A DNA stretch of 64,000 bases from Polyangiaceae bacterium (lineage in GTDB: Bacteria; Myxococcota_A; Polyangia; Polyangiales; Polyangiaceae): contig JANRKO010000031.1 of NCBI GenBank assembly GCA_033763455.1, forward strand, positions 1 to 64,000, read 5' to 3'. Under the pieces are notes generated by a model. It was not told where the DNA came from and searched no databases. It saw nothing but the letters and a program-made list of their open reading frames with translations. A program made the position numbers and the translations under genes. How positions within the stretch are numbered: position 1 is the stretch's first letter; each line of letters opens with the position of its first letter. Shown here piece by piece: positions 1 to 64,000 of the stretch.

Positions 1-463
1 TTTGGGATTGGGCATCCACAGACAGTCGCCGCCTCTTCCGCCCTGTTTATCCCCAATCCCAAAAACGAGCTGCCGCGCTGCCCGGGGCTATTCAGGTCGC
101 AAGCCCTCCGTCGCAGCGCGGAGCTGCCACGCACACGCCCCTCCCGCGTCTCCCGAACAGGGAGGCGCTTGGCGAGGGGCAAGCTGCCGCATCAAGCGGC
201 AGCTGGGGAGGGCATCCAACCAATTCGGTGACGCCCTCTACCAACAACTATGGAGCAATTTCGATCACTTACACATGAAGGCCGCGCCTTATCGCTGGAT
301 CAGGCGAGAGGCCAACGCCTCGTTGCGCCCACGCCGAGTTTAGAGACATGAAACTGCCGCAATTTGGACGAGTCGCACAGCGCTTGGGTCAGGGGCTGTT
401 AGCCAAAAACCCGGGGCTTTCCCTAGCTGCGCTGGCGCGGAGCCTCTGCTAGGTTCCGCCCCC

Positions 464-1852
464 ATGGGTGGTTGGAACAGAAGGGTCTTCCCGTTGGCAC
501 TTGCGGCTTTGGCCGCCACAGGTTGCGGCAGCGCGCTCCCCAAAGAGCTCGCTGCCAGTGAGCTTGGGTGTTCGGTGAAGGAAGTGGAGGTCATTTCAAC
601 TTCCAGCAGCAGCACCAAGCGGGCCAGTGGTTGCGGGCGTACGCTGTACTACCGCGCCTATTGCGACGACGTTTGCAGTTGGCAAAGCGGCCTGCCGGAA
701 CTCACCCATGCGGCCAGCGCAGCGCTCAAGTGCGACACTGGAATGCTCGCCTGGGCAACTATCAACAACCGCATGTCGAGCGTCGAAGGCTGCGGCAAAC
801 GAGCCTTCTTCTACCGAAGTGGAAAAGATGGCCCAGATACATGGCAGCTCCAACGAGTGGAAGAGCACGCCCCCACAGCAGGCAAAGCTCAAGTTGGCCT
901 CACAGCTGCGGAAATCTACGAACGCGCCGTACCTTCATTGGTTTCTATCGAAGCCGGCAGCACGCAGGCCACGGCATTTGCTGTACTCGACGGGCGCGTG
1001 CTGATCACCAACCTGCACGCAGTGGCCGGGGAGAGCGAGCTCAAGCTCACGGCACATAGCGGGGAGAGGCTGCAGTTTTTGGGCGTATTGGCCTTTGATC
1101 GCAAGTGGGATCTAGCGGTGTTACAGATCGATCGAGCGCTACCCGCCCTGCCACTCCAAAACTCGGACGCACTGACGAGTGGCGTCAAGGTTTTCGCGCT
1201 GGGTAATCCTCTGGGCTTTGAAGCCACCATCAGCGACGGCATCTTGAGTGGCGTACGCGAACACATGGCTGGCATGCGCGTGTTGCAAATCACAGCACCC
1301 ATCTCTCCAGGTTCCTCAGGCGGCCCCATCCTCGCGGACGACGGAACCGTGGTCGGGGTAGCCACGTTTGTTATGCGTGGAGGTGAGAATCTTGGCTTTG
1401 CTATGCCCACCCGCTACGTACGCGAGCTCCTCGGTAAGCGCCAGCATCTTAGCCCCCAAGCCTTCGCCGCAGCGACAGCGGACTCAGCACCAAGCCAGCG
1501 TGACCTCTTCGCCGACAACCTCTACGCTCGCTGTTCAGCGGCCGACCTCACGCTGCTTAACACCGTCCTTGGAAGTACAACAAAAGCGCTCGAACCCCTT
1601 ATTGTTCAGGCCTCCTTCAAAGCCGGGCTAGCTGTCTTCCGAGGGGCGGCTGAAGAGCTGGAACGCAACCTCACAAGAGCGTGCTCTGCGCCCCCTAGGC
1701 AGCTTCACCACGGAGAACGCCAAGCAGAAGCTTTGTTTTCCGATCGCGTCAAGTTGCTTGCGCTCCAAGATTTGCTCGCTTCGATGCTTAGGCAGACCCA
1801 AGAACAAATGCACGAAAATCAGAAGATACGCGCCGGGAAAACCCAACCATGA
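464..1852 (+). CDS. Lipoprotein with two small Cys-containing N-terminal repeats and a trypsin-like (S1C/HtrA-type) serine protease domain, no PDZ
   Basis: Lipobox ATGC; catalytic triad motifs TNLHAV, WDLAVL and ISPGSSGGP; ALGNPLG motif. Confidence 0.85.
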   Translation: MGGWNRRVFPLALAALAATGCGSALPKELAASELGCSVKEVEVISTSSSSTKRASGCGRTLYYRAYCDDVCSWQSGLPELTHAASAALKCDTGMLAWATINNRMSSVEGCGKRAFFYRSGKDGPDTWQLQRVEEHAPTAGKAQVGLTAAEIYERAVPSLVSIEAGSTQATAFAVLDGRVLITNLHAVAGESELKLTAHSGERLQFLGVLAFDRKWDLAVLQIDRALPALPLQNSDALTSGVKVFALGNPLGFEATISDGILSGVREHMAGMRVLQITAPISPGSSGGPILADDGTVVGVATFVMRGGENLGFAMPTRYVRELLGKRQHLSPQAFAAATADSAPSQRDLFADNLYARCSAADLTLLNTVLGSTTKALEPLIVQASFKAGLAVFRGAAEELERNLTRACSAPPRQLHHGERQAEALFSDRVKLLALQDLLASMLRQTQEQMHENQKIRAGKTQP

Positions 1853-3555
1853 CCACATTCTGCTCACCCATTCGAACCTTCGCGTTCGCGGGCTGCCGCG
1901 CCGTTGGGTTCGCGTTCTCCCGCGCCATACAGTTCGCGTTCTCCTGCGTCTTTGGGCTCGCAACGAGCCTGACCGTCGTCGTCTTGTTCGCGTTGGTTGG
2001 CTGTGTTGCCGAAAAGCCGGCTAACACTGCGGCCAGCGTCTCCGATGCCCCACCGATCGTGATTTTGCTAGCCGCGGGCCAGAGCGGCCGTGCCTTCGGC
2101 GGCAAGAAAACGGGCGTGATGGCCTGGATCAAGGACGGCCTTTTGACCCTAGACGCCATGATGGGAAAGGGCACCCTTTCGCTCCGCGAGCTGGATGTCG
2201 AGCTCAATTGCACGAGCAAAGATGGCCCCTCGTGCCCGGAGCAGGCCCGGGTGATCATCGAAAACAGCGGCGCCGATGCGCTCATCTACGTTCGCCCTGA
2301 CGATCTCTTCTATGTTATTCACCGCTACCCCAATGTCCGCCCGATACCCCACGAAGTGGAACTCAGCCGACGCTGGACTGATTTCATTCCGTTCATGGAA
2401 AGCATCGTCGACGCGCAGGCGCTCGCCCAGCGCGATGCCCGCAGCCGAGGTAGGCTGGAAATGCTCGAACGTGGCTTGTTGCAGGTGCGCGCGCGCCAGA
2501 AGTTCGCGGCCGATGCTAGCGGTGATCTTCGGGCCACTGTGGAGCGGAGCCTCGGAGATGTGCACTACGCGCGTGCTTTGAGCACTCAAGAAGCGGCTGA
2601 ATTTTCGCTGGCGGTAGCCGCTTACGACCGAGCGATTCATCTGAAACCAACGCCGCCCTACGAAGCGGATTTTTGGCTCCGGAGCGCCGTGGCACTCGAG
2701 GCTCAGGGCAGGGCTCCTGTAAATTCGGCGATCTTGCTTCAGGCTCGCAATCGGTACGCGCGAGCGGCGAGCCTTCGGATCGCATCCTTGAATGCTCAGG
2801 CCATCGCAGAAAACAAAGCCATAGCCAACGAAGAGAACCGCGCCTCGGGCAAAGGCTTGCTGCAGGACATTTTTGACACAGCGGAGTTGGGAGTGCTGCG
2901 CTGCGATGCCACCTTGGCCATTTCGAAGAGGTCGACACGAGAGGTCGAAAGCGTGCTTCAAGCTACCGAGAAATTGATCGCGAAGAAGAAGGCCACCTGG
3001 TACGTTTGGGCTGAGCAACAGTCCGCACTGTGCGATCTCCAGCTGGCACGGGCCGAACTCGCAGACGCCCCGCCTGAACCCCGGAATACGATGTTCGAGC
3101 AAGCCGCCAATTCCTGTCGCGATGCAGCAAGCGCCTACAAAAAGGCCCTTACGCCCGCCTTATTCGCTCAAAGTCGCAGTCATTTTGCCGACGTCATGAG
3201 CGCGTGGGCAACATCTTCCGGCTCCCCACGCATTTGGGAGCTAGCCGCCAAACACTACGGTGAGGCGCTCGGCGTGATTGAACCTGAGTTCTATCCGCAA
3301 GAATGGCCACTCCTCCAGTACAAGTGGGCCCGCGCACTGATTGAGCACGGGGTGAGCGAACGCCTCAACCTTCCGCTCGAACAGGGGCTTGATGCTCTAA
3401 AAAGCGCCGAATCCAAGGTTCCGCACGAGCTCACCAAAGAAATCTCGCAGCTCGAAGCGCGCGCCAAGCAGGCGCTGAGTGGTGATCTGGATGCTCCTAC
3501 AAACGGCGTAACCCCTGAAGTCGTAGAGCCCGAAGTCGGGGAGCCCAAGCCTTAG
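1849..3555 (+). CDS. Hypothetical lipoprotein with TPR-like helical repeats
   Basis: 568-aa ORF, ATGA overlap with the protease gene, lipobox LVGC, TPR-like segments (AVAAYDRAIHLKP; YPQEWPLLQYKWARAL); true start may be downstream. Confidence 0.65.
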   Translation: MTTFCSPIRTFAFAGCRAVGFAFSRAIQFAFSCVFGLATSLTVVVLFALVGCVAEKPANTAASVSDAPPIVILLAAGQSGRAFGGKKTGVMAWIKDGLLTLDAMMGKGTLSLRELDVELNCTSKDGPSCPEQARVIIENSGADALIYVRPDDLFYVIHRYPNVRPIPHEVELSRRWTDFIPFMESIVDAQALAQRDARSRGRLEMLERGLLQVRARQKFAADASGDLRATVERSLGDVHYARALSTQEAAEFSLAVAAYDRAIHLKPTPPYEADFWLRSAVALEAQGRAPVNSAILLQARNRYARAASLRIASLNAQAIAENKAIANEENRASGKGLLQDIFDTAELGVLRCDATLAISKRSTREVESVLQATEKLIAKKKATWYVWAEQQSALCDLQLARAELADAPPEPRNTMFEQAANSCRDAASAYKKALTPALFAQSRSHFADVMSAWATSSGSPRIWELAAKHYGEALGVIEPEFYPQEWPLLQYKWARALIEHGVSERLNLPLEQGLDALKSAESKVPHELTKEISQLEARAKQALSGDLDAPTNGVTPEVVEPEVGEPKP

Positions 3556-3606
3556 GGAGAACCCGGAACGGAAATGAGCGCGCAAAAGTGGCCGCTCTAC
3601 CCTCAC

Positions 3607-4785
3607 TCAGTGGGATTTGGCTGCAGCTTTTGGCTCTGCAGCTTTCGCTTCTGAAGCCGTAGCTTTTGGCTTGGCGGCTTCGCCGCTTCTTCGCTTAGGG
3701 CTCGCTTTGGCTTCCGCTTCTGCAATCAAGGCCTCAGCCTTGGCGGCAGCATGCGAAGCGGTGGGGGCCGCCTTCTGTTCGGCCGCATGTTCACCGCCCC
3801 CGTGAGCTTCCCCGTGCCCTTCGGCAGCAGCCATAGCCCGAGCTGCTTGCGCAACACGTGCGAGCAGACCCTCTGTTGGGTCGTCGCCGAGCTCGTTGCG
3901 CACGTGCCCGCCCACGGCTTTCGTGAAGGCGGCAAGCCTTTCGGGATCCGTATTCGCGTTGACATTCACCAGGTGCAGCATGCCAGGGTCACCCAGATCT
4001 CCACGAAAATCGTACACTGCGCCCACCACAGTTAACTTCTGCTCCGCAACATCGTGATTGAAGTGAGCAACGGCCGCCTGAACCTGAGCGTGCACGTTGG
4101 CCACTACGGCTTCGGCCCACAGCGCAGAGCTTGGCTCAGCTGATTTCATTGCTTTTGGCAATTGGATCGCAGCAAGCTCATGCTGAATAGGCGCACTCAA
4201 CGCACTCACATCGCCCATGGCTGCCTTCACGGCACCGCAGCCCGTGTGACCGATAATCATCAGAAGCGGCGTGTGGAGGTGTTCCACGCCATACTCGACC
4301 GACCCCTCGGCGTTCTTCAGCTGGTTGCCGATATTGCGGATCTGAAAATCGTCGTTGTCGGGCGTTGCATCCCATGCGTGCGTTTGCACGCGCGAGTCTG
4401 AACAGGCAACTACTGTAACCCTCGGCGTTTGCTTGCTGGCAAAGGGCTGGAAGTACTTCGCCCCTCTGCGCACATTCAGCTCGTTATCTCGCACCACGTC
4501 TTGCAGAAAAGAGCGAGTGCGAGCGAGGGGCTCCTCCTCAGAAGCTTCCCAGGCGAAGGGCACGGCGAATCGCTTCGGACCAGCAGCTTCCTTCTCCCCG
4601 TGGGCGCCTGGAGCTCCGCCCTTTTCCCCTTCCTTGTCGTGACCCTTCGCCCCCTCTTCGTGTGCCGCCTCCTCGTCCGCGGCGGCTTCAGTGTCCGCGG
4701 TATCCTCCGCAGTTGCCTCGGCCTTCTTATTGCAGCCGAACAACAAGAGCAGAGTCAGGCCCAGGGCCCACGGCGGAAGACGCAT
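3607..4785 (-). CDS. Beta-class carbonic anhydrase, lipoprotein
   Basis: Zn-ligand motifs ACSDSRV and GHTGCGAV, IRNIGN, SVEYGV; lipobox LFGC; low-complexity N and C linkers. Confidence 0.9.
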   Translation of the reverse strand: MRLPPWALGLTLLLLFGCNKKAEATAEDTADTEAAADEEAAHEEGAKGHDKEGEKGGAPGAHGEKEAAGPKRFAVPFAWEASEEEPLARTRSFLQDVVRDNELNVRRGAKYFQPFASKQTPRVTVVACSDSRVQTHAWDATPDNDDFQIRNIGNQLKNAEGSVEYGVEHLHTPLLMIIGHTGCGAVKAAMGDVSALSAPIQHELAAIQLPKAMKSAEPSSALWAEAVVANVHAQVQAAVAHFNHDVAEQKLTVVGAVYDFRGDLGDPGMLHLVNVNANTDPERLAAFTKAVGGHVRNELGDDPTEGLLARVAQAARAMAAAEGHGEAHGGGEHAAEQKAAPTASHAAAKAEALIAEAEAKASPKRRSGEAAKPKATASEAKAAEPKAAAKSH

Positions 4786-5043
4786 ACTGGCAGTACGGAC
4801 GCCCGCGCCACATCTTCAGGCAGCACTGCGTCAACGGAGGAGGGCCGGGCCTTAACACTTGGATATTATTGGATTAAATGCCGAATACGCCCGCCCCCCC
4901 GGAGGGCCAAGCCTTGCAAAAACGCACTCGGCCCTAGCGCTTATTCTGTGTAAGCCCCACGAACGAGCCGCGTTACTCATGTGCAAAGGCGACGTACCGC
5001 TCACCAGATCGGAGCGCCAGCCCACCCTGCTTGGAGAATCTTC

Positions 5044-5886
5044 ATGTCATTTATTCTTAACCATCTGAAATCAACAGCTGCGTTGGCCCTCGCGTTTGGG
5101 CTGAACGCATGTGGCACCACCGTAGTGCAGAGCGCGAACACCCCGGAGGTAACAGGCGTGGTCGTGTCCGGGTTTGGAAAAGCCACCGGCAAACCGGATC
5201 TGGCACGCGCCACCATCGGCGTGGAGGTGCGCGCACGTACTTCCGAAGAGGCCACAGCCAGCACGAACACGCGTATGAGCGAGCTCACCGAGGCCTTCAA
5301 GAAGCTGGGGGTGCAACCGGCTGATCTTAAGACTCAGAACTTCTCCGTAAACTTCGAGCAGGATTATCGTCCCGAGCCACCGCCTCCACCCCCGGAAGCA
5401 GCGGCGCCCGCACCCAAAGCTGGCAAAGGAACGCCAGCGTCTCCTGCAATGGAGGCTTCCGTCAGAGAAACCTCAGCAAAAGAAGAACCCCGTGGCTGGT
5501 ACCGCGCGAGCAACACACTCGAGGTCACCATCAGGGATCTGAAGCAGCTCGGCCAGATCTTGGGGACGGCTACCACGCTCGGAGCCAACACCGTTTACGG
5601 TGTGAACTTTGAGCTTTCCAATCCGCAGGCATTCGAAGCACAGGCACGCGAAAAAGCGGTCGCGGATGCTCACGCACGAGCGGAGCAGCTGGCCCGGCTA
5701 AGCGGTGTTCGTTTGGGCCCGGTTCTCGCCGTGAACGAGTCCTCAGGGTTCCCTTCACCCATGCCTATGGCGATGCCCATGATGGCAAAATCTGAGGCCT
5801 ACGCGGCCGCTGCGGCCCCCGTCGAAAGCGGACAACTCGAAGTCACCAGCACGGTGAGCATCCGCTACGCGATCGAAAAACAATAA
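5044..5886 (+). CDS. SIMPL (DUF541) domain lipoprotein
   Basis: VSGFGKATGKPDLARATIGV, YRASNTLEVT, AREKAVADAHARAEQLA motifs; lipobox LNAC; GGAGA before the ATG at 5044. Confidence 0.9.
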   Translation: MSFILNHLKSTAALALAFGLNACGTTVVQSANTPEVTGVVVSGFGKATGKPDLARATIGVEVRARTSEEATASTNTRMSELTEAFKKLGVQPADLKTQNFSVNFEQDYRPEPPPPPPEAAAPAPKAGKGTPASPAMEASVRETSAKEEPRGWYRASNTLEVTIRDLKQLGQILGTATTLGANTVYGVNFELSNPQAFEAQAREKAVADAHARAEQLARLSGVRLGPVLAVNESSGFPSPMPMAMPMMAKSEAYAAAAAPVESGQLEVTSTVSIRYAIEKQ

Positions 5887-5899
5887 CCTTGCCGAGGTA

Positions 5900-5952
5900 G
5901 CCGGTAGGAGTGGCGGCACTACCTGATCCGGCGGTGAGGCCACTCCTCCGGC
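5900..5952. terminator. Stem-loop between convergent genes
   Basis: GCCGGtAGGAGTGGC ... GCCACTCCTCCGGC inverted repeat. Confidence 0.55.
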
Positions 5953-6004
5953 GTCAGTTACACTTACCGCCAGCCGCGCATTTGTCACGCGTACGGGTTT
6001 CGCG

Positions 6005-6043
6005 GAAGCAGCCGCTTGCGAGGAAGATCACAGCGGCTGCTTC
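6005..6043 (-). terminator. Stem-loop downstream of the beta-propeller gene
   Basis: Perfect 12-bp inverted repeat GAAGCAGCCGCT / AGCGGCTGCTTC. Confidence 0.55.
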
Positions 6044-6058
6044 GGCTGCGCCAGCTCT

Positions 6059-9000
6059 CTAGCGGGAGAGGGGGAGCGTGGTGACGCCGTCGTAACCGAG
6101 CGAACAGATGGCGGTATTCCCGAGAATATTGATGTCCGCCACGTAGCCCGGAACCTCAGCGGTAGCCTCGATTCTCGACATGCTCGCCACTTCGGCATTA
6201 ACGACGCTCACTTGGCCTCGCCAACCAGCAGAGAGCACGGCGTGTTTCCCAGATGCGACAAGCCCGCTCAGCTGCCCGTAGTCACCAACGTCGATTTCCA
6301 AGGAGCTAGCGCCAAAGTTACCAGAGTGAAGGCCGCTCACGGTGATCAGGGGCAGACTGCGTTTCTCGACCACTCCCGGGGCGCAGCCACCGTAGCAGGC
6401 ACCGAACCCGTACCCGTAGTACCGGTACCCGTACCATCCGGCCGCCAGAGAAACGAACGTTCGATCGGTGCCAGTTGCGATCTGGTGGATCGAATATTTC
6501 GAGGGAATTTCGTAGCTACCTACGATCTGAGCGCTCTCCTCTGAAAACGACACAAGCTGCAGCGACTGCCGAACAACACGACACTCACCCAGAGCTTCCG
6601 CTATCAGCAACCCGCCTGGGTCATAGCTATCGGGAGGGCCAATGAAATCAGGTTGCGCGTGATTACCGTAGCAATCACTCCTGGTCACGTTCTGAAGCAC
6701 CGCAATTTCGTAGCTCGCGGTGATGGCGCGCTTGGCGGATGCATCGTAGGCAACGAGCGAGCCAGGTATATTGACCGAGCGAAGCACTCGCGGCGATCGA
6801 GGATCTGACACATCGACCTGGTCCAGAAAGAAGCGCACTCGATCGGCATTGAACGGCGATACTTCATAGTGGCTCCGCGCAACCACCGTGCCTGAGGCGA
6901 GAAGGCCTGTGACACCCTCACCGGCGGGAAGCTGAACGGCTGAGGTCTCAGGGCGAGCGGGATCGCTCAGATCCATCACCTTGAGGGGCGCGCTGGTGAT
7001 CAGGGGCAACCCAGTCGCGCTGTCGTACTTCTTGGAGGTGTCCTCAAGCACAACGGTTGATCCCACCGCGAGAGCACTTCGACCCGACGTGACCATGCCA
7101 TAGCCGTACCCATAACCGTACCCGTAGTACCAACCTCCATAGAACTCGGACAACGGCAGAGTCGCCTGGCCCACTACCGTGGCAGTTCCGCTCGGAGAAA
7201 CCTCAACGGTAGCGATACGAGTGCTCTGAGTGGATTGCCCACCAGTGTAGTCGTACGCTTGGAATACGAGGTAAGCTCTGTTGCCGCTGGTAAAGACATC
7301 CTGGAGCCAGGAGCTGGCGTAGCAGCTGTTCGCTTGTCGGGGGATCTCGAGAGCAGGAGCAGCACCCGGGATAGCCACTCCTGAAAGTGTTGTGACATCC
7401 AGCTGCGTGGCTTGCGTCATCCAGTTCTGTGAAATGCGTAACACATGGCTTCCCACCGATGCGGTTCGCGTCACGTTCTGAGCGAGAGCGACGGCGGCCG
7501 TGGGTCGCGGTTGATCGCGATTGGAAATATCGAAGGCTTCAACCTGCTCGTCGCTCACTGCCAAGAGGCGCTGATCGTGAAGGATGCCGCGGCGAGCGGC
7601 TGATTTCGTCGGCACCACACCGCGAAGCGCAAGCATGTCGCTGGTAAAGTCCAGAAGCTGGATGCCAGAATTCCAAGTTCCAGAGCAATTAGGATCGACT
7701 TGGCCAGCGCTGGAATACCCACTAAATGGCACTAAAATCAGTCTCTCGCTGTCGAGAACGCGGAAGGATTTATGGATCTGATCCTGACCCTCCGCCAAGC
7801 CCGCCCAGTTACCACCGAAGTTCTTGCGCGAGAGCATTGTTGGCGCTGCCATGTTGCTAACATCGAAGATCGAAACATGAAGGGAACCTTCAGCATTTCC
7901 TTGGTCAAAGCCGAGGCCAATGAGGCGATTTCCGCGAGGCTCCATGTGATAGACGAATCCAGGGATTTCCAACTGACCTACTTGGGCAGGCTTGGCTGGA
8001 TCCCTGAGGTCTATAGTGAACAAAGGATCGGTGCGTTCGAAAGTGATCGCGTAACCGCGGTCGCCATCAAATCGCACGCTTTGCAAGCTTTCGGGGCGAG
8101 GCAGAGTGAGAGTTGTCGCGCCAAGCGGGGTGATGTCCGTGGAAGACGTGACTCGAAAGGTTTCCACGGTTGGCGGCGTTGCCGCGAGCCACTGGAAGGG
8201 TTGACTTATAACGCGCAGGGCTCCGTTGTACTCGTCCATTTGCCAACGGCTGTTCACTTGACCGGCCACTTGGATACTGGCGCCCTCTTTGAGATCGCCC
8301 GTGGGATCGGAGATGTCGACCACCTGGATCACGCTACCGACCGGGGTGCTTTGGCCCCAGACCGGCCCGGCCACGTACATGCGCTGATCGGTGACCGAGA
8401 TGCTGCGCTGCCAACTGTAGCTGTCGGTGCGTTCTTCAAAACTCACCTCATCCACCCGAAACACGTGGGTTGGGTCACTCACGTTGAGGGAGATCACTCT
8501 GGTTCTGGGCTTGTTTTGAGTGCAGCCCCAACAATACCCGTCTTCGTAGGCGGCTACGTAAAGAATGTCGCCCACAATACGAGAGTCCGCAATGTTGCCC
8601 GGTACCTGGAATTCTCCGATGGCCTTGATATTCGCGGCATCGCGAGTGTCTAACACCACAACTTGACTGGTTTGCACCCAGGTGTGCTGTTGGCTCACCG
8701 GATCCAAAACGTAATCCCCGTAGCCGCGATACAGCGCGAATACCAAACCTTGCCGCACATACATTTCAAACGGCATCGCCACTATCTTGTGGCGCCCCAA
8801 GAGGCTGAGGTTATCCCGCTGCGACACATCGATCACGCTGAGCCCGCCATATTGCGAAAGTGCAAATAGCCGCCCATCTTCGATCTTGATGATGTCAGCC
8901 TCTTCGATGGCACGCGCCGCGCTGTCGTCTGCACCGGGGGACGGGGCGGCCGCTCCGGCCCCTATCGCTGAAGCCCCTCCAGTTGCGTTACTGGCCCTAC

Positions 9001-9163
9001 TTGCTGCGCTCTTGCCACTCGGGTTCGCGGATTCGAAGACGTTCGGGGGTAATGGTGTTGGTTGGGTGCCGGGCGTGTCGGCACTTCCACCCGAACATCC
9101 AACAAGCAAGCCAAGCATCGCGGCAGGGAGTGCGATTAGGATCTTCCGTGTAACGTGTGTCAT
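6059..9163 (-). CDS. Secreted beta-propeller domain lipoprotein (Beta_propel family)
   Basis: Lipobox LVGC; EEADIIK, RWQMDEYNGALRV, VRFDGDRGYAITFERTDPLFTIDL, GQLEIPGFVYHMEP motifs; RBS before the ATG at 9163. Confidence 0.85.
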   Translation of the reverse strand: MTHVTRKILIALPAAMLGLLVGCSGGSADTPGTQPTPLPPNVFESANPSGKSAASRASNATGGASAIGAGAAAPSPGADDSAARAIEEADIIKIEDGRLFALSQYGGLSVIDVSQRDNLSLLGRHKIVAMPFEMYVRQGLVFALYRGYGDYVLDPVSQQHTWVQTSQVVVLDTRDAANIKAIGEFQVPGNIADSRIVGDILYVAAYEDGYCWGCTQNKPRTRVISLNVSDPTHVFRVDEVSFEERTDSYSWQRSISVTDQRMYVAGPVWGQSTPVGSVIQVVDISDPTGDLKEGASIQVAGQVNSRWQMDEYNGALRVISQPFQWLAATPPTVETFRVTSSTDITPLGATTLTLPRPESLQSVRFDGDRGYAITFERTDPLFTIDLRDPAKPAQVGQLEIPGFVYHMEPRGNRLIGLGFDQGNAEGSLHVSIFDVSNMAAPTMLSRKNFGGNWAGLAEGQDQIHKSFRVLDSERLILVPFSGYSSAGQVDPNCSGTWNSGIQLLDFTSDMLALRGVVPTKSAARRGILHDQRLLAVSDEQVEAFDISNRDQPRPTAAVALAQNVTRTASVGSHVLRISQNWMTQATQLDVTTLSGVAIPGAAPALEIPRQANSCYASSWLQDVFTSGNRAYLVFQAYDYTGGQSTQSTRIATVEVSPSGTATVVGQATLPLSEFYGGWYYGYGYGYGYGMVTSGRSALAVGSTVVLEDTSKKYDSATGLPLITSAPLKVMDLSDPARPETSAVQLPAGEGVTGLLASGTVVARSHYEVSPFNADRVRFFLDQVDVSDPRSPRVLRSVNIPGSLVAYDASAKRAITASYEIAVLQNVTRSDCYGNHAQPDFIGPPDSYDPGGLLIAEALGECRVVRQSLQLVSFSEESAQIVGSYEIPSKYSIHQIATGTDRTFVSLAAGWYGYRYYGYGFGACYGGCAPGVVEKRSLPLITVSGLHSGNFGASSLEIDVGDYGQLSGLVASGKHAVLSAGWRGQVSVVNAEVASMSRIEATAEVPGYVADINILGNTAICSLGYDGVTTLPLSR

Positions 9164-9314
9164 AGGGGGGTCTCCAAGAGCGCCAGCTGCGCTCACTGAC
9201 ACATGTGCACCAACTGTGCCGCTATGGAATTACCGCAAAATCCAGGTGAACTTGCCCCCCTAGGGTACGGCTCCCAGATCGCAACTGGCACATGTGTGCC
9301 ACGAGGGTTAACCA

Positions 9315-9346
9315 CTAGGAGTGGCAGCAATGGCTGCCACTCCTAG
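9315..9346 (-). terminator. Stem-loop terminator of the Cys-rich gene
   Basis: Perfect 14-bp inverted repeat CTAGGAGTGGCAGC-aatg-GCTGCCACTCCTAG just past the stop at 9363. Confidence 0.65.
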
Positions 9347-9362
9347 GACCAGGAATGCTCCC

Positions 9363-10469
9363 CTAGTTACACTTGCCGCCAGCAACGCATTTGCCGCCTG
9401 TGCAGGTGTCGCTGTAGCAACTGTCTGCATCTGAACACGCACCGCCAGCACGCTCTACGGTCACACACTTATTCATCTTGTCGCACGTCGTGTACGGCGC
9501 GCAGACCGTACCGAACAAGTCTTCTCCGCAAGGTTCGCCGTTGGCAGGCTTCTTGGTGCACGTGCCGTCCACCATGCCGAGCGCCAACTTGCCCTGGAGT
9601 TTGCAATATTCATCTAGAGGGCACTGACTGGGAAGAGAGGCTTTGCATGCAGCCCCCGACGCAACCGGCGCTGTGCACTTGGATACAAGACCCGTGACCG
9701 ATGCGCTGAGAATACTGCAAACACTCCCAGCCTTGCAGAACTTGGCTGCCTGTATGTCGCATACGTCTCCAACGTTCCCGGCAAATACCTCGGCGTTTTC
9801 CTTGCACAGCCCGGGAGTCTTCGTCTGTGCATCTTTACCCACGCAGGTTAGGCCGGTTCTGCACTCCGGATCGTTCGCCCCGCCACAGACCGCCCCAACC
9901 CCGCCTGGAGCTTCACACTTGTGAAGCTTGCAGCTGAGCCCAGAAGCACATTGGTCGTCCTTATCACAAGTTGCCCCCGCAGCTTGTCGAGCGGTACACG
10001 TTCCAGGGCAAGCTTGGTTGCTCTTGCAGAAGTTCCCCGACGCACACTCAAAGTCCATGGTGCACATGGATCCCGTCGCTAGCGTCCCGTGGAGCGTCGC
10101 CACGCAAACATCAATATCGCGTTGGTAGATCGCATCGCAGCCCAACGACGCGATCTTGTCGACGCACGCCTGAAGCTTGGTGCCATCATACTTCGCGGTG
10201 CCAGCCGTTACCGCCTCCTGAATCACCGTAAGCTCATCTTCTAGAGTCCTTCGAAGGTTGGTGGTGCAATCCGCCCCTCCCAGGTAAACGTCGAGAAGCG
10301 GCCCCGCGCACGTTGAATAGGACTGGCACAAAGCAGCAGCGTATTTCGGCGGCAGCTCCGTAATCGGAATCGCCGTTTCCCCCTCGAAGGAAGTGCTCTC
10401 CCCACAACCGAAGAAGCCCAGCATCGCCGCACCGCCCAACACACCAAACTTAAGAATATTGTTGTTCAA
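9363..10469 (-). CDS. Cys-rich secreted lipoprotein with Dickkopf/EB-like repeats
   Basis: Lipobox FFGC; repeated G..C....C..G..C units; GGAGG before the TTG at 10469. Confidence 0.8.
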   Translation of the reverse strand: MNNNILKFGVLGGAAMLGFFGCGESTSFEGETAIPITELPPKYAAALCQSYSTCAGPLLDVYLGGADCTTNLRRTLEDELTVIQEAVTAGTAKYDGTKLQACVDKIASLGCDAIYQRDIDVCVATLHGTLATGSMCTMDFECASGNFCKSNQACPGTCTARQAAGATCDKDDQCASGLSCKLHKCEAPGGVGAVCGGANDPECRTGLTCVGKDAQTKTPGLCKENAEVFAGNVGDVCDIQAAKFCKAGSVCSILSASVTGLVSKCTAPVASGAACKASLPSQCPLDEYCKLQGKLALGMVDGTCTKKPANGEPCGEDLFGTVCAPYTTCDKMNKCVTVERAGGACSDADSCYSDTCTGGKCVAGGKCN

Positions 10470-10727
10470 GAGACCTCCAGGGAGCCAAGCCCGCGTGAGC
10501 CCGACCGAGACAGGACGCGGAACAGCAAAGTGTATGCCGCACTCAGGGTGGCTGAATAGAGCCAATTGCGAGCACCTAGTAACCGGGCGTTCACGGTCTT
10601 CTCGGGCTCAGCCATGAATCCGAGTTAACAAAGCCGAGCTCGTCGCCAACTCGTGGCGCTTATCTGGCTCGTGCCAGATCGACGAATTGAGAAGCAACTG
10701 GCGTCTTGATGGCGTGCGTTTTTTTGC

Positions 10728-12500
10728 TCACGGAACAAAGCTCGCCCAAAAGTCGCACTGGGCTGCGTGAAACCCAAGCCCCACCCGCAACGGATCGGCG
10801 AACTCAATGTATGGATCGCTAGGCAAGTAGGCAGGCCAGGCCTGTGCACCCTCCCCGTTTGGATCTCCTGTAGCGGCAAAGCGAGCCCAATATTTCTGCA
10901 TGGCGAGTGACACAGCCTCATCCCCTGCGTCGGGCGTAAAATTGGGGATTGTCTTCATAGTACCAAATACGTACGGGACCTCCAACGCGTGGGACGCTCC
11001 CGCGGCGCGTACCAGAGGAGGCAACGTGGCTGAGACATGTGTGAACACGTAACGGAAGACGCCTTCGGTTTGTTGGGCGTCCAGCGAAAGTGCCGCCTGG
11101 CGAGCTCCACACACGAACTTTGCGTCGCTCGTGAGTGCGACATAAGCGGCTCTGGGGGTGGGATAGGCACTTGCTGGGTAGGCGGCGAGCACGGCATCAG
11201 TGCCCACTGGAATGAGCGCTTTCACCGCGGCTAAATATTGGGCCTCCGTTTGCAAGGTGGTGGGCACACTCTTGTTCGTTTCAGCGTCGTTATTGCCTAT
11301 GATGACGGGGACGCGATTGTGTTCCCCTCGCGCTATGATTTTGGCAGGTGTGTCCGAAAGGACGTAACCATCCACCACCGATCCGTACACCGAAGGTTTG
11401 CCTGCCACATCGATCTGCACGGGTTTCGCTCGCACCACTTGCTCCATGGGCAGCGCTCGCATGCACGCAAGTGGATCTGGAGCTGTTTGGCAGCCCGCGG
11501 CTTGAAAGAGCTCGGCGCCGAAAGTCTCCTCTTCGGCGAGTGTGCGTGCGTTGCAGCCACCACTTTCGATGATGGCCGACGCAAACAAACCTTTGCCCAA
11601 GGGAGACGCCAAGAGGGTGCACACGCTCACGCCACCCGCCGATTCGCCGAAGATGGTGACACGCGCCGGATCCCCTCCGAAAGCTTCAATATTGCGCTTC
11701 ACCCACTTTAGCGCGGCAAGCTGGTCCAAAGTGCCATAGTTGGCCGAGCCCTGTGCACCCGGCTCCGCACTCAATGCCGTATGCCCCAAAAACCCAAGAG
11801 ACCCAAGGCGATAATTAATCGTGACGATGACCACGCCCGTGCGTTCCACGAAGGACTGCCCGTCGTAGATGTAGCCCGTCCCCGAAGGCTGTGCTGCGCC
11901 ACCCTGAATGTGACCACCGCCATGGATCCAAAACAGCACCGGTAGCTTTTGGGCGGTGGGCGCCTTGGGCGCCCACACGTTCAACTGTAAACAATCCTCC
12001 TCACCAACCAGTGAACCATTGGCATCCAACTGGGGGCAGAGTGGACCGAAGCTCGCCCCGTCACGCACACCCTCCCAACAAGCGGCGGGCTCAGGCGCCT
12101 TCCAACGTAGGCTCCCAAGCGGAGGAGCTGCGAATGGAATTTTCTTGTACGACCAAGCCTCGCCCGCCGAGACACCCCGCACGACGCCCTGCTCAGTTGC
12201 CACCATTCCTGGCTCAATCGGGATGCCTGACCCACATTGAGTCGCCACTGAGGAGCCTCCACCAGTTCCAGAAGGGCTTCCACCTAACGCAGCACTCGCT
12301 CCGGTTCCGGAGTTCACACCCAAGCCAGCACTTGCTCCGGACCCCGAACTTGGCCCGAGCCCACCCGTGCCGGCCGACGCGTCGCCATCTCCCAAGATCC
12401 CGCTGTCAGCGTGCGTTGAGCACCCCAAGGCGCACAGCAAAGTGCATCCAGCGAGGAGAGTTTTGTAGCGGCCAAGAACCTGGCAAGCGTAAAGGTACAT
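10728..12500 (-). CDS. Type B carboxylesterase/lipase (pNB-esterase-like), lipoprotein
   Basis: EDCLQLNVW, WIHGGG, NYRLG, FGGDP.RVTIFGESAGG nucleophile motif, catalytic His in ASHALEV. Confidence 0.95.
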   Translation of the reverse strand: MYLYACQVLGRYKTLLAGCTLLCALGCSTHADSGILGDGDASAGTGGLGPSSGSGASAGLGVNSGTGASAALGGSPSGTGGGSSVATQCGSGIPIEPGMVATEQGVVRGVSAGEAWSYKKIPFAAPPLGSLRWKAPEPAACWEGVRDGASFGPLCPQLDANGSLVGEEDCLQLNVWAPKAPTAQKLPVLFWIHGGGHIQGGAAQPSGTGYIYDGQSFVERTGVVIVTINYRLGSLGFLGHTALSAEPGAQGSANYGTLDQLAALKWVKRNIEAFGGDPARVTIFGESAGGVSVCTLLASPLGKGLFASAIIESGGCNARTLAEEETFGAELFQAAGCQTAPDPLACMRALPMEQVVRAKPVQIDVAGKPSVYGSVVDGYVLSDTPAKIIARGEHNRVPVIIGNNDAETNKSVPTTLQTEAQYLAAVKALIPVGTDAVLAAYPASAYPTPRAAYVALTSDAKFVCGARQAALSLDAQQTEGVFRYVFTHVSATLPPLVRAAGASHALEVPYVFGTMKTIPNFTPDAGDEAVSLAMQKYWARFAATGDPNGEGAQAWPAYLPSDPYIEFADPLRVGLGFHAAQCDFWASFVP

Positions 12501-12512
12501 GCCCCGAACCTA

Positions 12513-12528
12513 AGCACGGGCCGTGCCA
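12513..12528 (-). promoter_or_regulatory. Putative sigma54 (-24/-12) promoter of the esterase
   Basis: Minus strand TGGCACGGCCCGTGCT, GG-N10-GC spacing. Confidence 0.55.
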
Positions 12529-12630
12529 AACTGCCGGTCTAGAGTTTCCGACGCTCTAGATGACGTAGATTCGCCGCAAAGAAAAACAGTCAGGGACCTT
12601 TGCACGGAGTCGTCTGTATAGTGCACCCAC

Positions 12631-14682
12631 GTGGCTATTCCTGGTGTTCTCGGTGCTCAAACCGATAGTGACTTCACGGGCGACATCAGTGCGTTCACGG
12701 CAAGGTTCGCTCGGGCATCCGTAAGCCCAAGAGCACTCCGAGAGCTGTATCGGTGGCTCAACACTCTGCCCAAAGATCCAACTGGCGCAGAGGCCAGCAC
12801 CCAAACGCTCGGCGTTGGTATCCGGTGGCTCTTGCGAGGTTGGCCCACACGCGATCCGAAACGTGCGGCACCTCGGCTTGCGGTACTTTTGGAGGCGCTC
12901 GAGGCATCTTCCCAATGGCAAAGCGCAGCGCAGCAGCTCTTTGCCTCTATCCTAGATAGTGTGGATGCGGTCCCTTTGTTTGAAAGTGGCCTGCCTAACG
13001 ATCGAGGGATTTGGGAGGAAAGCAAGGATCGCCTCGCTCGACGCTTCCTGCCTTCGCTGCGCGATGAGAGCGATCTAGGAGCGCTTGTTCTTGGCTGGTT
13101 TTCTGATCGGCGGGCAGTGGCCTGGCTTGGGGCAATCACGCCTGAAGATGCCTCACGCGTAGCAGCGTTGCTGCCTGCAACTGGCACTGAGCGGCTCCGC
13201 CAAGGTTTGCTCGACAGCATTGCCCTCATAGCAGCACGCACTTCGGCATTAGGCCTCTCACGCGAAATGCGCGCTCGCTCGCCGAGGACGGGCCTCGGAG
13301 ATTCGCCTTTCTTCAAGCTACCAAGAGTGTGTGACGCTTTGCTCGATGGGCAAGGCACCATCGACGCGTGTTCGGCTCAGATCACGGCGTCTCGCATCGC
13401 ACTCGGCTCGGTTCTCACACACCTTGAGCGTTACGGCGTAAGCGTGGACGTAGTCTACCGCATCGAGGTTATCGATAAGAGCCTGACGCGGCTCGCGCAA
13501 CTTCTGTTGATCCTCGACAAAATTGGAGAAGCCCGCGCCGATGCCGTCACGAGCCTGTTGCACGAAGTCGCTCTGGCCCGAGTGCAAGATAGGAGCCTCC
13601 GTGATCTTGCGGGCACCAACATTCAATTGCTCGCGCGCAAGGTGATCGAGCGGGCGGGGCACACGGGTGAACACTATATCACCGTAACGCGTGGCGAATA
13701 TTGGAAGATGCTGAGCTCGGCGGCTGGCGGCGGCTTTCTCACGGCATTCACGTGCGCCATGAAATACACCATCGTTTGGGGGCATTTCCCGTTATTTGTG
13801 GAGGGATTCTTAGCGTCTACGAACTACGCGTGCAGCTTCCTGCTCATTCAACTGCTAGGGTTTACGCTTGCCACCAAGCAGCCATCGGCTATCGCCGCTG
13901 CTCTCGCTCACGCGCTGCAGGGTTCGAGCCGCACCTCCGCCTTGGATGAACTCGTTACGCTTATCACGCGCATTTGCCGTTCGCAGTTTATCGCTGTGGT
14001 AGGCAATGTCGGAATGGTGATCCCCGCAGCTTTCGCCTTCAACGTCGGGTACCAGCACCTCACGGGCCAGCCCTTTTTGGATGAAGCCGCCGCTGAATAT
14101 ACACTGCATTCGACCAACCCCCTGGAAACCGGCACGGTATACTTCGCGGCCCTCACAGGCGTATTCCTGTGGTTGTCGAGCCTGGGCGCCGGCTGGCTCG
14201 AAAATTGGTCTGCGTACCATCGGTTGCCCGATGCCATTGCTCAGCGATCTCCCCGCTGGTTCATGCGCTGGCTCTCTCACAAATTTGCCCACCATGTCGC
14301 CGGCTTTGGTGGCAACCTCACCCTTGGGTTCATGTTGGGCATGATGCCAGTACTCGGAAAGTTCCTCGGCGTACCGCTTGAAGTTCGCCACATAACGCTC
14401 TCAACTGGTGCCCTCACTCTTGCTCTTTGCTCACTTGGAACAAGCGCGCTGCACCACGGGCTAATTCAAGCCATATCCGGCATCGGCTTGATCCTTTGCC
14501 TCAACTTTGGCGTAAGTTTCACGCTCGCCCTGCTTGTCGCTCTGCGCGCACGCGGCGTGGAACACGCCGGACGGCGCCTCATCCCAGCCTTAGCAGCACG
14601 CTTTCTCCGCTCCCCTCTAGAATTCTTCTTCCCTCCAAGAGCAGTGGGGCACTCCATCGCCGCCGAGTCAACCCACCACTGA
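12631..14682 (+). CDS. Gcr-like 'site-specific recombinase' family membrane protein (PF10136-like); function uncertain
   Basis: GEHYITVTRGEY, ASTNYA.SF.LIQ..GFTLATKQP, RSQFIAVVGNV, PLEVRHITLSTG motifs; multi-TM C-terminal half. Confidence 0.85.
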   Translation: MAIPGVLGAQTDSDFTGDISAFTARFARASVSPRALRELYRWLNTLPKDPTGAEASTQTLGVGIRWLLRGWPTRDPKRAAPRLAVLLEALEASSQWQSAAQQLFASILDSVDAVPLFESGLPNDRGIWEESKDRLARRFLPSLRDESDLGALVLGWFSDRRAVAWLGAITPEDASRVAALLPATGTERLRQGLLDSIALIAARTSALGLSREMRARSPRTGLGDSPFFKLPRVCDALLDGQGTIDACSAQITASRIALGSVLTHLERYGVSVDVVYRIEVIDKSLTRLAQLLLILDKIGEARADAVTSLLHEVALARVQDRSLRDLAGTNIQLLARKVIERAGHTGEHYITVTRGEYWKMLSSAAGGGFLTAFTCAMKYTIVWGHFPLFVEGFLASTNYACSFLLIQLLGFTLATKQPSAIAAALAHALQGSSRTSALDELVTLITRICRSQFIAVVGNVGMVIPAAFAFNVGYQHLTGQPFLDEAAAEYTLHSTNPLETGTVYFAALTGVFLWLSSLGAGWLENWSAYHRLPDAIAQRSPRWFMRWLSHKFAHHVAGFGGNLTLGFMLGMMPVLGKFLGVPLEVRHITLSTGALTLALCSLGTSALHHGLIQAISGIGLILCLNFGVSFTLALLVALRARGVEHAGRRLIPALAARFLRSPLEFFFPPRAVGHSIAAESTHH

Positions 14683-14688
14683 CATCAC

Positions 14689-14897
14689 CAACATCACGCG
14701 ATCACAACATCACGCGATCACAGCAACTTGCACCCCCCGCCCGACAACATCACGCGATCACAACAACTTTCGGCCCCGCCCGACAACATCACGCGATCAC
14801 AACAACTTTCGGCCCCGCCCGACAACATCACGCGATCACAACAACTTTCGGCCCCGCCCGACAATATCACGCGATCACAACAACTTTCGGCCCCGCC
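14689..14897. repeat. Intergenic tandem repeat: four 39-bp units plus two upstream 16-bp cores
   Basis: Unit CCCCGCCCGACAACATCACGCGATCACAACAACTTTCGG at 14735, 14774, 14813 and 14852 (one mismatch in the last); core CAACATCACGCGATCA also at 14689 and 14705. Confidence 0.95.
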
Positions 14898-15051
14898 ACT
14901 CGCGCGGCAGGCTCATTCACGGCTGACATAGAGTACTTCGCATGCTAAGTACTTCTCAACTTGCAGGCACCCCCACGCCAACGTGCACCGCGCGCCTAAC
15001 TTCGGCTTTCGTCACTCCTCGGCAGGAATGCCTCACTCGCGATCCTGCGAC

Positions 15052-16358
15052 TTACTCCAGCCCAACTTCGCGCCCACCGGCACACGCGTAAAAAACATTG
15101 GCGCCATTGCGCGGCAAATTTTGGCCAATAAATCTCAGTAACTGTTGCCTGTTCGACGGACACTTCGAAACTAGATCAGGGTTGCCGAGCCCACTTGCAG
15201 GATCGACATAACAGTACCCCGACACGCCTACGGGTGCGTTCACGTCGGAGCGGCACCGTGGATCGTTTGTTTCGTTAATTTCGCAGAGGCATAACCCCTC
15301 GCACGTCGGTGTGGTTGGCGTCCCACATTTTCCGGTATCGGCCAGCCTACGTTTCACAGCGTTTGCTAGGTTGAAGTTCTGAACACTCGTGCCCATGTCA
15401 AGCCGGTGGCGCCCTGATCCACACTCACAGTCTATTGGTGTGCTGGGCGTGCTGGATGTGCTGGAAGTTCCGATCTCTCTTCCCCGTTAAGCTTGATGCT
15501 TGACGCACCGAGCATCCAACCGAGGCCTTCGTCGGAAGCAGAGCAGTCGTTTTCGTCCGTGAGCATGACGATGGCCACCAACGAATCCGGCCGCAAAAAT
15601 GCCTTACGCTGCCGTAGCAACTCTTCATCTAGCCCGACCTTCTTTACTTTCCCGCCCTCGATCTCCAAGGATTGATACGGTTGAGGATCAATCAGAAAGC
15701 GATACCAAGCTTCGAGCGGAGCCTCATAGCCGCAGCCATTTTCACCAACGCTTGCAAGACCTTTGCTAAAATCCGCAACCAGTTGGCTTAGGGATTTTTC
15801 TCCGGGCGGTTGATGCGTGCCTTTGGGATCCCAGGCCCAAAACCCATGGTTTTCGTAGCTCGGGACATTCTCGCGCACTGTCGGGATGAGATGACCATGG
15901 TCGTTCAACGACGGTTGATCACAGAGTGTGCCCTTAGGCCCCCCAAGGCTCGATGAAATCATCCCCACATGGATATCCTCGATCGGATCAAATTCCCGCT
16001 GAAACCCGGGACCACACGACGACGCGTTCGGCGCGAGTGGCTGGATGGTTTGCTTTCCATCCGTCGAAACACAGCTGGGGCTTACCAAACGCTCCAAGAA
16101 CCCAGGAACCGCTAGCTCCAACATGCGCTGTTTGTCAGCCATCGATTTGGAGTTATCGACCACAAACAACAGGTCTATCTTGTCGACGCTTCTGGCCGGA
16201 ACATCCTCCACGAAGAGATTCGTGGTGTGTACCTTGGGTGTCCCGAGAGGCCGTTCTAAGCAGCCCGAGCTACCCATCATCACCCCTAAGACGCCTAAGG
16301 CCGCTGCATAACTAGCAAGAACCCTGTAGCTGCGTTTTTCATGGAATGAATGCTTCAT
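15052..16358 (-). pseudogene. Myxobacterial vWA-like Cys-rich lipoprotein, split by an out-of-frame internal deletion near 15475
   Basis: N-terminal part has lipobox SSGC, IDLLFVVDNSKSMADKQ, GCGYEAPLEA and LTDENDCS; C-terminal part in another frame (EIGTSS...DCECGSGR...GYCYVD...LLRFIG). Confidence 0.65.
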
Positions 16359-16489
16359 GATCCAATACGGAGAGCATTTTCCATTCCGCGCCAACGCCAC
16401 GGCAAACTGCGCATCCATTGAAGGTGGGCCAGGGTAGGCTCTGACAACGAAGTTGTCGAAGCTTCCCAACCCTCGCCAACGGTGTTGCC

Positions 16490-17983
16490 GTGAGCGAGCC
16501 CACCTTTGCCACCAACACTACACTCACCTCGATACCTCTACCTGCCCTTCGCCTCTCCTTCGGCTCCATGCTCTTGACACTCAGAAGCGTGCCGCCGATC
16601 CTGAAAAGCTTGGCAGACAACACTCACCACGCAGCATCTCCCGCACCCATCCGCGCTACCGTAGAGGTCTCCGCCGACGGCCTTTCCGCGTACGTGAACG
16701 TGGTCCCAGGGGAGCCGATGGCTGCGAGCGCTCTCCACCTTGCACTCAAAGGAGCTAGCGTCCTCTATGGCCTTCAAGCCGCCACCCTCGCCACCCTGGA
16801 GGCGGCGCTAGCAGATCCCCTTTTCGAGGTGAAAGCAGAGCTGATTGCCCGCGGCACACCCCCGAGCCCCGGCCGGGATGCCATCTTCACACCCTTTTTC
16901 CATCCCGGCATCCAAGCCGGTTCCATCTCTAGCGACGGCAGCTTTGACTATCACGACAGAGACCTCTTGAAGCCTGTGGTTGCAGGAGAAGTCATCGCAA
17001 CGGTGACGCCTGCCGTACCCGGCATTGCCGGGCGACGCGTGAACAACGAAACCATTCCCTGCCCCCCGGTGTTGGACTTTGCTCTGAGCTTGGGCCCCCA
17101 TGTGAAGCTTGAGCCGGATGGCAGGATCTGCGCACGGAATGACGGCGTTGTGCTGTACAAAGCCGGGCAAAGCCTGGATGTAGTGCAGCACTACTTGCAC
17201 GAAGGCGACGTCGATCTTCGTTCGGGTGATCTCGCGATGCAGGGAACGCTGGTAGTGAAAGGCTCCGTGCGCCAATCCTTTCAGGTGGTATGTAGTGGGG
17301 ATGTCGAGATACAGGCGGGCATTGAGGGCGGCAGCGTGTTCGCGGGGGGCAGCGTGCGCGTAAAACAAGGCGTGTTAGGCAGCGATTTTGCTCGTGTTGA
17401 AGCCGGCGGGAGCTTCGTCAGCAAACACGCGGAAAATGCCCGAGTGTATTCTCTGGACCTTGTAAAGTTGGAGGAGGCCACAGCTTGTGAGTTGATGGCT
17501 CGCCGCATTGAAGTGACGCGCTGTTTGCGGGGCGGCACGGCGACAGCTGAGCACAGCCTCGTTACGGGGCAACTCGGAAGCCCACATTCGGCAACAGACA
17601 CTCTGGTGATTGTAGGAGAGCCTTTACCCTCCCCGGTAAGCGATGCGGCGCACAAGCTGGAAGCCGCCAAAGCAGCACGCTCTGCACACAGGCGCTCGCT
17701 CTCCCCACGTTCCCTCGGCACAGGCGCGCGTCAGAAGGGTGGTAAGCTCGGACGAGAACAGGCGGTGCTGGCTCGCGTGGATCTCGAACGCCGAGTGGAA
17801 CGGCTAAGAAAGCGCGACCTGCTGCTGGAGACCGCATTCGTTCAGGTACAGGGCCGCATCTATCCGGGTGCCCGCCTTCAAATGGGAGAAGATTCCCTGG
17901 TTATTGCCGAAGAGACGACCGCTACCAGGTTCACACTCGATCCAGAAACCCGCCGTATTCGTGGCGAAAGGGCCAGTTCATGA
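16490..17983 (+). CDS. FapA/DUF342 family (flagellar assembly protein A-like) protein
   Basis: VSADGLSAYV N-domain, IARGTPP.PGRD, DYHDRDLLKPV, GDVDLRSGDL...G.LVVKGSV beta-helix, VQG.IYPG; start may be downstream. Confidence 0.8.
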   Translation: MSEPTFATNTTLTSIPLPALRLSFGSMLLTLRSVPPILKSLADNTHHAASPAPIRATVEVSADGLSAYVNVVPGEPMAASALHLALKGASVLYGLQAATLATLEAALADPLFEVKAELIARGTPPSPGRDAIFTPFFHPGIQAGSISSDGSFDYHDRDLLKPVVAGEVIATVTPAVPGIAGRRVNNETIPCPPVLDFALSLGPHVKLEPDGRICARNDGVVLYKAGQSLDVVQHYLHEGDVDLRSGDLAMQGTLVVKGSVRQSFQVVCSGDVEIQAGIEGGSVFAGGSVRVKQGVLGSDFARVEAGGSFVSKHAENARVYSLDLVKLEEATACELMARRIEVTRCLRGGTATAEHSLVTGQLGSPHSATDTLVIVGEPLPSPVSDAAHKLEAAKAARSAHRRSLSPRSLGTGARQKGGKLGREQAVLARVDLERRVERLRKRDLLLETAFVQVQGRIYPGARLQMGEDSLVIAEETTATRFTLDPETRRIRGERASS

Positions 17984-18378
17984 ATCTTCAAAAACAGACC
18001 GCCGAGACGCTGATGACGCGCCAGCTCCTCACGATTTCCGCCGATCAGACCCTGCGCGCGGCCGCAGCGCTGATGCACGCCCACCACGTCCACTGCCTCA
18101 TAGTGCCACCCACTGAGGAAGCCTTGTGCGTGGGCATCCTCACCGCGAAAGACATCGTACAGATCTTGTGCGACGGCGAACCCCACTTGCTGGAACAGCT
18201 CCGTGTGGCCGACGCTTTCACTTCCCCAGCCATCACTGTGCAAAAGGATTTTACGATTGTGGATTGCTTGCGCCTGATGCGAATGAGCGGGGTGCGCAGC
18301 GTTCCCGTGTTAGACGGCGTGAAGCTTGTGGGGATTCTGAGCTTTTCGGACGTGTTGCGAGTGGTGGCGACGGGCTGA
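17980..18378 (+). CDS. CBS-domain pair protein
   Basis: Two CBS motifs (LMT..LLTI..D, VGILTAKDI; LVGILSFSDV); ATGA overlap with fapA-like gene. Confidence 0.9.
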   Translation: MNLQKQTAETLMTRQLLTISADQTLRAAAALMHAHHVHCLIVPPTEEALCVGILTAKDIVQILCDGEPHLLEQLRVADAFTSPAITVQKDFTIVDCLRLMRMSGVRSVPVLDGVKLVGILSFSDVLRVVATG

Positions 18379-18568
18379 AGGCGCGAAGCTGTTCGGAATC
18401 AGCGCTGTCCCGTAGCCTCCCGACCAACCACTCCACTTAGGGTATGACATGCAGGGCGTCCCGATTGCTCATGACCGCCCCTTCACTAGGGCTCAAAGCC
18501 CAATTGCGGCAGAAATCCGGCTGCTGGCGGGGGTAGGCGTGCAAACGTGTTTCGGCTAAGGTGCCCGC

Positions 18569-19114
18569 ATGCTTATGGGCAGCATTTCGTTACGTGGTTT
18601 GGCAGGGATGGTCGTTGTGGCGGTGGCAGGCACCGCGGTTACGCTGGGCTGCAGCAGTGGGGACAGCGGGGACGCTGCTATGGACGCAGGGTTCCGCACC
18701 CAGCTGGCCCCTGAAAGCACCGTCGGTGCACAGTCAGCAGACGCTCGTGCACAGCTCTGCTCGGAAATTTCAGCGTACAGGAACTCTCGGATGACGGTTC
18801 GAGACTACGGCTGCATCGCTAACACCGCCGCGCTTCTCGGTGCTGGCTTCTCAGCCATGCAGTGCCAATCTACTTATGAGAAGTGCCAGCGAGACGTAGA
18901 CAGTGGCGCCAGCCTTTTGAAAACAGCGGTAGATCCGAAACGCTGCAAGCTTGACGCCGGTTGCACCGTCACGATTCAGGAGCTGGAAGCCTGTGTCACC
19001 GCAGATACGGCCGGTAAAGCCCCACTCAATTGCAGCACTTTCAGCCAGTACAAAGTACCCGCCGCGTGTGAAACGGTGAACCAGAAGTGCCCGCTTCCCG
19101 CCACTGAGTTCTAA
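18569..19114 (+). CDS. Small Cys-containing lipoprotein, hypothetical
   Basis: Lipobox TLGC; paired cysteines (CTVTIQELEAC). Confidence 0.7.
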   Translation: MLMGSISLRGLAGMVVVAVAGTAVTLGCSSGDSGDAAMDAGFRTQLAPESTVGAQSADARAQLCSEISAYRNSRMTVRDYGCIANTAALLGAGFSAMQCQSTYEKCQRDVDSGASLLKTAVDPKRCKLDAGCTVTIQELEACVTADTAGKAPLNCSTFSQYKVPAACETVNQKCPLPATEF

Positions 19115-19178
19115 AGGTCCTAGTTCGGGCCCCCCCGCCAACCCGTGAGTCCCCGACGGGGCCCACGGGCTCTGGGTA

Positions 19179-20678
19179 TCAGCGAATAATGAACTGACAA
19201 CGCCCGTTGGCGCAGGGCACCGCGTTACAGCAGTCGGAGGCCGCCGCACATACTTGGCCATATTCGGCGCACGCTGGCCCGGTAGGGGAGCCGCCGCTAC
19301 CCGCACCGGTGCCGCCGGCTCCTGTGCCAGGGCCCCCACCTGCCCCACCTGCTCCACCTGACCCGGGGGGAGGAGGCGGGACCTCCTGCACCCCACAAAT
19401 GCCACGCGACGCGCCAATCTCAAGCAGACAAATGGAGCCAGGGCAACAATCCGCATTCGCGGTGCAGCCACCACCTTTGGGCTGACAAGCATTCGGTGTC
19501 GTGAGCTTGGTGCAAACGAGATCGCCCCCGGAATTGGGCAAACACGCAAGGTTCAAGTCCTTGCAACAATCCAGACTTGTGGCGCACGCCTGGCCCTCCA
19601 TACGGCATTCGCCAAGACCATTACAGCGGGGAATGCCGAGCGCATCCAGCTGGCAGAAATCCAGCTTCTTGTTGGTATCACCGCAGCAATTGGCGCGCGC
19701 CGTGGAATTGTCGCACTGGTAATCTTTGAAGTGGCAAATATTGCCCTGAGGGTTGCAGCCTGTTGGGTTCCGACAGCGTCCGAATTGGGAGCCAGCGTCC
19801 TTGTTGCACGTGACGTTGCCAGCGCCCGGAAGATCGGTGCCAGCGGCGCCACAACAGTCTTTATCTTCTCGGCACAGCTCGCCATCAATGCGGCAACCCT
19901 GAGCAGGCTGGCAGATAGCTACACCTGTGGGGCCATACGGCGCGCACAGGCGGCTGCAGCATTCCCCACAGCCATTGCAGAGCTGCCCGTGAACCTTGCC
20001 GCAGTTGGTGGCACCAGCTGCCGGAGCGCCACAGGTTCCGAGCGAAGCACCGCCTGCAATAGTGCAGATGCCGGAGCAGCATTGATCATTCTTAGAACAG
20101 GCGTCGTTCTGTTGGACGCAGAAAGAAGCGCCTATCTGGCACAGGCCGCCGTTGCACAGGTTGGAGCAGCAATCGGAAGCTTTAGTGCAAGCGTTGCCGG
20201 AGGTCTTGCAAGAGGTGGAAAGCGGAGTGCATTTGTTGGCGTCACAGCTGCCGCCACAGCATTCGGCTCCTGTTTGGCAGGCGCCGCCATCTTGCACACA
20301 CTGCGTGGCCGCACACGAGCCGCCCGTGCAGCTTAACGTGCAGCATTCGATGGAATTGGCACAGGGCGAGCCTGCGCCCTTACATTCAATCAGCGCGGGG
20401 GCGCACTGTTTGGTGGCGGGGTCGCACGAGTTAGAGCAGCAATCGGCGTTGCTGGTGCACTGGGCTCCGCTCACCTGGCAGTTGAGCATCGTTCCCGTGC
20501 CGGCGATGTTCCCTATGCCCCCTGTTTGACCCAACCCCAACCCACCCCCTGATCCGTTCGTGCCGATGCCCGCAGCGCCGGCCTGTGCTCCGCTCGTGCT
20601 CTCGTCAGCTCCGCCGCACCCGCCAGCAGTTCCTAGAACGAGCAGGCAGCCTGCAACCAAAATGTGGGAAATTCTCAT
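19179..20678 (-). CDS. Lipoprotein with about 11 tandem C-C-CC-C-C (knottin-like) modules
   Basis: Lipobox AGGC, Gly-rich linker, repeats such as CKTSGNACTKASDCCSNLCNGGLC. Confidence 0.85.
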   Translation of the reverse strand: MRISHILVAGCLLVLGTAGGCGGADESTSGAQAGAAGIGTNGSGGGLGLGQTGGIGNIAGTGTMLNCQVSGAQCTSNADCCSNSCDPATKQCAPALIECKGAGSPCANSIECCTLSCTGGSCAATQCVQDGGACQTGAECCGGSCDANKCTPLSTSCKTSGNACTKASDCCSNLCNGGLCQIGASFCVQQNDACSKNDQCCSGICTIAGGASLGTCGAPAAGATNCGKVHGQLCNGCGECCSRLCAPYGPTGVAICQPAQGCRIDGELCREDKDCCGAAGTDLPGAGNVTCNKDAGSQFGRCRNPTGCNPQGNICHFKDYQCDNSTARANCCGDTNKKLDFCQLDALGIPRCNGLGECRMEGQACATSLDCCKDLNLACLPNSGGDLVCTKLTTPNACQPKGGGCTANADCCPGSICLLEIGASRGICGVQEVPPPPPGSGGAGGAGGGPGTGAGGTGAGSGGSPTGPACAEYGQVCAAASDCCNAVPCANGRCQFIIR

Positions 20679-20820
20679 ATATAGTGCTCTTTTTAGGTTC
20701 GGCCCGACCCCAGGGGCCCAATAGGTGCGAGGGGCGGCGCCCCGGCCCGGAGGGGAGTCGTGTTCGTTCTACCCGATGAGTGGAGGGGCCCACTGTCGAT
20801 TATCAGCTAGGGTCGGAGGA

Positions 20821-21666
20821 ATGAAGTTTTTGGCGCAAAGAGGCCCGATAGCGAGCGCGCTTTGGGCTTTGCTCGCGGCCTGCGACGACACGCTTTTGGT
20901 GGGTCGCACGGGGGGCACGGCAGGGGCAACCTCGAACGCCATCTGTTTGCCCAGCCGGTGTGGGGGCGCCACGCTCGCTTGCGGCGACTGCCTCGACAAC
21001 GACGCCGACGGCTTGGTGGACGCGGCCGATCCGGATTGTCTGAACGCGTGTCAGCCATCAGAAGCTAACTTTCTGGACGCCAAGATCATGGAGGCCAACC
21101 GATGCGCTCAGGATTGCTACTTCGATGGCGATCTCGGGCCCGGTAACGACGGCTGCCAGTGGCCCCTGGAATGCGATCCGCTGCGCGATGCTCAAAATGC
21201 TCGCGGCAAATGCTCCTACGATCCGAGCTTCATCGTGAAAGTGGGCGCTCGGGATCTCACCTGCGCGGAGCTCAGCGCCACGCAAGAACCAGGCTGCGTT
21301 TTAAGCTGTTTACCCCTAACGCCAAACGGTTGTGATTGTTTTGGCTGCTGCAAGCCTCCTGGGCTCGACCACGCCGTGTGGCTCGGTTCGCAGGACGACG
21401 CTGGAAACCCGACGTGCTCGGCGGCAACCCTCGGTGACCCCGCGCTCTGCCGTCCGTGTACGCAAGTGCCGAGTTGCCTGAACACGTGCGACGCGTGTGA
21501 AGTGTGCGTGGGGAGGGCCACGCCAACTGCGAACTGTGATCCACAAACGCGCTGCACAAATGGTCGTCCACCGTGTGGGCAACCGGGGGATGCCAGCTGC
21601 CCTAACGGGAATTACTGCGTAAGTGGCTGCTGTGTGGACACGAGCGCCTCAAGCTTGGGCAAGTGA
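20821..21666 (+). CDS. Cys-rich lipoprotein with Ca-binding-like DxDxDG motif
   Basis: GGAGG RBS before the ATG at 20821; lipobox LAAC; CGDCLDNDADGLVDAADPDC; PNGCDCFGCC. Confidence 0.8.
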   Translation: MKFLAQRGPIASALWALLAACDDTLLVGRTGGTAGATSNAICLPSRCGGATLACGDCLDNDADGLVDAADPDCLNACQPSEANFLDAKIMEANRCAQDCYFDGDLGPGNDGCQWPLECDPLRDAQNARGKCSYDPSFIVKVGARDLTCAELSATQEPGCVLSCLPLTPNGCDCFGCCKPPGLDHAVWLGSQDDAGNPTCSAATLGDPALCRPCTQVPSCLNTCDACEVCVGRATPTANCDPQTRCTNGRPPCGQPGDASCPNGNYCVSGCCVDTSASSLGK

Positions 21667-22499
21667 GGGGAGCCGGAAAACGTCTTTCGGAAACGCACCA
21701 CGCGCTGCCGCGCTTCTGAGAGACGCCCCAGGTGAACCAAGGCTTCGGTGGCGATCACTTCTCGCTCTTGAGCCAGCACTCCCTTCGGGAACTCCGTTTG
21801 GTGCTGGCGGCACAAACGCAGCGCTTCCGCCGGTGATGCCTGCAACAGACCTCGTGCCTTTCCAAGAACGCGAGCTTCGGGCAAAAGCCCAGAATTTCCT
21901 GGGGAATGGCCGGGCTTTTCGCCAGCTGAATGGGTGCCCGATGCGTCGGAGGGGCCAATGCGCGGAGGCGCTTGGGCAGGCTGCGGAGGTGCGAGCGGCT
22001 CAGCCGGCGCCGGCGCCTCAGGTAAGGGAGACGCAACAGAGAGGGGAACACCCGCCTGTGGAGAGCGCATTGGAGCGCTCTTGCCTCCCACTGCCTGACC
22101 CTGAGGCGCTCGGGTCGCTTCGCCGCTCCCGCTTAACTCCTCGTGGCGCGAGGCTAGCACCCACGCAACCCCTGTGACCCCACCTAACACCACTAACAGC
22201 GCACCAACCTTGGCCCCCACCACGCCCCAGCCCACACTGGAAGCACCGCTTGCGGCCCCAACCTGCCCAAGCGCGATCGAGCCTTTGGCCGCTGCATCAG
22301 CCGCAGCCAACGTCGCCGCAGCACCACCTACGGTTGCTGCCGCTCCCAGCGCCAAAATGGGTCCCAACCCTGAGCGCATGCGTGCCATTTGCTCTGGCCC
22401 CGGCGCAACCCCGCGCGCTTCCTCAAGCCCCACCACTAAGTGATCGGGCAGACCCGAGGTGGCAGAGCTCCAGCGCGGCGGATCTTCGGTGCTGCTCAC
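21612..22499 (-). CDS. Putative anti-sigma factor (one TM, Pro-rich linker, C-terminal TPR-like helices)
   Basis: GTG start overlaps the sigma stop; TM segment; ALRLCRQHQTEFPKGVLAQEREVIATEAL motif typical of myxobacterial ECF partners. Confidence 0.7.
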   Translation of the reverse strand: MSSTEDPPRWSSATSGLPDHLVVGLEEARGVAPGPEQMARMRSGLGPILALGAAATVGGAAATLAAADAAAKGSIALGQVGAASGASSVGWGVVGAKVGALLVVLGGVTGVAWVLASRHEELSGSGEATRAPQGQAVGGKSAPMRSPQAGVPLSVASPLPEAPAPAEPLAPPQPAQAPPRIGPSDASGTHSAGEKPGHSPGNSGLLPEARVLGKARGLLQASPAEALRLCRQHQTEFPKGVLAQEREVIATEALVHLGRLSEARQRVVRFRKTFSGSPHLPKLEALVSTQQPLTQ

Positions 22500-23080
22500 A
22501 GCTCTCCTCCGTGCAAGCGATTCATTGCCTGAAGAATCACTTCCCGCGCTGCATGGAGCCGTGAATAGGCCGTTTGCAGAGGGCAACCGACCGCTTCGGC
22601 CACCTCCTTCATCGACAGGCCCTCAATCTCGTAGAGTACGAAGACGGCGCGTTTGTCGGCGTCGAGCGCCTCCAGAGCGCGCTCAAAGGCTGCCATCGCT
22701 CGCGCACGATCGAGATGCACCTCTTGAGTCTCGGCGTAACCGCCCTGAAGAGGGTCTGCACTCGCCTGCTCGTAGCGGATGTGCGCCCGCTGCCGGTAAT
22801 CCTTCGCGACGCGAAGGCAAATCGCATAAAGCCACGTTCGCACCGAAGACCGACCCTCGAACTCTGCGAGCTTCCGGTGCACGATGACAAAAACTTCCTG
22901 ACACACGTCCTCCGCGTCCGCTTCCCGAACCCCGAGGTGGCGCAACGCGCGCCAAGCAAAGGCAGCGTATTTTTGGAAGATTTCTGCGGTTGATAGGCCA
23001 TTGGTGCTGCCCACTATGCGGCTCCCGGAACCTTGGTCTGGGTCCGCGCTACTTTCAGTGTGTGGGGCTCCAGCGATCAA
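22496..23080 (-). CDS. ECF sigma-70 family RNA polymerase sigma factor
   Basis: DAEDVCQEVF, RTWLYAI (region 2); RAVFVLYEIEGLSMKEVAEAVGCPLQTAYSRL (region 4 HTH). Confidence 0.95.
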   Translation of the reverse strand: MIAGAPHTESSADPDQGSGSRIVGSTNGLSTAEIFQKYAAFAWRALRHLGVREADAEDVCQEVFVIVHRKLAEFEGRSSVRTWLYAICLRVAKDYRQRAHIRYEQASADPLQGGYAETQEVHLDRARAMAAFERALEALDADKRAVFVLYEIEGLSMKEVAEAVGCPLQTAYSRLHAAREVILQAMNRLHGGEL

Positions 23081-23084
23081 ATTA

Positions 23085-24095
23085 TCAAAAGAAGTCTAGA
23101 CCAACTCCCGCAAACCAGGAAGCCACGACAAGATCTTGACGGTGGAGCAGCGTGCTCCCCCCCATCTGATCTTCGGCCACAACCCGATAGCGGGGCCAGG
23201 CTGCCCCAATCAGAGCATCGGCAGAAAAACTCCAGCCTTCTGAGAACCTAACGCGGCCTCCCACGCCCGCTTCCCCGCGCGCAAACAGCCCTGCTCTTTC
23301 CAGGCTCTCGGCGTAGCCAAAACCTTCAGCCTTTATCCACGCGAATTCGGGCCCCAAGCACACTGGCACTTCGACTACGGGCCCCAACAGGCGCACGCAT
23401 GCCGCTAACCGCAAGCTGCTCTGTGAAATGTCGTATCCGCCCGTCTCGCTCTGCTCGCGCTGGCTTTTGAACCACAGGGCGCGCGCTAGGAAAGAATACG
23501 TAGAAGGCGCATGCAACGAAACTCCGAGTGCCGGCGAAAGGCTCAATTTTGGCTGAAAATTGGCGCCCAAAGCCCCACCGAGCTCAAGATTTCCCCGCCA
23601 ACGCTCCGAGGCGATGCGACGCTCCGAAGGTGGGAGCCCGGGTGCCGGCGGGCTCGTTGATCCGTTCACAGATTGTCGAGAACTTGCGTCTAGAAGCAAC
23701 CCGAGGACAAGACCCAACGGTTGTGCCAACTCCCCACAATCGCTGCCAACAGCAGGCAAATCGCGAGCTCCCTCGGGCTTACCGTGGGGGCCCAGGAGCT
23801 TCACCTCGGCATTCCAGCCCTTCGGCGTTCGCCGATACACAACGACGGCGCGGCGCCCCCCTGCCTTAAGTTCCCCGGCCCGATCGCCCAGAATGCCGCG
23901 CACGCGGGCCGCGAGATCGGCCGCCACGGGGCAGCGCTCATCTCCCCCCGTCACCTGGATGTCCGGGGGCTCAGCCCAAGCACCGCCGGTTACCAAGCAG
24001 GCGGCTACGTGCAGCGCCAGGCACGTTGGGCGAGCGGATCTGCCTCTTTTTTTGCGATAACGGCTAATGCCGGGAAAGTGAGCGTTCATCCACAT
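23085..24095 (-). CDS. Secreted protein with small Cys-bridged N-domain and C-terminal beta-barrel-like region, ECF-associated
   Basis: Signal-like segment, CP..ADL..RV...LG and R.LP....C..L motif, amphipathic strands, terminal Phe. Confidence 0.6.
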   Translation of the reverse strand: MWMNAHFPGISRYRKKRGRSARPTCLALHVAACLVTGGAWAEPPDIQVTGGDERCPVAADLAARVRGILGDRAGELKAGGRRAVVVYRRTPKGWNAEVKLLGPHGKPEGARDLPAVGSDCGELAQPLGLVLGLLLDASSRQSVNGSTSPPAPGLPPSERRIASERWRGNLELGGALGANFQPKLSLSPALGVSLHAPSTYSFLARALWFKSQREQSETGGYDISQSSLRLAACVRLLGPVVEVPVCLGPEFAWIKAEGFGYAESLERAGLFARGEAGVGGRVRFSEGWSFSADALIGAAWPRYRVVAEDQMGGSTLLHRQDLVVASWFAGVGLDFF

Positions 24096-24239
24096 GGCCG
24101 ACGGAGCCGTTCAGCAATAACGCCGCCAGAATAGCACCTAACGCTCGCATTAGCCGAAAGAGCGTCGGAACTTTGACGCTCCCTCCCCCCCGAGACTTAT
24201 CAAACGCGTGACTTCTGCCCCTTTTGCGCGCCAGAGGCT

Positions 24240-25118
24240 GTGCCGTCCATTGCTAACGTGAATAGCATCCTAGGCCTGATCGTTGTGTTTGGTTCGGTGA
24301 TTGGCGGCTTCATGCTGTCCAAAGGCCCCCTGCACGTGCTGTGGCAACCGAACGAATTGATCGTGATTGGTGGTGCTGCTCTTGGCACTGTTATTATCTC
24401 GGCCCCTGGAAGGTTATTGCCTCGCATGGGCCACGCTATCGGTAAAGCCTTCAAGCCAGATATTCCCAAGGCCTCCGATTACTTGGACCTCTTGGTGTTG
24501 ATGCACCGCATGTTTCAGCTCATGCGTCGCGACGGTGTCTTGGCGATGGAGAACCACCTGGGCGATCCGCACAAGAGCAGCCTGTTTCAAAAACACCCCT
24601 CGGTACTCAAACGCCACCACGCCTTAACGTTCTTACTCGAAGGCGTGAAGCAATTGGTGGATGGATGCCCACCCGACGACGTAGGCTCTATGCTGGAAAC
24701 CGACATTGAGACCATCCACGAAGAAGAAGCGGCTTCGATTGGACTTCTGCGCACGACGGGTGATGCTTTGCCGGGTCTTGGCATCGTAGCGGCCGTGCTC
24801 GGTATCGTTATTACGATGGCGCATCTCGACGGTGGCCCTGAGGAAATCGGTCATCACGTGGCCGCCGCGCTCGTGGGAACGTTCCTCGGAATTCTTATGT
24901 GTTACGGCATGGTGGCGCCACTTGCCGCCAGCTTGGACGCTCAAGCAAGCGCCGAAGGACGCTACTTGAATTGCATGAAGGCTGGCTTGGTCGCCGCGGC
25001 ACGCGGTTCCAACGCTTCAGTGGCGCTTGAGTTTGCGCGACGAACGATTTTCCCCGACGAACGCCCGAGCCTCAAGCAGCTGGAAGATGCGATTAAGGCC
25101 GTGAAGGATTCCAAATGA
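24240..25118 (+). CDS. motA: Flagellar motor stator protein MotA
   Basis: LWQPNELIVIGGAA, RRDGVLAME, DALPGLGIVAAVLGIV, AAALVGTFLGIL..YG..APL, EFARR. Confidence 0.92.
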   Translation: MPSIANVNSILGLIVVFGSVIGGFMLSKGPLHVLWQPNELIVIGGAALGTVIISAPGRLLPRMGHAIGKAFKPDIPKASDYLDLLVLMHRMFQLMRRDGVLAMENHLGDPHKSSLFQKHPSVLKRHHALTFLLEGVKQLVDGCPPDDVGSMLETDIETIHEEEAASIGLLRTTGDALPGLGIVAAVLGIVITMAHLDGGPEEIGHHVAAALVGTFLGILMCYGMVAPLAASLDAQASAEGRYLNCMKAGLVAAARGSNASVALEFARRTIFPDERPSLKQLEDAIKAVKDSK

Positions 25119-26077
25119 GCGCAGGCAAGCAGGCCGAAAGGCCTCGCATCGTCTACGTAAAAAAGAAGGGGCATGCAGCCCACCATGGTGGCGCGTGGAA
25201 AGTGGCGTACGCCGACTTCGTGACGGCCATGATGGCGCTCTTTATGGTGTTGTGGCTCGTTTCGCAGACAGATAGCGAAACGAAGCAGGAGTTGTCCGCG
25301 TTCTTTCGAACCGGCGTATTCTCCGGCGCCCCAGCGCTGGTAATGGGCGGCTCTGGCGTTTCGGAAAAAGCGCACCTGGATACCGCCGGACAAGGCGTTG
25401 CAAAGACGGAACGTGTGGGCTTTGAGCTTGCCAGCAAGAACGTGAAAGGTGTCGTGCGGTCGATGACGCCGAGCCTGCAAGCGATAGTAGACAACATACG
25501 GGTGGAGGTCACCAAAGATGGACTTCTGATCCAGATCCTGGATGGCGGCAAGGGCACGTTATTTGACCTTTCGTCTTCGGATCTGAAACCCGCGCTCGTC
25601 GAACTCTTGAAGGAGCTCGCCCCGATCTTGGGCCAGCTTCCTAACAAGCTTCAGATCCATGGGCATACGGATTCACGACGCTTTTCCAGTCGCTCTGGCC
25701 GTGATAACTGGCAACTGTCTTTCGAACGGGCTTACCGCGCGCGCCAAGTGCTGGAAGCTGCGGGGATCCCTAGCACACAGCTTGTAGGTGTATTCGCCCA
25801 TGCAGATTCTGATCCGATTAACCCTAAGGATAGGTTTGCCGCGGAAAATCGGCGCCTCTCCATTTTAGCCGTTATGGAGGGTCAGGAAGACACTGCACAA
25901 CGGGGTTTTGATCCGCTGAACCCCGACGCGACCACGCCTGCGGGGAAATCCAGTGGCGAAATCAAGGCCTACGAGCCGCCGAGCGCAGAGCCGAAGGGCA
26001 CAGGCCAAGCGCCGGACACCGGCACCGAACCCGAAGGAGAAACCAAACCCGAAGCTCCGAGCCGAGGGGAGAATTAG
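25115..26077 (+). CDS. motB: Flagellar motor stator protein MotB
   Basis: HHGGAWKVAYADFVTAMMALF with conserved Asp; OmpA-like domain GHTDS, NWQLS..RA, NRR. Confidence 0.92.
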   Translation: MSAGKQAERPRIVYVKKKGHAAHHGGAWKVAYADFVTAMMALFMVLWLVSQTDSETKQELSAFFRTGVFSGAPALVMGGSGVSEKAHLDTAGQGVAKTERVGFELASKNVKGVVRSMTPSLQAIVDNIRVEVTKDGLLIQILDGGKGTLFDLSSSDLKPALVELLKELAPILGQLPNKLQIHGHTDSRRFSSRSGRDNWQLSFERAYRARQVLEAAGIPSTQLVGVFAHADSDPINPKDRFAAENRRLSILAVMEGQEDTAQRGFDPLNPDATTPAGKSSGEIKAYEPPSAEPKGTGQAPDTGTEPEGETKPEAPSRGEN

Positions 26078-26130
26078 CGGGCGGCGGTGAAGCCCGGCAC
26101 CACGGAAAGTGAATCCTCGTCTTTGATGCG

Positions 26131-26330
26131 CGCTCAGATTCTGCCCTCCGACTGAACGTGCACTTCCACGTGCTCGCTCTCGACGGCGTGTACCTGCGAG
26201 CGCCTGAGACGGAAAGAGGTTCGTCCCCTCACCTTCGGCGTCGCGCAAAATCTCGTCTTCCACTCCCTACCGACTCCGCCCCGCGCCGAGGTCGCGGAGA
26301 TAGCGACCCGCACGCGCGCACGCCTGGAGC
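26131..26330 (+). mobile_element. IS91-family (HUH rolling-circle) transposase remnant
   Basis: RSDSALRLNVHFHVLALDGVY, then in a shifted frame NLVFHSLPTPPRAEVAEIA; no intact ORF. Confidence 0.75.
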
Positions 26331-26450
26331 CGAGGCATGCGTGTCGCCTCGGCTTGGACTATCTGATGCGCTGCTAGAAACACCGCGGCGCTGTGTCAAC
26401 ACGCGGAACGCGCGGCCACTTGGCAATAGCTCGGACGAAGTGCGGAGATT

Positions 26451-26940
26451 TCACGCCAGCGCAATGCCTACCGCCACCAACAATCCGCTGACCATCGCCG
26501 CGCCAAACACCTTCACGATATCTGCGCCGAACGCCCGCCCTCCGCTCACCCAAGCGACGGCACCTTTCACGATGGTATTGCTCCCGACCGCGACCGTGAT
26601 GGCGAGGGCTGCTACGTTCATTCCCAATTCTCCTTGTGCAGCCAGGCGCGTGGCAGCGAGCGTGACAGCATCCACATCCATGAACCCCGAGATAGCTGCG
26701 GTGGCGACGAAGCCTGAATCTCCGAAGCTGCTTCTTTGCCACGGCCGAGATGACCAGAATGATCGCCAAGAGTGTTCGCACGCCGAAGAAAGACTTAGGA
26801 CTTGCACTCGCCTCCTCACGTGGCACCGCGCGGTCGGACACATCGCTGTGTTCACGCTCCAAGCCGACGAATAGGCCAATGCCTATCGCAAGTAGGGCTT
26901 CGAGGAGGAGACTGAGCGTGAGGTCATCGACGGGGAGCAC
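26451..26940 (-). pseudogene. MgtC/SapB-DUF4010 membrane protein, internally deleted and frameshifted
   Basis: N-terminal IGLFVGLERE...GVRT joined directly to C-terminal helices; SGFMDVDAVTL...SNTIVK lies in another frame. Confidence 0.75.
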
Positions 26941-27096
26941 GCCAACACCCTAAGCACCTTTGGTAAGGGGGCTCAAGGTTTCCGCTCTGAACCGAGAGTT
27001 GAGAACCCACGATGGTAGTCAAGATCACGTTGGCACTGGATCCCGAGCTAAACCGCGTTGGGGCCTTCGACCATGAATATTGCTCGCTATTGGGCA

Positions 27097-27572
27097 TTAG
27101 AGTTCCAGGATATCGCCCGCGTGGAGTCGCCGGAGGAAGGTGTCCACCGGAAGAACCCAGGTTCCCTCAACGCGAAGCTCGTGTTTGCCACGGTACACGA
27201 GGTAGGTGGCCGCGGGCATCGCAGCGGATAGCGCGGCAAGGCCCTTACGGTGCTCAGCCCGGTAGGTGGAGGCGTGCTTGACCTCGATCGCCACAACTTT
27301 CTTGCCGTGCCAAAATACGAAGTCGACTTCGCTGCCGGTCGGTGTGGACCAATAGCCGAGACTTCCCTTGATGTCAGCGTAGTGAAGGTAGCTTTGGAGT
27401 TCGTTGAACAGGAGGTGTTCGAGCAGTACACCATTCCAGTCCTCGGGCAAGGGTTGGTCGAAGGCTCCGGCGGTGGCATTCAGCCCGCCGGGGTCGAACC
27501 AATAGAACTTTGATGCCGCAACTTCCTTGACCTTGGCTCGCGGCCGGTATGCGGGTAACCAGCTGCCGATCG
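27097..27572 (-). pseudogene. 3' remnant of an AAA/DUF4143 ATP-binding protein
   Basis: PAYRPRAKVKE...KFYWFDPG, LEHLLFNEL, YWSTPTGSEVDFV, AIEVK; no Walker A region upstream. Confidence 0.75.
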
Positions 27573-28043
27573 TGGAAACATCGCCACCAAATTTACCGTC
27601 AAATTGGTGTCGATGTATACAGCTTGTATTTTGCTTGCTTGTTGGCGGTGCCCGCAGCTGGCTCACCTAGGCTGGCCGCAGCTTCTCGGACGGTGCAGCG
27701 GAGGCACGGTGTGGTAGCCGCGAGGTTTGGCCGAAGAAGTAACGGAGCGTTGACCCCCAAGGCCCCATACGCTCCCACTCGGACCAACCGCGGTTGAAGA
27801 CGGTGCGACCGCGTTCTGGACGGGGGATGCGGCGATGTCCATTCGCACGATCCGAAACTTCATATTGATCAAACCTCCTGAATGACGCAAAGCTCGCAGT
27901 GCCAAAAACCCCACTTGGGTTGGAGTCCCCAACTCTGACGTCCGCGCGGGGGTCGCCCCTCGCTTCGGGACGTCCGACCCCGGCTAGCCGAATTGCGCGC
28001 TCGGTCTTAGGATGCTGCCTTGTCCAAAATCCGAAGCTAAGGA

Positions 28044-28691
28044 GTGACGCTGATGAGTGACATCGAAGAAGTTCGTGGAAAACGCGCGCTGATACAGTTT
28101 GAAGCCAAAAAATGCATTCATTCGCGGCACTGCGTGCTGGACCGCCCGGACGTATTCGTGCCCAACGTGGCCGGAGAGTGGATCCACCCTGATAACGCCA
28201 CACCCGAAGAGATTGCAGCACTGGCCGAGAACTGTCCCTCGGGAGCGATTCGCTACGAACGCTTGGACGGTGGGCCCGGGGAAAAGCCGCCGCTCGTGAA
28301 CCTCGCCCGAGTGCGCGAAAACGGGCCGCTTGCCGTGCACGCAGAACTCAACCTCGAAGGCCACGGGGCTCTCTTTCGCGCTACCTTATGCCGCTGTGGC
28401 TTGTCGAAGAACAAGCCATTCTGCGATTCGAGCCACACGGCGGGAGGCTTTTCTGCCACCGGCGAGCCAGCAACACTGCCGTCCGAAGCGCTGAGCGCCA
28501 GAAGCGGCACACTCAAGATCACGCCTGCCAAAAATGGTCCACTTCTCGTGGCAGGCAACCTGGAGTTAGTGTCAGGAACGGGGCGCACGCTCAATCGCGT
28601 TACCAAGACTGCCCTTTGCCGTTGTGGCCAGTCCGCGAACAAGCCGTACTGCGACGGAACGCACGCCAAGGTAGGCTTCAGTTCAGAATAA
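28044..28691 (+). CDS. Fe-S protein: divergent 4Fe-4S (Fer4_19-like) domain plus two CDGSH domains
   Basis: CIHSRHC...CPSGAI; LCRCGLSKNKPFCDSSH; LCRCGQSANKPYCDGTH. Confidence 0.92.
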   Translation: MTLMSDIEEVRGKRALIQFEAKKCIHSRHCVLDRPDVFVPNVAGEWIHPDNATPEEIAALAENCPSGAIRYERLDGGPGEKPPLVNLARVRENGPLAVHAELNLEGHGALFRATLCRCGLSKNKPFCDSSHTAGGFSATGEPATLPSEALSARSGTLKITPAKNGPLLVAGNLELVSGTGRTLNRVTKTALCRCGQSANKPYCDGTHAKVGFSSE

Positions 28692-28731
28692 CAATCCGCA
28701 CACCTTCAGTTCAGAATAACAATCCGCACAC
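28676..28731. repeat. Perfect 28-bp tandem duplication spanning the CDGSH stop codon
   Basis: CTTCAGTTCAGAATAACAATCCGCACAC at 28676 and 28704. Confidence 0.9.
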
Positions 28732-28747
28732 TTGAGAGTGCTCGCTT

Positions 28748-29761
28748 ATGAAAAGCCCCATATTGTCCGTCGGTGAGCTTGGTTTCCCCTGGAAAACCTA
28801 CGATCCCTTCCTGTTTTGCGTCTATCACAACGATGCATACCCAGAGGGCAACGATGTACAAGGGCCCAACGCTTCGCTTGCCGGGCGCGAGCTAGGAATG
28901 GATTTTGATCCGCGCAACGGCTGGCGCATGTACCACGGCCATCAAGTGCCTGGGTTTCCTGCCCATCCCCATCGCGGATTCGAAACCGTCACGCTGGTTC
29001 GAAAAGGCTTTATCGACCATTCCGACTCACTCGGCGCCACGGCTCGTTTTGGAGGTGGGGATACCCAGTGGATGACAGCGGGGCGAGGGGTGGTTCACGC
29101 AGAGATGTTTCCTTTGCGTCAACGCGATACCCAAAATCCTCTGGAGCTTTTTCAGATCTGGCTGAACCTGCCACGCGCAGATAAGATGGTGGACCCGTAT
29201 TTCACGATGCTGTGGGACACCCAGATCCCCATGCACCGCGTGGTGGATGAAGCGGGAAGAGTCTCTCAGTTGCGCATCGTGGCCGGCGAATGGGGTTCCT
29301 CCAAAGGTCCGCAGCCTCCGCCCAATTCCTGGGCTTCCCGCCCGGATTCAGACCTTGCGATCTGGACACTGAAGCTAGATCCGCACGCACGCCTGACACT
29401 GCCCCCCGCCAAAGCTGGAACGAACCGAACCCTCTACTTTTTTAGTGGCACGCAGCTTTCCATTGCCGGCAAAGTTTTTACTTCACACGCCGCTGTTCTT
29501 GTTGCGCCAGATGTCAGCCTTGAGCTCGAAAACGGCCCGGCTACGTCGGAGCTTCTCGTGCTGCAAGGGCGCCCTATCGGCGAGCCCGTGGTGCAACACG
29601 GGCCCTTTGTCATGAACACACCCGACGAGATTCGCGAGGCCTTCGCCGATTACCAGCGAACCGGTTTCGGTGGCTGGCCGTGGCCAAGTACCGCACCCGT
29701 GCATCCTCGGGAGCAAGATCGGTTTGCGGTGCACGCGGACGGCCGGCGCGAAGAGCCGTAA
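28748..29761 (+). CDS. Pirin family protein
   Basis: DPFL, GFPAHPHRGFETVT, HSDSLG, QWMTAGRGVVHAE, QIWLNLP, GPFVMN. Confidence 0.95.
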   Translation: MKSPILSVGELGFPWKTYDPFLFCVYHNDAYPEGNDVQGPNASLAGRELGMDFDPRNGWRMYHGHQVPGFPAHPHRGFETVTLVRKGFIDHSDSLGATARFGGGDTQWMTAGRGVVHAEMFPLRQRDTQNPLELFQIWLNLPRADKMVDPYFTMLWDTQIPMHRVVDEAGRVSQLRIVAGEWGSSKGPQPPPNSWASRPDSDLAIWTLKLDPHARLTLPPAKAGTNRTLYFFSGTQLSIAGKVFTSHAAVLVAPDVSLELENGPATSELLVLQGRPIGEPVVQHGPFVMNTPDEIREAFADYQRTGFGGWPWPSTAPVHPREQDRFAVHADGRREEP

Positions 29762-29882
29762 GAGCCCGCCGAACCCCCGTCGAAAAGTCCCTAACGCAAC
29801 ACGTTAGAAACAAGCGCGAAGCAATTTGGCCGTGAGCCTGAGTGCGACACGCGGGCAACGTGTGGGCAAACACCCGCCGCGG

Positions 29883-29909
29883 TTAGCAGCCAAACGGTGC
29901 GAGTGCCAA
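29883..29909. promoter_or_regulatory. CIRCE-like (HrcA) operator
   Basis: TTAGCAGCC-N9-GAGTGCCAA versus consensus TTAGCACTC-N9-GAGTGCTAA (15/18 matches, exact spacer). Confidence 0.6.
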
Positions 29910-29986
29910 GAAAATATCACGTCACGCAGGACGGTGTCGGGAATATCTGGCAAGGGCCAGGGGGAAGTCATACAATTCAAAATAGA

Positions 29987-30649
29987 GTGTCGGACTTCAT
30001 CACCGCGCCACCAACCGAATCAAAAGAGCTTGATCTCACCGGGAATGTTCGCGAGTTTTTCGGCAGCGCCCTGGAAACTGCGCTGCGCGAAGTCGACTTA
30101 GAAACCAGTAAAGCTGCCAAGTCTTACCTGGTTGCGCTCATGGCAGACTTTGCGGATCCGCGAAACGCGTGCGACGCGCGTTTTGACGAGCCATTTACAT
30201 TTGCACTTGAGCGGGCACTTTCAGAACACACCCCAGATCGCTTCGAGCGCTTGCGGAGATTTGGCGATTCGGTGCTGTATGCAAGCAGCTTCTTTTCGGA
30301 GCATTTGGCCCGCCGCGGCGTACCCATCGGCTACGTGAAGTCACTCGGTTCGCGCGCATACTTGAGCGCTGCGAACGCTCTGATGCCTGCGCCGCTCCTA
30401 CTTGGGTCCACACGCTCCGAGGATTCAACCGGTACCGATACGTTGTTTGTGGAGTTGGCTGATAAGTTTGGTTCCTTTGTGGTTATCTTGGAGCGCGTGG
30501 CCGAACGCGTGTTGAGTGCCAATACGCCTTCCAACAAAGCCACGCTGGATTTGTATGAACGTTGGCTCCGAACGGGTTCCAGTGTGCTCGCTGAAGATCT
30601 GATGCGGCGTGGGCTTTCCCCGCTTCGCGGAGACAGATCTATCCACTGA
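29987..30649 (+). CDS. Conserved helical hypothetical protein
   Basis: REFF..ALE, YLVALM..F, RFERLRRFGD..LY..FF, FVELA.KF, LYERW..TGS pattern; GTG start after TGGCAA-N17-TACAAT. Confidence 0.75.
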   Translation: MSDFITAPPTESKELDLTGNVREFFGSALETALREVDLETSKAAKSYLVALMADFADPRNACDARFDEPFTFALERALSEHTPDRFERLRRFGDSVLYASSFFSEHLARRGVPIGYVKSLGSRAYLSAANALMPAPLLLGSTRSEDSTGTDTLFVELADKFGSFVVILERVAERVLSANTPSNKATLDLYERWLRTGSSVLAEDLMRRGLSPLRGDRSIH

Positions 30650-30650
30650 G

Positions 30651-31235
30651 ATGCGTGCGCACGATACTCTGCGCGGCATTCAGCGAACACTCCGGGAGTA
30701 CTATGCGTTAGAAGACGCTCCGGACGTTTGTGACTTCGTTCACTTCGGAGATAGCCGCGAAACACTGTACGTTCGCGAAGCAAATGACGCCCTAGAGTTA
30801 AGCCTGCACCTGCCGGCTCAAGATCCCGGAGATGCCCGAGCTCCCGAGCCCGCCGGTGACGACACTCACCTTCAGCTGATCGAAGGCGTCAGCCATTTCG
30901 TGTACATCGCAGAACGCGCACGCATGGAGCTACCGGCGACCCAGTTGGAGTTGGAGCTGCAGGCGGAGGTGGATAAGTTCGTCTACCTCGGGCTGGGTAT
31001 GACCGCCTCACCCCACGAGCGCTCCACGTTGCGCACTCGGCTGTACGAAGAAGTTCGCTACCTTCACCCGCAAGGGACAGAGCTGGGAGACAGGTACCGA
31101 ATGGCTACCGCGGTTGCCGCGCGCTTTGTGGCTCGTCTCGATGAGCGCCTAGACAAAGCCTCCGTACAACGGCACTTGAGGCGCTTTTACCGCGCGGGCC
31201 AGACCGAAAAGTTGTCGATCGCACTTGCAGCTTAA
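30651..31235 (+). CDS. Conserved hypothetical protein with EGVSH...ELELQAEVDK motif
   Basis: ATG at 30651 immediately after the upstream stop; zincin-like motif arrangement. Confidence 0.75.
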   Translation: MRAHDTLRGIQRTLREYYALEDAPDVCDFVHFGDSRETLYVREANDALELSLHLPAQDPGDARAPEPAGDDTHLQLIEGVSHFVYIAERARMELPATQLELELQAEVDKFVYLGLGMTASPHERSTLRTRLYEEVRYLHPQGTELGDRYRMATAVAARFVARLDERLDKASVQRHLRRFYRAGQTEKLSIALAA

Positions 31236-31251
31236 AGTCTGGCCAGACAAC

Positions 31252-31299
31252 AAAAAGAAACGGCCTGGGTTGCCACCAATCGGTAGCAAGCCCAGGCCG
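31252..31299 (-). terminator. Intrinsic terminator
   Basis: CGGCCTGGGTTGC...GCAAGCCCAGGCCG stem followed by a T-rich tract on the minus strand. Confidence 0.7.
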
Positions 31300-31327
31300 G
31301 AGATCCCACCCGTGGGGGCCGATCTAC

Positions 31328-32206
31328 TTACTTCTGAGCGGGTGCTGCGGCTTTGGCTTTTTCAGCAGCGGGAGCAGCTGCTGGTGCTGCCGTCTTTGCG
31401 GCGGGCTCAGCGGCGGTCTTGGTCTTAGCAACCGTCGTGGTGGTGGTGGTGGTCGTGGTGGTCGTGGTCTTGGCAGCCGCGGTCTTGTCGGTCTTTGCGG
31501 CCGATTCAGACTTCGTGCCCTCGGTCTTGGCAACCGCAGGAGCCTTCTCCGTGGTCTTCGGAGCCGGTGCCGGCCGTGCGCCAACACTGTCCGAGAAGCG
31601 GACGGCGCGGAACCATGCCTGCTCTACTGGCCTGATCAACTTGGAGATGGCTGCCCACTCTTTGTCTTTGACGCGGGTGAGCTTCGCCTGAGCCTGCTGC
31701 ACCTCACCGAGAGCGATCACCAGGGCGGCATCGGTGCCCTCTTTAGTGAGAGCTACGAGAGCTTCCTTCTTCGCTTCGAAAGCTTCACGAGCAGCTTTGC
31801 GCTCCTCGTCAACCTTAGCAAGTGCTTCGAGTACCTTCGTCAGGCGATCCCCGGTGACTCCTGCTTTCTCAAGAGCGCTCTGACGGCTCGAAGGGTCCTT
31901 GTCCTCGTCGACTTCCTTGCGTTCCTTCGTCTTCGTGGTCGCAGCGGCGGGCTTCTCAGAAGTTGCCGTCTTTGCTTGCTTCTCTTTGTTGCCTTCGGTT
32001 GCAGCCGCCGCCTTGGTGGGCAGAGCCTTGCTCTCGGTGGCCACTGCGGGCTTCGTCGCCGCAGGAGTTGCCGCTACAGGCTTCGCTGCCGCTGCGGGAG
32101 TTGCCCCTTGGGGCTTGCTGTCGGCCGCAAGTGCGCCAGTTGTTCCCAAGAGACCCGCGCCCGCAAGTGCGGACACCACAACCAAACTCATCAATTGTTT
32201 TTTCAT
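31328..32206 (-). CDS. Secreted Ala/Lys/Thr-rich protein with a Spy/CpxP-like helical core
   Basis: Signal peptide MKKQLMSLVVVS...ALA, AGGAG RBS, amphipathic helices ending LIRPVEQ, poly-Thr tract. Confidence 0.65.
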   Translation of the reverse strand: MKKQLMSLVVVSALAGAGLLGTTGALAADSKPQGATPAAAAKPVAATPAATKPAVATESKALPTKAAAATEGNKEKQAKTATSEKPAAATTKTKERKEVDEDKDPSSRQSALEKAGVTGDRLTKVLEALAKVDEERKAAREAFEAKKEALVALTKEGTDAALVIALGEVQQAQAKLTRVKDKEWAAISKLIRPVEQAWFRAVRFSDSVGARPAPAPKTTEKAPAVAKTEGTKSESAAKTDKTAAAKTTTTTTTTTTTTVAKTKTAAEPAAKTAAPAAAPAAEKAKAAAPAQK

Positions 32207-32311
32207 ATCTAGACTCCTAAGCGTGGAGCACCTCCACACAAGAGGCGCCTCTACCAAGCGAGCTCTTGCAGTGGCAAAGGCTCAACTCGCGGGCGGGAGC
32301 CTAAGTCGCGA

Positions 32312-33742
32312 TTAGCCCAAACGCAACCGAGTGCGATCGAGCAATAATGCGGGGGGAACGGGGCCGGCACTCAGGCCTGAGGTGGCAAAATCTGCTGGAC
32401 TATTGCCACTTTGGACGAGGGCTCGGAGGGGCTCAAGGAAGACGGTCTCATCTTGACCCCTCAAATTTTTTCGACCCCGCCGATTCAGACCCGCCACGGC
32501 AATTTTTGTTAATTCCTCAGCGATTGCCTGGCAACTGACGCCCCCAACCACAACGTTCTGCCCACGCTGAACAAGCTCCGGACGCGCGCTCTCCATGTCT
32601 CGAAACGAGAACCTCTCAAGGTAACTCTTTGCTTCGGCAACCGATACAGAATCCGCCAAGACGCCAAGCCATAGCGCGGAAGCTGCACCGGCGTATTGCA
32701 AAGGCAAAGAATCGCACGGACGCAATTCCAAAGTATTTTTAAGGCGTGCTTCAGGAAAGAGTGTGTTCAGGTGCAGGCGCCAATCTGCCAGTGTGGCTCG
32801 CTCGCCTTCGTAGCCATTTTGGAGATAATCACGGAAAGATTGGCCTGTGTTTTCAATGATCCGTTCGCCACGCTTAATAAGGAACATGCCAGCATCCAGG
32901 GCCCACTGCACGTAATCTTCGTAGCCGAGCGTAGGCTTATTCCAGAGGTGCCCAAGGAGGCCCGAGCGGCGTGGGTCCATCTTCAACCATACCTCGCCGC
33001 GGAGGCTCTTCTTATCGGTGAGCTGCCCTTCGCGAAACGGGGAATTGGCGAACAGCGCGTTAGCAATCGGCGCCATTTTGAGGCCCACAAGCAGCTTATC
33101 CATCGCGTCGCGTTCATCTGAATAATCTAGGTTCAACTGCACGGTGGCCGTGCGACGCATCATGTCCCAAGCGCCGCTACCCTGCTTGGGCAGGTAATTT
33201 TTCATGATCGCGTAGCGAGCCTTTGGAACCCAGGGCAGCTCATCTTGGCGGGCGAAGGGGTGAAACCCGGTGTTCAGCCACACGATACCAGCGGCTTCGG
33301 AAACTTCCGCTACTTCAGCGAGGTGCGTGCGGAGCTCCGCATCCACCTGATGCATGTCGGGCAAGGGCGAACCACTGAACTCCAGTTGTGCGCCGGGTTC
33401 GAGAGTTACAGCTGCGTCCCCCCTTGTAAGCGCAATGATAGGCCCATTCTCAGATTCTCGGCTCGGCTCCCAACCCCGCTCGTCAATCAGGCGACTCATG
33501 ATCCCGAGCACGCCCCGCTCCCCTTCATAGGGAACCGGCGCGCACGTTTTTCCGTGGACTCCCACCCTCTCCATTTCGAGCCCGATGCGGAACGCTTCGC
33601 GGGGTTTTTCAGCCTGCAGGAACGGCTCGAAGAGATCTTCGTGCCGTTCGATGGGATGGTCGACTGGTTTTAGCGCACTGGGCGATTGCGAAATCATGGC
33701 AGGGGTCGCGCAGGCTATAGAGCGCGGGCTCCCTGGTGTCAC
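32312..33742 (-). CDS. gshA: Glutamate--cysteine ligase (GCS2, plant/alphaproteobacterial type)
   Basis: RIGLEME, TLEPGAQLEFSG, PKARY.IM, MMRRTATVQLNLDY, ALFANSPF, HLNTLFPEARLK..LELR. Confidence 0.93.
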   Translation of the reverse strand: MTPGSPRSIACATPAMISQSPSALKPVDHPIERHEDLFEPFLQAEKPREAFRIGLEMERVGVHGKTCAPVPYEGERGVLGIMSRLIDERGWEPSRESENGPIIALTRGDAAVTLEPGAQLEFSGSPLPDMHQVDAELRTHLAEVAEVSEAAGIVWLNTGFHPFARQDELPWVPKARYAIMKNYLPKQGSGAWDMMRRTATVQLNLDYSDERDAMDKLLVGLKMAPIANALFANSPFREGQLTDKKSLRGEVWLKMDPRRSGLLGHLWNKPTLGYEDYVQWALDAGMFLIKRGERIIENTGQSFRDYLQNGYEGERATLADWRLHLNTLFPEARLKNTLELRPCDSLPLQYAGAASALWLGVLADSVSVAEAKSYLERFSFRDMESARPELVQRGQNVVVGGVSCQAIAEELTKIAVAGLNRRGRKNLRGQDETVFLEPLRALVQSGNSPADFATSGLSAGPVPPALLLDRTRLRLG

Positions 33743-33748
33743 CCGGGC

Positions 33749-34663
33749 CTAGGCCGATTGCCCATCCAGCGGAGCGTGTGCGTGGAGCGCTGGAGGCGGT
33801 AGGGAACCAAGAGAGACCGCCAAACTTCGCGTATGAGCTTCGGTAGTTCCGGCCCCTCCACCAATGATGCGACAAACTGGCGATGTCAGTGCCAAGACGC
33901 GTGCCGCCCAGGCGCGCAGATCTCCCGCTTCATCGGCAAAACCACGAACACTCTGGGCCCCGGCTGCCATCAACACACCCAGGGGCGCCACAGAAGTGCT
34001 CTTTAGCCGTTCTAAGTAATCGAGGCCGGCTTGGGTCCCCGACACTTCCAGGACAACGGCGGAAGCACCCGCACCCGTGAGCGTCTGGAGCAGCTCCTCA
34101 ACATCCCCTTCCAACACTTCGTCGTTGTGGAGCTGGAGGACAGCCCAGGTGGGCAACGATGTTTCAGCGCCAGCAACGACCGCAGCCATCAACCCCAACC
34201 GCGACCCTTGCCCGCGTGCAATAATAAGCTCACACCCGGACGAAGCGAGTCGATTGGCGTGTTCTTGAAACTCAGTGACCAACCTAGCCGTGGAAAGCGG
34301 ACTCACCATATCAGAGCCCAGCACACCTGCCACAGCCACGGGCTTTGGTGCGGCACTCGCTTCCTCCAACGCTAGCTCCACCGAGGTTCCCGTAAGCCAC
34401 GCGGAGCGGTGCTCCATGCCAACCTCGGCCAATGCACGCGGCGTTGTATCAGCAGTTAGCGCACACAACACATCAACACAGCTTGCGACTTCAGCGGCAT
34501 AATGGCGCCGCACGGCGTCTGGATGCTCGCGCAACAAGAGACCTGCCGCTCCCGGCGAATTCAGACCCAAACCCCGCGCGCGAAGTGAGGCTGCGCTATC
34601 CGAATCTACAACCAATGGTCGGCCGGACTGCAGGCGGTGCGCGATGCGGGCGAAGTGACTCAT
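33749..34663 (-). CDS. Homocysteine S-methyltransferase-fold protein lacking the Zn-binding cysteines
   Basis: HPDAVRRHY, VAVAGVLG, C-terminal RIIGGGAGTT.AH where the family has IIGGCCGTT. Confidence 0.75.
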   Translation of the reverse strand: MSHFARIAHRLQSGRPLVVDSDSAASLRARGLGLNSPGAAGLLLREHPDAVRRHYAAEVASCVDVLCALTADTTPRALAEVGMEHRSAWLTGTSVELALEEASAAPKPVAVAGVLGSDMVSPLSTARLVTEFQEHANRLASSGCELIIARGQGSRLGLMAAVVAGAETSLPTWAVLQLHNDEVLEGDVEELLQTLTGAGASAVVLEVSGTQAGLDYLERLKSTSVAPLGVLMAAGAQSVRGFADEAGDLRAWAARVLALTSPVCRIIGGGAGTTEAHTRSLAVSLGSLPPPALHAHAPLDGQSA

Positions 34664-34680
34664 CCGTTTGGAACCACTCC

Positions 34681-37512
34681 TTAGGATACCTTGGGAGCCG
34701 CACGAACGGGTAGCAATTTGCGCTCAAAAATCCGCACCCTTCGCACTAGGAGGTCCAAAATGAAACAGCAAAGCGCAAAAATCACAAAGCGTGTCCAAAC
34801 CTCTTCATGAAACGTAGTTTGCTCCGTAGATGGATCGAGCAGCTCTTTTGGCGTTGGGTTCAACCGACCTCCGCCCACCTTGGCGACATGCGCCAATCGC
34901 TCAGCCTCGGGACGCGTCACCGCATATTCGGCAGGGTACGGGTAGCTCACGTGCCCAAAACTCTCTGCCACCTGATTCAGGTTACCCTTCGCATCCGCTC
35001 GATAGTGCTTGGCGTGAAGCGCAAACGTTCCGAAGCGCCCAAGCTTGAACCGTGCTTCGTAGCGCCCAGGCGCCACCTGCAAGAGGGGGTGCGTCTCGGG
35101 GGACGTGGAATCACCACTCGCAGTAACTTCCAACGTCGAACGTAGATCGTTGTCAAAACGCTCCTCGCCGTCGAAGGCGTCCACCGTTGCCCGCACTTCA
35201 TCACCCACGATTTCTGTTTGCATGGGGAGCTCGCGGCTGCGGTTGCGCCTCATATGTTCCCGCACGAGCTGCCCAAAGAACTGCCCGTAGCCGGGCCAAC
35301 GTAGCCAATCCACAGCCCACAAGTTCTTAAGATCGCTCGTCCAAGCGAGCGCCCATCCTAGCCCCACGCGCCCGCGTGCGAGGATCGGTTCATCGCGATC
35401 GCTGGCGAGGATTTGTTGTGCAGGGGGTGCCTTCATGCTGGTGGCAACGTAACCGTGAAGATTTGGCAAAGACCCGGGGGCGATGCCTTTTAGGAAATCT
35501 GCAGAACCGGTAACCTGCGGTTGAAACCACTCCTCGACCGCTGCCTGGCGCGCCACGAACTCCGTCTCTCGGGCGAAAACCCGAGGCAAACTATTCACGT
35601 CTGGCACGGCGTGGTAGCGCCCACCACCGGCGTCGGCCACAACCTTCAAAAGCTCACTGTTAGCCTGCTCCCCGAGCCCCACCGTGGTTACCGTGATGGA
35701 TTCGGCGAGCATGGCTTGGGCCAAATCGCGAATGCCTTCAGCGGGTGCGGCGCCGTCTGTTAGAAGAATGACATGCTTGCGGCGGGCCTGAACTACTGAA
35801 ATATCTTGGTACGCCATGTCTAGGCTGCGAAAGATCTCGGTGCCTCCGCCGGGCTGGATCCTAGAAATATCGCCGTCGATGCGTGAGCGATAACGCGCCG
35901 GCTGCATGCGCACGTAGCGTTCTGGTTGCGAGTCGAACGCAATCACTTCGATGAGGTCGCTCGGCTCGAGCGTCGACACGGTGGCTGAGCAAGCAGCCTT
36001 TGCCATTTCCATAGGCAGCCCCGACATTGACCCCGAGCGATCGATTACGAGCACCAACGCGACACTCGGCATCTCCTTGCGATTGTCAGAGTCCATTCGC
36101 ACGGGCAACAGGCGCTCCAACGAACTCTGGGACCAACCGCCGAGGCCGAACCCAGCTTCACCCCCGGCAAACAAGAAGCCGCCGCCGAGATCACGAACGT
36201 AGCGCTCGATCAAGAGCTCGGACGCCTCCGAAAAACGCTCTTTCGGAACATCCGAAAGCACGACAAACCCGTACCGTTCAAGCTCCTTCAGCGACGAGGG
36301 AAAACCGGCTGGCGAACGCACTTCGACGTCGAATTGCTGCGCCGAAAGGGCGCTCGAAAAATACCCTGCGCGGCCCTCTTGCCCCTCTACGTAGAGCACG
36401 GTTGGCCGACCCGGCACATCGAGCGTTGTTTGGTAACGATTGTTTTCGGAGAACTTATCCGCCGAGATTTGATCGAGCTTTAGATCGTAGGTAACTTGAC
36501 CCCCCACGCGGACCACGCTGCGAAATCGAACTTCGTTCTTCCCGGGCTCGAGCGTGAGCTGGCGAACGCCGTCCAAACCATTCAGCGTTTCGCCCTGGTA
36601 GAGGCGGGCACGCGCCGTAGATTTCTGAGTGGCGAAGATGGATGCCAAGATCTCGAACGGCTGCCCAATATCAACCTTGGCCGGGAGAGCCAAATCAGCA
36701 AGTGCCACCTCTGGCGGGAGCGGTCGAGTGTAAGGCAGAGTGGAGATCTTGACGCCTGCGCGGGCAGCGTTGGGCAACTCCGCCACCACATCCCCTTCGG
36801 TTTCCATCCCGTCACTCAGGATGAGCAGGCGCTTGAGATAGCCCGGAGGGAACACCGAAAGACCCAGGCGCACTGCAGATTGAATATTGGTGGCTTGCCC
36901 GCCAAAAGCTCCGGACTGGGGTTGAGAACTGCCGCTTTTCTTCGCGTCTGACGAGCCTCTGTGCCGTAGCTCAGGGACACCCGGCAATGGAGTATCCGCG
37001 TCCAACACCAACAAAACGGGCCGCTCCGCAAAGGTGATCACTCGCACTAAGTCCTCGCTACGCTTGGCCTTGAGCACCCCGAGGATTGTCTGGCGTGCAT
37101 CTTCTAGCGCCGCATCGGGCACGGAATCACTCACATCGACCAAGAGCACGCTACACACTTTGTTAGTGTGGGAGGTCTTAGCTGGCTGCGTGAGAGCCAA
37201 CCCGAGGCCCAACAGAAATAGAGTCCGCAGCACTACAGAAAGAACGCGTTGGGCCATTGGCAGATCAGCCAAAGAGTACCTGAGCGCCCAAACCAAAAGC
37301 GGCACCACGAGTAACACGCCGAGTGCCCGTGGGTTCTTGGCCTCATACACGACGCCGTTCCAAGCTCCTCGCCACCCGCTCTCGCCCAAAGGCCAGAGCC
37401 ACCTGAAATAGAGCGCACCCAAAAGGAGTAGCGCGAGCGCCGTCAGCCCTGCCCAAAGCCAAGCGCGCACCCCGGAGCTCAAACCGTCAACCTCCTGTGG
37501 TAGGTGAACCAC
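34681..37512 (-). CDS. Membrane protein with two vWA domains and a GATase1-like domain
   Basis: MIDAS motifs LVDVSDSV and VIDRSGSM, LSDG/LTDG, YVRDLGGGFLFAGG. Confidence 0.9.
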   Translation of the reverse strand: MVHLPQEVDGLSSGVRAWLWAGLTALALLLLGALYFRWLWPLGESGWRGAWNGVVYEAKNPRALGVLLVVPLLVWALRYSLADLPMAQRVLSVVLRTLFLLGLGLALTQPAKTSHTNKVCSVLLVDVSDSVPDAALEDARQTILGVLKAKRSEDLVRVITFAERPVLLVLDADTPLPGVPELRHRGSSDAKKSGSSQPQSGAFGGQATNIQSAVRLGLSVFPPGYLKRLLILSDGMETEGDVVAELPNAARAGVKISTLPYTRPLPPEVALADLALPAKVDIGQPFEILASIFATQKSTARARLYQGETLNGLDGVRQLTLEPGKNEVRFRSVVRVGGQVTYDLKLDQISADKFSENNRYQTTLDVPGRPTVLYVEGQEGRAGYFSSALSAQQFDVEVRSPAGFPSSLKELERYGFVVLSDVPKERFSEASELLIERYVRDLGGGFLFAGGEAGFGLGGWSQSSLERLLPVRMDSDNRKEMPSVALVLVIDRSGSMSGLPMEMAKAACSATVSTLEPSDLIEVIAFDSQPERYVRMQPARYRSRIDGDISRIQPGGGTEIFRSLDMAYQDISVVQARRKHVILLTDGAAPAEGIRDLAQAMLAESITVTTVGLGEQANSELLKVVADAGGGRYHAVPDVNSLPRVFARETEFVARQAAVEEWFQPQVTGSADFLKGIAPGSLPNLHGYVATSMKAPPAQQILASDRDEPILARGRVGLGWALAWTSDLKNLWAVDWLRWPGYGQFFGQLVREHMRRNRSRELPMQTEIVGDEVRATVDAFDGEERFDNDLRSTLEVTASGDSTSPETHPLLQVAPGRYEARFKLGRFGTFALHAKHYRADAKGNLNQVAESFGHVSYPYPAEYAVTRPEAERLAHVAKVGGGRLNPTPKELLDPSTEQTTFHEEVWTRFVIFALCCFILDLLVRRVRIFERKLLPVRAAPKVS

Positions 37513-39344
37513 TCAATTGCGCTCACCAGCGCCACAAGCAGCAATAAATACCCCCAATACTTCTGCCGCAAACCGGGCGCAAAGCCTGCTACCCGAGCCG
37601 CCTTGGTACCCCCGAGGGTGAGCTCCGTTTTTGGAGCAATCCGGCTTTCCGAAACGTCTCCCAGGTTCGCCGCAAACGCTTGAGACGAAACCGCGCCCAC
37701 CCACTTCAGACGATAGAACCCAGGCTGCTCGCCAAAGTGCTCGGCACGCCCTTCACGCACCGGCAACGCTACTCTAGAACCATCCGGCTTTTCTAGTTCT
37801 GCAACCTCAAGCCCTGCAGGTACGCGTAAACGCCAAATATCTCCGGTGCGATACGCTGATTGGTACTCGGCATCCTGATCCACGAAGGAATTGATGGCGT
37901 TGAGGATCATCAGTGGCCACGCGACTCGTAAAACTAGGTCGCTATTTTTTGGGTCAAAACCAAGAACTAAGAAAGGCGCGCCCTCCCGGCTTCCACTCAC
38001 CAGAATAGGCCCCCATTCGCTAGCTCCGAGCACGCGATCAGAAGGGAGCGGCTTTAGCGTGAAGCCGCTCGCCACCTGCACATCATCAAGGGCCATCCAA
38101 CGCAAAACGGGGCTCTTCCGCTCCCAGACGTCAAAACCAAAATTCTCAACCTGCCGCCCTCGCTTCACGGGAGAGCCCGCTTCCGGCGGGTTGAGGTAAA
38201 AAGCCGCCCCCGTTTCGGCACTTCGCGGAGGCGCCACGTTATCGAAAATCGTGACGTCAAAGCGGCCTTTCGGCGGGTATTGCGCCTCGCCTACCGTGGA
38301 CACGTCCAAGTACTCATCCAAGAGAAGTGCGGCGTCCAAATACGTATTGCCCTCGCTCACCACTAACACCTTCGCCCGGCGACGCTCTGGCATCAGCGCA
38401 AACGCACGATCATCTTCTTTCAGATAGTCTTTCCCTTCGAGCAAGCGAATGCGCGCCTCAAGCCGCTCGTTGGCGCCCGCGAGGTTCGAAAAGAAGCGTG
38501 GTACACGTTCGCCCGGCAAGAGGCGTAACTGGCTCACGTCAATCAGCTGATCATCTCCCAAGAGAGAGAGCTCTACAAGCGCAGGATTTTTGCCGGCATT
38601 CTCGAGCGCTAACATCACCTCGTAGCGCGACTTATCCAAAGGGTAGCGGCGCGCGGAGAGCTCGGTAACGGCAACGTTGTCCGCGTACTTCCCAACGCCA
38701 ACGAAGCTCAGCTTGGCTTTGCCTGAAACCAAATGCGGCGGCACTTCAAACGCGCCGTCAGAAACGACGATCACTTCCGCGTTGGGTAGCCCCGAAAGCA
38801 CATCCTCCGCAAAGGCGAGCCCCTTTTCGAGATCAAATGCGGTGCCGTGCGCCTCTGCAGCCGCCACAGCCTGGCCAAGCAACGTGACGTCATCAGTAAG
38901 AGGAGAAAGCGGCACCACGGCGGCCGAAGCTTCGGCCAAGAGCAGTCGATCTTCGTTCTTCAGGCCAGAAATGAGCTCCTTTACCTTGCCTTTGGCCAAC
39001 TCCAAACGGCTTGGGACTTCATCCTTGGCTGCCATGGAAGCACTCGTGTCCAGAAGCACGACCACATTGCGCGCACCTGCGGCGCTAGCTTTCGGCCGCG
39101 GATCTCCCAGAGCCAAGACCAGCGCCAAGACCATCATGAGCTGCAGCAAGAGCGAAAGCCACCGCTTGAGCTGAGAGAAAAATGTCGAGCTCTCTCGATC
39201 GCGCAGCACCGTTTCCCAGAGCCGCGCGAAAGGCACCGGCACGGAGCGACGGCGCAACTTCAGAATATAGAGGGCTACCGTGCAAAGCGTCGCCGCAGCA
39301 CCAAGGAGCAGCAGAGTATTGAGCGGAAGGCCAGCCAAGAACAT
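37479..39344 (-). CDS. BatA-like N-terminal plus vWA domain membrane protein
   Basis: LYILKLRRR.V.VP...LW, LLDTSASM, VVSDG, C-terminal TM ending EW..YHRR. Confidence 0.9.
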   Translation of the reverse strand: MFLAGLPLNTLLLLGAAATLCTVALYILKLRRRSVPVPFARLWETVLRDRESSTFFSQLKRWLSLLLQLMMVLALVLALGDPRPKASAAGARNVVVLLDTSASMAAKDEVPSRLELAKGKVKELISGLKNEDRLLLAEASAAVVPLSPLTDDVTLLGQAVAAAEAHGTAFDLEKGLAFAEDVLSGLPNAEVIVVSDGAFEVPPHLVSGKAKLSFVGVGKYADNVAVTELSARRYPLDKSRYEVMLALENAGKNPALVELSLLGDDQLIDVSQLRLLPGERVPRFFSNLAGANERLEARIRLLEGKDYLKEDDRAFALMPERRRAKVLVVSEGNTYLDAALLLDEYLDVSTVGEAQYPPKGRFDVTIFDNVAPPRSAETGAAFYLNPPEAGSPVKRGRQVENFGFDVWERKSPVLRWMALDDVQVASGFTLKPLPSDRVLGASEWGPILVSGSREGAPFLVLGFDPKNSDLVLRVAWPLMILNAINSFVDQDAEYQSAYRTGDIWRLRVPAGLEVAELEKPDGSRVALPVREGRAEHFGEQPGFYRLKWVGAVSSQAFAANLGDVSESRIAPKTELTLGGTKAARVAGFAPGLRQKYWGYLLLLVALVSAIEWFTYHRRLTV

Positions 39345-40285
39345 CAGCGCAAAAACCCTCCACGCCGGAACACCCGGAGCACCTGCTCTTCAAACGGCAC
39401 CTCGATGTTCGCCGCAAAATACGGCACTTGGCGGCTGGCACAAAAGCGTTCAATCGCCTCCTGATAGTGCGCGACGGCTTGGTTCACCTTCTGCAAAAGC
39501 GCAGCCGTGATGGTCACATCGCGTTCCTCCCCCGTTTCACAGTCGTAGATGCGCACGTCTCCCTGAAGATCGCTCCCGGTATCTCGCGGATCCACCAAGT
39601 GGAGCACATAAGGCTCGAACTTGTTGAAGCGCAACACGTTGATGCCTCGCTCGAAGCCGGCCGGATCGTAAAGATCGCTGATCAATACGGCCAACCCTCT
39701 CCGCTTGTGTTGAGCCACAAATTTGGTGAGGCACGCCTCAAGATCAGTGACGCCTTCGGGACGAAGCTCGCTCAGAAATCGAAAGATCTGGCGGATCCGG
39801 CCTTTGCCGCGAGTTGCGGGCAGCGTGCTTTTGATCTGATCGCTCACTCCGACGATCGTTACGCGATCCAAATTGGCAAGCCCCACGTACGCCAAGGCTG
39901 CACACAGCCGCCGAGCCTGATCGAACTTTCGTTGATCCCGGAAGCCCATGGAGCTCGAACAATCCACCAGAAAATAGATACTGAGATCTTCTTCCTCTTC
40001 GTACAAACGCACCAAGAGGCGCCCGAACCTCCGATACGCATTCCAATCCACCGAACGAAAATCATCCCCCACTGAGTATTCGCGATGGTCGGCGAATTCG
40101 ATGCCGCTTCCCTTTTTCTTACTGCGGCGCTCGGCGCGCAGGCGCCCCGCAAACACACGTCGGCTCACCACCGAAAGCATCTCCAGCTTCTTCTGAAATT
40201 CGTCGTCGAAGAGCGCGGATGTCGACGCGGTGGCGCGCTTCTTTGTCGCCTTCTCCCCGCGCTGAAAAAGCTCGAACAGCCCCAT
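39344..40285 (-). CDS. DUF58 domain protein (MoxR partner)
   Basis: GSGIEFADHREY..GDDFR.VDWN, VDCSSSM, LISDL. Confidence 0.95.
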   Translation of the reverse strand: MGLFELFQRGEKATKKRATASTSALFDDEFQKKLEMLSVVSRRVFAGRLRAERRSKKKGSGIEFADHREYSVGDDFRSVDWNAYRRFGRLLVRLYEEEEDLSIYFLVDCSSSMGFRDQRKFDQARRLCAALAYVGLANLDRVTIVGVSDQIKSTLPATRGKGRIRQIFRFLSELRPEGVTDLEACLTKFVAQHKRRGLAVLISDLYDPAGFERGINVLRFNKFEPYVLHLVDPRDTGSDLQGDVRIYDCETGEERDVTITAALLQKVNQAVAHYQEAIERFCASRQVPYFAANIEVPFEEQVLRVFRRGGFLR

Positions 40286-40289
40286 GCGC

Positions 40290-41303
40290 TTAGGCCGTCT
40301 CGGGTAGCTGGCTGAGGATTTGTTGGATCACGGCATCCGTGGTGACCCCTTCGGCTTCGCCTTCAAAATTCAGAAGAATACGATGACGCAAGGCGAGGGG
40401 GGCCACCGCTTTGACATCGTCAATTCCAGGCGCGAAACGCCCATCAAACAACGCTTGGATCTTGGCTCCCAGGAGCATGGCTTGAAGCCCGCGCGGGGAA
40501 GCCCCCGTGCGTACAAACCGCTGCACTTGCTCAAAGCCTTTGCCAGTAGCTGCATGCGTCGACTGAAGCAGGCGAATCGCGTAGTCTTGCACGTGGCGAG
40601 CCACCGCCACCTGGCGCACGAGCTTCTGCATTTCTAGAATCTCCGCGCGCTGCAGCACGGGTTGAACGCTCACTTCCTGCTCGGTGGTAGTGCGATCCAC
40701 AATGGTGTGCAGCTCTTCTCGCGAGGGGAAGGTCACTTCCAACTTGTAGAAGAAGCGATCCAACTGGGCTTCGGGCAATGGATAGGTGCCCTCCATTTCC
40801 AATGGGTTCTGCGTAGCCATCACCAAGTAAGGCTCTTCGATGGTGTAGGTGGTGCGACCCACAGTGACGCGGTGCTCCTGCATGGCCTCAAGGAGTGCGC
40901 TTTGGGTTTTGGGTGTGGCGCGGTTCACCTCATCCGCCAAGACAATGTGCGAGAAAATAGGGCCCTTTCGGAACTCGAAGGTTTTCCCACCCTGCGCGCC
41001 TTCGTCGATGATGGTGGTGCCGATAATATCCGCGGGCATCAGATCGGGCGTGAACTGGATACGAGAAAAATCCAAACGCACGGCCTGCGCTAACGTCCGC
41101 ACCAGCATCGTTTTGCCAAGCCCCGGCACGCCTTCCAGAAGCGCGTGCGACCCCGCCAAAAGGCAAGCTATCACCCCATCCACCACTGAGGATTGGCCGA
41201 CAATTACGCGCCCAATCTCCGCTCGCAGCGCGCCCACTCGTCGCTGAAATTCCTCAACCTCTAGCTTAACGTTTTCGCTCATTGGTATCGCTCTTTCATT
41301 CAC
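40290..41303 (-). CDS. moxR: MoxR family AAA+ ATPase
   Basis: GVPGLGKT, RIQFTPDLMPADI, LADEVNRATPKTQSALLEAMQE, ATQNPLEMEGTYPLPEAQLDRF. Confidence 0.96.
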   Translation of the reverse strand: MNERAIPMSENVKLEVEEFQRRVGALRAEIGRVIVGQSSVVDGVIACLLAGSHALLEGVPGLGKTMLVRTLAQAVRLDFSRIQFTPDLMPADIIGTTIIDEGAQGGKTFEFRKGPIFSHIVLADEVNRATPKTQSALLEAMQEHRVTVGRTTYTIEEPYLVMATQNPLEMEGTYPLPEAQLDRFFYKLEVTFPSREELHTIVDRTTTEQEVSVQPVLQRAEILEMQKLVRQVAVARHVQDYAIRLLQSTHAATGKGFEQVQRFVRTGASPRGLQAMLLGAKIQALFDGRFAPGIDDVKAVAPLALRHRILLNFEGEAEGVTTDAVIQQILSQLPETA

Positions 41304-43170
41304 GCGGACGAATTAACTGAAAATACCGGCGCACATAAAAACGATAACCGGCCGGAACTTCGTCACTGTGAAGCACATCTTCGGCCACAGTTCGATAATC
41401 GGTGTAAACCTTGCTGTAACCGCGCCCCACAAATCCACGTTGAGCCGCCCCTTGAATTACCTCGGCCGATGCAGTGCCCTCACCCGTATCGGCGGCGACG
41501 GCGGAAACATCTTTGTATTGCCCATCGAGCTTGGTTGGATCTCCGCGCAGATTCTCATCGTGCCCAACCCCTGCCTCCGCCCCGCGCGAGCCGGGCCCAT
41601 CGCCCCGGCCAGCCTTCTCACCACCAGGCATTCCCGGCTGCCCTGAGCCCGGTATTTCTACCCCAGGCCCGCTGCCGCCGCGACGCAACGTGATGGGGCC
41701 TTTTTGATCTTTGCCGTCTCCTTGGCCCGGAGGCGAACCTTCACCCGGTGAGCCGTTCTGGCCTCGCGCTTTCTGGCCAAAACGCAGCAAACGCTTCATC
41801 TGCTCTTTGCCGGCTTGGCCCTGCTGACGCAAAAGATCGCGCAGCTCCTCCAGGCGCTTTTTGAGCTGCTCTTTATCCTGCTGCGATGATTGCTGCTGAG
41901 CCGTCCGGTTGAGCTGCTCTGCACCCTCTTCCAAATCTTTGGCCGAGAGCCCCGCCTCCTTCATCAACTTCTGTGCGGCTTCAGCGAGCTCCTTATCCAA
42001 ACCCGAGAGCCCTTTGCCAGCGGCTTGTGCTTCACGCTTCTCACGATCAAGCCGCTCTAGGCGGCGTTCGAGCTCCTTTTGCTCGGCCGCTTCTTTGGGT
42101 GAGAGCTTCTCCCCTTTCTTTTTCTTGTTGAGAAGCCGGCGCTGCTGACTCATCAACTCCTGGCGACGCGATTCGATGCGCTGCTCACGTTTCTGCGTTT
42201 GCTGGCTGGCTGCCTCAAGAGCCTTCTTCAGGCGCTCAAGATCTTGCTGACTCAGCTTCTGCTTCTGTTCGCGCAGCTTGGCCGCGAGCTTCTCCAATTC
42301 CTTCTTCGCCGCGGGCAAATCGCGGCGCAAAAGTGCGTCCCCGAGCGGTTTGCTTTCTCGGCTCGCCTTGAGCTCAGTTCCCCGATCGGCCAAAGCCGCG
42401 TCAAATGCTTCCTTCTCGGCCTGCGAAGCATCCGCAAGCTCTCTTTCAAGCGCGTCGAGGCGGCGGAACACTTCATCGCGAGATATGCGTTCGGCCGCAA
42501 TATCTAAGATCAGCTGGTTGAAGCGGGATACGGCCCGGCTCATCTCGGGCTGTGAGGATTCGGCCAAGCGCGCCGCCACATCTTTGAAGTACTCCACATC
42601 ATCTGCGGTAAGCACGAGCGCTTTGGACCGGACAGGCAACTCCGGTGGCGGGGGCGGAGCAACGCGCACCTCCAAAAAAGAGATGGCAGACAGCCCGACA
42701 GCCAGAGCAATAGACCAAGGTAGCTCTCGGGGAAACACGAAGGGAACCGCGCGCTTGGCCGACAGCGTTTCGGCGACTGCCTCGGCGTCAGCAATGGCGG
42801 CTTGCATGAACGGTGTGCGCGCCTTCTCCGGAACCTCACTGAAAGAGAGCGCGTTGGCCACACGCCCCTTCAGATGGTGGGAGTGGTCGAGCAGAAGAGC
42901 GCCGGCTCCGGCTTGCGGCCTCCGCACAAAAGTGAAGAAGACCACCACCAACCATGCCCCCGCGAGCAGGCCGCCGATAGTGAGCAGCGCCGTAGACAAA
43001 GATCCCGGCGGCTGCCCGAGCTTCATGTAGGTCAGAGCAAGCGCTCCATAGCCAAGCGGTACCGGAGCCAGACGGCTGGCCACCGCGCTCGTGCGATTGA
43101 GTCGGAGGCGAAGCTCCGCCGAGCGCGCCGCGCCACGCAAAGCTGATAGCTGCCGGAAGCTGGTTCCCAA
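41296..43170 (-). CDS. Membrane-anchored coiled-coil protein typical of MoxR-vWA operons
   Basis: N-terminal TMs, LDH..HLKGRVANAL, long coiled coil, Gly-rich linker, C-terminal VPAGYRFYVRRYF. Confidence 0.8.
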   Translation of the reverse strand: MGTSFRQLSALRGAARSAELRLRLNRTSAVASRLAPVPLGYGALALTYMKLGQPPGSLSTALLTIGGLLAGAWLVVVFFTFVRRPQAGAGALLLDHSHHLKGRVANALSFSEVPEKARTPFMQAAIADAEAVAETLSAKRAVPFVFPRELPWSIALAVGLSAISFLEVRVAPPPPPELPVRSKALVLTADDVEYFKDVAARLAESSQPEMSRAVSRFNQLILDIAAERISRDEVFRRLDALERELADASQAEKEAFDAALADRGTELKASRESKPLGDALLRRDLPAAKKELEKLAAKLREQKQKLSQQDLERLKKALEAASQQTQKREQRIESRRQELMSQQRRLLNKKKKGEKLSPKEAAEQKELERRLERLDREKREAQAAGKGLSGLDKELAEAAQKLMKEAGLSAKDLEEGAEQLNRTAQQQSSQQDKEQLKKRLEELRDLLRQQGQAGKEQMKRLLRFGQKARGQNGSPGEGSPPGQGDGKDQKGPITLRRGGSGPGVEIPGSGQPGMPGGEKAGRGDGPGSRGAEAGVGHDENLRGDPTKLDGQYKDVSAVAADTGEGTASAEVIQGAAQRGFVGRGYSKVYTDYRTVAEDVLHSDEVPAGYRFYVRRYFQLIRPRE

Positions 43171-43495
43171 GGTTTATAGCTCCAAGATGAACGCGACTCG
43201 TGAGGAAGGCGGACCCGAATGCAGACACGCGGGCCTTCCTCGACCTTGGCCAATGCTAGCGCGCCCACCGCCCCGCCACCCACCACTTCAGCCGAAAATC
43301 GGCGACTCGAAGCCCACTTTCGCTCTCGAAGCGGATCCGTTGGGGGGCAAGCGCGGCCTGTTACGGAAGTCCATGCGCCCCGTACGGCAGCAAAGCGTTT
43401 ACCCGCCCGAGGGCTTCGAGCATTTAGCACTCCCCTGCGCGGCCAGTTAGCGGTACTTTCCGGGCCTTAAGCGGCTTTTTTTGAGCGAGGAGAAA

Positions 43496-44644
43496 ATGGC
43501 GGATTCAAAAACGGTAGTTCTGGTTGCTGACGACGAGCCGAGCACGCTCGCTATGGTCTCTGCGCACTTGCGAGGCAAAGGTTTTCGTGTCCTCGAGGCG
43601 ACTGACGGCGATCAGGCTTGGGAGCTCGCGCACGAACACCTGCCGCACCTGGTGGTACTCGATGTGATGATGCCGGGCATGAGTGGGTGGGAGGTCTGCA
43701 AGAAGATCCGCGAAGCCGTCTCGCTCGCCCACGCAGGCGTTATCATGTTGACTGGTATCGGCGACGCGCTCAACGAAATGACCTCGCCCCTTTATGGTGC
43801 AGATGCCTACGTCGACAAGCCTTTTGAATTCGCCGATCTCGATCGCAAGATCGACGAGACGCTCGCACGTCGCCGCGAGGGTGCACTCGGCCGCGCTGAT
43901 TTTGACGACGACAGCGAAAGCACTGGGCCCGCTTCAACGGGGCCTGGGCTTGCCAAGGCCAAAAGCCCCAAACGAAGTGTGCGCTTGAAGAAAGCAGCAG
44001 CCACGCAAACGGAGCTCGCGTTCGTGAGTGTGCTCAGTGCTTCAACCCCTGAGAAGCTAGAGCAGCCAGCCGCCAAAAAGCCCACGAGTGAGCCCAAAGT
44101 GGCCAAGAAATCCGCGCCCAGCGCGAAAGCTAAGCCCGCAAAGCCTGTGGCCGAAAAACCTGTGGCGAACGCGAAGCCTGCCGCCAAAGCTGCCAAGTCA
44201 CCAGCGAACGCGAAGCCTGCTGCCAAAGCTGCTAAGTCAGCAGCGAACGCGAAGCCTGCTGCCAAAGCTGCTAAGCCCGTAGCTAAAGCTGCGAAGAAGC
44301 CTGCTGCCAAAGCTGCTAAGCCCGTAGCTAAAGCTGCGAAGAAGCCTGCTGCCAAAGCTGCTAAGCCTGTTGCGAAAGCTAAGCCCGTAGCTAAAGCTGC
44401 GAAGAAGCCTGCTGCCAAAGCTGCTAAGCCCGTGGCGAAAGCTAAACCCGTGGCAAAAGCTGCTAAGCCTGTAGCTAAGGCTGCGAAGAAGCCTGCCGCC
44501 AAAGCTGCGAAGCCTGTTGCGAAAGCTAAGCCTGCTACCAAGGCTGCGAAGGGGCCCGTCGCTCAGAGAGGTGCCGCTAAAGCGCCCCCCAAGGCAGCCA
44601 AGCCGACGAAAAAGCCCGGCAAGAAATCCAACAAACGCGGCTGA
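43496..44644 (+). CDS. Response regulator receiver domain fused to a histone H1-like PAAK-repeat tail
   Basis: VADDE, LDVMMP, MLTG, DKPF receiver motifs; about 150 aa of KPAAKAAKPVAK repeats. Confidence 0.9.
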   Translation: MADSKTVVLVADDEPSTLAMVSAHLRGKGFRVLEATDGDQAWELAHEHLPHLVVLDVMMPGMSGWEVCKKIREAVSLAHAGVIMLTGIGDALNEMTSPLYGADAYVDKPFEFADLDRKIDETLARRREGALGRADFDDDSESTGPASTGPGLAKAKSPKRSVRLKKAAATQTELAFVSVLSASTPEKLEQPAAKKPTSEPKVAKKSAPSAKAKPAKPVAEKPVANAKPAAKAAKSPANAKPAAKAAKSAANAKPAAKAAKPVAKAAKKPAAKAAKPVAKAAKKPAAKAAKPVAKAKPVAKAAKKPAAKAAKPVAKAKPVAKAAKPVAKAAKKPAAKAAKPVAKAKPATKAAKGPVAQRGAAKAPPKAAKPTKKPGKKSNKRG

Positions 44645-44731
44645 TCCAGCGGTGCGGCGTGATCGGCGCGCTTAGGTGATCCTCGAGCGAGACGGGCTGG
44701 AACCCGTTGAATCCGCACGGAAGCGGAAATC

Positions 44732-45327
44732 TCACAAGGCCCGATGGCGACGAAAGCTGAGCTGCTCAGGTAACCACCTACCAGGATCAGCCATGCATTC
44801 GGCGAACGAGCGCGCAAAAAGCTCGGCGGGCACCGAGACTTCGAATTCACGCGTGTCCCGCTTGATGGCCATGTTGCCAAGGATAGGACACGAGATCTCC
44901 CCGAGGTCGGACACGTGAATGCCTCCACGCACGGAAGCCTTAGTAGATGTTCAGCTCCTTGAGCTTGTTGTAAAGCGTGCGACGGCTGACGCGAAGCAGA
45001 CGTGGTGGGAGGATAGTAGAGCGTGGGCGTGCGCAGCAGAATGCGCAGGCCCTGGGTGATCGGAATTCCACCTCGGGGTCGAAAACCGAATCCGCTGACG
45101 ATTGGCGTCGTACCAGCGAGAACACCGAACGCGGCATAGTCGGTGACACCCATCGACAACTCACCCATCACGGGAAAAGGGATCCCTGTGGCAAGCGCAA
45201 CTCCGAAGTTGCCGTTACCCGGTAGCCAAGGATCGGATGAAGGCGAAGCGCTGCGATCGGATAACGGCGCTGCGCCGGCAAGCGCCGTCGTCAATAGTAT
45301 CGCGAGAGCAAGGCAAGTGGGTTTCAT
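44732..45327 (-). pseudogene. Chimeric remnants: secreted-protein N-terminus joined to a Fis-type HTH C-terminus, followed by a short truncated ORF
   Basis: Signal peptide MKPTCLALAILL; junction near 45003 to RLLRVSRRTLYNKLKELNIY*; then GGAGG-GTG ORF 44914-44732. Confidence 0.6.
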
Positions 45328-45557
45328 GCCTCTGCCTTCAGCAGCTAGCGTGCCAGCCTGAAAGCTCCGCTTTTGCCGAATCTTTCGCTCCTTTGCTCGT
45401 GTGCAGGGGTGTGCAGCTCTGCGCACTCGATACACAATGCGGCCCCGCGCTTGGTGGCCTTGTCGCGGTCGCCCGCCTGCCGCACGAAGCTGCCCAACTC
45501 AGCAAACAACGCCGGCATCGCTGGGCTCAGCCATGAACCGTCCGCCAGCTAAGCTGC

Positions 45558-45589
45558 TTGCCTACTTAGGTATGATAAACTATCATACC
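45558..45589 (+). promoter_or_regulatory. Sigma70-like promoter with overlapping palindromic operator of the TA operon
   Basis: TTGCCT-N17-TATCAT; perfect inverted repeat GGTATGATA-aac-TATCATACC. Confidence 0.75.
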
Positions 45590-45593
45590 AACC

Positions 45594-45836
45594 ATGCCCA
45601 AGGCGAAGGTAGCTATCACGTTGGAACGCTCTACATTGGAGCGTTTAGACCGGCTGGTGGAAAGGGCGCGGTTCCTCAACCGTAGCCAGGCGGTCGAGAT
45701 CGCGGTGGAAGAGAAACTCGCGCGGTTAGAGCGAAGTCGGCTCGCCGAAGAATGTGCCAAGCTCGATCCTACGGAAGAGCGGGCTCTCGCCAATTTGGGT
45801 TGGGAAGCAGACGGTGAAGCGTGGCCGGAATACTGA
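45594..45836 (+). CDS. Ribbon-helix-helix antitoxin
   Basis: KVAITL...LDRLV...NRSQAVE RHH pattern; acidic C-terminus; overlaps the toxin gene. Confidence 0.85.
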   Translation: MPKAKVAITLERSTLERLDRLVERARFLNRSQAVEIAVEEKLARLERSRLAEECAKLDPTEERALANLGWEADGEAWPEY

Positions 45837-46159
45837 GGGGCGAGCTGCGATGGGCAGACCTTGATCCGACGCGTGGGCGTGAACAATCAGGTCTTCGGCC
45901 CGTGCTGATCTTGAGTCATGACGTTTTCAACGCGCGCTCGGGGACCGTTATCGCAATGGCTCTTACGAGCCAGCCTCAGCGTGCCGGGTTTCCTTTGACG
46001 CTGGAGCCGACGAGCTCGAAGCTAAAGAAGCCATCGTGGTTGAAGATCAGCCAGATCCGTACACTCTCCGTGGAACGTATCGGGAAACGGCTGGGGCGAC
46101 TGTCTGCGGAGGAGCTCAGCCAAGCCGTCGAAGGGCTCAATGAGATCATCGGCGCATGA
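45821..46159 (+). CDS. mazF: PemK/MazF family endoribonuclease toxin
   Basis: RGE..WADLDPTRGREQ.G.RPVLILS, SQIRTLS.ERI. Confidence 0.92.
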   Translation: MAGILRGELRWADLDPTRGREQSGLRPVLILSHDVFNARSGTVIAMALTSQPQRAGFPLTLEPTSSKLKKPSWLKISQIRTLSVERIGKRLGRLSAEELSQAVEGLNEIIGA

Positions 46160-46380
46160 ATCCGCGTTGGAGCTAGGGGGTTGCGACGACGACCCCGACC
46201 ACTCCGCCCCGCGCGCGTCAACGAGCTTTCGGAGCTTGGAGAAGCGCGCTGATTCGTAAAACAGTTTCTCAGCGAGCAAGCGCAGAACACCATCAAGACC
46301 TGTGCAGCAAGTGAGCAGCGCTGCACACCCTTGCACACGCGGCACCGGTTGAAACCCCGGCAATACTGGCAGTTTGAAGG

Positions 46381-46396
46381 TGGCACGCTTGCTGCT
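46381..46396 (+). promoter_or_regulatory. Putative sigma54 promoter
   Basis: TGGCACGCTTGCTGCT, GG-N10-GC spacing, about 50 nt before the next ATG. Confidence 0.55.
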
Positions 46397-46446
46397 CAAG
46401 ACCGAACAGAAAACGCCTACCCAAGGATTCTGAGAGGTTGGAAGGA

Positions 46447-47109
46447 ATGAAATACAATCATATGTCCAATGGTGTCGTGGCATCTTGCAGGAGGGGGCTG
46501 CTCCTTGTCGCCCTGCTCATAGCCCCAATGGCGGCTACAAAGCCCGCCCAGGCGCAGGCCGCAAGCCACGCTGGCACAGGCTCGGAACGTCGGGAACGGC
46601 CGCCTGCAGCAGCACCACCAGTTACTCGCTGGTATGGGTACCAGACGGGGCTGAGCGATGTTGCGGCGGTGGGTATGATCTACGGAGCCGTGGCGACCTA
46701 CGAATTCTGTTGGAACCTGGGGATCTCTTTGAATGATCACCCCGCTGGAGACGAAGGATCGGAGTCGTGCGACAACAGCAGCTCTACCGCTTTCGCTCTC
46801 GCGGGCGCGGGGACATACCTGTTCGGCGCTCCAACGGTCCACGCCCTCCACGGCTCTTGGGAGAAGGCGGGCTTGAGCTTTGGGATGCGTTCATTGCCAA
46901 TCGTCCTAGGTGTGGGTTTGGCCCAATCAGAAGAAACGAATGGTTTAGCAGCAGCGGTGCTGATTGCCGGTCCCTTGTTGGCAATGACCATCGACCACGC
47001 ATGGCTTGCGCGCGAGGAAGCTAAGGCGCAAGGCAGTGCCTGGTATGTCGCCCCAACAGTGGATCTGAAGAAAAGTGCCGCTCACCTGTCTGTTGGAGCC
47101 TCGTTCTGA
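46447..47109 (+). CDS. Secreted/membrane hypothetical protein
   Basis: Signal peptide, WYGYQT...D, Y.FGAPTVHALHG motif, Gly-rich hydrophobic helices, terminal Phe. Confidence 0.7.
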   Translation: MKYNHMSNGVVASCRRGLLLVALLIAPMAATKPAQAQAASHAGTGSERRERPPAAAPPVTRWYGYQTGLSDVAAVGMIYGAVATYEFCWNLGISLNDHPAGDEGSESCDNSSSTAFALAGAGTYLFGAPTVHALHGSWEKAGLSFGMRSLPIVLGVGLAQSEETNGLAAAVLIAGPLLAMTIDHAWLAREEAKAQGSAWYVAPTVDLKKSAAHLSVGASF

Positions 47110-47160
47110 ATCACCGCCAGCAAACGGCCTCGCAGCCACTGCTTTCGCCGGGGCCCGAAG

Positions 47161-48267
47161 CTATGGCTCCGGCGCCCAGTTCGGGTTGCGGTAGTCCGCG
47201 TCCGCAGGCGTGACCAAACAAGGCACGCTCCCGACAGCTCGCGAAGTTACGGCGATCCGCGCAAGATTGTTCGCCGTATCGATTCGCTCATACGCGAGCA
47301 CATCCACTGTGGCCCACGCAGGCTTGGCTAAGCTAAAGGGTTCCTGCGGAGTTACGCGCCGGCCGTCGCACGGGGCAGTAGCCGTGCCATAAGGGGTCGT
47401 CCAAATAGACGCACCTTCTGCCGCAAAGCCCGTGCTGCAATTCACCGAGTAGGCGACCTCGCGACCGTCGGGCGAAACAGCAGGCATCTTGATGGTGGTG
47501 GTCGAATTCTGAACCACGGGCCTTATCGCCAGGTTATCAAGCCGAGCAGCGTTAAGCTCGTTGTTTCGATCGAACAGAACCTCCTCACCGTCAGCGCTGA
47601 ATTCAGGCCAGAAATAAGCATTAAAGGTATCGAGACCGGTGGCAATCAGGCGCTCGCCGAGGCCATCCACACCGATAACGTAAACCGACGCCCCACTGTG
47701 AAACGCGATGAACCTGCCATCGCGCGAGAAGCCTGCCTGATCCGCCCCCTCCGGTCGCGACGTGAGCTGGCTTAAGCTGCCCGATGCCAGGTGCAGAAGG
47801 AAAATTTGCGGTTGGCCGTTCATGTCCGAGGTAAACACCAGCGACGCCCCGTCAGGTGAAAAGTTCGGCTCCGTTTCAGCGCTCGGGTAGTCCGTGACGC
47901 GCACGCGCTCGCTTCCATCGGCCCGAGAAATGAAAATGTCGCGATTGAAACCTAATGCGTCCGAATCGTACGCGATGCGCCGCGCGAGTATTTGCGCGCT
48001 GACACCACACTCTTGAGATGTCGCCGGCACGGAGGTGATACCCGATGGCGTGGGGCCAGGGCCCGCAGCGTTCGCCTTTCCACCGACGGCCGAGTTAACT
48101 TTGCCACCTGAGGGGCTGCCCGGGCTGGGCCCTCCCGGGGAGTTCAATGCCCCACCCGAGCCAGTGACAGCTGTATTCGCACCTGGCTCTGCTTCAATGT
48201 TTGTGGCACCGCCGCAGGCAGCAGCAAAAAGCGAGCTGAATATGATGGCGCAATATCTAAGCTTCAT
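47161..48267 (-). CDS. TolB-like (PD40 repeat) beta-propeller lipoprotein
   Basis: Lipobox AAAC; repeated PNFSPDG..LVF, FSRDG, SPDGREVAY motifs. Confidence 0.85.
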   Translation of the reverse strand: MKLRYCAIIFSSLFAAACGGATNIEAEPGANTAVTGSGGALNSPGGPSPGSPSGGKVNSAVGGKANAAGPGPTPSGITSVPATSQECGVSAQILARRIAYDSDALGFNRDIFISRADGSERVRVTDYPSAETEPNFSPDGASLVFTSDMNGQPQIFLLHLASGSLSQLTSRPEGADQAGFSRDGRFIAFHSGASVYVIGVDGLGERLIATGLDTFNAYFWPEFSADGEEVLFDRNNELNAARLDNLAIRPVVQNSTTTIKMPAVSPDGREVAYSVNCSTGFAAEGASIWTTPYGTATAPCDGRRVTPQEPFSLAKPAWATVDVLAYERIDTANNLARIAVTSRAVGSVPCLVTPADADYRNPNWAPEP

Positions 48268-48454
48268 TGGTGTGCTCCCTCCGAACGTGTTTGGGAATGT
48301 CCAATATAGCATGCTCCAACAACGATATCAGGCAGGAAAAAACCAATGAAACTGTGCAGCAAGATCTGTGGACCTCTAGGGGCAACCCTAGTGTCGGCTC
48401 GGGAGCGCACAACCTCGGTAAGTTCGGCGGCTATACGCTTGAGGTTCTGTGGCT

Positions 48455-49648
48455 TCAGTGTTCCTTGGCGTCGACCCTTGTGGTGGCAATCTTTCGAATG
48501 TCGTCGATCCCGTACCGGAGCGCAGCGATGCGTTCGAGTCCGAAGCCCGCGCCGAGAGCGGTTCGTCTAGCGGTTGCGCCAAGCGCCTGCAGCACCCACG
48601 GAGCGTATTCGCCCAGGGCGATCACTTCGGACCAATCGTCTTTCTCGCGCACGTCGATGCTGAAGGCACGGCTGCACATTGGGTAGGACGTTGGCGAGAC
48701 ACGCACCTCGCGGCCTGGCAGCACGTTATCTAGCGCTTTCAAGAGGCGTCCCGCGAGCCAGAAACCGTCGATCGTGTCTTTGTCGTCGATCGCGAAGAGC
48801 TCGAGCTGGTGGAACGCTTCGAGATGCGTCGCGCTTTCTTTCTCCTTGCGATAGACCTTGCCAGACGCCCACAACCGCTGCGGCGAACCGTTGAGTTTGA
48901 TCGTTGTCAACAGCGGTAGCGTCAGGTCGTAGCGCAACACGTGCTCGCCAGAGATGCGTTGCAGCGCTGATCGCTCGATGTAAACGGCGTCTCCACCAAG
49001 CGCTTTTTCCGTTGCGTCGAGGTCGAGGTCTTCAGGTACCTCGACACGCGTGAAACCAGGGAATGCTTCGTTGATCGCCGCGAGAGTCAGCGCCACCGGA
49101 TTTCCTGCGATGTCGCTGAGGCGTGGCCGCGCGAGCAGCTCGATGATACTAGTCGGCAAGTCGCCGGGGATTTTTAGATCTCGTTGCTCTTCCATTTCTA
49201 TTTCCTTTCGCAGCTTCTCCCGGATACGCTGCAAACGTTTGCGTTCCGTGGCGGACCCGATTTGTAGACCACCGTAGTAGTGCGCTTCGCAAAGTTGGCG
49301 TTCTTCGCGACTGAGTGTCAGCAGTGCGCGAGACAGAAGGCGTTGCTGCGCCTCCGTCCACCGCGTTTCGTCCTCGTCGAGGAATGGCGGCGTTTCGGCG
49401 TCATGGAAATCGACCCACTGCGCACGGCTGCGTTTCTTGCGGTTGAGCGCAGTCGTTACGACGATGCGGCGCAGCCAGCCTGGAAAGGCGCGATCCTCCT
49501 GGAGCTGCGCAAGGCGGCGAAACGCCGTGGCGTACGCGTCCTGAACGACATCGCGGGCATCACTCTCGCGGCGCACGATACGCCACGCAACCGCATACGC
49601 CATTGCGTAAGTGGCACGTACGTGCGTTTCGAAATCCGCGAGCTCCAT
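48455..49648 (-). CDS. ECF sigma factor fused to a PheRS-alpha-like class II aaRS catalytic domain
   Basis: N-terminal DARDVVQDAY, FPGWLRRIV, KRLQRIREKLR; C-terminal motif 2 GKVYRKE...THLEAFHQLE and motif 3 GAGFGLERIAALRYGIDDIR in one uninterrupted ORF. Confidence 0.85.
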   Translation of the reverse strand: MELADFETHVRATYAMAYAVAWRIVRRESDARDVVQDAYATAFRRLAQLQEDRAFPGWLRRIVVTTALNRKKRSRAQWVDFHDAETPPFLDEDETRWTEAQQRLLSRALLTLSREERQLCEAHYYGGLQIGSATERKRLQRIREKLRKEIEMEEQRDLKIPGDLPTSIIELLARPRLSDIAGNPVALTLAAINEAFPGFTRVEVPEDLDLDATEKALGGDAVYIERSALQRISGEHVLRYDLTLPLLTTIKLNGSPQRLWASGKVYRKEKESATHLEAFHQLELFAIDDKDTIDGFWLAGRLLKALDNVLPGREVRVSPTSYPMCSRAFSIDVREKDDWSEVIALGEYAPWVLQALGATARRTALGAGFGLERIAALRYGIDDIRKIATTRVDAKEH

Positions 49649-49790
49649 GCCCTAAGGACACAAGCTCCGGCTCAGTGTGACAATCTTTTTCGGACCCGAT
49701 AGCTGCAGCGCCATCGAAACCCCGCAGGCAATCCCGAGCTTACATTGCTCCAACTTGCACCCGGGAGCCGAGTCGAGCTAGCGACAGTCC

Positions 49791-49852
49791 GACCAAAATG
49801 AAGTGCACTTCGGAATAGTCTTGACTATTTTGAAGTGTGATTCATTATAGTC
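49791..49852 (+). promoter_or_regulatory. Two tandem 30-bp imperfect palindromes overlapping a sigma70-like promoter
   Basis: GACCAAAATGAAGTGCACTTCGGAATAGTC-tt-GACTATTTTGAAGTGTGATTCATTATAGTC; TTGACT -35 at 49821. Confidence 0.7.
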
Positions 49853-49855
49853 AAG

Positions 49856-51019
49856 GTGAAGAGGCAGCAGGAATCAGCGCTGAGGGCAGATTTGGCCAAG
49901 AAGCTAGTGCTCTTGGCCGGGCCACGCCAAGTTGGAAAAACAACCCTCTCCCGGTCCTTGAGTCCCCACCACTCCTATCTGAACTACGATAGTTCTGAGG
50001 ATCGGAGGTTGCTCACAGCCAAGGAGTGGGATCGTGACGTTTCGCTCGTGATCTTTGACGAACTCCACAAGATGCGAAAATGGAAAACTTGGCTCAAAGG
50101 TATCTATGACACTGAAGGGATCCCCCCGGGGATCCTGGTTACCGGTTCCGCGCACCTTGAGGTATTCCGTCGCGGGGGCGACTCGTTGGCAGGTCGCTAC
50201 TTCCTTCACCGTTTGCATCCATTTACCGTTCGTGAGCTTGGGCGACAGTTCGAGGCAGAGGATGCACTAGAGCGCATCCTCACGGTTGGAGGGTTTCCCG
50301 AGCCTTTCCTGAATGGGGACGAACAATATGCCCGGCGCTGGCGAAGAAGCCATCTGGACGTGATTCTGCGGCAGGATCTGCTGGATCTAGAGAAGGTGCG
50401 AGAAATTCGAAGCATCGAGGTTCTGGTCGAGTTGCTGCTCCTGCGAGTAGGCTCGACGGTATCATTGAGTTCACTCGCACGGGACTTGCAGACGTCAGCA
50501 CACACTGTAAAGCATTGGCTACAGATCCTCGAAAGCCTGTACGTCCTATTTCCCGTTCGTCCGTACCATCACAACATCGCGCGAAGCCTGCTCAAGGAAT
50601 CAAAGTACTACTTCTACGACACTGGCGCGGTAGCTGACGCCGGGGCGGACCCGGGTGCGGTGCTTGAAAATGCTGTTGCGTGCGCGCTCCTTCGGGAACT
50701 TCACCTTGCCGAAGATCTCACCGGGAAAAAGGCGCAACTCTGCTTTCTGCGCGACAAAGAGAAGCGCGAAGTAGACTTTCTCCCAGTGCTCGATAAGAAG
50801 CCGCGTGAGCTTGTGGAGGTGAAGCTCAATGATGCAACTTTCTCGAAATCATTGCTCTATTTTCAAGATTTGTTGCCTACGGTGCCCGCAAGGCAGGTGG
50901 TAGGCGGCCTCAAGCAAGCCAAGGGCAGGGCGGAGCGCAACGCGCGTATGGTGCCGGCCGCCAAGTACCTGGAGGCACTTTCTTTTGTTTCGCCCAAGCT
51001 CCCCGCAACGTCACCGTAG
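49856..51019 (+). CDS. AAA_14 ATPase / DUF4143 protein with C-terminal PD-(D/E)XK-like motif
   Basis: GPRQVGKT, IFDELHK, VTGS, DSLAGR, GGFPE, KYYFYDTG, EVDF...VEVK. Confidence 0.92.
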   Translation: MKRQQESALRADLAKKLVLLAGPRQVGKTTLSRSLSPHHSYLNYDSSEDRRLLTAKEWDRDVSLVIFDELHKMRKWKTWLKGIYDTEGIPPGILVTGSAHLEVFRRGGDSLAGRYFLHRLHPFTVRELGRQFEAEDALERILTVGGFPEPFLNGDEQYARRWRRSHLDVILRQDLLDLEKVREIRSIEVLVELLLLRVGSTVSLSSLARDLQTSAHTVKHWLQILESLYVLFPVRPYHHNIARSLLKESKYYFYDTGAVADAGADPGAVLENAVACALLRELHLAEDLTGKKAQLCFLRDKEKREVDFLPVLDKKPRELVEVKLNDATFSKSLLYFQDLLPTVPARQVVGGLKQAKGRAERNARMVPAAKYLEALSFVSPKLPATSP

Positions 51020-51069
51020 TGGGCGGATGGGCCGCAATTGAATACTGGTGTCGCAACGTGTGCCACCGC

Positions 51070-51225
51070 TCATCCTCTTTCGGGCCGAATCGCAGGCAGG
51101 TTGCCGTGCCGCGCCACGAGCATCCGGGTGAGATGTTTGCGGATCGCCTCGACACGAGTGCGACCGACGACTTGGGCCCACTCCGTTTCGAGGTCTCCAT
51201 AGATCTTCCTGAATTTACCTGCCTT
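51070..51225 (-). pseudogene. Possible 3' remnant of a MarR-type regulator
   Basis: Frame with no supported upstream start: KAGKFRKIYGDLETEWAQVVGRTRVEAIRKHLTRML...LPAIRPERG*. Confidence 0.4.
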
Positions 51226-51314
51226 CGTCGAAGTCCGGGGGGCGGACTGAGCTCACCAGTGGTCGCACTTTCCACGGACGCAGTGCGTACGGAGATCCTT
51301 TCGGCCTCAGCCCC

Positions 51315-52463
51315 TTGATGACCCCTTGGTCTGGACCCACGAAGGCGCCCGTGCCAAACCTCCGGGCTGTGGCGCTCAGACGTATCGTAAAAGCCACCCT
51401 CTTCTCCGCTATATCGGCGAGCGCTGTGGTTGGTAAGGCAGCAGCCGCCAAAGCGGCATCACTCTCTGTTGAGTGGGCGCCGCAGGCTATCTGCACGCCG
51501 CCTGCCGACCTTGAACGGCTCGTATCTCCATTGCTTGGGCAACGTCCCGATGCTCTCCTCAAAGAGGATTTGCGAGTGCGGTTATCCCTCGCTCAAAATA
51601 CCGCACAGCAAGCGCCTGTCGCGCCAGGCGCTCCCGCAGCCCCAAGCTCGAGCCCAAGCCTCTGGGTGTTGATTGCCATGCACTCGCCCAGCAGTTCCTT
51701 TGAGCGCAGATTGGGGGCTCCAGATTGTGCTCAGGCGGCGGAGGCCACTGCCCTGGTGATTGCGCTAGCGATTGATCCACTTGCTCTGGTGCAAACACGT
51801 GACGGCTTGGTAGCTCCGCCGACAACAACGCCCGGCGCGACAACCCCAGGTACGCTTCCGCAATATGTCGCACCCGTTGCGCCGCCCCTGGCCGTGCCGG
51901 TGACGGACAAATCGACCACTGTTCGCCCCAAAACAACACTGGATCGTGAGCCCCTGATACGTGCCTTCCACCTAGAAGCTGGCCCGGCATTCGACGCAGG
52001 TACTCTGCCAAAACCGCGAGTGGGAATTTCCGCTGCGGTAGCGCTGAGCTTGAGTGCGCTCCGGGCCGAGGTTGGTTTTGTTTGGTTACCGAGCACCAGC
52101 GAACCCATCGTGAACAGCAACGGACGTATTCAGGCGTCTCTTTCCGCGGGCCAAGCACGGCTTTGTTGGTTCACCGGTTCGAAAGCACACGGTGCCATCA
52201 GCCTCGGTCTCGAAGGCGGCGAACTCAGCGCTGAAAGTGTCAACGTGACTACACCCGGCAGCGGCTCAACGTTTTGGGTGGCAGGCTTGCTTGGGGCACG
52301 TGCAGACTTCGAATTGGTAACGAACACTCTTGCGCTCTGGGCACGGCCTGAGCTCGTGGTGCCTTTCGCGCGGCGAGGTTTCACCGTGGTAGGGCCAGGC
52401 AGCACGTACGAGCCTTCAGTTGTATCGGGGCGAGGCACCCTAGGGTTGCAGGGCACATTCTGA
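51315..52463 (+). CDS. Secreted protein paralogous in architecture to 23085-24095
   Basis: EWAPQAIC...L...V..LLG, RRLGAPDC..AAEA.ALVIALAIDP, Pro-rich linker, amphipathic strands, terminal Phe. Confidence 0.65.
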   Translation: MMTPWSGPTKAPVPNLRAVALRRIVKATLFSAISASAVVGKAAAAKAASLSVEWAPQAICTPPADLERLVSPLLGQRPDALLKEDLRVRLSLAQNTAQQAPVAPGAPAAPSSSPSLWVLIAMHSPSSSFERRLGAPDCAQAAEATALVIALAIDPLALVQTRDGLVAPPTTTPGATTPGTLPQYVAPVAPPLAVPVTDKSTTVRPKTTLDREPLIRAFHLEAGPAFDAGTLPKPRVGISAAVALSLSALRAEVGFVWLPSTSEPIVNSNGRIQASLSAGQARLCWFTGSKAHGAISLGLEGGELSAESVNVTTPGSGSTFWVAGLLGARADFELVTNTLALWARPELVVPFARRGFTVVGPGSTYEPSVVSGRGTLGLQGTF

Positions 52464-52613
52464 GCGCCCTATTACCTACCCTAGAACGTACCTGAGACTT
52501 CACTCAATTCGCGCCACAACAGGCTAGTTTAGAAAACTTCACCGACCATTTCACTTCCTAAAAGAGCGGCCACTCACTCAACACACGCTTTACTTTGAAA
52601 GGTGGGTAACAAA

Positions 52614-53306
52614 ATGCCGCTCATACACGCTTCCCGTTCACGCCTACTATCGCTCACCGCGCTGCTAGTCGCGACACAAGCTGCGAATTGCTCGGGAGGA
52701 AGCAAGATACCAATAGGCTCCGATGGAGAGCTACCGGCAGGAGGTGCCGTCATCGCCTCAGGTGGCAGCTCAAACTCCTCGGGCGGCGTCATGAACACTG
52801 GTGGCGTCATGAACACTGGTGGCGCCATGAACACCGGTGGCGTCATGAACACCGGTGGTGCTGGTCAGAGTTGCACCGTGGATGGTGTGGTTTACCCTGA
52901 TCGCGCGGTGGTGGGGCTCTGCCTTTGCTTGAACGGCACGGTGGGGCAATGCACAGGCGCTATTCTTGACCCGCCATGCGGCGGAAATCTTGGTAATTGC
53001 GCGGCGGATGAATATTGTATGTATCCTCTAGGCGGGCAGGCCTGCACGGACGCGAATGCCAGGGGGATCTGCGTCAAGCGTCCCTTGGCTGAATCCTGCA
53101 CTTCTCCTTCGGGGGGGCTTGCCGGTGCAATTGCTACTTGGGTTTGTGGCTGTGACGGGAAGACCTACGCAGACCAGTGTAGGGCCCGCAGTGCGGGTAC
53201 GGACGTTGCTACTGCGGACTTTACCATCTGCCCAATTCCGTGCATTGACCTAGAGAGCCCACGTTGCACGCGCGGCGACAGGTACTCACCCGAGCCTGCT
53301 CACTAA
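52614..53306 (+). CDS. Cys-rich lipoprotein with Kazal-like domain and 4x GG(V/A)MNT repeat
   Basis: Lipobox AANC; WVCGCDGKTYADQC; 18-bp repeats at about 52782-52853. Confidence 0.75.
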   Translation: MPLIHASRSRLLSLTALLVATQAANCSGGSKIPIGSDGELPAGGAVIASGGSSNSSGGVMNTGGVMNTGGAMNTGGVMNTGGAGQSCTVDGVVYPDRAVVGLCLCLNGTVGQCTGAILDPPCGGNLGNCAADEYCMYPLGGQACTDANARGICVKRPLAESCTSPSGGLAGAIATWVCGCDGKTYADQCRARSAGTDVATADFTICPIPCIDLESPRCTRGDRYSPEPAH

Positions 53307-53404
53307 ATGGCACGGGCGGGCCCATCCCGGCCGCCTCACACCCGTCCGCTCCGAATCGCACCGAACTGCGGGACGCGTTCGCGCGTTCGCGCGTTCTTTC
53401 GCCC

Positions 53405-55417
53405 TCAAACTTTGTCCACGCGGCGCCAGAAATCCGCGACTTCAGCGAGATTTTCTGCGCGCCGTGCGGGAGGCAACGCCCCGAGCAACTTCTTGCCGTA
53501 CGAGCGAGTTACCGCTCGTTCATCCAGCAACACGACGATGCCGCGATCATCTTGGGTGCGGATCAAGCGCCCGAAACCTTGCTTCAGAGTGATCGCCGCC
53601 TGCGGAACGAACAGTTCCATGAACGGGTTCTTTCCTTGCTCTTCGAGCACTGTTGAGCGAGCACGTAAAACCGGTTCGCTCGGCACGGGGAAGGGAAGCT
53701 TTTCGATAATCACGAGGCGAAGCGCGCGCCCCGGAACATCTACGCCTTGCCAGAAGCTCATGGTGGCTACAAGCACCGCATTTTCGCTCGCCCTGAACTG
53801 CTCCAAGAGCAGTGTCTTGCTGGCCGTGCCTTGCAAGAGCACAGGATAGCCCTGAAGCTTGGCCTTCAAGATACCGTGGATGAGCCGCATGGATTTCACC
53901 GACGTGCAAAGCACAAAGCAGCCGCCTTCGGTGATGCGCACCAATTCCTCAGCTTGTGCGGCCGCGGCATTCACAAAGCCTGGATGGTTCGGCTCGGGTA
54001 GCCCGCGAGCAACGTAAAGCAGCGCGGCTTTATCGTAGTTGAAAGGTGATGCCACGCGCAGCTCTTCCACGGCGAGATCTTCGTCGATACCGAGGCGCGC
54101 ACGAATATACGAAAATGCGTCCGCCACCGGGCCGCGGCTCTCGGACGTTGAAAGCGTAGCGCTCGTGAGCACCACCGAGCCTATCGCATCGAACACTCGC
54201 TCTCGGAATGTTGAGCGCACTTCAACGGGTGTGGAAACTAGCCGGAGCGAGCGTTCGCTCACATCCAACCAGGTTACGCGCCCGCGACCACCCTCCACAA
54301 CAATCGCCAGATCTTGGCGAATGGTTTGGGCTCGCCGAGCGACAACGTCTAGAGCTTCGCGAACTGCACCACGCGTGGTGCCCTCAGTAAGCTTGCTACC
54401 CAAGCTCGTTGCTCCAAGACCCAGCGCCTCCAGCGTTGCGTCCACGCCATGCCAAAGCCGAATAAGCTCTTTCGACCAAACATCTCGCTCTAACGTGACG
54501 CGCGATTCGTTAGCTGGCAGAAGCGTTCGCAACATGGACCAGAAAGCGTTCGCGGCATTGCGCGCCTGATCGGCGACCCTCAAAATGTCCGCCCCTGAAA
54601 AGAGTGGACCAGAAAGCGCTGGGATCTGCTCAAAATCTCGCACCAGGCGCTCCACGCCCGAACTCGAGACGGAGGAGCCGAAAAAATTCGTGGCGATGTC
54701 TTCCAGCTGGTGAGCTTCGTCGAAGATCACCGCGTCGTAATCAGGCAACACACGCCCGGGATGTGGACCGCGCAATGCAAGATCCGCAAAAAACAAATGA
54801 TGATTCACCACCACGAGCCGGGCTCGCTCAGCATCTCGCTTCATGCGCGTAACGAAGCACTCGTCGTAAAATTGGCACGTGGGCCCCACGCGTGTGTCGC
54901 TCGAAGAGGTGACCTGGGACCACAAATCGTCGTCTTCGGCGAGCCCTTCGGCCTCTGCTAAATCACCGCTCGTTGTGTTCTCCACGAAGGTGTTAAGAAC
55001 ACGCAAACGTTTGCCAAGGTGTGGCTGGGATGCGGCCTCGCTCGCTAGGAATTGCCGATAACGCCGCTTACAAACGTAGTTTGAAAGTCCTTTCATAAGA
55101 GCCACTTCGGGCTCTTTCCCGAGGGCCCTCGCGATGAGCGGCAGATCTTTTTTGAAGATCTGTTCCTGAAGCGCGCGGGTGGCGGTGGATACCATCAGCT
55201 TCTTTCCCGAAAGCAGCGCTGGTAGAAGGTAGGCGAGCGTCTTGCCCGTGCCCGTGCCGGCTTCGCACAAGAGCACGCGCTCTTCGTCGAGAGCGCGGAA
55301 CACCGCATCAGCCATTTGAATTTGACCTTCGCGACTCTCGTAGCGTGAAAGAGCGCGAGCTATCGGCCCATCTGCACCGAGGAGCGCTTGAGCTTGGCTG
55401 TTTGGTAATGATGTCAC
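53405..55417 (-). CDS. dinG: DinG/YoaA family ATP-dependent helicase
   Basis: YESREGQ, EAGTGTGKT, VVNHHLFF, FDEAH, LTSATL, SFWQGVDVPG, KLPF, QGFGRLIR. Confidence 0.95.
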   Translation of the reverse strand: MTSLPNSQAQALLGADGPIARALSRYESREGQIQMADAVFRALDEERVLLCEAGTGTGKTLAYLLPALLSGKKLMVSTATRALQEQIFKKDLPLIARALGKEPEVALMKGLSNYVCKRRYRQFLASEAASQPHLGKRLRVLNTFVENTTSGDLAEAEGLAEDDDLWSQVTSSSDTRVGPTCQFYDECFVTRMKRDAERARLVVVNHHLFFADLALRGPHPGRVLPDYDAVIFDEAHQLEDIATNFFGSSVSSSGVERLVRDFEQIPALSGPLFSGADILRVADQARNAANAFWSMLRTLLPANESRVTLERDVWSKELIRLWHGVDATLEALGLGATSLGSKLTEGTTRGAVREALDVVARRAQTIRQDLAIVVEGGRGRVTWLDVSERSLRLVSTPVEVRSTFRERVFDAIGSVVLTSATLSTSESRGPVADAFSYIRARLGIDEDLAVEELRVASPFNYDKAALLYVARGLPEPNHPGFVNAAAAQAEELVRITEGGCFVLCTSVKSMRLIHGILKAKLQGYPVLLQGTASKTLLLEQFRASENAVLVATMSFWQGVDVPGRALRLVIIEKLPFPVPSEPVLRARSTVLEEQGKNPFMELFVPQAAITLKQGFGRLIRTQDDRGIVVLLDERAVTRSYGKKLLGALPPARRAENLAEVADFWRRVDKV

Positions 55418-55434
55418 GAGCGGGGGCTGCGTGG

Positions 55435-55767
55435 CTACGCTAGCTCATCCGGAGGGGACGGTATGGAACCTTCTACATCCAAGAACTGCAGCCCCGCGAT
55501 TTCGCCGTCAGCTTGATGGCGCAGCCAAGCAACGCGCACTCGACGCGAAGGCCCCTCTTGCTCAGACATCCAGAAATCGTAATCCGCACCCTCCAGCACC
55601 GGATCTTCCAGAACCACACGGACCCCACCACGACTCACGTTGAGCGTCCACCCGGTGATCGCTGCCCCTTCACTACTCTTTAAAAAAACGTGCTCGGAAG
55701 CTTCGTGGCGTGAGCCGCCAGCGCTCCTGCGCTGGGGAGGTCGAGAACTACCGCCAAGAATCGCCAC
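55435..55767 (-). CDS. PilZ domain protein
   Basis: RRSAGGSR and TLNVSRGG c-di-GMP motifs, RVAW, GLQF. Confidence 0.8.
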   Translation of the reverse strand: MAILGGSSRPPQRRSAGGSRHEASEHVFLKSSEGAAITGWTLNVSRGGVRVVLEDPVLEGADYDFWMSEQEGPSRRVRVAWLRHQADGEIAGLQFLDVEGSIPSPPDELA

Positions 55768-55956
55768 CGACGAATGCTAACCATAAATAGGGCACTGCTG
55801 CAAAGGTGCGGTTGCGCACTCGTAGGTGCCACTGGCACGGGGCACGCGGCCCCGCTTGACGTACTTAGGTCCCATCGATAATGCTGCTGAGCGATTGCAG
55901 GTTCCAAAGCTCTCCTCGTTCCGACGCTTTTTCTCCTCGTAGGTTAGTTGAAGAGC

Positions 55957-56391
55957 ATGAGTCTAGAAGACCCCAAAGAGCTCAAACGGCGACTCGTTCA
56001 AGAGGGATTTCAGATTTATCGTACACTTGCGGACCGTGTGGTTCTTGCCGAACGCGTTCGGGACAATCTGATTATGGAAAGCGGCGTTGCCGCGGGCCTG
56101 TCACGCGATGTGTACGTCACCGTGCGGGCCCAGCGTCGCGATTTTCCCCAAGCTTCGGAAGCTCAGCTGTTTGAGCATGCGCGAGAACTCGCCACCCAGC
56201 CCCTCGGCCGCGGCTACCTCGAACACGCGTCGAATGTGGTGCCCGTCCATGACCCGGGGGACCCTAACAAGATCCTGGATACCAGGTTTGAAATCACCCT
56301 CAAGCGCCCCATCGCCGACGACGCCGAACTGTTCAACGAGCTTCGTTTCCTTCTGAGCCTCAAGAAAAGCAGCGCCCCGGACGAAGGCTAG
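55957..56391 (+). CDS. Hypothetical protein
   Basis: Coding-like ORF with LAERVRDNLIMESG and PVHDPGD motifs. Confidence 0.7.
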   Translation: MSLEDPKELKRRLVQEGFQIYRTLADRVVLAERVRDNLIMESGVAAGLSRDVYVTVRAQRRDFPQASEAQLFEHARELATQPLGRGYLEHASNVVPVHDPGDPNKILDTRFEITLKRPIADDAELFNELRFLLSLKKSSAPDEG

Positions 56392-56557
56392 CCCGAGGAT
56401 AAACGCGTTGTGAGTCGCAGGCCGGCCTGCTAGCTCGGGTCGCTGGCGGCGTGAGTTTCGCCTCGACTTTCGGCCAATGGACCCGAAAAAAGCCTCGTGC
56501 TAGGTTCCGCGCCCCTTCGGGCTCGGGCTCGAAATTACGCAAGAGGACAACCTAAAA

Positions 56558-58285
56558 ATGCTCAGTTTGTTTCGCCAGGGCGGAGTGGCCCAAGTCCTTT
56601 TGGGCGGCGTCGTGCTTACGATTATCTTGGTGTTCGTCCTCGAGTTCCGGCGCGGCGGGGGAACAGACATGGGCACCCTGAAGGAGGAGTGCGCCGTTGA
56701 GGTGCAGGGCTACTGCGTTACGCCGAAGGAGTTCAACGCCGCCTTGGGCTTGGTTTCGGTGCCCGGCCTTGAACCAAAGGAAATGAAGCGCCTCAAGCTT
56801 CAAGAACGCGTGATGGACGGACTTATCGAACGCGAACTGCTGCTCAAAGTCGCAGAAAAGTACGACCTTAGCACCAGCGACGACGCGCTCGACGAAGAGC
56901 TCATTCACGGCCACGCCCACGTCTCTTTACCAGCAGCAGATGCCGCGCAAATCGGCTACTACTTGCTCCTGTGTCGTCACGATCCCGCAGGCCGAGGCTG
57001 CGAACCTGGCGGCCCCACCGAAGTGCGTAAGCTGCGCGTTGAGGGCCCGGATGGTGTATTTGATCCAAAGCTTTACGAGCGTGAGCTTCGTTATCGAGCC
57101 AACCGCGGCCCGAAGGAATTTAAAGAAATGCAGCGGCGCGAAGTCACCGCAGCACGCATGCGCGATTTGGTCCGCACGCGCGTGCAGGTTTCCGACGAAG
57201 AAGCTTTCTCACTGTTTGAAAAAGAGCGTTCCCGCGCCACCGTACGCTACGCACAGTTGAACCGCGATTGGTTTGCAAAATTCGCAGTTGCAGCCTCCAA
57301 AGAAATGGTTGCCACCTGGGCCTCCACGCACGCTTCCGAGGTGGATGCCGCAGTGAAACTGGAGAAAGATCGCTTTAAAGAGAACTGCCCACTCGTAAGT
57401 GAAATCCGCGTAGATTTTCTTCCCGGCGCCTCCGATTCAGACAAGACGCTGACCCGCGAACGGATCGACGCCGCCCTCGACCGCTTGAATAAACCAGGTA
57501 CGAAGGAAACGTTTGCCGACGTTGCGCGTGAGGTGAGTGATGCTCCGAGCAGTATGCTTGGCGGCCGTGTTGGCTGCCTCGACGCGTCCTATGGTGCCGG
57601 CGCCGAGGAGCTGCTGAAGGCCGTTGGGACGCTCAAGCCCGGCAAGAGGTCTGGAGTGGTGGAGACGGAAAACGGCTACCACATCGTGCAGCTCGATGGC
57701 CTCCTTGCCAAAGGCGATATCGACAAGGTGGCTCGAGAGCTCGTGGAGACACGCTTGGCCGTGCAAGCCAGCGCGCAAACCTTGTTGGAGAGCTTTGCAA
57801 AAGCCGCGGTGGAGCAGACACAAGCTGGCCGCCCGTTGAGCGACGTTATAACCGCCCTTGCGCGCGAATACGCCCGCGTACCAAAAAAGAGCGAAACGGC
57901 TCCAGCGCTGGAAGCGGCGAGCCGACCCAAAGTAGAGATCAGCGCGCCATTTGCCATTCGAGATCAACCCATCACCACAGCACTTCCGAGCGAGGCTGTG
58001 GCGCAGAAGGTTTTTGCGCTGAAGAAGGTCGATGAGTTTCTTCCAAGCCCCGTTAAAACCAGCGAGGGCCTCTGCCTCGTGCAACTTAAAGAAAAGGATC
58101 TTGCAACCCGAGCGCAGTTTGACAAGGACAAGGCGCTCCTGATGCGAGGCCTAAAGCAGGTGCGCGCCCAAGAGGCTCTCACGGGCTACGTGGCTGATCT
58201 TCGCAAGAAGGCCGAAAAGGAAATCAAAGTGAACCCGGCTTTCTTGCCTAAGGCAAACGCCAAAGACGCCGAGCCCGCCGGTTGA
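56558..58285 (+). CDS. SurA/PpiD-like periplasmic chaperone with parvulin PPIase domain
   Basis: N-terminal TM, LIERELLLK.A, VSDEE, FADVAREVSD...GG.VG, VETENGYHIV. Confidence 0.88.
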   Translation: MLSLFRQGGVAQVLLGGVVLTIILVFVLEFRRGGGTDMGTLKEECAVEVQGYCVTPKEFNAALGLVSVPGLEPKEMKRLKLQERVMDGLIERELLLKVAEKYDLSTSDDALDEELIHGHAHVSLPAADAAQIGYYLLLCRHDPAGRGCEPGGPTEVRKLRVEGPDGVFDPKLYERELRYRANRGPKEFKEMQRREVTAARMRDLVRTRVQVSDEEAFSLFEKERSRATVRYAQLNRDWFAKFAVAASKEMVATWASTHASEVDAAVKLEKDRFKENCPLVSEIRVDFLPGASDSDKTLTRERIDAALDRLNKPGTKETFADVAREVSDAPSSMLGGRVGCLDASYGAGAEELLKAVGTLKPGKRSGVVETENGYHIVQLDGLLAKGDIDKVARELVETRLAVQASAQTLLESFAKAAVEQTQAGRPLSDVITALAREYARVPKKSETAPALEAASRPKVEISAPFAIRDQPITTALPSEAVAQKVFALKKVDEFLPSPVKTSEGLCLVQLKEKDLATRAQFDKDKALLMRGLKQVRAQEALTGYVADLRKKAEKEIKVNPAFLPKANAKDAEPAG

Positions 58286-58310
58286 TGCAACCGCTCGGCG
58301 TCGAACTGAG

Positions 58311-59603
58311 ATGAAGCCCCTTGCCGCACTTGCCTCCGAGGTAACCCGCCTCGGCTCCGGCCTGACCGTTCACACCATCGCCATGCCCAATGTGCATCGC
58401 ATGGTGCTAAACGCACACCTGCGCATTGGCCCGCGCTTTGAAGCCGCGAAAGATAATGGCCTCAGCCACTTTCTGGAACACATGTTGTTCCGCGGCACTA
58501 CCACGCACCCTTCCGCGCACCTACAGGCCCTCGCCTACGAACGCTTGGGCGGAACGTTACAAGGCGCCACCTACGCGGATCACGGCACCCTTTCGATCAG
58601 TTTTCCTCCTGAGAATTTCGAGCCCATTCTGCAATTGCTCGGCGAAACTATGTTGGCGCCTGTGTTTAGCGCCATCGAAATTGAGCGCGGAATTGTGCGC
58701 GAGGAAATCCTTGAAGGGCTCGATGAAGACGGTCAGCTTGTAGAAGCAGAGACCCTCGTTCGCGCGCTCAGCTTCCAAGATCACCCGCTCAGCTACCCCA
58801 TCATTGGCCAGCGCGATCACCTCGACGGTTTCGACGAAGCAGCCCTCGCGCGGCACCACCGCGCCCACTACACCGCCAATAACTGCGTCATCTCAGTCGC
58901 CGGGCCCTTGGATGCGGAAGCCGTAACACGTGGCGTGGAAAACACATTCCGCGCCCTGCCCCAGGGAGCGGTGCCGCAAAGCCCCCCGCCACCCCAACAA
59001 AAAGGAGCGCGCGCGCGCTTCGTACAACACAACAGCAGCCAAACGGCGCTGCGCCTCGTGTTCCGTGCACCCCAAGAGCACGCGCCCATGGAGCCGGCCT
59101 GCGACATGTTGCTGCGCATTCTCGACGACGGCATGTCGACGCGGCTGTACCACCGGATCTGCGATTCCCAGGGGCTTTGTTACGACGCAAGCGCCGGATA
59201 CGAAACCTATACAGATACCGGCTTAGTGGAGCTCGGGGCAGATGCTTCTCACGAACGGGCACCTTACGTGGCCGAAGAGTTACTGCGCTTGACCGAAGAG
59301 TTGCGGCAAGCTCCGCCACGAGACGCGGAGCTTGCCAAAGCGCGCGCTCGGCTCCGTTGGCAGATGGACATGCTGCTCGATGAACCGGAATCTTGTGCTG
59401 AGTTTTTCGCTCTGGGCGAGCTCTCCGGTCGTCCTGATTCACCTGCCGTACGGTTGGAACAGTTGCTCAGCGTGAGCGCCGCCGACATCCAGGCCGCTGC
59501 AGCTCACGTATTTCAGGGCTCGGGTCTTTCAGGCGTGGCGGTAGGAATGTTGACGCGCAAGCAGCAGCAAGCATTTGAAGAAATGCTCTTGGGCTATCGC
59601 TGA
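58311..59603 (+). CDS. M16 family (pitrilysin-like) zinc peptidase
   Basis: GLSHFLEHMLFRG (HxxEH), ERGIVREE, GMSTRLY..I...GLCY. Confidence 0.93.
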   Translation: MKPLAALASEVTRLGSGLTVHTIAMPNVHRMVLNAHLRIGPRFEAAKDNGLSHFLEHMLFRGTTTHPSAHLQALAYERLGGTLQGATYADHGTLSISFPPENFEPILQLLGETMLAPVFSAIEIERGIVREEILEGLDEDGQLVEAETLVRALSFQDHPLSYPIIGQRDHLDGFDEAALARHHRAHYTANNCVISVAGPLDAEAVTRGVENTFRALPQGAVPQSPPPPQQKGARARFVQHNSSQTALRLVFRAPQEHAPMEPACDMLLRILDDGMSTRLYHRICDSQGLCYDASAGYETYTDTGLVELGADASHERAPYVAEELLRLTEELRQAPPRDAELAKARARLRWQMDMLLDEPESCAEFFALGELSGRPDSPAVRLEQLLSVSAADIQAAAAHVFQGSGLSGVAVGMLTRKQQQAFEEMLLGYR

Positions 59604-59638
59604 GGTTTCCTGGCCGTGCCCCAACGCAGGCCAGCAGC

Positions 59639-60031
59639 CTACCCCGGAAGTCTTCGGCGCATTGAGCGCGGCTCCGCACTCTCTTCCGCGGCATCTTCAC
59701 GCACCAACGTTTCGGCGATGCGTAACACACGCTGTCGTGTAGCGGGGCTGGCTCCGCGTAGGAGCGTGCTCAAACGATCTTCGCGTTGTTTTGGGCGCGT
59801 GGGGGCAACAAAAAGCTCAGCCACGTCCACACCGAGCGCTGCGCTCAAACGCACCAGCGTATCGAGCGAAGGGTTGGCGTTGGCAGACGGCTTATCTCGC
59901 ACCACGCGCTCCAGGCGCGCCACTGTCTCCACGGTAACACCTGCGCGGAGCGCGAGCGTTGCTTGGGTCAGCTCAGCACTCTTCCTCAACTCTCGAACGC
60001 GTTCAGCGAGGAGCAGCGCGACGTCTTTCAT
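59639..60031 (-). CDS. XRE-family HTH transcriptional regulator
   Basis: RVRELRK...LTQATLA.RAGVT..TVARLER, NPSLDTL..LSAALGV. Confidence 0.9.
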   Translation of the reverse strand: MKDVALLLAERVRELRKSAELTQATLALRAGVTVETVARLERVVRDKPSANANPSLDTLVRLSAALGVDVAELFVAPTRPKQREDRLSTLLRGASPATRQRVLRIAETLVREDAAEESAEPRSMRRRLPG

Positions 60032-60369
60032 TCGGGATCACTTCCGGTGTTCTCACGTAGATCAGCCTCTGGCCTTTGTCAGTCAATTTTTTGTGACAAA
60101 GTTTGTGGCATCTAGCCCTCAGCATGGAGAACCAGGCGAGTATTCCGGGTACTACGTGGTGCAGGTCTAGACGTCCACGCGAGGGAATACGGCTGTGGTA
60201 GCACATGTTTCGCGGGAACCACGAACAGTGATGGGTGCCACATTTCACACGCGCACCGGCACACGCAATCTGTAAAGCTAAATCAGTAACAGCACCTGGC
60301 ACGGTGCCTCGCGGAGTAGATGGGCTTCCGGAAGAGTGCACCGCCGCGGTCGAAAAGCTAGCCGCTCAC

Positions 60370-61092
60370 CTAACGCGTGCTCGTGCTTCTTGCACGTTCG
60401 TCGATCGTCGAAAACCGCACGGTTCGAAGCGTGTGGTCGGCCATCACGGTGAGGCGCTCAAACACCTTGCGGAGCGCCCCCGCGCCCTGCTCCTCAGTAA
60501 GGTAAACACCGACGAAACACTGACCAGGCTTTACGGCAACCAACCTAGCGCGAGCAAAGACGGAGCCCTGGCGCTCGGCTTCGGCAAGCGAAAGCGCACC
60601 TCGAAACCCGGTGGGCAGAGAAACTTCTTCGAGCTGAAGCGCCGCGCCAGGCTGATCCAACTCCGGCACTTGACTGGCCATGCTGTGAACTTCCATGAAG
60701 CAATCCTCGAGGGTCGCCAAGCGCGAGGCACGCCAAGTGCGGAGCCAAAGCTCGGAACGCGTCGCGGGGTGCGCCAACGCAAACCAAGGCCCAGTGTGTG
60801 CGCGAAGGCGCCAGCCACGTGCATCAGGCAACGCTACTTGATACTCGCCACTTGGGGCCGAACGTAACGAGAAATGAGCCTCGGGATCGGAAAGAGGATC
60901 GCGTACTTCGGGCTCGGCGGGAGCAGGCGTGTGAGCTACAGGCGCGTTCACCACTTGGGTGCAAGCGGGTAGCTGGCTCACCAGTGCGTTCGCAAACACA
61001 AGGCAGAATCGCGCTCTCCAACACGGGTCGGCCGATGCAAATCTTCTACGACGTTCGCTGGAGGGGGAAGGCATTGTTGAAAGCCTGCGCAA
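60370..61092 (-). CDS. Hypothetical protein, probable lipoprotein
   Basis: Lipobox-like LPAC; start uncertain. Confidence 0.55.
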   Translation of the reverse strand: MRRLSTMPSPSSERRRRFASADPCWRARFCLVFANALVSQLPACTQVVNAPVAHTPAPAEPEVRDPLSDPEAHFSLRSAPSGEYQVALPDARGWRLRAHTGPWFALAHPATRSELWLRTWRASRLATLEDCFMEVHSMASQVPELDQPGAALQLEEVSLPTGFRGALSLAEAERQGSVFARARLVAVKPGQCFVGVYLTEEQGAGALRKVFERLTVMADHTLRTVRFSTIDERARSTSTR

Positions 61093-61171
61093 AGAACCCT
61101 AAAACGAAGCACGTTGCAAGTAGCCCGCCGGGCGCGCCGCCCGCTCACGTTCTAGCCAAAGACTCTTTACT

Positions 61172-61987
61172 ATGGGTTCGGATCTAACAGCGGAAACCTT
61201 TCAGGAAGCATACAGGGCCCTTTTTGCGAGTTTTGCGGAAGCCCAAGAGAACAGCGAGTGCGTCGAATGCGTGGCTTGCAAGGGCTGCGAGAAGTGCACC
61301 TTCTGCTCCGCTAGCAGTGGGCTTATCAGCTGCCACTTCTGCGAGGATTGCGAGGGGTGCACGGAGTGTCAGCACTGTAGCGCTTCCGCTTGGTTAGTCG
61401 GCTGCCAGCACTGCAAACAAAGTCAGCGTTGCAGTTTCAGCTCGTACCTTGTTTTGTGTGCGTCGCTCTCCCGGTGCAACTATTGTTTTGGTTGCGTAGG
61501 GCTCGCCAACGCAGATTATCACATCTTGAATCAACCCTACGAACGTCGAGATTATTTCCGGATCTTGGCGGATCTTGCCCCCGCGCTCGCAGGGTTGCGA
61601 GGTGGACGCGATGGGTTCGCGGCTACGCCGTCGGGCGCAAAGGGCAAACGCCGAGCAGCTCGTGGCACCGCACGCGCCACCTCAGCGAAGGCCTCTACTA
61701 AAGCGAAAATGCCGCCCAAAGCCAACGCCTTGCCCGTTCCAGAACCCAAAGCGAATACCAGAGCCAACGCCTTGCCCGTTCCAGAGCCCAAAGCGAATAC
61801 CAAAGCCAAAACCTCACCCCTGCGAGAACCTAAAGCGCGGACCAAAGCCAAAACCTCACCCCTGAGAGAACCTAAAGCGCGGACCAAAGCCAAAGCCTCA
61901 CCCGTGCGAGAACCTAAAGCGCGGACCAAAGCCGTGCGAGAACCTAAAGCGCGACGATCCAAAACCACCACCCCCAGAACGCCATGA
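61172..61987 (+). CDS. Cys-rich (CxxC-repeat) protein with a basic 14-aa repeat tail
   Basis: About 20 Cys, CNYCFGCVGL....YHILN..Y motif; tail repeats KAKTSPLREPKART. Confidence 0.8.
   Translation: MGSDLTAETFQEAYRALFASFAEAQENSECVECVACKGCEKCTFCSASSGLISCHFCEDCEGCTECQHCSASAWLVGCQHCKQSQRCSFSSYLVLCASLSRCNYCFGCVGLANADYHILNQPYERRDYFRILADLAPALAGLRGGRDGFAATPSGAKGKRRAARGTARATSAKASTKAKMPPKANALPVPEPKANTRANALPVPEPKANTKAKTSPLREPKARTKAKTSPLREPKARTKAKASPVREPKARTKAVREPKARRSKTTTPRTP
61718..61953 (+). repeat. In-frame 42-bp tandem repeat, about 5.5 copies
   Basis: KANALPVPEPKANT-type x2, KAK(T/A)SP(L/V)REPKART x3, plus a partial copy. Confidence 0.85.
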
Positions 61988-62340
61988 CACCCGAGCTCCA
62001 AGAGGGGGCACCCCCAACGGATCCGAACCTTGAGCTTCTCTGGAAGAACACACTGGCTCACTGGGATCTAGATGCGAGCCACAACGCTTTTCTAGAGTAT
62101 GCCAACGAATCCAATCAGCTAGTTCAAGCCGCTGTCTACTACCGTGGGATGGCGGGTGATCATCAACGCGGCTCGGTGGCAACCAAGCGCCTCGCGGCCG
62201 TGACACAGTTGGCTCTGTCGAAGTTGGACACCTCGCGTTCAATCGTGCAGCCCCAAAATTCGCAGGCAGGCAATTGGCTTTTGATCATTGGCTTTGTGGT
62301 GGGTACGGGCGCCCTTCTCCTCTACGCATTCACGCGCTAG
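61984..62340 (+). CDS. Small hypothetical protein with C-terminal TM
   Basis: ATGA overlap; LW...LAHW....HNAFL, AAVYYR pattern; hydrophobic C-terminus. Confidence 0.7.
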   Translation: MTPELQEGAPPTDPNLELLWKNTLAHWDLDASHNAFLEYANESNQLVQAAVYYRGMAGDHQRGSVATKRLAAVTQLALSKLDTSRSIVQPQNSQAGNWLLIIGFVVGTGALLLYAFTR

Positions 62341-62516
62341 GCAGCACACGCTGCTCTGGCAATCACACGGGAATTGTGGGTGGAGCCGCCCCCAGTGTGT
62401 CAGCTTTGCTGGTTGCAACCGAAACTTATTGGGCGTACCTCTTGCGCACAACCTGCGACCTTGGCCGCAAACCTGCGCGGCCCCGAACACTCGTTCGATC
62501 CGGAGTACTGAAGACC

Positions 62517-63053
62517 ATGAAAATGAATCGCCTATTAGCCCTGGCCCTTTCGAGCTTCTTCCTCGCGTGCGCAGCGGATCCACCCCCGCCTGCACAAACG
62601 CCAATGGCCCCGATGGCGCCCGCTTACACCGCTCCGGTGGGTTCGGCTCCACCCCCCGCCGGTCAAGATCCCCAGCAGTCGAACGTCAGTATTTCTGACG
62701 CGATTCGCAAAGCCTGTGGCATCTCCGAGACCGAGGCATATTTCGCGTTCAACTCCTCGAACGTACGCCCTCAAGACAAGGCAGTTCTCAAGAAGCTCGC
62801 CACATGTTTCGCCACAGGCCCACTCAAGGGTAAGCAGATGCGCATCGTAGGCCACGCCGATTCCCGCGGCGAAGACGAATACAACATGGTACTGGGCGAG
62901 AAGCGCGCATCCAACGTCAAAGGCGCCATTGGGCGCGAAGGTCTAGCGCTTGGCCAGATGGAGACCAATTCCCGCGGCGAGATGGACGCCAAAGGCAGCG
63001 ACGAGGCTTCCTGGGAAAAAGACCGGCGCGTCGACATCACCCTCGCCGAATGA
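62517..63053 (+). CDS. pal: OmpA-family / Pal-like peptidoglycan-associated lipoprotein
   Basis: Lipobox FLAC; YFAFNS, GHADSRG..EYNM.LGEKRA, SRGE, DRRV; adjacent to tolQ/tolR. Confidence 0.8.
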   Translation: MKMNRLLALALSSFFLACAADPPPPAQTPMAPMAPAYTAPVGSAPPPAGQDPQQSNVSISDAIRKACGISETEAYFAFNSSNVRPQDKAVLKKLATCFATGPLKGKQMRIVGHADSRGEDEYNMVLGEKRASNVKGAIGREGLALGQMETNSRGEMDAKGSDEASWEKDRRVDITLAE

Positions 63054-63126
63054 GCTCCATGAGCTTCAGCCGTGCTGAGACTTCAAGTCGATTGCTGCCC
63101 GCCTTTGCCAATTCTAAGGAGATAGT

Positions 63127-63834
63127 TTGATGGGTGATCCCACTACGGTAAGCGTTGCGGTTGAGCCTACGCTCAACCCAGTGAAGCTCATATTGGGTGC
63201 ATCCGGCATCGAGCTCGCTGTATTTGCTCTTTTGGCCGTTGCTTCCACTGCGGTTTGGATCATCTGGTTCCTCAAATCGACGCAGCTTCGCGCTATGGCG
63301 GCGGCTCAGCATCGTTTTGAGCGGGCAGCGTCTGAAATCGAAAACGCATCTGATCTTGTGCAGCTAGCCCTCGATCACCGCAACTCGCCGGGTGCCCGCG
63401 TGGTGATTGAGCTCGCCCGCCGCTATCAGCAGAGCACGCCTACGAGTGAACTGCTCTTGGCGGTTGCAAAACGCGCGATTGCCAACGAACAGCAGCGAGC
63501 ATCAAGCTTGATGCCGACGTTGAGTAGCATAGCTTCGGCTTCACCGTTCATTGGCCTGTTCGGTACGGTCTGGGGCATCATGGATGCGTTTATGCGTATT
63601 GGAGCTCAGAAAAGCGCTTCATTACCGGTCGTGGCACCCGCAATCGGGATCGCGCTGATTGCCACGGCGGCCGGTCTCGTAGCAGCCATTCCGGCCACCA
63701 TCGGCTTCAACTACGTGGATGCACGCATCGGTAACCTTCTGGATGAGCTCAACGCCTCTGCTGAGACGTGGGTCGAGACGCTCATGAACGACGCTCGCGC
63801 AACCGGTGCCGCCCCCACCACCCGCCAAGGTTAA
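63127..63834 (+). CDS. tolQ: TolQ/ExbB family proton channel protein
   Basis: [34 protein letters not shown]. Confidence 0.88.
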
Positions 63835-63839
63835 AACCT

Positions 63840-64000
63840 GTGGGAATCAAGCTAGGTGGAGGCCGCCGGCGCGGCGGATTTCGAGACATCAACGTCACCC
63901 CGCTCGTGGACGTGATGTTGGTGCTCTTGGTTGTATTTATGGTAACCGCGCCACTACTCACCACGGGGCTCAGGATTGATTTGCCTGAAGTGAAGGCCGC
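63840..64000 (+). CDS. tolR: TolR/ExbD family protein, truncated by the window end
   Basis: GTG start; [25 protein letters not shown]...IDLP. Confidence 0.88.

Follow-up and report, generated by a model that had tools for sequence, protein, structure and literature searches.

Can the catalytic core of an aminoacyl-tRNA synthetase serve as the sensor domain of a sigma factor? The question is raised by a gene in a 64,000-nt stretch of Polyangiaceae DNA (here called the window), in which an ECF-type sigma factor is continued by a domain resembling the alpha chain of phenylalanyl-tRNA synthetase (PheRS). Sigma factors of the ECF class that carry a fused sensor domain are regarded as the sigma-factor counterpart of one-component systems. 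To our knowledge, the extensions known so far are small ligand-binding or redox domains, whereas this one is a synthetase catalytic core whose predicted ATP and amino-acid residues are kept across several phyla.

The fusion gene and its relatives

The initial annotation described one continuous 397-aa reading frame with ECF regions 2 and 4 followed by a class II synthetase core, and expected the Pfam pair Sigma70_r2 and tRNA-synt_2d. The frame was listed and translated on the minus strand as described, and both families were obtained, Sigma70_r2 over residues 10-75 with 36.4 bits (cut-off 24; E 4.6e-9) and tRNA-synt_2d over residues 222-393 with 91.8 bits (cut-off 19.8; E 6.4e-26). Region 2 and the catalytic core stood up to this analysis; region 4 proved incomplete, with nine residues missing (Table 1). 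The Pfam scan found no families other than these two, so the protein appears to lack both an anticodon-binding domain, as had been claimed, and the N-terminal tRNA-binding arm of PheRS. The absence of an anti-sigma gene and of pheT beside the fusion gene had likewise been read correctly: by Pfam, the flanking genes encode a PD40 beta-propeller protein and an AAA_14/DUF4143 ATPase, neither of them an anti-sigma factor, and the canonical pheS and pheT of this genome sit apart from the fusion gene on contigs C49 and C74, respectively.

Table 1. Positions in the window of the fusion gene, its parts, and its putative promoter.
Feature	Position	Strand	Basis
-35 element TGTCACA, core GTCAC 49681-49677	49676..49682	-	sequence and family dyad
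-10 element GTGTCCTT, core TGTC 49660-49657	49654..49661	-	sequence and family dyad
Whole gene, 397-aa ECF-type sigma factor with PheRS-alpha-like domain	48455..49648	-	ORF, translation, Pfam
Sigma region 2, residues 1-75, three helices	49424..49648	-	Pfam (10-75) and AF2 model
Sigma2-sigma4 linker, residues 76-98, predicted disordered	49355..49423	-	pLDDT 51-68, no secondary structure
Shortened sigma region 4, residues 99-155	49184..49354	-	alignment and AF2 model
PheRS-alpha-like class II catalytic core, residues 160-397	48458..49171	-	Pfam tRNA-synt_2d, model, Foldseek
LRYDLT (238-243), where PheS has LRTHTS	48920..48937	-	70-member alignment
Motif 2 region, G263-E283 (GKVYR ... ATH ... FHQLE)	48800..48862	-	70-member alignment
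Rebuilt side-chain pocket strand YPMC (322-325), PheS FPF(T/V)	48674..48685	-	70-member alignment
Motif 3, G366-R373	48530..48553	-	70-member alignment
Stop codon of the fusion gene	48457..48455	-	

A sigma gene joined to a pheS fragment might be produced by a chimeric assembly or a gene-calling artefact. Among public sequencing runs, one of DNA type contained 15% of the sampled words of the window and none of RNA type was listed; the contig pieces of the DNA run covered only 48300-48392 and 49282-49528, with the domain junction outside both. The search for full-length homologs that had been suggested recovered the same fusion widely. Both domains (PF01409 and PF04542) occur, in identical order, in 117 of the top 120 database relatives, which come from different sources, and the fusion is encoded at 80 loci in species-representative genomes, some on contigs of over 1 Mb. 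The protein is also predicted as one confident model, with a helix unbroken across the domain junction. The initial annotation had named a join confined to a single genome as a sign of chimerism; because the fusion is kept in many independent assemblies, that reading fails, and we regard its probability as negligible. Instead, the gene is a member of a widespread family in which an ECF-type sigma factor is followed by a C-terminus derived from bacterial PheRS alpha.

The 80 loci lie in metagenome-assembled genomes of Polyangiaceae, Acidobacteriota, Planctomycetota, and Steroidobacteraceae, that is, in four phylum-level groups, and full-length fusions of about 410-430 aa were found down to 23-30% identity. 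The family corresponds to three atlas clusters, with 57, 92, and 152 members. It is common in soil Acidobacteriota and in Polyangiaceae known from metagenome-assembled genomes only. The gene is nevertheless patchy, being present in four of the 121 genomes of the window genome's own family, the window genome included. Many matches to PF01409 alone gave the impression of free-standing PheRS-like genes. These are often exactly 246 aa long on contigs of 1-2 kb, and we read them as probable calls on cut contigs that start at the conserved Met of an 'EIEM' motif.

Across the 80 loci, no neighbouring gene was found to be conserved family-wide, as judged with crude, longest-first ORF calling. This greedy calling lost the sigma gene to antisense ORFs at about 19 loci, and cluster 1 consists of such shadows. 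Two candidate partners were considered and taken as local synteny: ADOP-type permeases (MacB_PCD plus FtsX), which flank 18 loci in varying position and orientation, and an ATP-dependent DNA ligase with an Lhr helicase, downstream of the gene in one sub-clade of 8-9 loci. Several variants of the gene were also seen. In one branch, the PheRS-like domain is followed by a GNAT acyltransferase domain (P0186, 596 aa), and P0221, P0232, and P0094 have region 4 and the PheRS-like domain with no region 2. Two decaying copies were observed, L009 being truncated and L063 frameshifted; L009, a form without region 2 on a long contig, looks like decay because its promoter is gone and its motif 2 is changed.

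A conserved self-promoter and a shortened region 4

The dyad GTCAC-N16-TGTC stands directly upstream of 71 of 74 family genes, including that of the window, compared with a maximum of 5-6 in shuffled sequences, and the three upstream regions without it still have a GTCACA -35 core. The family consensus reads TGTCACA, then GTGTCYTT; the two-block promoter that ECF factors often have before their own gene is present here as GTCAC-N16-TGTC. A position weight matrix (PWM) built from 69 sequences, one of them the window's own site, gave a match of at least 18 at 72 of the 80 loci, all but one directly upstream of the fusion gene. In the window, the ATG at 49648 is 8 nt past TGTC, compared with a median of 19 nt to the first in-frame start codon at 69 family loci. 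Transcription would probably start just before this ATG, which, given the 8-nt distance, would make the transcript leaderless or almost so. On our reading, the sigma/PheRS-like protein itself would recognise this promoter.

Does the protein have other targets? In the window genome, which is 93.7% complete, neither the PWM nor regular-expression scans found a second copy of the promoter above controls. The gene's own site scored highest (23.0), the next site scored 16.9, and the control maximum was 18.0; with spacers of 13-19 nt, counts were likewise not above control. A pattern scan of five other genomes returned seven matches, four of them the genes' own promoters, against six in the control, which is no excess. 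Of the three extra matches, two point at the end of a convergent gene, and the third (at L084) precedes a 297-aa ORF by 13 nt, without the extended consensus. By eye, this ORF reads as a secreted protein. Both kinds of scan catch near-consensus sites only, and weaker or differently spaced targets would escape them. Among near-consensus sites, the only recognisable predicted target is the fusion gene itself. A promoter that moves with its gene across phyla and a gene of such patchy occurrence fit a self-contained cassette. The portability and conservation of the self-promoter, together with the lack of any further recognisable target, suggest that the gene is a minimal cassette that activates itself. 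Such a cassette would bear on how regulatory circuits evolve and might find use in synthetic biology as an orthogonal part.

The sigma part itself has the ECF layout, with regions 2 and 4 only, a low-confidence linker of 23 residues between them, and no region 1.1 or 3, and it scores 43.9 bits against the NCBIfam sigma70-ECF model TIGR02937 (cut-off 42.9). In the AF2 model of the window protein, the helices of region 2 span residues 3-25, 28-44, and 52-74 (pLDDT 90-97) and those of region 4 span 99-109, 114-126, and 133-155. The canonical member P0005 is predicted to have four helices in region 4 (115-125, 130-140, 146-153, and 157-184) and an extra N-terminal helix (7-15), which is found in other family members and missing from the window copy, whose N-terminus is about 23 residues shorter. 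The nine residues missing from region 4 are the first helix of the helix-turn-helix (HTH) of other members, the deletion falling between residues 126 and 127 (approximately 49271/49270); the recognition helix (RKRLQRIR) is retained and lengthened. No region-4 family matched the window protein in Pfam at E <= 0.1, whereas canonical members do match Sigma70_r4_2 (P0154 with 58.5 bits, P0177 with 54.7 bits). The nine-column gap is common to P0001, P0002, and P0003 only, three of the 70 members in the wider alignment, and the shorter N-terminus is, like it, a derived state within one clade. Judging from the alignment, the loss of the two helices is one derived event shared by the window copy and two relatives. 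A metagenome scan for DNA of P0002 and P0003 yielded only two more distant loci.

With the first HTH helix and the N-terminal helix deleted, recognition of the -35 element may be weakened or altered in this sub-clade, and the window copy, with that HTH helix missing and no Pfam match to region 4, may be a poor sigma factor. It might even be a decaying one, in which promoter recognition is abolished and the gene persists, if at all, as a relic or on account of its PheRS-like domain. The two helix losses, derived within a single clade, and the missing region-4 match would agree with this, as would the known failing copies L009 and L063. Those copies have no promoter, however, whereas the window copy has an intact one (at the 23.0 noted above) and an open reading frame. 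The three deletion-bearing sequences, moreover, are 78-80% identical overall, and in an alignment read by eye their region 2, recognition helix, and linker helix are still conserved. We consider decay of the window copy improbable.

A synthetase core with a different pocket

The PheRS-like domain is modelled with high confidence (pLDDT 93-98 across most of it). Its top Foldseek matches are bacterial PheRS alpha chains (for example 6oz5_A, rmsd 2.4 A over 212 columns, TM 0.76), and a sequence search of the PDB with the window protein gave 6p8t_C as the best match (E 4.3e-14). We counted residue conservation over 70 family members and compared it with four PheS references, the genome's own and three others. 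In motif 2, R267 is retained in all 70, F279 in 69, H280 in 66, Q281 in 65, and E283 in 60 (D in the other 10); in motif 3, the counts are 62 for G366, 65 for G368, 69 for G370, 64 for E372, and 68 for R373. The likeness to PheRS alpha pointed out in the initial annotation thus holds for both motifs, including their arginines, R267 and R373.

The substitutions listed there were also borne out by the alignment with PheS. LRTHTS has become LRYDLT, with R239 in all 70 members, D241 in 51 (E in eight, H in four), and T243 in 63 (S in seven); FPF, part of the FPF(T/V) present in all four references, has become YPM; and E(V/I)LGCG has become EVIALG (341-346). The pocket strand varies within the family, with Y in 48 members or F in 14 at position 322, P in 56 at 323, M in 41 or F in six at 324, and C in 49 at 325. 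G366 occupies the position of the alanine on the pocket floor of PheS (the Ala of GFAFG, A294 in E. coli as counted from the alignment), and we take this alanine and the FPF strand to form the phenylalanine pocket of PheRS. Across the 70 members, then, the putative ATP- and alpha-amino-acid-binding residues are nearly invariant, a conservation that holds down to 23% identity, and the phenylalanine side-chain pocket is rebuilt.

Whether such a domain would still catalyse is a separate matter. The acidic residues of the PheS strand FPFxEPSxE are mostly replaced, with A in 23, S in 14, and E in seven members at position 326 and S in 35, E in 16, and D in seven at position 330. We presume that these two glutamates are possible ligands of the catalytic metal in PheRS; if they do bind it, adenylate synthesis may be lost and the domain would be ligand-binding only. 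Such a pseudo-enzyme would be a pure sensor, binding ATP, an amino acid, or uncharged tRNA and thereby releasing or blocking the sigma part, with a regulon made up of weaker promoters that our scans missed. The replacement of both acidic residues in most members speaks for it, together with the absence of the tRNA-binding arm, the anticodon-binding domain, and an anti-sigma factor. The motif 2 and 3 arginines, FHQ, and GxGLER, on the other hand, are nearly invariant down to that same 23% identity, which exceeds the conservation usual for ligand binding alone, and extra near-consensus promoters were not found in six genomes. On balance, a pure sensor seems unlikely, though it deserves to be kept in mind.

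Alternatively, the sigma part may serve to tether an active ligase to RNA polymerase or promoter DNA, where it would modify the polymerase, the sigma factor, the nascent RNA, or the initiating nucleotide; lysine aminoacylation and the synthesis of an adenylate or Ap4A are examples of what it might do. The conserved catalytic residues are consistent with this, as are the GNAT acyltransferase domain added in one branch (P0186) and the forms that have dispensed with region 2 (P0221, P0232, and P0094). The L009 form without region 2, however, has no promoter and an altered motif 2, which points to decay rather than to a new function, and we find this alternative quite improbable, more so than decay of the window copy.

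A candidate single-gene circuit and its parallels

The reading that we favour, and which we think has about an even chance of being right, is a ligand-gated, self-activating single-gene circuit built from an ECF-type sigma factor and a PheRS-alpha-derived core. The sigma part would steer RNA polymerase to the fusion gene's own promoter, so that an mRNA with little or no leader would be under positive autoregulation. The PheRS-like domain would bind ATP and an amino-acid-like ligand other than phenylalanine, perhaps forming an acyl-adenylate, and its ligand or adenylate state would toggle the sigma part in cis, as in BirA or in ECF41 and ECF42. Since no target other than the gene is recognisable, such a circuit would mainly produce the fusion protein, along with any read-through into the downstream PD40 lipoprotein gene. 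Docking predictions for the sigma part (residues 1-158) and the PheRS-like part (residues 159-397), run without controls, gave 0.31, 0.31, and 0.20 against a mark of 0.32, which weighs neither for nor against gating. A one-component regulator had been proposed in the initial annotation; the conserved fusion, the lack of an anti-sigma factor, and the retained ATP and amino-acid residues agree with it, and the evidence fits a one-component sigma factor whose synthetase-like domain would bind ATP and a non-phenylalanine ligand. That the domain gates sigma activity, the other half of the proposal, is suggested by analogy. As an alternative, the initial annotation had offered aminoacylation of a protein in the manner of EpmA, and the results speak neither for nor against it. 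If it does sense or process an amino acid or adenylate, amino-acid or energy status would be tied directly to promoter choice.

A more specific and rather doubtful version would make the protein a trigger enzyme, in which an active adenylate-forming ligase for a substrate other than phenylalanine is sensor, regulator, and output at once, reads a promoter that serves only itself, and is produced in a substrate-driven burst from the leaderless mRNA. In a bolder variant still, the ligase, brought to the initiation complex, might aminoacylate the polymerase or the sigma factor, or supply an adenylate or Ap4A as the initiating nucleotide.

No sigma-synthetase fusion was found in full-text literature searches, just as no characterised example had been known to the initial annotation, and the name SrmL does not occur in the literature searched. 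Terms for synthetases are absent from the main text of the 2021 re-classification of ECF sigma factors (PMC7826278), and terms for a synthetase fusion are absent from a 2022 review of non-canonical ECFs. In the part of the supplement to PMC7826278 covered here, all 16 mentions of 'tRNA' concern neighbouring genes or genetic-context themes, and none a fusion. New here are the family-wide self-promoter, its lack of a second copy in the genome, and the derived loss of the region-4 and N-terminal helices.

SrmL is the name of NCBIfam NF051887, the 'PheS-related mystery ligase', a PheS-derived paralogue that the C-terminal domain matches at E 8.4e-23; at 81 bits against a cut-off of 300, the window protein is not a member of it. 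With PheS itself, the fusion protein shares the fold of the class II core (rmsd of 2.4 A against the E. coli protein), the motif 2 and 3 arginines, and FHQxE. It differs in its low TIGR00468 score (88.9 bits, cut-off 237.45), in having no N-terminal tRNA-binding arm (no match to Phe_tRNA-synt_N), in the change of FPF(T/V) to YPMC, of the pocket-floor Ala to Gly, and of both glutamates of FPFxEPSxE, and in its presence beside a separate canonical pheS and pheT in the same genome.

Among sigma factors, SigJ of M. tuberculosis and Ecf41 of Rhodobacter sphaeroides and Bacillus licheniformis are examples of the ECF41 type. ECF41 resembles our family in having a regulatory domain fused after region 4 and no anti-sigma factor. 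It also shares a TGTCACA -35 element and a tiny regulon, its members being said to control 'exclusively' their own expression and that of one neighbouring gene (supplement of PMC7826278). The ECF41 extension is SnoaL-like (supplement of PMC7826278), whereas the fusion family carries a PheRS-alpha catalytic core of about 240 aa. The -10 element also differs (CGTC in ECF41, TGTC(Y)T here), and ECF41 drives a neighbouring gene whereas the fusion family has no conserved neighbour. An extra domain after region 4 with no anti-sigma factor nearby is a feature of the ECF41/42 type that the fusion protein shares. The ECF42 extension contains TPR, and that of the fusion protein is tRNA-synt_2d. ECF288 has a predicted promoter of TGTCACA (-35) and TGTCTAAT (-10), almost identical to that of the fusion family, as well as no anti-sigma factor and a C-terminal extension (supplement of PMC7826278). 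It differs in that its members are described as 100% Firmicutes and its extension as Cys-rich and about 100 aa long (supplement of PMC7826278). The fusion family, by contrast, occurs in Myxococcota, Acidobacteriota, Planctomycetota, and Steroidobacteraceae and carries a PheRS-like extension of about 240 aa.

Synthetase paralogues have been reused as ligand or tRNA sensors in HisZ and in the HisRS-like domain of GCN2; these derive from HisRS rather than PheRS, and neither is known in fusion with a sigma factor. BirA is both a biotin-protein ligase and the bio repressor, and its biotinyl-AMP intermediate decides DNA binding. By analogy, it too joins a nucleic-acid-targeting domain to an adenylate-forming class II synthetase-like fold, but its targeting domain is a winged-helix repressor rather than a sigma factor, and it has no sequence relationship to the fusion protein. 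If the PheRS-like domain does sense or process an amino acid or adenylate, the fusion protein would be a bacterial counterpart of GCN2 and, among sigma factors, a counterpart of BirA.

A sigma factor continuous with a PheRS-like domain

The initial annotation described one continuous 397-aa reading frame in which an ECF-type sigma factor precedes a class II aminoacyl-tRNA synthetase core, and this observation holds, given the Pfam and NCBIfam matches, the PheRS sequence relatives, a confident structure model and its Foldseek ranking. Sigma70_r2 and tRNA-synt_2d, the two profiles expected, were both matched above their curated cut-offs (see table). Among NCBIfam models, the generic ECF model TIGR02937 was matched at 43.9 bits (cut-off 42.9), PheS TIGR00468 at 88.9 bits, below its cut-off of 237.45, and the "PheS-related mystery ligase SrmL" at 81 bits, below its cut-off of 300. 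By sequence, the solved structures nearest to the protein are those of PheRS alpha chains from bacteria (top 6p8t_C, E 4.3e-14). An AlphaFold2 model, with an alignment of 70 sequences as input, is confident (mean pLDDT 89.9, pTM 0.70; C-terminal domain mostly pLDDT 93-98), and Foldseek ranks PheRS alpha chains at the top, such as E. coli 6oz5_A (rmsd 2.4 A over 212 columns, TM 0.76), with PylRS and SepRS after them. A Pfam scan of the protein found no PheRS N-terminal arm and, as claimed, no anticodon-binding domain. The reported absence of a pheT partner is also correct, canonical pheT lying on another contig of the same genome; canonical pheS is on a third, so that either the two genes are not neighbours here or an assembly break separates them.

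Features of the fusion gene, its surroundings and two related loci, with conserved residues of the PheRS-like domain (window coordinates unless a locus, contig or residue is named; counts are out of 70 aligned family members)
Feature	Position	Strand	Remark
Fusion ORF	48455-49648	-	397 aa, continuous; ORF listing and translation
Sigma70_r2	residues 10-75		Pfam E 4.6e-9
tRNA-synt_2d	residues 222-393		Pfam E 6.4e-26
-35 element	49682-49676	-	window sequence
-10 element	49661-49654	-	window sequence; ATG at 49648
PD40 (WD40-like) beta-propeller gene	47161-48312	-	~140-190 nt downstream of sigma gene
AAA_14 + DUF4143 ATPase gene	49856-51019	+	divergent from sigma gene
Canonical pheS	G000 (window's genome) C49:35136-35906		308.9 bits
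Canonical pheT	G000 C74:42098-44593		682.7 bits
Second copy, L009/P0094	L009:7956-9032	+	same Polyangiaceae MAG as full-length L006
Locus L063	L063:7944-9130	+	frameshift at conserved ENPV motif; no promoter match
Invariant Arg of LRxxxT strand	R239		kept 70/70
Amino-acid site	T243		T 63/70, S 7/70
Motif 2	R267		kept 70/70
ATP site	H275		kept 58/70
ATP site	F279		kept 69/70
Amino-acid site	Q281		kept 65/70
Amino-acid site	E283		E 60/70, D 10/70
Motif 3	G368, G370, E372, R373		65/70, 69/70, 64/70, 68/70

Searching for full-length homologs elsewhere revealed a large, multi-phylum family. PF01409 and PF04542 occur together in 117 of the 120 best matches from a collection of 5.8 billion proteins, most of the 120 being 419-432 aa long; the remaining three have PF01409 with or without region 4. 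An exhaustive phmmer search of 1.84 billion representatives gave 204 matches with E <= 1e-10, 54 of which had E <= 1e-30; they include full-length fusions of 409-433 aa at 23-30% identity, and all 15 near-full-length members scanned (409-433 aa) have both domains. Scanning one genome per species yielded 80 family loci in MAGs named as Polyangiaceae or Myxococcales, Acidobacteriota (mostly Vicinamibacterales, also Bryobacterales and Solibacteraceae), Planctomycetota and Phycisphaeraceae, and Steroidobacteraceae. A protein atlas holds three clusters with the fusion architecture (57, 92 and 152 members), all named generically as sigma factors. With the fusion recurring among the best matches and at these 80 loci, some on contigs longer than 1 Mb, an assembly chimera is excluded. 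Within the window's taxonomic family the gene is patchy, present in 4 of 121 genomes searched (the window's own counted) and in neither of the two other genomes of the same genus.

Several variant forms were seen, some of them without sigma-2. In one cluster, represented by P0186 (596 aa), the PheRS-like domain is followed by a GNAT acetyltransferase domain; P0230 (579 aa) has ~160 additional C-terminal residues without a Pfam match, and P0142 (523 aa) an N-terminal extension of ~100 aa. The second copy L009, which sits on a long contig, keeps sigma-4 and the PheRS-like domain without sigma-2 or a promoter and has an altered motif 2 (GKTHR; ETR instead of ATH), is probably a decaying paralogue; the frameshifted L063 is either a pseudogene or an assembly indel error. 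Many PF01409-only calls are exactly 246 aa long (e.g., P0271-P0273 and P0275), equal to the stretch between the conserved 'EIEM' Met and the C-terminus, and these calls, mostly on 1-2 kb contigs, look like artefacts of cut contigs. Two PF01409-only proteins are not on short contigs, P0275 (35.8 kb) and P0362 (263 aa, 103 kb), and a free PheRS-like domain may arise from an internal start. The N-terminal sigma parts of P0260 (584 aa) and P0268 (482 aa) are 35-39% identical to that of the window's protein but are followed by other C-terminal regions, WG_beta_rep in P0260.

An altered pocket and a shortened sigma part

Seventy family members were compared in an alignment that also held four PheS sequences, one of them from the window's genome. 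The positions that we take from PheRS structures to bind ATP (R267, F279, H275, G368, G370, E372 and R373) are largely kept, among them both arginines singled out by the initial annotation, as are T243, Q281 and E283, which presumably hold the alpha-amino/carboxyl group. The elements that recognize phenylalanine have changed, as had been proposed: LRTHTS becomes LRYDLT, with position 241 acidic (D in 51/70, E in 8/70), and FPF(T/V) of PheS becomes Y322 (48/70), P323 (56/70), M324 (41/70) and C325 (49/70). G366 (62/70) replaces the pocket-floor alanine, which we take to be E. coli A294, counted on the alignment with solved PheRS chains. The glutamates of FPFxEPSxE are mostly replaced (position 326, A23/S14/E7; position 330, S35/E16/D7; n = 70). 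Judged by these residues, binding of ATP and of a non-phenylalanine, alpha-amino-acid-like ligand has very probably been retained. That the fusion delivers a tethered enzyme to the transcription machinery we consider very unlikely. PheS-like residues persist at several pocket positions in a minority of members, presumably the most divergent, suggesting that the original fusion had a PheS-like pocket that was altered later.

The usual ECF layout is seen in canonical relatives, and divergent members match Sigma70_r4_2 strongly. In the model of one such relative, P0005, sigma-2 carries an additional N-terminal helix (7-15) and sigma-4 comprises four helices (115-125, 130-140, 146-153 and 157-184). 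The window's protein and its nearest relatives, P0002 (80% identical) and P0003 (78%), all lack ~23 N-terminal residues and a further nine that are exactly the first helix of the helix-turn-helix, and sigma-4 in the window's model has only three helices (99-109, 114-126 and 133-155). Of the two ECF regions originally annotated, region 2 is matched as expected and region 4 lacks this helix. The recognition helix RKRLQRIR and the continuing linker helix 'KLRKEIEM-E' are invariant in 20 aligned sequences. In a quick maximum-likelihood tree, whose careful search was unfinished, the three carriers form one clade (SH-aLRT 100) nested in the Polyangiaceae-type group, sister to P0005, P0010, P0042 and P0046 (support 83), and the deletion is therefore a single derived event. 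That the deletions have disabled the sigma factor in the window's copy is improbable. By our reading, the rest of the sigma part is well conserved among the three carriers, which argues against free decay.

A promoter that accompanies the gene

The ~300 nt preceding each estimated start were searched at 73 loci and in the window, leaving out the partial matches L009, L063, L070, L071, L073, L079 and L082. Spaced-dyad enumeration found GTCAC-N16-TGTC in 71 of these 74 regions, whereas the top dyad in five shuffles reached 5-6 occurrences; the extended consensus is TGTCACA ... GTGTC(T/C)TT. The exact dyad is missing from L012, L058 and L064, yet GTCACA is present in all three, and in the two Planctomycetota loci among them GTCACA is positioned as expected, followed by a variant -10. 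A weight matrix matched at 18 bits or more in 72/80 loci, always directly upstream of the gene bar one extra match in L003; among the eight unmatched loci are the truncated copies L009, L063, L071 and L082. The median distance downstream from TGTC to the first start codon in frame is 19 nt (interquartile range 12-29, n = 69); in the window it is 8 nt, so close that the mRNAs would have very short leaders or none. In passages of the supplement of PMC7826278, the -35 element of ECF41 is identical to that of the family, and the motif of ECF288, 'TGTCACA in -35 and TGTCTAAT in -10', is close to the family's as a whole.

Other targets were sought in the window's genome (6.56 Mb, 93.7% complete), where the sigma gene's own promoter scored highest (23.0) and the next best site 16.9, the reversed-genome control with the same matrix topping at 18.0. 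Allowing spacers of 13-19 nt gave counts not above control in this genome, except at spacer 17 (3 vs. 0). A stricter pattern in five other carrier genomes gave seven matches, four of them the genes' own promoters, and its reverse gave six; the three extra matches are unconvincing. In a complete 5.2-Mb chromosome the gene's own promoter was the sole match. A catalytically dead sensor whose regulon went undetected by such scans is a doubtful alternative. That gene and promoter stay together across phyla, and that the gene is patchily distributed, points to a self-contained cassette whose sigma part would direct transcription from its own promoter, giving positive autoregulation. With the gene as the only recognizable target, the output may be the fusion protein itself.

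Neighbouring genes and possible control

No neighbouring gene family is conserved across the family loci. As had been claimed, Pfam matches of the window's flanking genes include nothing anti-sigma-like. The downstream PD40 gene, whose N-terminus reads by eye as a lipoprotein signal, is preceded by a weak sigma-70-like promoter match; read-through from the sigma gene is possible, since no terminator-like site lies between them. It is not conserved as a neighbour at other family loci. The family promoter sits inside the 207-nt gap between the sigma gene and the AAA_14/DUF4143 gene. A type II toxin-antitoxin module (45594-46159, +) lies at a distance of ~2.3 kb; its two small overlapping genes encode first a ribbon-helix-helix protein (RHH_1, E 2.6e-6) and then a PemK/MazF-like toxin (E 9e-29). 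ADOP-type duplicated permeases (MacB_PCD + FtsX, ~800-1000 aa) lie near the sigma gene in 18/80 loci in varying position and orientation, e.g., L048:4394-7051 (-) and L028:9211-11976 (-); given the great abundance of these permeases in Acidobacteria, their proximity may be chance. In one Acidobacteriota sub-clade (L013-L018, L024 and L033), an ATP-dependent DNA ligase (DNA_ligase_A_M/C) follows on the same strand, 84-1216 nt past the sigma gene at the seven loci where the ORF caller placed that gene; farther on comes an Lhr-type helicase.

As no anti-sigma factor was found, control would have to be internal to the protein, and the PheRS-like domain, whose ATP and amino-acid site is conserved, would be the only candidate controller. 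A ligand or adenylate state at this domain may gate sigma activity. The initial proposal of a one-component regulator gated by a synthetase paralog is consistent with both features, the gating itself being only inferred, and we regard a sigma factor that is positively autoregulated and gated by ligand or adenylate as an even call and as the favoured reading. An output consisting of the protein itself would follow, by analogy, the logic of a 'trigger enzyme' such as BirA.

We found no published description of a sigma-PheRS-like fusion in full-text searches of literature outside subscription journals. Nor did one appear in term searches of the main text of the 2021 ECF re-classification (PMC7826278), in passages of its supplement, or in a term search of a 2022 review of non-canonical ECFs. 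The fusion falls among the ECF sigma factors with fused regulatory domains, a known kind to which it adds a PheRS-like extension.
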